NCBI GenBank assembly: GCA_977030845.1
Contig: OZ365110.1
Span: forward strand, 40,300,001-40,364,000
Source: Fimbriosthenelais zetlandica
Taxonomy: Eukaryota
Reading direction: 5' to 3'
Length of the DNA stretch: 64,000 bases
How positions within the stretch are numbered: position 1 is the stretch's first letter; each line of letters begins with the position of its first letter. Below, in pieces: positions 1-64,000 of this stretch. The notes below the pieces were generated by a model. The model was not told the origin of the DNA, ran no database searches, and worked only from the letters and a program-made list of their open reading frames with translations. Position numbers and translations under genes: made by a program.

Positions 1-845
1 GGATAAGGTGGGGGTAGAGAAAGTGCGTGTTAAGGGGACCATGTGTGTGTGGGGTGTGGGTGTGTGTGTGAGGGGGGAAGTAGACCATACCATTAGGCCA
101 GGTGGAAGGGAACACCTGGATCCCAGCACATCTCACCCCGAACGACATGCACACCTTTACCGTAAAGCCGCGGCTACCGTAAATCCCCATATTGATACCC
201 CTTTACCATTAAAATAGCTAACAACATGTCAGACAATATTCTTGCTGTCAGTGCATCTCACTATGTTTCAAGACCAACTACCAGTTGGAATGATTTTAAA
301 TCATAAACATCCAAGAAATTTCAGTCGCTCTTTCAGTAGGCAATTCCAGGGTGAAATGACCCAATGACATTACAGCCATCTTTTATGAATGTCAATAATT
401 TTAAAGCATAAATATCAACTTCAATTTCACTAGTCTCTTGATGTGTGGCATGTCAAATCAAACTTTGATATGATTCAATGTCGCTGTGGCACAAGGGGGG
501 TCCATGTGGGAGTGAAACCTGTAGGAGAGGATAATATTGATATGTATGGAGGGTTGATACAGTAAGCACATTGAAGCTGTTAAGCCATCAGGACCAATAC
601 TGAAGGCTACAAAGAGAGAGATGGAGCAAACAGCATTGAACTTTAAATCACGTTTAGAAGGCTTATCTCCCACTATCAGACCTCACGCCATTCTACAGCC
701 AAAAGTAAAACCAGTTATAACAATTTCAACTTGGTGGTCTCAACCCAAAACAGCTGTAAACATTTTAAATTTAAATTAAATCACAGGGAGTTTTATTAAA
801 TGTAAATTAGCCCTTGACGAATACCAAAGCAATTGAGTGAATAGC

Positions 846-960
846 TGTTTAATGTCCAGTCAGTCGTCTTGGCGATTTCAAGAAGGAAACACGCTGTATG
901 CTCATAATCATCTGCTCTTCTCGAACGGAAGCAATGGTTCTCTTACATGCCTCTCACCCA
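846..960 (-). mobile_element. Decayed SINE copy (Nin/Deu-domain-like family), copy A
   Basis: Shares GTTTAAyGTCCAGTCAG, GGAAACA and TCTGCTCTTCTC..AGCAATGGTTCT..CATGyCTCTCAC with the copies at 29.1 and 30.1 kb. The family assignment comes from my recollection of the Nin-domain consensus, not from a search. Confidence 0.6.
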
Positions 961-3172
961 AAAACAATTGATCTGGCACCAAATTTAATTATGTTCAAAG
1001 AAAAAGCTCGTCCTTGAAAATCTGGGTTCGTGTGTGGTTCAAGATTTGAAAAATCAGATAGCTTTAATGATCGTGTGGTTCGACTATGTATTAAGATAAC
1101 AAGAAATGAATAGTGGAAGAGAATATAATGATACAATGATAGCATAAAGTGGGATCAGAGACCTGGTTAACATAGAAAAGTGGACACGAGTTGGCACTGA
1201 CCTGGCCAGCGTTTTTCCTGGCAGAAAACCAGGTGTAAGGAAGGCCTTTAATAACAGAGGCATCACTGGGTGACTAAGAAACCCTTTTTACATACCACTG
1301 ATCTGCAGACAAAGCCAGCAATGAAATTAGGAAGGTGTGAAAGTATTTATATTTTAGCCTATTAGAGGTAGAGGGGTTTACACCCACTTAACCCAGAGAA
1401 ACTGGAGAGAGGAGTCAAAGGCAGAGCAAGAATGGCTGGCTGAGTCAAGTATGTAGAGAATATCTCAAATATTGCTGCAGAATCAATGCTTACACGAGGT
1501 GTTTATTCTGTAAATAATGTCTCTTTGACCCCCTGGATGGGTCATTCTAGAACCTCTTAAAGGTCGAGACAAATATTCTGAAAGGTTTCAGTGACTATTC
1601 CAGAAACGATTATTATTACTTTAAAAAAGACCTACTTGAATGATATCTTTCATATGCAGAGGCCTATTATATTCAGACTTATTTTCAGGCTGCATTTTCT
1701 GGTATATGAATGACGGAGGATAATTGAGACAGTTTTTAAAGTTCAAAAAAATGGATACAGGAGAGTAATGGCCGTTTCAGTTGATTAAGTGGGGGCTTAC
1801 GAGGCCATTTTTTCTTAGAGATGACTGTGATTCAGAAACAATACCAAAGCTACGATTTCAACAAAGCTAAGTTAGAGCGCAATTCTAACTTTCCTGGAGT
1901 GAAATATGTTAAGATTTTAAATGTTATTTCACTTAGAGTGATACATTCAAGGCGATTTAAAGGTATTACAGGTACGAGTCTTTAACCTCACCTGAGATTT
2001 AATCCCAGTCGTTTTCCCACTCCCCAGAGGTAAAACTCAAAGAGGCAGAAACATTCAAACAATAATGTCAGTCATTAATTTAATTTTAACGCCTGCAATC
2101 CCTCCACCCTGGTTTTCAATGCCTCCGTTATGTGAGTAGTGGAGTGGATAATTCCATGAGTCATGTTTTTAGACTCGACTTCACTCCAGATTTCCCTTTT
2201 TCCAGCATTAGCTGAGGAAGCAATGGAGCGATGGATGTCAATATTCAGAAATGCAGGGCGTGTTGCTGTTATCTTGCATCTTGGTCTCATGCTAATTGGC
2301 ACGGCTGGGTGTGATATCAAAAGAAATGGCGGTACGGGGTTAGGCGAAAGTTGGTGGGATGGGAAAGCAGGAATAGCGTTTCAGCGCGTGATGGCAAACC
2401 ACAGATATAGTAGGACATGGACAAGTAAAAGGCAAAACAGGGTTGGGAAAGGATCGGGTTCAGCAAGACAGAAAAATTAGGGGTAGGGGGGGGGGATTAG
2501 GTCAGGTCCGGACAAAAAACTGGAGAGTTCAGTGGCCTGGGATAACGTATGACACATGTCAGTGGGAATGTGAGGGGCTGTCAAGGCGGGCAGTCTGAGA
2601 GGAGGATTGGAAACTAATTGTCATTGTAATACCCTCCATTAACTTCTATTCTTTTCGGAGGCTGAGACTTGAACCAGTGCCAAGGAGAGATGAGGGCTGG
2701 ATAACAGCGGGGGAAGCTGGGCGTGCAGGACAGGGCTGCCTGAGGCTGAAGGCATACTGAAACTTACAAGGGAAAGGGGGAGAGGCAGAGTTACTGATAC
2801 ATGTATACTGGGGACATAAAGCTTCCTAATCACTCTATACACAGAAGTGTGAATTCTGTCCAACAACCATTTCAAACATCAGATTTTGCGGGATTTTTAA
2901 ATGAAAATGCAACATGTTACGTTCCTTTTCCATTTAACAAAAACTTCTACAAAAGTACTCATCTCTTGGCTAAAGACTCCACTCCATTTAACAAAGGCAA
3001 AAAGTCTAAAAGACACCACTTAAATATATGATTGACTACTGAGGCTCGGGCTATATTACGACCAAGGATAGGTCTCTAATTTCTATGTCGATCAATTAAA
3101 GTTTAACTATAATTACATAACTGAGTTAGATATGACAAAGCATGAGAAGACATCATATATGAAGGTACATAC

Positions 3173-3232
3173 CTTTTGTGTCTCCGGAATCAGGGTACTC
3201 AGTACTTAAGTAATTTGAACCAGCCCCCGGAA
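3173..3232 (-). CDS. NFI: Probable NFI exon following the DBD, 60 nt, phase 1 to phase 1, (V)PGAGSNYLSTEYPDSGDTK
   Basis: Strong acceptor ctctctacctttgtcttgcag|TT and strong donor AAAAG|gtatgt. It is open in the frame left by the phase-1 DBD donor. Vertebrate NFI genes also have a short phase-1/1 exon after the DBD. There is no sequence homology to confirm it. Confidence 0.72.
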
Positions 3233-6200
3233 CTGCAAGACAAAGGTAGAGAGCTGCCTCCACTACGTGTCTTGATATAAAAATGTCGAATAATAATATC
3301 ATAATCTCTACTTTAGTCTAATTTATAAACTTGAAATATGATCATAATTGATACCTCTCCACACAACACAACAATCATGGCTAATGCAGTAGAATCTATT
3401 TTTGTATTTAAAAGTTAAAGTATACATGGACTTGTCGAAGGGAAGAACATAACCGGTAAGACACCTAGCAAGGATTTATTACTCTGGTTCCGACCATTGT
3501 ATGAGTATTGTCTTTTCAACCTGCGGCTAACAGACATAAGTTTTTAGTCAGAAAGACCCCAGGAAAAATACTTCAACTTAAAAAACTTCCAACTGTCTCC
3601 TATTCTGTTTTTTTTTAAATCGGTGTCATTCTATAGAGATCAGGGATATGCTTCCTTGGCAGAAAGGATGCTTTTCATATAATTATTATGCAAGCAATGT
3701 TCTTGTAGTCATTTCCTCATTTGTGACATACGTAGATATACTGCAATTTACCATATTTAATAAGCATTATTATATATTTTGGCAGATACTGATCTGGGAT
3801 AAGTGACCCTGTATGTAGGCCACATATTGGTAGTATCCATTTAATATACGACCTTTAATACATTATAGCACCTGCCCACGTGGAAGATCAGAAAAGTGTA
3901 CATATAGATGTATTTAGCATCCATGCATTAGCCAAGGCCGTGGCGGGCGCAAGTACTGGAGCAGGTGGGCCTTAGTGGAAATTACCAAGGTATTCAGCTT
4001 CATAATGTATTTCTAATTGGTAATAGGCCCTGAAATATCTCTTTTCAATTACGGGTAGTTGAGGTGGGGTGGAGTGGATGGGGGTGAGGGGGTAATGTGG
4101 GGCTGGGGGTAGGTAGTCTGAGGAGAGACCGTGATTGGAGTGTGTAGGGATGTGTGTACGGTTGGCCGTCACGGTTGGATGGTCGTATAACGGAACATTG
4201 GGACATGTAGAGAGGTTGGTCGCTATACCGATTATCATAGAGTAAGTAGAGAGGAGGAGGGGAAGACTGGCGGGAGAGGTGGGTATAGACAGAACAAGTT
4301 TACAGACAGGTGCAAAGTAATAGAGCCTATAGGTGCGAGATAACATCGTCCCATGTAAAGACACCGCTTTTGTTTCTGCTTCAAGGAGTCCCGAATGCTT
4401 AGATTACAGTATATGGCATGCTCGGCTAGGCATTGCCAGGGTCGGGAATATAGCGCTTAAAATCGCCACTTTCAATTCCCTCCTCTCTCCCCTATAATCA
4501 TCCACCAGTTTTTGTTATATCTTTCAATGTAAGAATAGGGGATGGTGGTGGGTAAAGATCTAATCATTTCTATCAAAGTGGAAACCTCTAAGAAAGTTTG
4601 TGTTCAATGGGAATTGTTTGATTTGACGGTTTGATTTGGAACCATTAGGAACACAGCAGGATTGCATGACACCAGAAATCAATTTAATCAAAGTAACTTT
4701 CAGTCCTATTCATATAAGGACCTCCCTACTAAAAATGTGGCAAGATTTCAGGAAAATTTATTAAATATTTCAGAAATCTATACTTTAGATCTATTTACTT
4801 ATAATGTTCTCCCCATGGAACAGTTTATGATTTTATTTTCTAGTTTTTCGCCTTCTGAGAATCGTGTCTTGAGAGGATGACATCATAACCATCCGTATTC
4901 CTGACGTGTCAACACTATAATTTATTACAAATTCTCGAGAAAAGATGTTATTAACTTTTTTCCACTCCACATATTGTACCCTTAGAATCTTATAACATGT
5001 ATTATGCAGGGAGGGTAATGTCAATGGTCAAGACCAATCAGTTTTCTCTTGTAAACAAGTAAAGTGCTATAAATTGCGTCAATAGCGTGTCTGGGAGTTG
5101 GATCATACTATTTTATGTCATCCCAGGTTGATATGTGTGCTTATTATCGCCTCCTCGTGATTCTCTGAAAACATTTCCTTACAAACATTTCACGCGTTTC
5201 CAATTTGTCAGAATGTCAATGCCAAATGAGAGCTCGCGTCTGGAGATACTATTAAAGAAACTTTCTCAGACGTTGAGTTTGAGAGAGCAAAAAGCATCCA
5301 CCTATACGAGTCTTAAACTCGAATCATTCCAGTTCAAACTTTGGTGCACTATGAAATTTTCAAAGCAAAGGTACATATGTATATATATGCTGAACGACTA
5401 TATATAAAACATGAGTAAATATCTATATACTAGATTGGTTAGAGGATGAAAATGTTCTAAGTTAGACATGTATAAGTACACTCATTGACACGGCCCCGTC
5501 TAATTGTAGGGAATTTTCCACCCGCTGCCCATGAATTGCAAGACTCTAGAAATATGCAGTGATAAACTTTCCCCTCAGCTCCCACTGCCCATCCTAGCAT
5601 GCCAGTATTCAGTCAGTTCCAGAGATAGAGTCAGCACAGAGCTCACATGTTTCGACAATGCTAACTCTGCCTCAATGTTCTCTGCCCCTCTTTCTTTTTC
5701 TCTCTTTCTACTCGGGGGGTTGTATATATATGAGAAGGAAGGGTCGATGGCCTTAGTTTTGGTGCACCTTCTCCGGCTAGACAGAAAAAAATATTCCCCT
5801 CAGTTTCTCCAATTCTTGATGGACCAAGCGAGAATGGCCAGGCCAGTCTGTGACCAAGACTGCCAAATATTGATAACATTATCACTAATATCAACACCAA
5901 TATGAATAGAAACTTTGTATTTATACATGCACAGATGCAGTCACAAATACATTATTAGCCGACATATATAAGCTATCTTTCATACAAACTGACCCAAAAA
6001 GGCGCTATCCAATTTAAATCAATTTAAAAAGCTTATGTTCGCTTAACTCAGGTATTCATTCTTATTCATGCCATTTCATAAACTCACAACAAACATTGCC
6101 TTTCATAATATTTATGAACCTTTTTTTTTTTAATAAACTTCCCCGTGAAACTACCTCACTATTTTGTTTTGTACCATGCACACTCATAGCACAGCAAGTG

Positions 6201-6420
6201 TTACGCATTTGAGGTGAGTAGAGTAAAACAGCGACCATATCCGGGGCTTGTTAAGTTGCTTTGCCAAGCGGTAAATGACAGTGAGGGGGTGGGGGCGTGG
6301 AGGACTGGAGGGGTGGAAGCGACAAATGGGCGATATACACATACACACACACCAAGATACACATCTGGCCGTTTCTTTTCTGTCCTGATTAGCACAAGAA
6401 GTCTTCAATTTACTTAGACA

Positions 6421-6565
6421 GGTAGAGAGATAGTGTGAGTGAGGGAGAGGGAGAGAGTGTGAGTGAGGGAGAGGGAGAGAGAGGGACAGGGAGAAAGGGA
6501 GAGGTGGAGAAGGGAGAGAGAGGGGAGAAAGGGAGAGAGAGAGAGGAGAGAGAGTGAAAAGAAGA
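6421..6565. repeat. GA-rich purine tract
   Basis: Nearly pure A/G on the plus strand, with an internal direct repeat AGTGTGAGTGAGGGAGAGGGAGAGAG. Confidence 0.9.
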
Positions 6566-9500
6566 CTATGGGGGGAGGGAAGACCCAGAAGCGACCAATT
6601 TACATTGCCCCAGATGTCATATTTTTATCCAGATAAAGTACGTTACAATTAATATTTAGTATGTGGGCCAAATTGACTCTGGTTCCCACCTAAATAGAGC
6701 ATAGCATTGTTTCAACTGATCCAACCTAGTATTCCAAGGCCATAAGATAGTCAGTATAGCGTACAAGCTACTTTTTTCTTTCCCTATGTATTGAATCTAT
6801 TTATTTCCTAAAGTTTCACTGTTGTGATCCCAGCCTTTCTCAAAGTGACAGAGAAAGGGGAAATATTCAATCATACATCTTGGTGAATGCTGGAACACCG
6901 GAACGAGGACGTGTCCAGGTGAGAGAGATACACGTCTGATAGTGTCAGCCCCCTACTCACCTGTCTACCCGGGGAATCACTCATATACCTACACACCATA
7001 TACCTTTAACAGATCCCACGGCAAGGGAGCGTATCTCACTGGCATGGGATTAAAGACAGTGCACCACTGCATGGTGAGAATTGTCCTGGGACACAAGTGC
7101 GACCTTCGAGTTACAGGGAAAAATGCTCTATAGTTGAGGAAGCCTTATGCTTTCGACACTTTTCAGCACAATTTGTAACTTTTACTTCTAGGTAATAGTA
7201 CAGGATTGTCATCATTCCCCCGACCCCCTCCCAAGACCTGGGCGAGGTGGTGATTATCGAAATTCCAAGTTGATTTTCTGGCCCTGTTTCATTAGTGAAC
7301 CGTGGTCGCTATTTAAACTCATACACATGTGTCAATGGATTTCCCTGATTTATCGTTTGAACATCCTAGTCATTTTTCTTTGAATTCCCTTAGTTTCCCT
7401 GATGGCTGGGAACCCTGTAAAATTAAATTGCAAACAAATATTGTGCGTTCGCCACTATAGCGTGTCGCACCACTGGGGGATGGGTCTTAAAGCCCTTCGC
7501 CCTATACTGAGTGATAGGCCTGAATGTGTGGGCACTTACCACCTTTATCATAGAGGTGTATTAACCCCACATTACACAGGTGAGACCGGTAGACAGTGGA
7601 GGTATTGTATGAGGAGACATAGCGGTATTCACGGGCACTACCTTAAGGAGGCTGGTGTATGTATACTGACGCTAATAAAGCCCAACAACCATGCAATCTC
7701 CATACACTGCCACACGACCACCTCCACTTTCTACTCCCCCTCTCTCTGAATACAATACAAAGCCCTCACGTCTATAAGGGATGTATATATTATAAAAGGG
7801 ATCACGCCAGGAGAGATTGACTCTATACACTTCATACCTGATGATCTTTCCACACGATTAAGCCCTTAAGTGTCTCACAATCGTGGGCCCCTCAAAAGCC
7901 CCCCATCACCCCCCCCCCCCCCCATACCCTCCACCCCAGCAGCTGCTATAGAGGTATCAAAAAGCTGAAGAGACAGACAAGAGTTTATCAACTCAATCAG
8001 GGACCTTCGCTAATTGAGGCTATTTTTCAGGACCTTGTGTCATGGGCTTGCATGTAAGAGTGACAGGCAAAAACATTTTAAAAATTAATTGGTACAAAAA
8101 GTTCAAATCTAAGTTACAAACAGGAGTAAATGCTAAACAGAAAAAAAGTTCAATTTAAACGAAGGGAGATTTTTCAAGGGCAAGCACATTGAAAATGTCT
8201 TAATTAAAATAACCCTTTAAAACAATTTAAACGTTTCCTCAATACTGGATAACTATCTTAGGATTAGTTTCAATTCTTTTCGCCAGATAAGAAAGGGGAT
8301 TCATGTAAAGAGACTGCTGTGGGGGCAGTTGTCATGCAATACTCCCGCTAGGGGTTCTGTCTCCCTATCAGCCGAATCTGACACTTACTTCATTGGCCCC
8401 ACCTTTGCGACTCTTTGGCTCGGGGCTCATAACTTGTATTTTTCCGCTAGTTTTTTCCTATGAAGTGGTGTAAAGGGAGAGCTAGTAATCTGGGGGTATA
8501 AATATACTATGAGAGCTTGGATCAGGGTATAATTGCTGACTCTCTTAGTAAGACCAGATGGGGCTGGGGTAAGGGTGCCAAGAGATCCAGGGTGGGAGGG
8601 CTGAACATATATTATACTTAAACCAGTATATTATGCAAAACCATGGTTAAACCGCGGTCATTAACTGCATTATTATCTACTTTACTAACCGCTCCGGCTG
8701 CTTATCTGATACAATGTAAATTATTCATACCCTCAGCCAAAGTTTAGATTTATCAATATGCAGACACCTGGCTCCTTCAAATGAATATCTTCTTCTATCT
8801 CATTTGACCAATTGTTTTTAAATTCATAAACTTTTCTACTGTTTGAAAGAGTTTAAAAGGTTTGAACCCTTTATTATGTCCAAAATGTAATCTATTTCAG
8901 CTGCAATTAAGGTTTACATAATGCATTAAATGAAGAAATTCTTTGCTTCATTGGCCAGATTGATTTTCATTTCTAAAGGTATTTCTATATCGGCTGAAGT
9001 ATTTCCAATTCCAACAATCTATAGATCATGATATCTTTGGCCTGTACCAATCCATTTCCACAGTAATTTCGTAAGGTTTCATAAATACACTATAGTAACC
9101 ATACAAAGAGTTGGATGGGATAGACCTCAAGTAAAAGACTCCGTGAGTGATCTTTTAAGCATTGATCCATACATATCTACATATACATGTCAACTTATGA
9201 TGGGTTTTAGATTGGTCTCATATACTAAGGTATGCTACGAGGCACTGGGCGATGTGAAAAGTGCAGGAAGTGTGACATAAACCGTCTATCTTCCTGATTC
9301 TCCGCTATGCCATATCCACCCCATCTCTTGAAACCACGGAGATATGATTTCTTATAAAACACTGAGGCCACTCATTATAGTGTGGGAAAACATGGGGCTC
9401 AGATGTCAGTAAATCAGGAGTTATTGTGACAGGCGGAGACGAGCACATTAAATACTGTCATAATAAGGATGTGAAGGAGGTGGGATCTTTCTTTTTGTGT

Positions 9501-11591
9501 TCAGCAGGAGGTGAAACGAGTCTCTGTTTCATACATACAATGGTTAGAGACAAGAATACAAAGACAACCTGAAGGCTGGGGGTGGGTGGGCGAGAGGAAC
9601 TGAAGTAGCCAAACTGTATGCATACAAAACATCATTTAAACATAACATCTGCCCTTTATACCAAATCATTATTATATAATATAAATGTTATCCGCTTCTG
9701 ACATTGCAATATTTATCGACGGGCAATCCATAATTTCTAAAGATAGGTTCTGCGAATACGTTTTTGTTTAAGATTCGGTTTGAAAAATACCTTAAGTAAA
9801 ATGATGTTTGAAACAATGCCCATTTTTCATGGGTGACATAATACAGTGTATAGAGCCTACTTCTGACCCCTGTAGGGGGAGAATCATCTGTTTTCTTCAT
9901 CTCTGACAGATCTAAGTACACAAGTCCCTCTCCTCCTGCCCCTGCATACATTAACCTCATTTTACATTGAATATTTACCTCATTATTCTCACATTTTCCC
10001 TAATAATCCTCCTCCAGACGCATTGACCCTTGTTAGTGATGTCTGGGTTGGGGGTAGGTGGGTTGGGACGGGGGGTGGGGGAGGTAGAAGGGTGACCCTT
10101 TAGTTGAGCATTATCGACCATGGTAGTTGGGATCCTGGTGACCTCTGACCTGGCCAGGTGAGATAGCCTGGGGCTATGGATCCAGCATACCTGGGCAGCG
10201 AGTCATGGTATGGCTCAGGGCTATGGTGGGCACAGTCCTCCCCGAGCACTATACAGGCATGGTACGGAGCCGGCAGAATAATTAAGTGAGGCGGCCAGAG
10301 GCGGGAGATTATCCCACATGCTGAAACAATGAGTCCCTTCTCTAATGAAACAGCACTGCAAAAACCAACTTTAAGAAGGAAAACAATCTTTATAAAGACA
10401 CTTTTTCTATATTTTCCCTCCAATGATCCCTTCTGAATTCCCTTACCTTCAGTGATATGTATATTTAAAAATTCTACTTTTTCCCGAATGATCATTCCGA
10501 ACTCCTTTGTCATTTTTTTTTCAAATTGCAAGTAATTGCAAGTAAAATGAATAAATGATGCAATCTTGAGATCGGAGCACTCATGGGACAGGAAAGACTT
10601 TGGCATTGGGAACTTTAATCAAAGAGAGCAACCAGTAAATGGCGGAACTTCTGTTTGATTTAATTGTGAGATATCTCCTGACATCTCTAACACTCCTTCA
10701 TTTATTTCCTTCCAGATATTTCAACGCAACAAGTTAATAAAATGACTATCATCCCATCAGCAATTTCCGTAATTTCAGCCTTCCACCTGCCGAGTTGTCC
10801 CAATCTTTTCTTCAATCTATTAATTTGATTAGGAAAGTATTTAGTATTTTAACAATCTCCTTATTTTAATAAGAGACAAAGAGAATTAGAATCTCGGTCT
10901 CTGGTAAGCCTACGTGGAATGATTCCATAATTAAGTACGACAATAAACAACATAGACAAGTCATAAAGGTGGCCGTGTTGCCAAGTTTTTTTTACACTAG
11001 AAACTGTCATGATGTGTCGCAGCAAAGAGCGAAGTGGATAAGGGAGCGTTTACCAATGTTGCGTAAACTTATTGAAATTTAGCCAAAATATAAACATTTT
11101 TAATCATGCATAATCTACTGACTCGGTAGTCCAATTTTTCCTATCCAAAAATCAGTGTTGTATTATAATATTATATCGTGAACCACGTAGAATATAGTAG
11201 GTTACAAATTAGATAAATCAGAGTAATTAAAATAAGTGTGAACTTTTTCCACTCAGAGCCGTGAACATCTTTTCAGTCAGACCTTAAATGTGGGTCGACA
11301 TTTGCCATAATGATATTTAATAGCAGGGCTTTGAGATTTAATATAAATTTGGTATTTCACGCTATGTGCAGCAGAGCAGTCAGCTACATGGTCACAATAT
11401 GCATCCTCCTACCACTCTAATAAGACGTTAGTGTTAAAATACCAAAACTTACATACTCCCCATCTATATGTAGATTATACTACTCTCAAAAGTTAGGTAT
11501 ATTATTAGTAACATTATGAATTTATTATGTACAAATGTCAAAATGTACAAATTAGAAATGTCTCCATTTCTAGTGGACATGTTTGCTGGAA

Positions 11592-11860
11592 TAGTCTACT
11601 CATATACCTCTCTAATTGCTCGAGTAGTCTACTCATTTGCGTCTCTAATTGCTCGAGTAGTCTACTCATTTGTGTCTCTAATTGCTCGAGTAGTCTACTC
11701 ATTTGCGTCTCTAATTGCTAGAGTAGTCTGCTCATTTCCCTATCTAATTGCTGGAGTAATGTCAATTGCCTTTCTAATTCGTAGAGTAGTCTACTCATTC
11801 GCCTCTCTAACTGCTAGAGTAGTCTACTCATTTGCATCTCTTATTGCTGCTAGAGTAGTC
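11592..11860. repeat. 33-bp minisatellite, about 8 copies (TAGTCTACTCATTTGCGTCTCTAATTGCTCGAG)
   Basis: Direct tandem copies, most alike in the first half and more diverged distally. This explains the VVYSFASLIAR repeat ORF. Confidence 0.95.
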
Positions 11861-13995
11861 ATCCCTCCGTTAGTTTATATTTGGTGAATCAGGTGGGGTA
11901 GTGTGACATCATTTCTGCATATCTCTAACTTTTAGTGAGTAGGGTACACCACTATAAGCACCCTGAGGATTTCTCACGGCTATGGGTCATTACTCTTTCC
12001 GACTTAGACCCCAAATATGCAACTTGCGGTTCACATAGTGGAGATGTGTGCGCGTATGGGTGAGATGGAGGTATGGAAAAGGCCCCTCTGTGGTTTACAT
12101 TTTCTCATGTGATACCCAGTAAGGGCATGTCCATGTGAATCATGTTATAATGGGCCATGGCAAGCGTGGATCCTTCACATAAATAGCCTTTACTTTATAC
12201 TAACACACCTCTCCTAACTTCTATTTGAAGGGAATAGAATCTAAATTGGGAAATACCGCTATATATTACAGGGGCACTGGCAAAAATAAACAGGAAAAGA
12301 AAGACAAATTGTATAATGTAGTAATCTCTGCATGGGTTGGTGCAGTAAAATGATACAGCGACAACTGGTTATCACTCAGTGGTATTGATCATGAGGCGAT
12401 CAGGCGATATTTATAATCATCTCAACAAAAATGCTAATGAGTGATGGGGTACCTCCACTGAGGTTATTGTACCTTGCAATTGTAACGATTTTGTTGTGGT
12501 TCGAGCTCGAGCTAGTGCAGTTACACTTGCGGCAGAAAATCAAGAGCAGCTAGCCCATCAAGTGAACTTTTTCCCAGTGGTGATCACTTCAATTATCGGC
12601 TTAGTGAACTCTTAACTTCAGGGAATAACGTCTAAACTTTCATGTTGTTGTAGATTCAATTTTGGGGCTTCATGAAAGTTATTTTACAACATAACTTGCA
12701 CTTCAACAAATCTCTCAGCTCTAGTTGACTGATTCAGAGATCATGAGGTGCCACCATTCCCCACTCTGAGATTAATGACCAAATGATGGCGCTGCTAAGT
12801 GTTATCATGTATACAAGTATAACACGATATTGTACCGAGGCGGCGGGTCTGGGGGTGAAGAAATTATCCTGTCTACTTGCTTGGTAAATGGGCTGATAAT
12901 TAAGGACGAGGACCAGGGCCCAGGCTTCCTCCCATGGCCTGTACTCGTCAACAAGACGAGTTAGATATGATCCAATGTCAAACACAATCTCTTTCATTTC
13001 TCTATACAAAATCCTATTTATCCTTCCCAAACCAGATTTTTTTCTTTTCCTACAGAGAGGTCGAATACAAGGCAAATGCAGAGATACCTGGTGCAAAAAG
13101 ATACCAGAGGCAGAATCCCCCTATTCCACCATCATTTTTTTATCACTCAAATACTCTTCTTTTTTTTCAAAATACTGGATCCACCCCTGCGATATTCTAT
13201 CAATGTCCACCCATCTTTGAGAATAAGTGACTGAGGTAATGTTTGTTTTAAACTCTAGCTTGGATAATTGGAGTTAGGGCCGGGTAACGAGGTTATAGTG
13301 AGAAGGTCTGAAGGTCCTGTGGTTCTGTCTATTTTCTCTACTTGTTCCATATGCCCAGCCCCACCTTCAAATGACCCCAACTGATAAAGAATTATCACAT
13401 GTATATATAATTATACATAAATATATACACACAGAGTTTAGCGAGGGTTGCATCGTTATACCATTACATAATCTGACCAAAAAAAGAACAAAGGTCGAGG
13501 CTAAGAAATGTTGCCTTGGCAGTAGGTGGATCTTTTGTTCTGCTTGGAAATAAATTTTGCAAATAAGTGCAATTATTATCTTATTGTCATTCCTGGCATT
13601 TACTTTAGCAGAAACGTGTAACTTAATTTTCCTTTCTTTCCACCTCAATTTAATCTGCCTTCCATTTGAATTGCAATAGAATTAAATGATATGACCTTGC
13701 ACTCTTGCACCTTGCATTTTAACTTTTCTATGTGTTTTCTAATATAGTTTTTTCATTGCACTTTCTGGTTAAAATTGTTAACAATACTCAATATTGAATT
13801 ATAAGGCTGGCTAACGATATACTCCATATTTGATTTGCCAACAACCTATGGGTAAACCAAATCATTTTTTTAATACAAGAAGCCCTTTCGATTCATTTCG
13901 CGACTGAAACAGAAGCAATCATCAACAGAAAAGGAGTAAAATCAGGACATATATGTAACAATTATTAAAGTGTATAAAGTGTTTCCTATACGTAC

Positions 13996-14371
13996 CATAA
14001 CTGTGAATAAAGTTGGCGAGGTAGAGGTCTAATTCTCTCACGCTCACGCTTATATGGTGAGGATTGACACATAGGTTGGGATGTAGACAGTCCAATGCCT
14101 TCTCCAGCCTCTCCCCATCTGTGCTCTCCAGGGGGATGGCTTTGAAGAGAATGACCATGACAAGATCTAGACGCCACACCTTGTCGGCCTGGCGGAGGCA
14201 GTCTATCCGCCTCATTTTCCCCTTCTGGTCCGGGTTGGAAAGGACACAGACCGGGGGCCGCTTGCCTGTGATGGACAGGACAAAGTCCTCGCGGCATTCT
14301 TGTGTTATGTCCTTGCGCAGTTTGGCCAGCAAGCGCGACGCCCACTTCTGTTTGATTTCAGGTTTTTCATT
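13996..14371 (-). CDS. NFI: Nuclear factor I, DNA-binding/dimerisation (MH1-like) domain exon, 376 nt, phase 0 to phase 1
   Basis: Translates [125 protein letters not shown], which is the NFI core with its conserved Cys residues. Acceptor tatttccag|AAT and donor TATG|gtacgt. Confidence 0.98.
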
Positions 14372-17300
14372 CTGGAAATAAAACAAGATTTGGTTAATTT
14401 CAGAGAAATATCCTTTGTATATAGAGTATATCATGCCAGCTTTCAAATGAAAAATTTGGCCACAAGCACTCGGGTCATAGTCACACTAGTTTTTATATGT
14501 AATACCTCTTTCCCTATACTACATACAAAACCCAAAAAGTGGCTTACAACCCTAATGAGAATGAATAGGATGGGTTGCATTTGAGTTTTATGTGGGGAGC
14601 AGGTCTGATGGCTAGATTAGAGCTATTCTGAGATTCCACCATTCCCTAGACGCTACTATTACATAACCCATGCCAATGATCCAAATTGATCCCAACTTGA
14701 CCTCTTACAAGGGTGTTAAATATGAATATCAATAGTTATACCCGTGACAACTGCCATCAGCCATCAATATAGCCACCAGTCTTGGATTTAGATATATATA
14801 TCGGGGGTACATTGGAAACTGCTCGTATATTTTGAAATGCTCATGTGGGAGTAATATAGGTTATTTCTGCAGCACAACCCGGGTATATTTAAGTGTGAGC
14901 AGGTCTGGTCAGACTGGGTACTACCCTTATGTTGCATAACCACTCCTGAACCAGTCTCAATATTTATGCAGCAGTATGGGGCCGGGCGGGCTGGAGGCAG
15001 GGACTGGCCTTGTGCTATCGTTGGTATACGACCGAACACAGAACTTGAAGCTTTGGTTTCCCCTATTACAAGTTCTCCTATTGCCTATTATATTTCTATA
15101 ATCCAATCCAATCCATAGATCCAAGTTTATGTAAAACCTTCTCCCTCTTATAAACATGATTAATTCGTTTATTACAGAGCAACACAACATGCATTGACTC
15201 GTACACCGCAATCTAATTTAGAAAGGAGACTCCAGTGTAAACACCGAAAACTTAATTTCCTCTCGGACCTTAATATTTGTTACAACCAATCAAGATTGTC
15301 AAACTTTCACATTTTAGAAATAGTTCAAATTTACCAATGGTCATTGCATTTATTCGTAGGACACCTATTTCAGTGCTCATACCATATTTAAATTCAATAG
15401 GTCTCAATTTACAATTCGATAGGTCTAAATTTATGACGAAAAATATTAGCATGCATGTGATGTTCCTATAGGTAGTTCCAACTCCATGGAAAAATGACCA
15501 ATTATAAGACAGATAGGTAGATATCATGGCACATGCTATTATGAGAGAATGGGGACAATGGAGGTGGAACAAGGGCATTATTGGGGCCTGTATTGTATGT
15601 GTGAGTGTGGAGGGATGTTCAGTTTCTATTTAGGTTCACCGTTATTCAGGTATAGCCCTGGGCACCTTACTATACTATAGTCCGAGACAAGACTCCAATA
15701 ATTGCTGACCGAATTCCATGACCGTCTCTATTCTATAGCTTTCACTCAACACTCCTACAGTAAAAACTTGTTCCTTTTGCCTTTCGAACTATTTTTATTT
15801 TATTTCCTATTATCCTATTTTATTTTCTATTATCATAGGCACGCTTTTGATAAAAAGAAATATTGAAGCTTATTTTTATAAGACCAAGGCCCATATTTCT
15901 TCCTCAGTTGAATATTTATGGCACTTTTGAGTTATTATATACCTCTTTACAACTGGCAATGTTTTGAATATAAGAGAAGTAGAACAAAGTGCTCATCTAC
16001 ATACACCAAATAGTGGGGGTCTGATCAATGGACCAGGTGGACAGTGGTCCTACTCGCCTTTTGTTCACAATCACCCACTGACCTCCATACACTCAGTATT
16101 GTCCTGCCATAGCCCCGGTCTTTTCTACATTAATCAGTATCTTTACATTCTATGAACAACATCATGGCTTTCAGATTTAAGGGATAAGTGAGCGGAGTGA
16201 GAGAATTGAATTTGGCGTGCCATCTAACATTGATGGTGGCACGGCTCTGCTTTTCGCACTTCGCAGTGAGGTTATTTAGACAAATATCACTGAATCAAGA
16301 ACTGAATTGAGTTTAAGAGATTAAAAACGTTTTATGCATGGTCCAAGATGCCATGGTTTGTAGCAGAAAGCTGGCTTCGTCATCATATAGATCGTCAATC
16401 ATATAGATCATATATATGTGTAACCATTCAGAGATATATTTACCTGAGATGACAAACCAGGAAATGACGAGAATATTCAAGGAAGTAAAGTGTTTACGAT
16501 CAGTGCTTTGGGGCCATGGATGCAGTAGAGGCCCGGGCCACCATTCTATTCAACCATTGTTTACACATAACTCTCCGAGTAGGCCAATGGAAAGCCATCA
16601 ACATGGAGAGACTTTCTATCATTGTTCACTGGTCATTAGGCGGGGACGTGCTCAAACAAATGATCTGACCTCAGATTTGACCTGGTCAGGAACGCTCCGT
16701 GTGTATACATGTGAATGTGTATCGCCTATACGTGTGTGTGTGCGTGAGGCATATTATGATACAGAGAGAAACCAGAAGTGGACATTCCGTCACAGAATGG
16801 TCAGTATGAGTGGATGGACTGACCATCGGATTCTCACTGACACACATACATAATACACAGCGCCCACATTTGTTTATATCTCAATTTTTTTTCATTTTTG
16901 TTTTACATGAGGCCTTCCACACTTTACATGGAAACACCTCTAGTAATCCATGTATAGTTGCTCAAAATTCTGTCAGCTACAAAAGTAAATTAACGTCAAA
17001 ATGGAAATGGTCGAGATGGACATTGGTAATTGCTTATAAGAAATAGAACGGAAGCATTTCTTTCGATATTCCTCCATTTTCTCCTTTGCTATCCTCTATA
17101 CAACTGGCTTCCAGCCCAGGTTAGCATGCCTACTCTCCTTGCGTTTATCGACAATTGTTTCGATATTTGCACCATCATATTTTAAGGGGTAATGACTGGG
17201 AAAACAAGCATGAGCTTTTTCCTAGACTAGGAAATCAATAGGATGTAACATCATGACTGATTAATGGAGAACATGGAGAGCAGTTCATAATATGACACAA

Positions 17301-19224
17301 GAGTCCAAGTGAGCTCCTCCCACAGCGGCCAACATAACACATTTATTATGCAACTCACTGTCACAATTTTCTCACAATAATCAATTCTGATCATGTCCTT
17401 TCCATACCATACACACCATAATGTCGGTATTTCGAGAAAATACCGACATTAAAATAAGACAAGAAGCTAGTGGCCTTCATCTTAAACAGGATAAAGAGAT
17501 TCTACTGACGAATTATTGTCTGTGGTAAAATATTTTTGAACTTATCTATATAAATAGTTCCCAATCTTTCAGTATACACATAGTCATATATAATTCCATC
17601 ATAATATATTCTATGTCATTATGCAATCAGTCCTAGAGCAGTACAGACAGGGATTCCACACCAATGAATCCATTGTATACAGGCCCGGTATGACTATAGG
17701 GAACCTCTGTTTTCGTGCTGGGTTTCAGTGAAGGAAACCCAATGGATCACCAGGCTTGAAGAGGCTTGTCCATTGACTGGCCTGCCTCTGATGGTAAAAT
17801 ATGGGTTATCCACCATTGTTATAACCCTGATTTTAGGCCAGCTTAGTTTGGTAACCTACAAACTTGTAGAGGTGTACGTGACACAAAACCACCAACAGAA
17901 ACTGGTTTAAGTGTACTGTGGCACAGAAGCAGGAACAGAAACTATTATAATTTCTAGCCTGAACCACATGTATTCAATAGTTCGGTCCCTAGGGATGGAG
18001 AAACTTTGCTTCTTCTCTATTGTAGCATATCACAAATCATCAAATAATAGCACTGAAAGTGTCTTTATTAATTTACACAAGGCTCAATTTGGACATTTTA
18101 GGCCAACCTATTCAATGATATCCACATAGGGAAAGCCAAAGTGCATGTCTAAAAGACGTATACATTACCATTACAGCCTGAGGACTGCGAACAAGTCCAA
18201 TTACACGGAGAGAATGAATCCCTTGGAGCCTTTAATTATGACAGGGCGATACAGAACCTATGACCTCTCCATTAACACTTACGGTCCAGGGACCGAGGGC
18301 GAGACTTCACTTACCATGTCAAAGACCAGGTCCTTTGTCATTCTGATGCAAAACATCAAGTGTTAATGGTGTGGGGTGACTGAGATCAAGCTATCAATTA
18401 GCTGACGTTTAATTAGGTCTTCCTTGTACTTACATGCACATACACAAGTTTTGGTAACATACACATCTATGCTATGGTCTGTTTTAGGCCCATAGACTTC
18501 GCCGGGCTCCCTATATTTGCTAATTAAATTAAACATGATCAATTTATTGACCTGAAACTCCGTGATTTTCATTCTGAATTTCAATATTTTTTAATCAAAT
18601 TTTCAAGATATTTCGATTTTTGCTACGTCATCGCTACCACATGACAATAGAGGTGACATGAATGAACACTCAGCACTCGAGGTAGGAATTCTTTAGTGTA
18701 TACAGCTTTGAATTGTCTACAAAGAAATGTGGGGTTTGGAATGAAAGGTTCATTTATACTAGTCATGGTGTTAGGTTTGTATAGATATATGCCTCATTAG
18801 ATCGCTCCGGAAGCATGAAACTGATACAAGGCATGCTACAGTGACTGCATCTCAGCTATGCAATATTCAATTTTCTATAGTCTGATAAATTATTTGTAAG
18901 AAAATTGATTTTATTTTATAAATTTATAATCTGCCATCTGAGTCGAAAAAACAATTTCCCATATAACATTCTCTCATATTTTGTATTTATCTTCCTCAGA
19001 TATATATTTTTTAAATGGATTTACTAAAATAAATGCAAGAACAATTTTAGATACTGAGTGATGCATAGTACCTTGGTAAAGACCGAATAATATTTATCAT
19101 GGGTGGATGCAATCAGTTCAATATCAGAGGGGAAAAGGTGCGTTAAATATAGATAGGCACGCTAGTGACGCAAGAAATGATGTATATCTGTTAAGAAGTA
19201 TTTATCTTGTCCAGACTTTATGGA

Positions 19225-19385
19225 TGAGGGAGGGAGAGCGAGGGGATAGGGAGAGAGGTAGAGAGGTAGAGAGAGAGAGATGAGTGAGAGCAAGGAAGGT
19301 GGTAGGGGGAGTGAGATAGAAGAGGGAGGGGAGAGTGGATGGGGGAGAGCGAGATATAGGGGGTATAGGGGAGAGAAAAAGAAGG
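19225..19385. repeat. GA-rich purine tract
   Basis: Strongly A/G-biased low-complexity sequence on the plus strand. Confidence 0.85.
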
Positions 19386-22319
19386 AAATGAGTCTTGGAT
19401 CTCGGGTATAGGTGATAGATCATAAGCTAACCACTGGTGACAGATTGAGTCAGTGGTAGTTAAGTTAATGCGTCCCCCAGTGAGTCGGGGAGAGCATTAT
19501 TTTATCTCACTCATTACTTTATCTGCTAATTACTTGAATTAATGATCACGACCCGGAGACGGTCCAAAATCAGTGTCAAGCCATAAGAACTATTAAATAC
19601 ACACAAACCTGATGCCCCCTTTATCATGGATCTAACCTCTGACATCTGTCCCAATTTTTCCCAATTTTTGTATTTTTCTAAATAGGACGCCTGTCAAAAA
19701 GCAATATTTTATGTATCGGGAGTATATATAAAAAGTCCTATCGCTTTCCGTTTTTTTCATGGAGAAGGGCATGTTTTGAGGGGAGATCACATGCTAGGGA
19801 TGCATCAGACACAACAAATTTCTAGAGAAACATGTCAGGGCTGCAGGAGGCGATGTCAGATTATTAGTAGGTGGTAAGGAGGGGGAATGGCAGGGAGTAC
19901 AAGGGCACGTGGCTGGGGGTAGTAAGTGTAAGCAGATGGGAAGTTACATGTTGCCTCATACCCCTCCATCTCCCTCACCCTCACACCTAGCCTGAGGTGT
20001 ACATGTATATAGCCCCATGTAGCAAGCGTTATGATAAGACTTAGAGGTGTGACATATGTGGAGGCTATATGGTCCACCTACCACAGGGCTGAGTATGTGA
20101 GGGTCAAACCCCATAGGGGACAAGGACCGCTCAAATTCACAGAGCAAAACGTACTGCTATTTCATTACATTTATTTATACTAAAATATCTTGTTTCAAAC
20201 ATGATAGTTCACATATTTTTTTCTCAACAAATGATTCATTATTTCCCCAAACTTACTAAATGGAAATCACAATGGGTGGTTTTTTTAATTAAATATTTTA
20301 AATTATATTTTCAAGTATAAAAACAGCAAGGAATCTGAAGGGTATGAAAAGGCATTATGGTGAGTAATTATATAATTATTTAAAATAGAAAATAAGATAT
20401 TAAAGCATTGGGCGGAGACTAGAGAGATCATCACAGATCATCTTCATGTCTGTCGGAAATAAATCTACCAAGAAAACATCTGTCCAACATGTTCACCCCT
20501 CCTCATCCACCAGCAAGTAACAAAGCCACCTGAAGGGGGTAGAAAGCTGGGGGAATAACCCCTCGCCCCGAGGGCTTCTTTTCATTCTTGACAAGGCATT
20601 TAACCCTCACTATAATAAATTTTCCCCATCTTCAAGCCATCCCTATCCACCCCCATACCTACCACCCGGAAAAACGGCCACGCGCCTGGCCTTCACTACC
20701 TCCAATAGGGGAGGTTAATTCACTTACAACTATGTACTCAATTATGTTCTCACTATTCTCAATTGGGCAGGAGGGGGGGGGGGGGTATAGATGTTGAGGA
20801 AGAAACTAATACTTTATCAATGGGTCCCTGTTCGTAGCCTAAAGCAGATGCTATTCAAATTACGTTTATCCGTAACATGTCATTTCAAGGAAATTGTTTG
20901 TCGTAAAATGTTAATTAATTTAAGAGAAATAGACATAATTTGTTTTAAATTTTTATAGTAAATATGTATTATTAAAAACACTCAACACAGTGGTAGTAAC
21001 ATATACTGCTATAATAATTGTCTGTACATATATATTCCCCACTATTAAGCCCTAGGGCTGAACAGAAAACGGATAGGAAATGAATGAGCCCAGTGCCATT
21101 ACTCCTACTGTCAGTGACAACAGCTTATATGTATAGTGACAAAAGTCACCCCCCCTATTCCCCTATATCTACCCTACCCTGATCCCTTACTTCTCACACC
21201 CACTAATTCCCCTTAGTCAGGCAATGAGTACACCACACATGAGACAACCCAGAGGTGTGTGTGTGTGTGGGTGGGGTGGAGGGGGGGGGGGGGCTAAAGG
21301 GTTAAACATATATACGCCAGAGTGATAATTGAATTTGGATGATAAACATGATTGGTCTTGAGATGCTTTTAACTGAGGATACAGTTTCATTTAAAATTTA
21401 AAATTAAAACTTTCATGAACTTCAGTTGGGATGGACATCACCATTATCTTGATTGATTGCTCTATATTCAACGATGCATTCCAGCACGATCGCCTTCAGT
21501 ATTAAGAGGGGATGCAAACTGAATAATGAATGTTTTTATCGTCTTGTTATCCCTGGAACAGTTAATGCTTGGTAACAATGCATGACACTGATCCATCAAT
21601 GGTGTTAAGAAATAAAATTGCGTGTAATATGTTGACCCCTCTTTTATTTATATTAGTCAGTGATAAAATAGCATTAGTTTTAAAACGGGGTATAACATGG
21701 AAGGAGGTTGAAACATATTACAATGGAAAATTCAATTTAAAATTATTTTTCCATGGGTTTAATATAGCAACTACCAATGATCACTATATTGTATAGGCGA
21801 GTCTTCGATATCGAAATTGTATTTGAAATCTTTCTCCGAGTTTCCTAGAGGAACTCGCTTGATACAACAGGCAAGTCATCAATATAGAACTGGTAAACCT
21901 GGTGATTTTTTTTATCATATATATACGTGATATATCGAGAATATATGGCTGAATGACGAACATTTTTCATCAGAAATATTCAATGACTTTTTATAAGTAC
22001 AAATCTCAATGAAAATCAGGTATAATTTTTACTGTAAAAAGGTTGAAATACATGTAACATATAGAGGAGGGTGGGGTAATAATGGATGGGTTAGGAGCTT
22101 GTCACTCCGTCCCTAGTACCATCCCATCATATTCACAGATACAACCATATCCCCATTACCGCTGCTACTGGCCCCGGGCCGTCCAGGTGAACTCTCACCC
22201 CTGACCTCCACCCCCTGACCTCCTGCATTGTGACATCATTATTGTCAGTGCTATGATAAGTTTGGTTCAGAGTGGGATCATTCTAGAGTGGTATAGAACC
22301 ATGCTACATGTAACTATAT

Positions 22320-22463
22320 NNNNNNNNNNNNNNNNNNNNNNNNNNNNNNNNNNNNNNNNNNNNNNNNNNNNNNNNNNNNNNNNNNNNNNNNNNNNNNNNN
22401 NNNNNNNNNNNNNNNNNNNNNNNNNNNNNNNNNNNNNNNNNNNNNNNNNNNNNNNNNNNNNNN
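22320..22463. other. Assembly gap (144 N) next to a GA-rich tract
   Basis: Run of N in the sequence. Confidence 1.
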
Positions 22464-22680
22464 GGAAGAGGGGAGGCCGAGGGAGAGGGAGAATGAGAGA
22501 GATGGCTAGAGAGGCAGAAGGAGCGAGGGAGAGAGAAAAGAAGGGGAGAGAAGAGTAGAAGAAAAAATGGGGAGGGGAGAGGAAAGAACAGTTGGGAGGG
22601 ATAGAGAGGGAGAGTCAGGAGAGGATGGAGGGAGAATGGGGGAGGAGAGGATGGGGGGAGAATGGGGGAGGAGATATCCA
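22464..22680. repeat. GA-rich purine tract abutting the gap
   Basis: Nearly pure A/G on the plus strand. Confidence 0.9.
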
Positions 22681-24055
22681 AAAAGGATGAGACATGAATT
22701 ACATACAGTTTAGGATAGTTGGTTGAAGGTGGGTGGGGGTGGATCAGGGGAGATGAGGGAGGGTGGCCGGGGGTCAGAGCAGATATTGCCGACCAACATA
22801 GATGGAATGCTTTATTGAAGCAACAGATGGTCTTGCCCGTGCCTATACCTCCAATAGTTCCATACACCTAAATACCGACGATGCAACGATATCGCCTTTA
22901 GTTTGAAAACTTTATTCTTTTCCATACAATTCTGAATTGAAACAAAGCTTCGCTAGAAACTGTTTCTATTTTGTATTGGTTTTTATTGTCCAAAATGTTT
23001 CAAAATGTTTGGTCATTCCCTCATCACTCTGAAGGGACTTGATCATGACCATGATCAATTTTCCCCCCAATAGTGCAGTTTCTGTAATTTCATTGTTTTC
23101 CCGTCTAAAAATATTCAATCCACCAGTTGCACTGAACCTACATTTCCTCCTCGGGTTGAAGTATTGGAATGGGGAGATTAAGACCCGGGGACCCACGATA
23201 TCTCACCAGCCTAGAGATAATCCATCTAAACCCATCCTACCTCTCTCCTCCACTTCCACCACCTCTCTTATTTTCTCAGATGGCGACCATCAGACCATTT
23301 TCAAACTCCTCCCCTCACTGAAAATACACATGTCCAGTGCTTGACCACTTGAGCTTCTATCCAATGTAGGGTCAAGCTGTCGGGCAGCACGGGTCAATCT
23401 ATGACCACTGTTACATGGGTTCGGGTTTCTGTAGGAGGGGGATGGAAGGGAGGGTGGGCGAATAATAAACAAGGAGAGGGCAGCTCATCAGTGGTCTATG
23501 GTTTACACTGTCTGATTATTTGAACTGTCTTCTTGCCCGGTAATTGTCAACACCCGCCGCTAGGGGCGTGTAATGCCTGGCCGCCCACACGTGGCCCCCT
23601 GGCGCACATATACATCAACACAATTTACCGAGGCCAGATTGGGAAAGCCGGGCTCGGGTTACCCCGGTTACCTCGAGGCCATGATGAGAGGTGGGTATAG
23701 GGTCAGGAGTGAGGCTATTGTCCCACAGAGGGAGCAGATATACAAAGGTTCTTATCTCTACCATATGATGGCAACTTTTAAAATTAAGCTCAGGGGGATG
23801 TGCGTGTGGCCATTATTTAATAGTGGGAATGTATTCAATTGTTTAATTAAATTTAACAACTCGAAGTCGGGAATGTGAGATCGCCCTTAGTCAGTTACTT
23901 AGTGCAATCTAATATAGGGACAACATTCCATCTTCCTTTTGAAGTTACATGTATGTAATTCACTTGGAATTTGAAAGAAAAATGAATAAAAACAAACTGT
24001 CACAGTAAGTTCAACTGAATGGAGGCAAAGGATGAGAAGTTAAGATGTAACTGAC

Positions 24056-24211
24056 CTGTAATTCTTCCTTGACTCGCCTCTCCTCGTCCATCGTCATTCT
24101 CTTTTCATGTTTCTTGTAGTATTTGCGCTTTGCTGCCTGTAGGTTAAACCAGGTGTAGGAGAATGCCTTAACATGCGGCAGCAGCGCCTCAATAAATGGA
24201 TGAAACTCATC
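24056..24211 (-). CDS. NFI: Nuclear factor I, N-terminal part of the DNA-binding domain, 156 nt, phase 0 to phase 0
   Basis: Not in the ORF track frame; I translated it by hand as [52 protein letters not shown]. Acceptor atatttcag|GAT and donor TTACAG|gtcagt. It joins in frame to the 14371 exon. Confidence 0.98.
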
Positions 24212-25560
24212 CTGAAATATGAAATAAAAAATACATTAATCAATGCAATTCTAATCTTTATATCAATGCAATGTGAAGAAACACACACGATACAAAATGA
24301 AATGATCAACGACACTTCCAAATTCACACCTCACAATAGTTCCTCTGAGAAAAAATGGAAAAACTAATAAAATGCATCTGGAGACAAAATTAATATCAAA
24401 TGCAAGACACCTGATTGATTTCAAAAGGAGAAATCCATGAAGTCAGAAATCAATCAACTTTTAACATTTATACTAACTGCATTTGGGAACATGGATACAC
24501 ATGAGAAGGACACATGAAGGGATCCCACGTGTTAAAGGTAGATTATTTATACTAGTGTATAGTGGGTTTGTGAAGCATAAATCCTGGGGAAGCCCGTCTT
24601 TGTGATGTAGAGATCAAACTTGGGTTTCTGTGAATGGCTTTACTCTGGTCGAGTAGGACAACGACTAAAGTCAAGCCACAACAAGAATATTCTATTTAAA
24701 CGGTACAAGGTACAGTTACCGCAATTATATCACAATTATTGATTGACATAATGTACTTAAGCTATTTAGGGTTACGACTTGGTAAAATATCACGATTATT
24801 TCGTCGGAAAATCACGTTTTGCACTGCGCATTGAAGGGCGTTCCAGGCAGAAGCAAATTGGTGTGAAATTCTTGGCATTTTTTTTTTTTTTTGTGACATG
24901 GGCGAAAGCCACAGGTTTCCTCATAGAATAGTTAAGAGTAGTATTAATATGTTCCTATGGCCTATATCAAGGAAGTGGAAGTGGAAGTTATACTGTAGGG
25001 CTCTTCGCTCTTTGAATTCGCATTAGAAAAGCTTAGCTAGAATGCATTGGCAAAATAGTTTATACATTCATCTAATGTACGTAAATACATGAAAATTACA
25101 TGTTCAAAATATTTAAACATTTTAAACAGAGTTGTGTCACCAATTACGCTTTTGCTGATAGTAATCGAGGGACCCTTTCATAAAAATAGGCCTGTCATAA
25201 TCCCAGGTTTACCATTGACAAATGGTGGGTAACTTTTCTGCAACGGGCCCCTGACCACAAAACACAATGTGCAATGGTATAGACTTACACCATTGGGTCT
25301 GAGAACATAATACTGAATGGTTGGTACTATAGAGGTGGTGGTTGAATGGTGGTGAATATGTGGGCCATTTTACAGTCCGTCCATGGGTCTGGAACCTGCT
25401 GCACCCACCAAATTGGTTAACATGGGAAATGTTATGTAAGACTGAGGGTGAAGTAACCCAGATGTAGTGCTATGACATGGGGAAATATTCATACATGTAT
25501 AGACCACATTCACAGTATTACTGACTGAATGAATATCTATTACGGGTGAATGAATATTAG

Positions 25561-25601
25561 TTTAACGTCCAGTCCGCAATTTCTCATCTATCTCGAACAG
25601 G
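25561..25601 (-). mobile_element. Short tail fragment of the same SINE family, copy B
   Basis: TTTAACGTCCAGTCCGCAATTTCTCATCTATCTCGAAC resembles the ends of copies C and D. Confidence 0.45.
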
Positions 25602-28600
25602 TCGACTCACAATATAATTCCTATATAATTAGATCATTATAGGAATGTCTTATTTCTAAGCGAGCAATATATACCGACAGATTCATAAAACATACAAAAT
25701 AGAACTCATTAACAGCTTCAGCTACATTGTTAATAATTATGTACTTTGTCAGCTAGATAGATTACATACACATTGCGACAGTTCTTATGTCTTATGAGCC
25801 ACCCGAATGGAGTCAAAAATCACCAGAAGCAATCCAAACATTGGTAGAGGCAAAGATCATTATACTTTAATAATGGCCCGAAAGTAATTACATGGGAAAA
25901 TACTTAAGATTTGAGTCATACTATTTGTGGTATACGTAATATTTCTTATTACCACGCTCGGGTCAAGAAGGGAGGGGGAGTGAGGGTAGAAAGATGGCGT
26001 CATCTGTTGTTCACTCATGTGGAAATCTAAAAACAAAAGTGGTTCACGAGTTGTGATCCACCGAAAATTATTGTGAACAACATAAATTCACGCCCTTCTG
26101 ATCCCCAAATATACTTTCAAATTTCAGAAAAAAATCTCCAAACCTTCATTCTAATTGCAGAGGGGAAAAATGCAATTATAATTGTATACATTATTAATCT
26201 TTTACAGTACAATAGTGCATATCAGCAATTTATATTGTCTAGTGGGACCGAATGGAGGCATTGAGTTGGGACAGAGAGTAGAAATGGCAAGGTCAGAAGA
26301 CAGGGAACTATTCCATACATGTATACACTACAATTCAAAAGTTAGAAATATACAGAAATGAAAACACCTTTCTGGATAATAATATGCTATTCAGAATTCC
26401 ACAAAGAGAGGGAAATTAATACTCTAGCAATTACATGCAAAGGGTAGTGTAACAATGAAGTGTTTTTTTTTGTATTTTTCATTTGGAATGAAGTCACATT
26501 CTCACTTCTAGGTCCCTAACTTTGTGTGAGTAGTGTATCTGTCGAGTATATTAGAGAGCTCTGCTGCTACACTTCCTCCTCCTATACTCCAGTAGTAACA
26601 TGCTGCTGTGGCTATAGCATGGAATAGAGCGGGCATGACGAGTGGTGGTGGTGGACAAGCTGTGTTCAGTGCAGCATACTATGCAGGCAGACCATGCCTC
26701 TCATGCCATTGGGTCACGGTTCTGGCTCGCTGAATCCCTTAACACTTACTTCTGATAGAATTCAATGAATTCCTCAAAGACTTAGAAGATCCCAAGCAAT
26801 CTTACTTAATGCTTCAAGAAAGTAATAAAAAAAAGTTCAAAAAATATCTAATATGGATGGTAAATTCCCCGGTGTAAATTCCTCACAAGTTATCAATTTT
26901 AATGACAAATTTCGCCATGTATCTGGAACTTTTATTACCCTGATGTGCTGCAGTTCAGCTGTCCCAGTATTTTCCAGCTTAATTCAGCTAAGGAAATTGC
27001 ATATCCCATGCGATAATGATAGCAGCTAGCTATACTAATGATAGTTTTAAGGGAGGGAAAAGCATCACAAGAGTTTCGAGGAGTTATCAATTTGTGTATT
27101 GATTACTTTGCCTTTATTTTGGTGGCTAATCACAAAGGGTCATGGGTGGAGAGAGAGGAGATAGCATTTTCATTGCAGCCCAGTCAACATGGCCTTTCTG
27201 CCCCCGTTTCCCCATATGATCACAGGAGACTTTGGTAGCCGTGAACGAAGCACCCAATGCCTTGACCATTCTCGCGTTTTTACTTGACAAAGTCATCCAT
27301 CTGCACCCAGCAATCTCTTTTGCTGCACCCCTACCTCATCCCACCCCTTTTTTCTCCCCCGCCCCCCAAAACCCCCTTGAGCATCACGCCATGCTGTACA
27401 TTGGGAGCACAGTGTGTGTTACATCGCACGCACAGGTCAATCTGTGCGAACATGCGTGCGTGCGTACATGTATGATGATTCCTATCACCCCGCCCCGCAC
27501 CCATGTCCCGTTAAGGGATCATCCTGGAATTGCACTGGCTAACCCCCACACCCCAACCCCATTCCCACCCACTCTCACTCAACCTCCAGTTGGTTGGATT
27601 TGCAGCCCAATATAACAGGGGCGTGCCGTGCCATTTCATTGAGGAGACGCTCAAAATCGTCTGCTTTCAGGCAGTCTCCCCAGCCTGCCAAATAAAGGGC
27701 GCCTTTAACATGAGGATTAAGGCAATCAGAGGTTATGTACAAACGCCCCGATCCACAAAGGCAAACGCCGGGCGTGTAACACGTTTATACACCGGTCCTC
27801 TATTGATTTAAAAGGGTTTGTCCCCAGCTTGCCTAGCATGCCTGTAATTGGAAAAAGAGGAAATAGTCCGATTCAACATGAAAGGCATTCCTACTCTCTA
27901 TACCTCCAACGCTACAGATGGCTTGTGAGGAAGACTACCAATGTTAAATCGACATTTCCATTGGTACTTTAAATGTTCATGTAGGCTTCCATTAGGCTAT
28001 ATAGGCCGTCCCCTTGGATTTTCTCAGTTTTGAGTAGGCTTAATCACTCGTAGGGGGTGGGGGTGGGGATTCTGCATCCTCTCCCGGATCGGCCATCGAC
28101 TCTGGGAAATCATGGATTGTGAAATTTAAGCACTGGTCAAGACCAAATGAGAAGGATACCGTCCCAAGACTGGACATTAATTTGTCTCTGGTAAAAAAAC
28201 AAATTGGGAATCCCAGAGGAGATATTCTAATGACCATAGTGGACCGTGCCTGAGGGCATCTGACCCCGCGGGTCATGCTAGATCCGTGTGAGAGTGTGTC
28301 CAGGGATTAAACAAGTAGGGAATGAAAACCAGATGATGAGTCAAGATAGAAAAAAGACAGGGATGGACTCAGCAACATGGTCATAAGCAGAATACATGAA
28401 TTAAAGACACTCCCATACATTTTTTGGGATGGGATAATTGCCACTCCTGCACGATGAGTTGTTGGCTTGCCAAAAAAGCATCTGAAAATTCCTGAAGCCA
28501 AGGACCCCTTCGATTGGTCAATTGCTCGCTAACTTCCGGTTTGATTCACGGTTCGATCGCGTGGGCGACCAGTTTAAAGTTACAGATGGTAAATCTGTGA

Positions 28601-29127
28601 TATGATCACAGCACTGGTAAAGGACAATGGCAAGGAGAATGCTTGACGTTCAGATTTAAACTCAAAGTTCAGCCATGGTTTTGATACCATTTGGCATTAA
28701 ACTTGCTTTAAAATGTAACAAAGAAAATGAATGGTTCCCAGGGATGAATTTCTGTTAGAAATAAGGCAAGTTGTTCCAGGAAGATTGAAGGCTGAATCCA
28801 CCATAGCCAGAATAGAGGTGGTGTCCCATTACCTGGCCAGGCAGGCGGGGTGAAGGGCCAGTTGTGGGAATCAATTACTAGTCAATTATTGGCGATGAGA
28901 GAGTGGAGATGATCAGACGATCATGTTACTGAAGCCAGTCAGAGCCGAGATCAAACTAACATTAGCCTAAATACACCTGTCTCCCATTGACATCTCAACA
29001 GATGCACTGATGCAGTCTCAGAGAGTGCGAGACAAGAAACTTATTGACAAGAAACTTACTGACAAGACTCCAGATAAAGTACCAGCAATTCAGGAAATAC
29101 TTGGCCAAAAATGTAGATTAGTATTAA

Positions 29128-29300
29128 TTTTGCAGCCAGCAATTTTTCAGCTATCTCAGAACGAGGAAACATGATGTTGGCCTACAATGGTCTGCTCTTC
29201 TCAAAACACAGCAATGATTCTACTTCATGTCTCTCACATTAGAGTGGAAGACATGGTTGAACTTTTACATGCCTCTTACCAAACAGTTGGAGACATGGCT
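29128..29300 (-). mobile_element. Decayed SINE copy, copy C
   Basis: CAGCCAGCAATTTTTCAGCTATCTCAGAACGAGGAAAC...TCTGCTCTTCTCAAAACACAGCAATGATTCT...GTCTCTCA...GACATGGTTGAACTTTTA aligns with copies A and D. Confidence 0.65.
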
Positions 29301-30096
29301 CAGGCTAACCTTTGATATCCCAGTTAGCAGTACTGGGATGTGGCAGGGTATGGCAGAAATGACCTTCGAAAAGCCTAATAAAAATGCCTAACAACATGTC
29401 AAACCAAAACCAAAGCACAACCTGCGGAAATCGGAAGTCAACGTGGTGCACCACTTAAAACAACCACGCCTGTCTTTGGGTTCAGGAAAAGACAAAAGAC
29501 ATTTCCCCTTTGTTACGATGTAACAGTGAGGGAAGGTATGTTTCCCGAGGCTCCGGTGGTCTTCTTATACAGAAGGGGGGACCCGCCCGGCCCTCGGCAA
29601 AAGAGAAGGGGACATGAGCCACCTCCAGAGCGACAAGCCTTCAGGCTGCTTGTACATATATATACATCCAACTGTCGAGGTAGACAGACACACTCTAGCC
29701 GACCACATAAACCAAACCTTCTGTCATCTTATCCCAGGAGAGGGGAGACATGGGGGACACACCGCCAGCAGTGGTATAGGTAGGCCTAACTCCCATGGAG
29801 GGCGACAAGTCAACTGGGTGGATGTGTTGATGACTTTTTTTTCATTATGTCACCGGGAGGTCTCCAGGACAGCATCTTTTACGTTCTGAGCTCAGCTTGC
29901 AAAGCAAGATGGGGAATTCGGAGTCAGAAGGGGCGACCCCAGATATATATAATATTTATTGCCACTGTTGCCATGTCATTTATGGTATTTACGATCAAAT
30001 AACATAATAAAGTGATCATATACGTAGGCAAATAAGAATGTTCTATTCATATCCTAATAACAGACTCATGTGTTGCTTTTATTTGATGTTTGTATA

Positions 30097-30240
30097 TTTG
30101 TTTAACGTCCAGTCAGCAAGTAGTCAGGACGAGAAAGAAACACCATGTAGGCACACATATGGATACTCTGCTCGAAAGACAGCAATGGTTCTTTTATTTT
30201 ACACGTCTCTCAGAATAGTGGGAGACATGGTTGACCTTTA
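30097..30240 (-). mobile_element. Decayed SINE copy, copy D
   Basis: TTTGTTTAACGTCCAGTCAGCAA...CAGCAATGGTTCTTTT...GTCTCTCAG...GGAGACATGGTTGACCTTTA aligns with copies A and C. Confidence 0.65.
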
Positions 30241-33200
30241 ATCACTGCCTACAGGAGATGTAAATGCTAGAGAATAAGACATGGTAGTTATTTAAATCAG
30301 CCAATATAAATGAAGTTTGCTTGGATAAAGTGGATACTTTCTATGAGTTTTCGTCTCCCTATTTTCTCCTGTTAAACGTTCCTATAGTCTGTATACATCT
30401 CAAGCATATCCACAGACCTGACCATCTCCCCGAGTCATGACAAGCACCCTGTGTTTATGGATGACATGTTGCATGTAGTCAGTGACATGCTTTTAGCCTG
30501 GGCGTTTAAAAGTGTCTGTAATAGAGTGTTGGCAGTTAATTATAGGCCCGGATTCATTACATTCACTCCTCTTCTCGCTTATATAGCTGGGTGGGTAAGT
30601 AAGCATGGATCTACCCACTAACAGCTGTCAATGTGTCTATAATGTCAGACATTATATAGGCCTATACTTAATATACACCATATATAGCACCCCAATATCC
30701 GACCATCGAGACCCCCCTTAACCGACCATGTCTCATTTTCCTTCTTAATCTTATATTCAGAGAATTTCACTCTAGCATCAGTATTTCGGAATTATTTCCA
30801 TTATCCCATTCAAATCCTCGATATTACAGAATATTTTGACAATAAAAAACCCAACCAAATGATTCCCTGACAAATTAGAAACTTTCTCCAAACTCACTGA
30901 TAAATATGCCATCTTGTAGTTATAATCCAACAAATTACCATACATAGAATACATCTTTCCAGTCCGAAGTCATCTTCGTGAGAACAGAAAAAAATAGTCC
31001 AATCCAACGGTCGCCAGTGTTTATGTAGAGGCGGCAATGGTAGAAATCAGTTTGCGTGATAGAAATTGGTAATTACTGAAGGGACCACCACTAGGGCATA
31101 AAATGTGGATAATGTCCCGGACGTTTACGCCAGTGGTAAAATGTATCATGCTTGATGTTAGTTATGACTAAATCCCTCATTTCCCCCCTGGTCATAACTC
31201 ATGGGGACAAGGTGACAGTTGGACGTTTTATTCCCTCTGTGAATGCTCTGGGTGACCTTTTCTGGGTAAAGGTTTATTCCCGTATACCAGTACCTGCCGT
31301 GATTCTAAACGCAAATGTGAGAATCAATTTATGATTTATGTATTTGTTTCTTTGTGGATATTACACATTTCGGTACTATGGACTCAGATTAAAGCCCCTC
31401 TTCTCAAAGATATACAGACTGAATACATGCATACACATCATACGAAAGACCAAGTTGTATGGATCATACCCAACATCAAATGTATATAGTTGAAGGAGGA
31501 GATCTGGAGATCTGAGATCTTCTTAGACAAGTATTCCATTCCTACTTAGAAGGGAAGTCTCATGGGGGTGGGGGGAGAGAAGTGGGGGCGGAGATCTGAA
31601 TCCAGCCTCTTCGCTTGAGTGCGTGTCCCAGCAAGCCTTACAGGATCCAACCTTGACTTGGATCTGCACTGACTGACCTCCACAAGAACCCCCACCCTTA
31701 TACCCCCGCCCTTGCTACCCCTCACCCCACCCATACATACTGGTCTCCTTCGTCAGCATTACCTATTCCAGGCATGAAAGTCTTAACACGAACAAAGCTG
31801 ATTTTTCATTATGCTTACGACCAATGAACTTCTTGAGGCTTGTTAAAAATTAAGACATGTTTACTCAAGGAACTATGGAAAGGGCGGCGGCTTGGTGGGT
31901 GGTGGGGTGAACATGCTTCCTCCAGGGGCTACTGGAGATGCTCCATGGTGGAATGAAATGCATGTATATATACAATATCATGGCGGGGTACGACTGTATA
32001 GGCAGGCATTCACTTCATTATGGTCTAGACGAGGGTCTGCCTCTGTAATTACTGGTATATACCAATTAGGCATGAAGCTAATCACTAACTGTATTTCTCC
32101 ATGTAGATAATAAATCATGGTAGAGTTCTATATAGAACTACTTGGTGTGTACAGTGTGAAACTTCCTCAAGGCAGGTGATGGTGCGGGGGAAGTTGGTAG
32201 TTTTGGTTTCATCAATTTAGAATTTGGTGAAATCATTGGAAATCATTTAATAAATGATATTAGCAACAGATTGAGGATACTCCCCAAAGACCCAATATAG
32301 ACTAATCTTCTTAATCTGCTTTTATAAAATTATAATGTTCATTCCTACAGTTGTTCATTGACCGTTCAATTTCTGCTAGCTCAAATTCCTGTCCGCGGAC
32401 AATAGAATGAAACTTTGAATTTTCCAGCTGCAATACCGGCCACACTGTCCCACTCTCTATACCTCTGGTCACAGTCACATTTCAAATATAATCGCAGTTG
32501 GCAACGAGTCAAGACCACTCTTCATATGGCTCGCTACATCTGTCGCCTCACCCGCGACATCGCTGCGACAACAAATGTCCCATCGCTCTGACCGATATTA
32601 GGCCACATTTTTTCCTGTATCGACAAGAGAAAGTCTGCCTAGGAGACACTCACTTGGCAATGGGTGAATGAATCTTTCTCTCAAAGAAATGGGCGCGCAT
32701 GTCACAGAAAAAAGTGGAAATATGTCAAGGTAACCAACAAAAAGTTGTAATATATCTTGGAAGATTTCTCCATGTAACTTTCGAGACCATTCAGATGCAT
32801 ATTACACCATGGACTTAATTGGAAGAAATACATTTTAAGTAAACATTCAGATGGAAATTCTAGGAGAAACTTCTCCGTTGGATCGAGGTATAGAGTTTAC
32901 ATGCTTGAATCAGAGGCATGATGGCCGGTTACCTTTTCCGCGGGACTTCCATACAGGCGGAGAGGGAGGGGAGATGGCGTTTGTGCACTTTGGGGCCATG
33001 CAAGTTTTGTACCCCACAATGGACGGTGGTTAGAAGTAACGCAGCATGAGGCCATGGCCACCACTAAGCTTGGTACATGTACATACAGACATCGATATGT
33101 CCAGACCCAATATCCAATATGCGTTATATGGCATTTGGTAGTAAATATTTTACAATATATCAGACAAAATCATGAAATATATAAATGCATGCCATATATG

Positions 33201-35382
33201 GACCTTTTAAAGACAAGAAAACAAGATTTTGACTGAGTACATATCCAGCACAAAGTGGTATTAATAGTGTATTGGACTGGACGGTATGTGTATTATATAT
33301 TTGGTTTAATCCCGTTAATCAGGTCTCGGCAGAGCAAGTAGCATTTACCTGGACCCTGACTTAGGTCTCCCCGTTAGAGGCATTGAAAGAGCATTGACAG
33401 ACTTAAAATCCAATAGCGATTAATGCATGTTCCCAGGCCAACGTCCAAGTTAGTCTACTTACATATCAGAGCGCACAGCCAACTTATAATCCACTCAATA
33501 CAAACTCTTGTTTTTCTATTATAGCATCAAGATTAATTTAATCTTCTTCGGTAATTAGCAAATAAATAATCTGGGTGGATTTTTCTTGGCTTTAAAACTT
33601 TGAGGAGGTCGGGGGTAAGTTAGTTTGTGAAACTGAATATTATAAAACATCTGAGGATATACGCATCCACCTGTTCTTCATGCATCGTCGCCGATTAATT
33701 GATCGCGGGCGGTATATATTAACGGAAAAAAATATTTGTGGTACATGTAATTGGGAAAGGGCTTGCAACTGGTATATACCTGTTGAGCTAAAAGCCCCAG
33801 AGTGACATCTTATGAAAAGTTTCACTTGGCTTTAAATATTTTAGAGACTTTTTGGATAATCTAACTTGTGTGTGTTACCAAGATATAATATATCGCGGCA
33901 ATGTAGGGATATAAATTATATATTACTGACATTAAAGATACTAGTAAGAATTCAGATTAACCTATACCAGTTATATATCTTTTCTTTATTTTGGCTACAG
34001 ATTCATGCTGCCACATACACGGGCATGCACTGGCTTCCTTGAGCGCATTCAAAGCGCGCCAAGTATGCAAGGCAGGTTAAAGTGAGCCTGAATTGGAGGT
34101 GGGGGTGATTACTTGTGGTAGGGAGGGTGTTTTAGTGTCAGATCATCTATGGATTACCATCACTTGGCGAGGTGTTCATGGCTCAGGTGTTGGTAGTAGC
34201 TAACCCGGCGCCAAGATCATTGACTTTACAGGTAGCTACCAATAAAATGGCGCCTATATATATAGAGTTTCTCGACTCAATTCGCCAAGACCTAAGTGTA
34301 AAATAATGAATGAAATCTAATCGTTAATATATTAAGATTTCATATTAAAACTTAAAAGTGCAAGTATAGTTTTACTTATTCAAAAATATTCATTTGGACT
34401 CAATGTTGAATCTAAAGAAAGGCAGAAATCACATCATTCATCTCTTTTTCAATTCAAGTTAATATATTTGATCTTAAATATCAAATTGGGAAAATTCAGG
34501 TTTATATTTGCTACTTATATAAGGCAAAACACACCATGAGTCTGTTAGTGGCCCTTGCCCAAATATCAGTCTTTTATCCCATAGGAAGTATAGGATGTGC
34601 ATAATTTGGAAGCCCATCAGGTCAAGAGGTCCAAGTCGGCCACCTTGGCTGGCCACTAAGTGACTGGGAAGAAGTCCAACTGGACAACAATGAGCCCTGC
34701 GTTTAGTAGGGTAATTTCTTGTCATTGCGCCATGTAAAAGCGAGGACATCAGAGGAAACCATTGACTGAAAGGATCCCCCAGGGGTTATACCGCCGCCCA
34801 GGCCCAGCTCTCACCGGGCCTAGTCGCGGCTCGAGCCGGGAAGCTCAGCAGCCTTTTCTCGGTCCCATTCCCCTCACGTCCCCGGGAAGAGGTGAGGTCG
34901 GGACGCGCGGGGTGTGATGCTATCACACGGTACTAGGACGGGGTGAGGGCACCCCCATGTCCGCTACTACTCAGGGTCATTTATATACTACTGTGGGGCA
35001 CATTGTATGGCAACGCCTGAAACCCTAAACTCAAATAAAACTCTATTTGGTTAATAGGATTAATAACTTGATAAGTTAGTATACATAGAAGTTGCAGTAG
35101 CCCATTGATTACATGTATTGATCCCAGAAGTCTGTTTCCTTGCTAATGCAAGCAGTTCTTTCTCGTTGTGTTTTGTGTAATAATTTATAAGGGAAATGTC
35201 TCTCAATTCTTCAGATATGGATGTTTATATACACTATTGTCCGTGACATTTTAGAACCTGCATTTATATAGTTAGGAGAGCTGAGGAAACCTTGGAATAT
35301 TGGGAATGTGAATGGACATGATGAAATCAATGCTAAAAATTAAATTAAAATGTGTGTATCCAGATTTAGAGTTGATACTAAC

Positions 35383-35778
35383 CACACAACTGTATCCTTC
35401 AGCAGGCAGGTATGGCGCTGGCATGCCTGAAAGTCTCATGTCCATCATGCTGCCGTGAGGGTGGTGGTGGTGATGTTGGAACTCAGGGGGTGGATGTGGT
35501 GGTGGCCCGTGCGGATGGTGGTGGTGGTGGTGGGGATGTCCCAGACTGAAGGCCTGGTCAGCAGCGGAGGAGGTACTACTGGCCGGGGACAAATGTGGGG
35601 GCAGCGACGAGGCTGGCCCCAGGGGAGGGGGTGCCAACCCCAACCCCGGTCCCGCCGGGAAGTGGTGTGGAGGGGGCAGGGAAGAGTTGGGGTATGGGGA
35701 GTAGGGTGACGGGTGGGGGTAGGGCGTGTAGGGGTGTGGAGGAGGGGGATCCACCACCCGTGGATAATCGCCAATCCA
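35383..35778 (-). CDS. NFI: Candidate NFI 5' coding exon, His/Pro-rich, ending MMDMRLSGMPAPYLPAEGYSCV at a phase-0 donor
   Basis: The frame is open from 35805 with protein-like low-complexity content (PPPPHPYTPYPHP, HPHHHHHHPHG, mixed CAC/CAT codons). Donor GTG|gttagt at 35382 is in phase with DEFHPF. The 5' boundary is uncertain: a weak acceptor tctaatcag| at 35779, GTG at 35757/35754, or the first ATG at 35448. Confidence 0.55.
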
Positions 35779-36822
35779 CTGATTAGACGCAATTGTAGCG
35801 ATCCCTCACTGTGGCCACAAGGACGGCACTGCTGGAGAGGCCTGCCACCCCTCCACCCGCGCCCCTGGACCCTGGAGTTGGAAAATGATTGCTGATGGTC
35901 CCTTAACAATAGAGATACAACAGATCCTACAATGCTTGAACTGGTAGCACTCCTGTGTCCAATTTCACTCTTATCCTCCTCCTGCGCTTGGTCTTTCTCC
36001 TCCTGGGTGGTACTGATTTGGGGGATGGACTCACAACACTCACAACAATGGTACTCCGTGGTAAAACCCTCCAGTGAGTGGTGTGTGTCTAGCTTACCCA
36101 CCTCTCTGTCCTCCTCCAGGTGTTGTTGGTATTGTTGCTGTCCCCCGTCCTCCTGTGTTAGGACTTGCTGTACCACTGTAAGGCAGTAGTAGTAGTAGAG
36201 GAGGAGCACCAGTCCCCTCTCTTCCTCCTCCAGTGTCGCAGGATGAGCCCCCTCCACGTGCTTCTTGTTCCCACTAACTGTTACTACCACAATCATAACA
36301 CATTAGGTACTGCCGGGCGTCCAACTGCTTACTAGTATACGACAGCATTCGTCTGGTTTCCACAGGAGAAACGCGAGAGGAAAGTATAAGGGGGGATAGG
36401 AGGAGGAGGAAGTTGAATAAGAGAATATATATATACAAACTAAGTTGTACTGGGTACAGGCAGGAGTATGTATACTGCGGCGGATCAGCACATTGCAGTA
36501 TATTAAGCTGTTGTACAGGTCTCCACTTGCTGCTGGAAGTATAAGGATTTGGCTGGGAGTTCACACAAGTAAAGTATAGTCCCAGGTCGAGTAAGAACAC
36601 ATAGAGCTAACAGCACACATGTAGCGGTACCGTTGCTCCCTTCCTTTCCTGTACGACTACCACTGCCTGGTCGCCTATATGTGCCGTATGTATGGTATGG
36701 GTCTACTGAACACAGTCACTTCTCCCACAACACTAGGGATGCTGCTACTGCTGCCCCCTAGGCGGACGGCGCGGCAACTAGAGAGGTGGGAACTTGAGGT
36801 GTTGCCACCACACAACTCTTAC

Positions 36823-36900
36823 CATAGCTCCCAATGCGCTGGGCCGAATAACATGGGCCCCCTCTCTATACCACTCCTAGTCCTATAGGCTATACCACCA
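36823..36900 (-). CDS. NFI: Candidate alternative first exon ending in the initiator codon (GCT ATG|gtaaga); upstream boundary unknown and nominal
   Basis: ATG at 36825-36823 has G at -3 and is followed directly by donor GTAAGA. Splicing to 24211 would give MDEFHPF, an N-terminus known for vertebrate NFI isoforms. Confidence 0.35.
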
Positions 36901-38934
36901 CTGTACCTAACAACACTTCTAGTTTGGATCCACCACAAAGGGGCAGAAGTGCAATAGTATGTATGCCATATTGTATAGATCTGCCTCTATACCACTCGCC
37001 GGCGAGTAGTGTTTTGGGAGAGGAGGAATGGTGGATCCAAGCTACAAGCAAAGGATCCAAATTCTCATTTGGGATTGTGACGCTTGTATCACACAGGCGT
37101 CAGCTGGTGGGTGAGTCAGTGGTGGGTGGTGCAGGTGGTGGTGCTAGTGAAATCCATAGGGGATCGACTATCCCTTTAACATGTACCATAACTTCCTACT
37201 CCTGGATCCTGCTAGGAAACCATTTATTGTTGCAAGAACCTATGGATTATGATTCAGCAATAAAACTGACTATATCCCATAAATTTAAGCTTATGGGAAC
37301 TTATGGGAGTTGGTGGAGCCACTCTGGGTCCCTACTGCATTGTTAGATCCATGCAATGGTTGATACATATGTGTATAGATGGCCATAACACAGACGTCTG
37401 TGTAGGTCTGGAATCTATACACACAAACAAATAGATGGCTAACGTTATAAGATGTATATACCTGAGATGGTACAGGCCTATTGGGAACTCGCTCAGTGTA
37501 TCATTGGGTGCACAGCGGTCAAGATCCACATATCATCACTTGGGACAGTTTTCCATTATATTTTATGTATGTTTTATGGTTTGAAACTCATGGTTACATA
37601 AATTATAAAGTGAAAACATTTATACCATGGTTTCTCTGAAAGATTATTAAAGGATGCAAAATCGAAAATGACCCCAGTTTCATTTTCATGAGGTACACAT
37701 GTTGTATCGGTTCAATGAATCAAACATACTGTACATGTATTGATATAATTTTGAGAATTAAATATTGAAATGATTATGGAATAAACTTGTCAGTATATTT
37801 AAAAGTTGCAGAAGAAATGCAAGAGTCTATAAACAAATATACATTTATGCATGCTCGGCCTATTTCCATTATAGATTTAATACAAAACCCATTCACAAGT
37901 AATGCCTTGAACCCAATATGAATAATAGATATGTCGTTACAATGGTAGGGGCAGGGCAGCTAATGATTCCTTTCTCATCCAAACACTGCCAACAAGTTCC
38001 CGGCAAAAAGGAGACCATGACCCGTGAAAGGTCATCGTGTATTTTTCTTTAGCTGACCTTCAGGAGGAAAGAGTGTCACAAAGAAGAGTGAGGGATATTT
38101 AGTCGGTTAGTATTGTGTGCGGCCAATGAAAGTCCCTTTAGATTTTCAATACAAATTACCAAAAACCTTCTGCGGTTCGGGGGGCTATACTATAGGTCTG
38201 CGTGACCATATTGTCCTCCTAATACTAAAGTCTCAAACATATCAGAGTCCAGTCTTCCGTATACCACCGGTTCATAACAGAATTGTACTCGCATGAAAAG
38301 TAAATATCTAGAGGAGGGGCAATCACCACTCGAGGGACAATAGAAACAGTGCTGAAGTTCGCATGATGTTCACTGCAGACACCACAATGGCCATGGTCTA
38401 TGACCGACACATGTTTTTGATGTGCAATATATAGGCCCAGATTGTTTTGAGCTTTGATGGGTATCACACTTATTGGAAACTTAAGTGCATCATCAAATAT
38501 TTAGGATTGTCTGAAATTTGACTTGTTTCAATCCGAGGGATTTATTACCCGGTAAAAATGGGTAGTTTGTCTTCTCTTTTGTCAATGGTCAAACTGTTTG
38601 AAGTCGGAATGAAATTAGCACTTATTAATTTTAGAAATATAAAAATGAAATATAAACAAAACAAGGTATACCATTCGTGAACCAGTGAATCCTTTAAAAT
38701 GGGAGACAATACCATATAGAAGCCTCAGATTAATGCTCGGATATACGAGGCACCAAGAAGAAAGATTATCTAAGCTCCCCTGGGAACACCACCCCACCCC
38801 TCCATATCCCACCTCCCCATTTATCTATTGTAGCAACTGTGTGACAAAAAAAAGATAATAGTAGGCTACCTCAGTGACTGTCCCTACAGAGGTGTCTCCA
38901 TTTATACCACTCGACACAGAAAATACCAGAATTT

Positions 38935-39650
38935 GGACCTCCCACGTTCCGCGGAACGCGCGCCAAACGCCCTCAGCCATTGGCGCTCCCCAACTTTTGG
39001 CTGATCTGGTACCACCAAAAGGACATCGTAACCCCTTGTCCGAGTCTTCCCGCGGTCAATTACAAAAATTATTGGCCATCTCCAGTGCCGTGGGAAGTGA
39101 TTTGTGGGACCCGAGTTGTGGAAGCCATGTCGCGCGGGTCAGTGTAGTAAATAGTATAGTGGGGGAGGATTTGGCAGGTTACGGTCGGACCGGACCATTA
39201 CAAAAGCGGCTACATCCTCAGCGCGGGCCCTCACAAGCGGTAAATGCTGGCAATCGCAGATCCGACAATGGTAGTTGGCTGGGCGATCAGTAACCGCTGC
39301 CAAGAAGGGAAAGCGGCGGCGGCGGCCGGAGGGGAAGGCCGTGCTTGTCCCGTCACCAGACAAGACAATGGTCCTAAATAGAGGATGGAGGGGTCGCGGG
39401 GTCGGGCGGCGGGAGGTGGGGGCTGAAGGTCCGGGTAAAAGGCCAGGCCATGACCGGGGAATGCCGAGGTGGCTGTAGCCTGCGAAAAAGGCCCGTCACC
39501 GCTCTAATGGTACTACTTAGACTGCGGTGAATTTAGATGATTAGGCGTTTAGCGCGGAATTATCTGTCGTGGGACAGATATAACAACAGCTTTCCGGGCA
39601 GGGCCGCGGATATAATGGGTTAACGCGTCCATAATGCCCCGTGAACAATC
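38935..39650. promoter_or_regulatory. GC/CpG-rich island upstream of the NFI coding exons; candidate promoter or non-coding first exon
   Basis: Dense CG dinucleotides and a (GCG)n run in an AT-rich background. On the minus strand, a TATTTA at 39380-39375 is followed by a pyrimidine/GC-rich leader. Confidence 0.4.
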
Positions 39651-42360
39651 TCCTTAATGACAGAGTGGGAAACGCTCTCATTATTATACATTCTTAACCA
39701 CAACTCCTCGCTCAATTTAAACTTCTTTTATCTTTCTCTGCCACTAACTTTGTGACAATTCAAAGGTATTTTTCCTAACTCTGAATACAGATATAGTTAT
39801 TAGATACGTCCATGTAGGATAAGGATATTTTTATAAAAGTAGTTTTTATTAATTAAAAAGATCCATACATATCACATTCATAGCACATGAGTATCGATGT
39901 TCCTTTGTTGTATGTCTATATTTAAACCAGTGTACTAGTTAGCGGGTCAGGCTCCGGGGATGAATCTACATTTATGATGACCAGAGATTATCTATTTAGC
40001 AATGTGTATACATGCACGAACTTCATAGTGTGGGTCAAACGGGTGTATTGCAGTGAAATGTGCATGCATGCAACTCTCTATAGGCCTATATAAAATCCCT
40101 TATATTTTGTTCCCACATTTACCATTTCTATAAATAAAGTATACCAAATTTTGAATGATCAACTTCAACTGCATGTATATATAAGAAACTTGGTCTGTAA
40201 ATGCCTCGCAATTCAACTGACGTAAGATACAAGGGGGCATTAATTCAGCCCACATCTTTTGTTTTCTAAGTGTATTCTTCGCCAAATCAGGGAAAGATAA
40301 ACCTAAAGTATATGCCTATATATGTTACTTAGAAATTTTACCAGATTTCACTATTATCAATATCGGGCTTATATCTCTGAAATGATGATTTCTCCCTAAA
40401 TTTCCTCTCTACACAGCATCACTACATTCCTTTGCGGATAATGTATAGACTTGTACCTAATAATCATGTAGTGAAGCTAAAGTTGGTATAGGAGTGAGTT
40501 GAGAGAGTTCTAGGAGGGTTAGAGTCTACTCTAGCCTGGCTGTATAGCAGGCTATAGTCGCGGGACAGTGTATTGGACGTACTCAATCTACCCTGCTATT
40601 TCCAACCACCACCACCACCACCCTATCCTCCAGTCCACCACCTCCAGCCTAGACACCAAACTAGACAGGAGGAAACATACAAGTGCCTGGATACCAACAT
40701 GGCTGGTGGCTGGTATAAGCAAGCTGAGGATCCAGAATGGATCCCATACCTCTCACATTGAACTGACGGAAAATCAGGTATACGCCCGATCAGCGAACGC
40801 CTTTGTTTCGGATGTTGTCCGCGTGAGGTCGTCGCGATCATTTAGCGGGAATGCTCCCGAGAATTAGTTGTATTGATGGGAAGGATATATTATAGAGGCA
40901 ATATACAGTATAGGATGACTATTGCTCAATAGGATGCAACTAATAGACTACTAACAGGACAGGGCTGTTACATAGGATGACATAATGGATCTAGTCTGTA
41001 GAGAAGTATGGAGCAGAAAGTGGTATATATACCATAGGATGAACACTAGTGTATACATGTATACACATCTAGTCTAGAGCTTCCTCCAGTTCTGACTATA
41101 GTATTCACCGTGTTCAAGCTCGTATAATACATGAAAACTAAGCTTAGTAAATTTATTACACAAAAAAATTATCTTTTCTAATTTTCTTTATAACCATATT
41201 CATCATCTATATTCCGGTGCCTGGATAAAGATTTTCAAGTAGATAGGGAGCCTAATTATACACCGCACTTCACTTTAAGTTGGCTTTCGAGTAAAGAAAT
41301 ATTAATTTTAAACTGATAAAATCTATTCAAAAAATATTCATCATTTTTATGATGAGGTAAAATGACAATCATTTAATAAGAACACTGTGTTGTAGGAATA
41401 AAACAACTTTTCCTTCGATAATATACACATGTGTATAAAAGGATGCACCACAAGTAATTGAAGAAAGTCAGGGTAGAGGTTTATTAGATTCAGTCACATG
41501 GCTAATTGCTAGGTTGAAACGATTATATGTGTTACAGGCAAGCCAAACCATGTTATTTCATGAGTAATTACTCGCCACGACTCATTATGTGTTGAACTTA
41601 CGTAACGCGGGACGGGGAAAATATTCTAAATTACATCTGGGCTTGAGGCCGGTAATTGCAATGCAATTCATCCTGGCAAATTTGAAATGATTAACTTCAT
41701 AATAAACTTCTGACAGATGTAAAGACTACATGCATCTTATAAATGCCACTTGTAATATATAGCATAAGTTTGTTATTAAACACTTTGCCGATCATATTAT
41801 ATGGCTAGATTAATTTCAAAGAAAGCCATATATTCTTGACGAAAAATAATCTAACATTTTTTGGGACAAGCTCATGAATTAATGTGATCTAAAACATTAT
41901 ACACTTTACAAGTTGGATGTAAAAATATAATGATATAAAAATATCAACTAAGCCCAAGTGATTGTAACAATGTAACAAGGCCTCCCAAGCGCCCGGGACA
42001 GGCAGCGCGATTCTGGGGCCCCCTTGTGCTGATCAGTGGAAGCTATAAATTGATGGCATTCCCTCACAGACGGCCGGCACGTGGGGATAATTTGTGTCAT
42101 TGAGGAGAGTGGACTATTGAACAATATAGACATTATGTAGCATCTCTATGATTGGGTACATCATCCATCAGTTGAGAGATGATTGAACATAGCCCGGGAC
42201 CACTTATATGTATACAGGGTTGTAGAGTACCGGAATAGTTGATCTCTCCATCAACCTTGTAGCCAGGAATTATATAATATGATTGTCCCTGAAAAGTATA
42301 CCCTGAATGATGTCAAAGTATTTCTAAATTTATATAAAAACCCTGAAACTCATTCTATCT

Positions 42361-42480
42361 ATCCAGGATTTTTAAACGGGCAGGGGAGGGGGTGTGTCAT
42401 TGTGAGAAAAAAAACCTGAATGACAAATAATTTCAGACAGGGACTCGGAAGGGGGCTGACCATCTATACCTCCCCTGGAT
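42361..42480. mobile_element. Possible small MITE remnant (ATCCAGGATTT...CCCCTGGAT)
   Basis: 7-bp inverted ends ATCCAGG/CCTGGAT with internal G-runs. A related end, GGGGCAGATCCAGGATTTTAG, occurs at 50276. Confidence 0.35.
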
Positions 42481-42860
42481 CTGTAGGACAGTTTTCATGA
42501 TAGTTCCTGTATTGGTATTAAAGGCATCAATCCTAACCCGGCAGCATAATAGATGGTGTTTAATAATATTATGAGTGTTTATGGGGGAATGATGGTTCGT
42601 GCCATGGTAACTGATTGCAGGTGTAACAATAGATGGTAAAGGTGGTGAACCTAGCTCACCTTACCTCAGCTGGTGGTGGTGGGCAAGTATATATGAGGCG
42701 ACGTCAAGACGCCAGATTAACCCTAATCCCTGCCCAGACCAATATTATACCTACATACTAGTTATATAGGTATAAAGGAAACTCATGCTTAAATGATTTA
42801 GTGTGCATTTTATGGGGGAAATCCGCGGACTATACTACTTAGATAGCGAGTGAGGACAGA

Positions 42861-42883
42861 TTTGTTTGACGTCCAGTCAGCAA
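42861..42883 (-). mobile_element. Very short tail fragment of the same SINE family, copy E
   Basis: TTTGTTTGACGTCCAGTCAGCAA differs from copy D at one position out of 23. Confidence 0.4.
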
Positions 42884-45800
42884 CACGATGATAAAACATA
42901 TTTGGGTTAATGTTTAAACCCTTCTTGGTTTACGTAACATTTGTATGGCCCCCATATATAGATAGGCCTTCATAGGAACGAAGGTGATTGGATTTGGGGA
43001 TCATTCATTATATAATGTGAATTGGTCGGATGAGGGGAGCACTCGGCCTATATATACATGTACATATGAATTTTCGCCGTAAGTTTGGATGAGGGAAGTA
43101 TATGAACCAAGTGTGGGCTGATTCACTTGGCATGTCGGACAGCCTGGGGCAGGCCAGGAGAAAAACAATAGGATGACCACGTCACGGGTCGACGGCAGGA
43201 AAAATCTACAATTCATCAAGACTAGCTGGAAGCAGTGGAGGCCTTACAATGTGGGACACTCATATAGTCTATACAGTAAATAATATACCTACAGAATCAT
43301 TATAATGGGGTGTATACACCAAGGGGATTCAGTCGCGCCGTGAGTTAACACTGAGACTGAATCTACAAGACTGCCGACCCATTGGAGGGATATTGGAGGG
43401 GAGGTCAGGAAGTGAACTAAAAATATTTCCATACATAATTCAGAGAAAGTGGAAATCATTATTATGTAAATGAACCTTCGCCGAAGTTTAAACTTTTGGC
43501 AGTGGGATATTATTATGCATGGAAGAAACTATTATAACACATTTTATTCTATAGAAAAATCACTATATTTCAACGACAAAAACTTGTTTAAAATATGGGA
43601 AATTGATTGGTTTATATGTTTGTCATTACTCTGCTTTAATTTAGCTGGCTTTCCATGTTCGGTGCAGTTTTAAATGCACCAATGAGACCACTCGCCTCGA
43701 GCTGCCATCACCAAAAAAGAATTGGCCGCGGGCCCTCGCTCACTACACGTCCAAAATATGAATTATATCTCTCCTACCAGCCTACAAATCACCGTCTAGT
43801 TTGGCTGCATTTATCTGATGGCGGAGGAGGTGCACATCAAGACAAGATGTTCCTCTCTCTCCCCCCAAAAAATAAAAGATTAATGTGGTGAACAAGCCAA
43901 TTTTGTGACAGCGAAATTCTCAGTGATACCCTACTGAAATATCTATAAGCTCAATGCTTAAAACATGATCTATTAATAATGTACGATGCATTGACAGGGC
44001 AAAACAAAGTTAATTTTAGTTTTATCTTTTTGAACACAACCTAATGAAAAGAACTGTGGATGTATTGAGATATATACCATTAATGAATCTATTTCAATTA
44101 ATGTAACAGTTCAAGTGCCTTGACCTCAGGTCCCCACCTTCGCTACCAACTATTACCATCACTGAATGCACTGTAAACAATAGAATATATTGACAGGATC
44201 CATGTCAGACCCGCTGAAATATACCGATCAGAACTGTGTACAAGTACCAACTGGGATATATCATATCCGACTCTAGCTAGTGAAATATTTATAACTACTC
44301 CGTCAAAAGCAGGTGAATTGATATGAAAATGGCATGTGTGGAGCTGGGAATAACCCCTTCACTTATCCATGTGAATTAATACCATTCCTCAGCAGATTTC
44401 TCTATGTATTTTTACCCTCTGGTCTGTCAAATGCCTGTCAGACATGGCCCAAGCCACTAACCTCAATACAGCCTATAGACATCCACCCAACCTCCCCCAA
44501 TTTGCTAAGGCGTGGTATTGAAGGTAAATATTTGTTTGTCTCTTTTTTTTCTAAACTTGAAGTTTGCTTGATTGAAGGTTGCATGCAGGCACGAGCAGAT
44601 TGCCTGTGTTCCAATGCCTGCAAAGGTTGTGAGCAATAGCCCCGAGCTACTCCTCTGGAGCAATCTAATGAAAAACCGGGCAGGTAACATGTTGAACTAA
44701 ATTGCAAAATTAAAACATTGCTCAGTTAATCTAGTTTTGGATTTTGCTGCTTCTCTAGTTGAGAAACTGATGCTGGAATGATTTTGGCTGTTGGAATGAT
44801 CAGATTTCCTTCCCCACTCCTTGACTCGCCCTCCTCTATCTAGTTCTAATTGGAATTGGAATTTACGGTTCATCTCACAAGGCAAATAAAGGAGTCGGGG
44901 ATTGGATAAAAATCGGAGTGAGAGAGAGAGGGAGGCCGCAGGAGATTACATCTAAAGTGATGCAGTTTTCATTAGGCTCCAACACGAAGGTAAAGTGTTC
45001 ATATGCGTGCATTGGTTAGGCTGAAAGGTTCATGATTAATAAGATCAAGGCTGTAGGTCATCAGTGCTCGACCAGCTCATCAAAGCTTCACAAACACTAT
45101 TATAATATCAGCCTCCTCAATAATCACCTTATATCAGATTTACTCCCACCTATCTATAATACATTTACCAAGACGCAATAAAAAAGAGATAAGGAAAAAA
45201 ATAAGGAAAAAATATAAATATATTCACTCAGCAGGGAAACTGTGATCTCAACTTTAATAGTAATTTAAGTTGGAAATATGAAACTAAAATACTCAATAAG
45301 GGGAGAGCTATTAAGAGGAAATGTATTTAATTAAATTAATGTTCCTATCCAATTGCATAAACGTAAAAAAAGACTAACATTTAGAGAGTTGTCACACTTG
45401 ACCTCCCACGTGACAAATGGCTCCAAATGGCTCCAAAAGAAGGAGACATTTACACATATTCAAGGAGCAAGATTAATGAATGCGAATAGAAACTGGATTA
45501 AAGAAATGACCGACGAGGACCACCTTTCATTAATGTGGGTTTTAAAACCTTACCCGGAGTGGTTCCATGAACCAGCCATGATGAGGGTGGTGGTGGTGCG
45601 GGTGGTGGTGCCCTGTGCTATAATCCATACTGAAGTATATAAGGAACAATCCTAAACTTTCACTAGTCTTCCATCCCCAGTAGTCCATAGCATCACATCC
45701 TTAATGGGAGGTAAGTTAATGAAGAAGCTTTAGTCATTTCCTTGGGTAGGACCACACACACCAGTGGCATTGTCCAGTCTATAGATTATCCCCCTAGAGC

Positions 45801-46239
45801 GTGAGACTCCCTGTCTCATTCCATCGATGATAATTCATATCATTATATCTTAACCCTGTTTATATATGCCACAGTGGTGGACAATTCCTACTTAGTCTTA
45901 TGTATACATGGGGCCGGGGATGGCTGTATAGTAATGAGGGTGGATGGTGGTAGGAGATGGTGGTGGTGGAGGAGGCAGTAGTATAGGCACCTGTTGTTTT
46001 GTATGGAGATGTCTGATAGGTGTTGGTAGGATGGAGGATAACTTCAAAGTCTATCATGCAGATTGGAAGCTGCATCCACTGAAGCTTGGACCAGAATGAC
46101 CTGTACCTCACTTTTTCCTTTCCCTCCCTCTCCTCCTCCTCCCCCTCCTTTCTTCTCCTCTCCTCCTTGTTGTGCCAAAGCCAGAGCTTGCTCCCACTCG
46201 CTCACACGCCTTGACATGCAAAGCTCATTTGAATAGGGC

Positions 46240-47110
46240 ACCTAACCATGTCGCGAGTGAGATGTTAGATAAGCCAAGCCAATCAATTCAAACACTTTTA
46301 CTGACTCATTCTTCCAAGTGAGAAGAAGGAGTCAAAGTTATTATACCCACAAGCATATAGATCTTGAGAAATGGTCGAGTGAGGTGCTCGCAATGCTCAC
46401 GCCAGACAGTTTAGCTGCGGCGCGGGGGTTTGAGAATTGAATGTGTTGACTAATGAAGCATAAAATATGCACGGGCACATTGACAGTGCCAATCAAACTA
46501 AGGAGGCGAGTGCACTGCTTTAACCGAAACAAGCCAGCCAAGCGGATCTACATCAATTAGTGCAATGAAGGGAAATATAATGGACTTGAAAGTCATTAAA
46601 ATGAAACCAGGTAAAATCAGGGGCTTCTGCTGCAATCCCCTTGCAACCCTCCGCAATTCTAACTTCATCAACCCAGTGATCTATTACCTTAGATTTCATG
46701 TAGAAAGTGAAAGAGAAATTACCAAAATGTTGGCCTGTAAATTTATATATGAAAATATTTATAGATTGTAATACATATTACCCTATGGAAAGGGGGTGCA
46801 ATTGTGTGCATGGGCCCATTAATTGTATAATTTTCTAAAATTTCTATAAAGAGGCTGACCTCTTGAGCTGCCCCTTGGGATCCACCTTTGCTAAAGAGCT
46901 TCTTCTCACGCCCCCCCCCCCCCCCACCCCGCCCCACCTTCTCCACCCATTCCTCAGCTTCTCCAATCACACACTTTTTGGCGCCCTCCTCCCTATAAAA
47001 GTGGAAGCAATCACTGTGGGCGCCACCAGTGGCGCGGCGCCCAAAGGAGGCGGCACAGACAAGCAGTGGAGTCGCGCCATTGACAAGACATGCACGCTAA
47101 CTCTGAGTAG
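46240..47110. promoter_or_regulatory. Candidate enhancer region with clustered homeodomain/TALE/CCAAT-type motifs
   Basis: TGACAG next to TGCCAATCA (46481-46495), further CCAATCA and TAAT/ATTA cores, and CpG-rich patches. Confidence 0.3.
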
Positions 47111-49999
47111 TAGCTTTAGATTGCTGCTGCTTAATACATTTATGCTGCAGATTGAGTCCATTTCTCTCAATCCAATCATTTCATTCGCTATTCCTTACTG
47201 CGAAATCATTGTTTTGGGGCATTTGTTAAAAATTCAAAAATGGCCTTCTCTGAACGTATAGGCAAATTCATTTATTAACTAAATGAATAAATTTGTGTAT
47301 TTTCTGCAACGTGAAAATGCAAAATGCATGTTAACCGTTTAGGGATCTGGTTCTTCAACATGTTTGGCATATTGTCAAGGGAGATTTGGGATCAAAATAT
47401 GTCCCAGGTATGATAAGCTAACAAAAAGTCTTTGTCTCTCCTTCATATGATATTATAGACTAGCGATCTATACATTAAACATAAAAATACATTATAAAAG
47501 ACATGGAAGCAATGCCTGATACACTATATCAACATCATTAAACCTTAACAAGGGGGCTCCAATCAGGCGTGTCGCTACTAGTGCTATAGAATTTTCATCA
47601 CCATCAAACCCAATCGATCAAGTTGTGTTAAAAAATAATCAATAGAATAGCTTATTAAACCTCCACATTTTATACTCCATGAAGATATCATATGGAATGT
47701 TTTTGTAAATATAAGTATCCAGGAACTTAGTATTTAGCGGAATTCAATATTCCTTGATAATCTTCAATATTTTTCCTGATAATTATATACAATTTAGAAT
47801 ACATGTTGTGGGATTGTCGTACCGAAACTTTCTTTAAAAAGGTGTAAAACAATAACTAAAGATTTCTAACACAAAACCTGCTGAAGGAGACTTGGGGAAA
47901 AAACCATGTCTACAATGTAAAGAATGGACTGCATAAGGTGACGTGAATTAAGACAATAGTATGTATTGTTACTCAGTCATGGACATGATCCAACACCGAG
48001 TTTATTCCGTATATTCATGAATGACATCCACACATAATTCATTAATCGTTCTATGCCTTGGAGAAACGCCCATGTGGCGCAATGAGGGCAGAGGAACCCG
48101 GTCCTGGCATAACCATTGATAATGTGGTCGTCAGGTCGAGGCAAGGGCGCCAAAATGAAACTAATACATGTATCTAACTAGGTCCATAATAATATGTCTT
48201 GTTATAATTTTCAGTCCCTGTAATTCATTTAATTATAGATACAAAGATCCTATCCTGCTAATGAATAAGTATTTTTTTAGATCTTTAGTATCATCTATAA
48301 TCTGATTTTACAGAACTGAACGCATACGGTCCAGTAAATATTAATGGACCTCGCTGTAATCTGTATAATTTTGTAGCATATTAGATTCTAACGATGCTGA
48401 ATGTCCATGAACCAACCATCTAATCAAGCAGTATAAAAATACTAAACTAATAAAATCGATATGGAATTTCACTATACCAGCACACATTTTTTTAGGTGAG
48501 ATTGGTGGATGTTTTAGAATTAAATCAAAATGGAAAATCCGTTCAATTTCGTGACATTAAATCAAATTTTCACAATGCCAACCAATTCCCCGTCAATTCT
48601 CTCCCCTCGTCAATACAAGAGGGGAGAGAAGTAATGGCGGACCACAATTATCACAATAACTTTACATAAAACACCCTGCCCCTGACAGGGGTCTTTGTGG
48701 AGGTGGTCATATAAATCAGGACCACCTCTGTTTCTCCCACCCTACCCGCCTGTCGCTAACACCATGACAAATGACACCCGCCATCCTAACGAGTCCCTCC
48801 ACACCTGGAACACCACCAAATCACTATCCTAAAAAACGTCAATAATTGATAAGACAACCCGCCGATCTGCCTCTGAAATATGGCTAATTTTCTTACAGCC
48901 TGATAGCCCATGTTTTAACATGGTTTCCTGCGATTTACGAGGGGAATTTCTCCAGGCGTCCAGTGCGATTTATTTCTCTGGGGTTAATTTATTAATTCTC
49001 TCTCCACCCCCTCTCTCCGACTCTCCTAACCCCCACCCCCTCAACCCGACCCCGAGGGGAGGTTCCATAAGATCTGTGACATGGGTGGGGGGTGGGTAGC
49101 CCCCAATACTAATTGAACTACAAAAATCATCCAGAGAGAGGGGTGGGGTCTATGGAGTCAAGACCACCCTCTCTGGATCCACCCCTCCCCCCACCCCACC
49201 CCACCCTGGAGGTGTGTTTTCTGAAGGTTCCGCTAGGTGTGGCCCCTACTCCACAGTGGCAGCTTGCAGGGCTGGTGTTTGGGGGGCAGTCCGCCTGGTT
49301 TGCTGGGTCAGTTGGTGCAGCTTCAGCAGCAGAAGCAGGAGCTATATCTCCAGCACAGAGCAAGCAAACCAGCAGGGAAGCAACCATCACCTTTGCCTAC
49401 CTATTCTAGCGTCCCAGGTTGACTAAAACAGCACTGCTGGAACTAAGTGTAAAAATAGGTCGGACCCTCCTATGTTCAAGAAACACTCAAAATTTCCTAC
49501 TCCAAAGAGTACAGGAGCCATCCTCACACATCAACAAACGCCTTGTTTGTACAGAGACCTAAATGTCTAATTTCAGGAGAAAAAAAATTCCCATAGACAT
49601 TCTTTTTCAATTTTAAAGGGCACTTAAACTAATTTTCAATATTTCTGTACACCAAATGCACCTGAAGCTATTTTAATTATAAGGAATGGGTAAGGGCTTT
49701 GGGAAAAAAATTAATGCTGCTTTCCCATCTCTGTAAGAACCAGGGCTTGTCTTTATTACTAAGAGTAAGAATAGTTGATGATAGTGGAGAGACTGAATAA
49801 TGACTTATATACGGAGGTCACGGTGGATGACCTGGTGTACAACCAATACCTCATCATACTTGCAATCAGTGGTGTTTATAAATGGCAATGTGATGAGATA
49901 ATAGTCTTTTTTCTTTAATCATATGACAGTGTCTCCCCACAACGGCGCCAGAATTAACTAATGTAAGCACCAAGATGGGAGGGAGAAGGAAGCGGATGG

Positions 50000-50267
50000 T
50001 GATCACAGGAAATGGGTTCAAATCAATGATGAGAGGGAGGTGAAAGGGGCCAGGTACTGCACTTAAAACATACTAAAACATATATGAGAAAGATATTTAT
50101 TCGGTTTTTACAGTTACTGAATTCTCATTGTATAAGTCTGGGACCCTTAAAGTTCGTATATCCGATAAATGATCACATGAAATAGGTTGAAATCAAAGGA
50201 GAGATTCTTGAAGAGGGAGGGGAAAGGGACCAGGGACCCAATGCTAAAATATACTAAAACATATATG
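50000..50267. repeat. Diverged direct duplication (50000-50086 and 50170-50267)
   Basis: Both units read TGATCACA.GAAAT.GGTT.AAATCAA...GAGGGAGG.GAAAGGG.CCAGG...ATACTAAAACATATATG. Confidence 0.8.
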
Positions 50268-50273
50268 GAGGAA

Positions 50274-50367
50274 CAGGGGCAGATCCAGGATTTTAGAAGG
50301 GGATGAGGGGGTGACTAATTTCTTGACTGAAGGCTACAAGAATATAACCAAATTGTTATCCGCTCTG
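50274..50367. mobile_element. Possible small MITE remnant (CAGGGGCAGATCCAGG...ATCCGCTCTG)
   Basis: Degenerate inverted ends, with the same left-end motif as at 42361. Confidence 0.3.

Positions 50368-64000: not shown

Follow-up and report, generated by a model that had tools for sequence, protein, structure and literature searches.

We consider it somewhat probable that the His/Pro-rich open frame running into the first coding exon of this NFI transcription-factor gene is untranslated leader, and that the NFI protein starts at the AUG codons at 35448/35445. The tract would then be the 3' portion of a 5' leader that is long, lacks AUGs, and belongs to the first exon of the single NFI gene; ribosomes would scan across this leader and start at the AUG cluster, and splicing from the donor at 35382 (phase 0) to the exon that opens with DEFHPF at 24211 would add the DNA-binding domain to the 22-residue N-terminus made there. 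Rather than belonging to the main protein, the His/Pro reading would arise incidentally from DNA that is rich in C and partly made of triplet repeats ((CAC)n and CCN runs). The leader is unusual in being AUG-free for 848 nt, less folded than shuffled sequence, and overlapped by an AUG-started ORF that has the codon usage of real exons and ends on the NFI start. This account needs the least of those considered, yet it leaves an AUG-started, coding-like frame unaccounted for. Translation of the NFI mRNA from the upstream AUG at 36296, giving either a separate 283-residue product or an NFI isoform with a long disordered N-terminus, is a real possibility, though not the one we would expect. The features under discussion are collected in Table 1. 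Positions are those of the window, the whole 64,000-nucleotide stretch analyzed here; frame 0 is the minus-strand frame of the NFI start and frame 1 is that of the upstream ORF.

Table 1. Positions of the NFI exons, the open frames and the candidate splice sites in the window (a slash marks an exon boundary)
Feature	Positions	Strand	Remarks
NFI exon 3, ending IHSY	13996..14371	-	MH1 fold of the DNA-binding domain; PF03165, 3e-13
NFI exon 2, DEFHPF to EELQ	24056..24211	-	PF10524, 1.1e-26
Putative NFI coding start	35383..35448	-	22 codons, MMDMRLSGMPAPYLPAEGYSCV, up to the phase-0 donor
His/Pro open frame 0	35449..35805	-	119 codons without stop or ATG
TGA closing frame 0 upstream of the His/Pro tract	35806..35808	-	
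ATG-free stretch, all three frames	35449..36295	-	848 nt
Frame-1 upstream ORF	35445..36296	-	Candidate start ATG 36296, 283 codons, TGA 35447-35445
Coding-like part of the frame-1 ORF	35931..36296	-	122 codons, Glu/Gln-rich
Hypothetical 152-nt intron	35779..35930	-	ATT/GTAGGA...tctaatcag/TGG; phases fit
Candidate donor	36096..36104	-	GAG/GTGGGT, intron from 36101 on; in phase 0 for frame 1

The NFI gene

The gene lies on the minus strand and is the genome's single copy, with one PF10524 match found in a search of the whole 447-Mb genome (79 contigs, a chromosome-scale assembly). In the N-terminal DNA-binding domain, NfI_DNAbd_pre-N (PF10524) is followed by MH1 (PF03165), whose match extends to 13994. 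NFI exons of other animals are identical to those of the window at up to 125 of 126 residues; among named matches, exon 3 agrees with Argonauta at 120 and with Capitella at 118 of 126 positions. Exon 2 follows a ttcag acceptor and opens with DEFHPF at 24211 in phase 0. For the C-terminal CTF/NFI region (PF00859), tBLASTn of the 64-kb window with Argonauta and other partial NFI proteins matched exons 2 and 3 only, and later exons may lie outside the window or be too divergent. The first-pass annotation had joined the predicted first coding exon to the DEFHPF exon through a phase-0 donor at 35382 and a phase-0 acceptor at 24211, and both phases agree with this when recomputed from the sequence.

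The predicted layout resembles that of vertebrate NFIA/B/C/X, where a short first coding exon is likewise followed by an exon that begins with DEFHPF in phase 0, and PF10524 is also combined with MH1. Several features are different. There is a single gene here, an intron interrupts its DNA-binding domain at EELQ/NEKPE, the N-terminus is predicted to be 22 residues long instead of 9, and the putative leader, of at least 848 nt, is AUG-free and overlapped by a long ORF. The EELQ/NEKPE split is common to many genomic reading frames of other species, those of named arthropods, molluscs, annelids, and Bugula among them. On the plain-leader reading, this would be an NFI orthologue of the ordinary kind, short at its N-terminus.

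The His/Pro open frame

The layout described in the first-pass annotation was reproduced exactly: downstream of the TGA at 35808-35806 the minus strand stays open, with its first ATG at 35448, for 141 codons up to the donor. The 119 codons ahead of that ATG include 33 Pro, 20 His, and 14 Ser. The in-frame GTG codons at 35757 and 35754 proposed there as starts are likewise present, the second with G at -3 and +4. Frame 1 is also stop-free over 35449-35805, so that two of the three frames are open. The 357 nt contain 46% C, and among 5000 dinucleotide-preserving shuffles 29% left a given frame open and 67% left one or more of the frames open. Because 29% of shuffles of this C-rich tract keep the frame open, the open frame alone is no evidence of coding. 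The same applies to the sequence features of a non-AUG extension (no stop, no AUG, and a near-cognate codon in good context), which are all present here and are also found in 29% of the shuffles. On the plain-leader reading, a 120-codon open frame in a C-rich leader is almost uninformative, which we offer as a caution.

Homology searches with the frame-0 peptide were uniformly negative. Phmmer (E <= 0.001) gave no homologue among 1.84 billion representative proteins, and a 5.8-billion word-indexed search likewise gave none; the JGI metagenome contigs, Pfam, and the 447-Mb genome itself (for paralogues) were also blank. The closest neighbors of the peptide in a protein language model atlas, at 0.83-0.89, are low-complexity segments of developmental transcription factors, and we take this as no more than a lead. 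Coding conservation upstream of ATG 35448, which the first-pass annotation had proposed to test, was not seen: the searches gave no homologues, and in Bugula, the one orthologue whose first exon was compared, a stop adjoins the ATG.

Compositional tests point in more than one direction. A codon model trained on 10,157 codons from the genome's own kinase and HSP70 exons gives frame 0 of the tract -0.20 bits per codon, as against +0.26 (NFI exon 2) and +0.22 (exon 3), each in its correct frame only. The model penalizes any Pro/His-rich protein, and the negative frame-0 score is therefore weak evidence. The tract has a three-base periodicity (chi-square 21.6, p = 0.0014) that ranks 12th of 1263 windows, and within frame 0 the third codon position varies most, as it does in coding DNA, with a weak phase call (p about 0.10). 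Synonymous codons are mixed in frame 0 (CAC 15 and CAT 5; CCC 12, CCA 10, CCT 6, and CCG 5), and CCN triplets are frequent in every frame (33, 21, and 28). These results give no positive support to a translated His/Pro extension and do not refute one either.

The ATG-free stretch and the AUG cluster

Between 36295 and 35449 there is no ATG, against 8.4-9.3 expected, and no other run in the window, on either strand, equals these 848 nt; those that follow in length measure 386 nt (minus strand, across an N gap) and 394 nt (plus strand). The run continues for 490 nt upstream of the in-frame TGA and so cannot be put down to the open frame. Selection on a scanned 5' leader would lead to such a lack of ATG in every frame, whereas ordinary coding sequence tolerates out-of-frame ATGs. 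The 914-nt stretch taken as the putative leader is less stably folded than 19 of 20 shuffles (z = +2.05), and no Rfam match was obtained in 35200-37000.

The run is closed by four ATGs, all in frame 0 (35448, 35445, 35439, and 35424). The first has A at -3 and the second A at -3 with G at +4. Over 35383-35448 the codon score, with stops counted, is positive in frame 0 only. The donor at the end of this segment, GTG/GTTAGT with its GT at 35382-35381, reaches 4.9 bits on a generic matrix, a level at which equally good sites occur about 5 times per kb. C-rich DNA is often open by chance, so the AUG cluster behind the tract is the most likely protein start, and 848 nt without ATG followed by four same-frame ATGs, one of them in optimal context, form the pattern of a scanned leader. 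We infer that the ATG-free stretch is a transcribed leader and that 35448/35445 is the start.

First exons were compared with one orthologue, the annotated NFI of Bugula neritina (GCA_010799875.2), a distant relative. As predicted for the window, a Met-rich first coding exon (30 residues in Bugula, MVMYSMTMPCMPAE...) with an MP..PAE motif precedes DEFHPF and closes at a phase-0 donor; its four ATGs in one frame come after 264 nt without ATG. The N-terminal peptides of Bugula and the window share a short likeness that does not reach tBLASTn E <= 1. The difference lies upstream, where Bugula has an in-frame TAA directly before the first ATG and AT-rich DNA with many stops and no His/Pro tract. 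The Bugula comparison shows only that a long N-terminal extension is not ancestral. In about 19 kb read upstream of exon 2 on a relative's 4.5-Mb ENA contig, no recognizable NFI first exon was seen; first exons are short and variable, and for that reason they are not findable without transcripts.

The frame-1 upstream ORF

The ATG-free stretch is overlapped by a frame-1 ORF whose TGA (35447-35445) overlaps the ATGATG of the start cluster. Frame 1 is stop-free for 285 codons, of which the third is its sole ATG, and over 36295-35809 it contains no stop, while the other two frames contain 13. On the opposite strand, each frame has 4-7 stops over 35809-36296, and we rejected the plus strand as the coding strand.

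The part from 36296 to 35931 scores +0.27 bits per codon in frame 1, the level of real exons. None of 2985 non-coding windows of the same length scored as high (maximum 0.21); that null is made up of introns and intergenic DNA and holds no 5' leaders, so the true false-positive rate is above the empirical zero. The synonymous and amino-acid components of the score are both positive over this part, as in exon 3. The signal begins at ATG 36296 and ends at about 35930, with negative scores in the other 161 codons. Periodicity of the ORF is significant (p = 7e-4) and two 9-nt tandem repeats preserve the frame. The region is also rich in short triplet-like repeats (for example CWG GAG GAG GAN, four times in one phase), which can mimic codon structure. 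Searches with the ORF gave no Pfam match above noise, no paralogue in the genome, no relative in JGI metagenome contigs, and no exact copy of the predicted product in the protein collection; in the protein language model atlas the product is unrecognized, with no usable match.

Candidate splice sites

Two kinds of splice could connect the upstream AUG to NFI, and the sites they would use were judged against 16 real introns of this genome reconstructed from HSP70 paralogues. The donor at 36101 scores 8.7 bits, compared with 8.5 for the exon 2 donor, and is the best in the 1.3 kb examined; such sites occur 0.46 times per kb. Its phase, 0 with respect to frame 1, suits either of two acceptors of that phase, 24211 or 35778. 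A donor at 35930 is weaker, with 3.2 bits, and falls below real donors (mostly 5-12 bits).

To pass from frame 1 into frame 0, a splice must take out a number of bases equal to 2 mod 3. Both the 152-nt candidate (35930-35779) and the 323-nt candidate (36101-35779) satisfy this, and either would also remove the TGA at 35808. The codon score over 35930-35779 is -0.12, which is non-coding-like, and introns of 121-300 nt are common among the 16 HSP70-derived introns. The shared acceptor at 35778 follows the sole AG between 35804 and 35612 and is in phase 0. Real acceptors here are preceded by AT-rich tracts with 10-18 pyrimidines in 20; the tract before 35778 is weak, with 12 of 20, and lacks a good branch site, and the candidate introns are 53-55% GC, unlike such AT-rich tracts. 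A better acceptor at 35808, just upstream of 35778, would leave a stop in frame 0. The small-intron route from AUG 36296 to the His/Pro frame is possible but poorly supported.

Alternative readings

The absence of AUGs would also be expected if the 283-codon frame-1 ORF were itself translated from the NFI mRNA, as a second protein or as a very long regulatory uORF. We regard this as possible but doubtful. It is compatible with the preferred account of the NFI start, which would be reached by leaky scanning or by reinitiation at UGAUG, and it would jointly explain the open frame, the codon usage, the stop-start overlap, and the missing AUGs, the last being a requirement of leaky scanning to a second start (PMC3105428). 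The single ATG at codon 3 of a long stop-free frame, a codon score above all 2985 non-coding windows, the periodicity, and the frame-keeping repeats speak for it. They are offset by a signal that stops at about 35930, by repeats of a kind that can imitate codons and a null without other leaders, by the missing Pfam match, paralogue, and metagenome relative and the blank in the language model, and by a start at 36296 that is a candidate predicted from sequence. Reinitiation after so long an ORF is, moreover, normally inefficient. The same AUG could serve NFI directly if 36296-36102 (65 codons) were an alternative first coding exon spliced from the 36101 donor to the DEFHPF exon, which we think unlikely. 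The donor has the strength (8.7 bits) and the phase to match the acceptor at 24211, and codon usage over this exon comes to +0.31 bits per codon (p = 0.0005); a donor so strong and in the right phase is nevertheless found inside 366 nt about 5% of the time by chance, and the coding-like signal runs past it. The resulting EDRE/DEFHPF junction lengthens the Pfam match by two profile positions, from 78.0 to 79.3 bits, and this gain of 1.3 bits is negligible and uninformative; with the YSCV/DEFHPF junction of the AUG-cluster start, the score is 78.0 bits whether the junction is included or not. Alternative first exons of vertebrate NFI genes alter only a few residues before DEFHPF. We note that the His/Pro tract would be an intron in one isoform and leader in the other if such an exon were used.

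The readings in which the His/Pro tract becomes protein, by way of a small intron, a non-AUG start, or an assembly indel, are rather unlikely even when taken together, and we judge a long NFI isoform, whether made from AUG 36296 through a small intron or from GUG, to be about as improbable. In the small-intron case, removal of 35930-35779 or 36101-35779 would give an NFI isoform from AUG 36296 with an acidic Gln-rich and His/Pro N-terminus, the short form arising by leaky scanning. Both introns have suitable lengths and phase-0 ends in the right frames, introns of 121-300 nt are common here, codon usage looks coding as far as 35931 and turns negative across 35930-35779, and the isoform would explain the His/Pro periodicity together with the lack of AUGs in both exon parts. 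The proposal is improbable all the same, given the low score of the 35930 donor, the weak acceptor and the better one beside it that yields a stop, the GC content of the introns, the absence of homologues of frame 0, and the need to treat the continued openness of frame 1 as a coincidence; use of the 36101 donor would in addition discard 171 nt that are still coding-like (p = 0.007). The main proposal of the first-pass annotation, that GUG 35757 or 35754 starts a His/Pro extension beside the AUG form, appears very unlikely, also with an in-frame CUG as the start codon. Open frames and near-cognate codons are expected by chance in such DNA, the codon score is negative, there is no detectable amino-acid conservation, and Bugula has a stop at the equivalent place. 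On the other side, frame 0 is open from 35805, GUG 35754 has a favorable context, the tract is periodic, its language-model neighbors are low-complexity parts of developmental transcription factors (as a lead only), and the lack of AUGs also fits a near-cognate start that some ribosomes pass by leaky scanning. Conserved extensions of the non-AUG kind have been documented, and where out-of-frame AUGs are lacking both isoforms can be made by leaky scanning; no out-of-frame AUG intervenes here, as in half of the conserved human cases (PMC3105428). The present tract resembles those cases in being an AUG-free, stop-free, in-frame stretch with good near-cognates, and it differs from them in that they were defined by cross-species codon-level conservation, whereas composition explains the open frame here (Ivanov et al. 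2011, PMC3105428). One preprint reports that most such extensions found by ribosome profiling lack signs of selection (bioRxiv 10.1101/2022.05.02.490320). It is extremely improbable that one base missing from the assembly in 35805-35449 hides a single ORF from ATG 36296 into NFI. Frames 1 and 0 are both open there, one extra base would join them, and a C5 run lies at about 35745; the contigs are, however, of chromosome scale, and the lack of ATG in all frames would stay unexplained. Short homopolymers are seldom miscalled in chromosome-scale assemblies. We also considered a programmed -1 frameshift out of frame 1 into frame 0 and set it aside, with no X XXY YYZ site seen by eye in 35805-35449 and a very low prior for a cellular gene.

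Relation to known leaders and significance

Long or overlapping uORFs and bicistronic mRNAs are known in animals, as in ATF4 (uORF2), SNURF-SNRPN, and MOCS2, and viral mRNAs use termination-reinitiation at UGAUG or UAAUG. The arrangement here is similar in that an AUG-started leader ORF ends on the main start (UGAUG) with no AUG between. It differs in its length of 283 codons, far beyond regulatory uORFs, in belonging to no known family, and in being a prediction from sequence. If the frame-1 ORF is translated, this gene would stand as a clear invertebrate example either of a bicistronic mRNA read by leaky scanning or of an NFI with a large disordered N-terminal domain. Vertebrate NFI proteins are not known to have such a domain. 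A translated frame 1 would also mean a dual-coding leader kept AUG-free so that ribosomes still reach NFI. In the frame-1 reading, the DNA of the His/Pro tract encodes a Thr/Pro/Arg-rich tail.

Upstream ORF and probable leader of the NFI gene

On the minus strand, the probable start codons of NFI are preceded by an AUG-initiated ORF in frame 1 that runs across the His/Pro-rich frame, and its TGA overlaps the ATGATG at which NFI most likely begins. Codon usage over the first 122 codons of this ORF (36296-35931) resembles that of real exons of the same genome. The ATG-free run that follows its initiation codon is the longest on either strand within the window. The 914-nt stretch of the probable NFI leader is predicted to fold less stably than 19 of 20 shuffled sequences (z = +2.05). 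Farther 5′, the two additional ATGs begin a short ORF of 24 codons, which terminates at 36276 and overlaps the ATG at 36296. A (TA)5 run at 36435-36425 (minus strand) is followed by a pyrimidine-rich tract, and the two together may form a TATA-type promoter.

Features of the probable NFI leader and of intron 2
Feature	Window position	Strand	Remarks
AUG-started frame-1 ORF, 283 codons	35445-36296	−	Overlaps entire His/Pro-rich frame
ATG-free stretch, 848 nt	35449-36295	−	All frames
Two more upstream ATGs, 36348 and 36303	36303-36348	−	Weak context
Run of 144 N	22320-22463		Inside NFI intron 2; CT-rich simple sequence on flanks

Among the supposedly non-coding controls, the top codon-model scores (0.15-0.21 bits per codon) belong to 58641-59087, 6201-6607, 46834-47200, 28281-28687, and 39121-39567. 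These windows may contain unrecognized exons or transposon ORFs.

Introns of NFI

The NFI DNA-binding domain is interrupted by an intron at EELQ|NEKPE (24056/14371, minus strand). Essentially all of the reading frames recovered from the genomes of other species (P0121-P0240) have it too, with named matches that include arthropods, molluscs, annelids, and Bugula. EELQ|NEKPE appears to be an old intron position, one missing from the single large exon of vertebrates.

At the P0156 locus of another species (ENA ERZ25072384), a 997-residue reverse transcriptase/integrase ORF with RVT_1, RT_RNaseH, and rve domains is located 2 kb ahead of NFI exon 2, which places a retrotransposon inside NFI intron 1.

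The deposited NFI sequence of Urechis unicinctus (P0088, "NF1", UniRef W8Q262) begins MIM-DEFHPF. Past the DNA-binding domain it turns into a tropomyosin-like coiled coil (PF00261), and it is therefore probably a chimeric cDNA.
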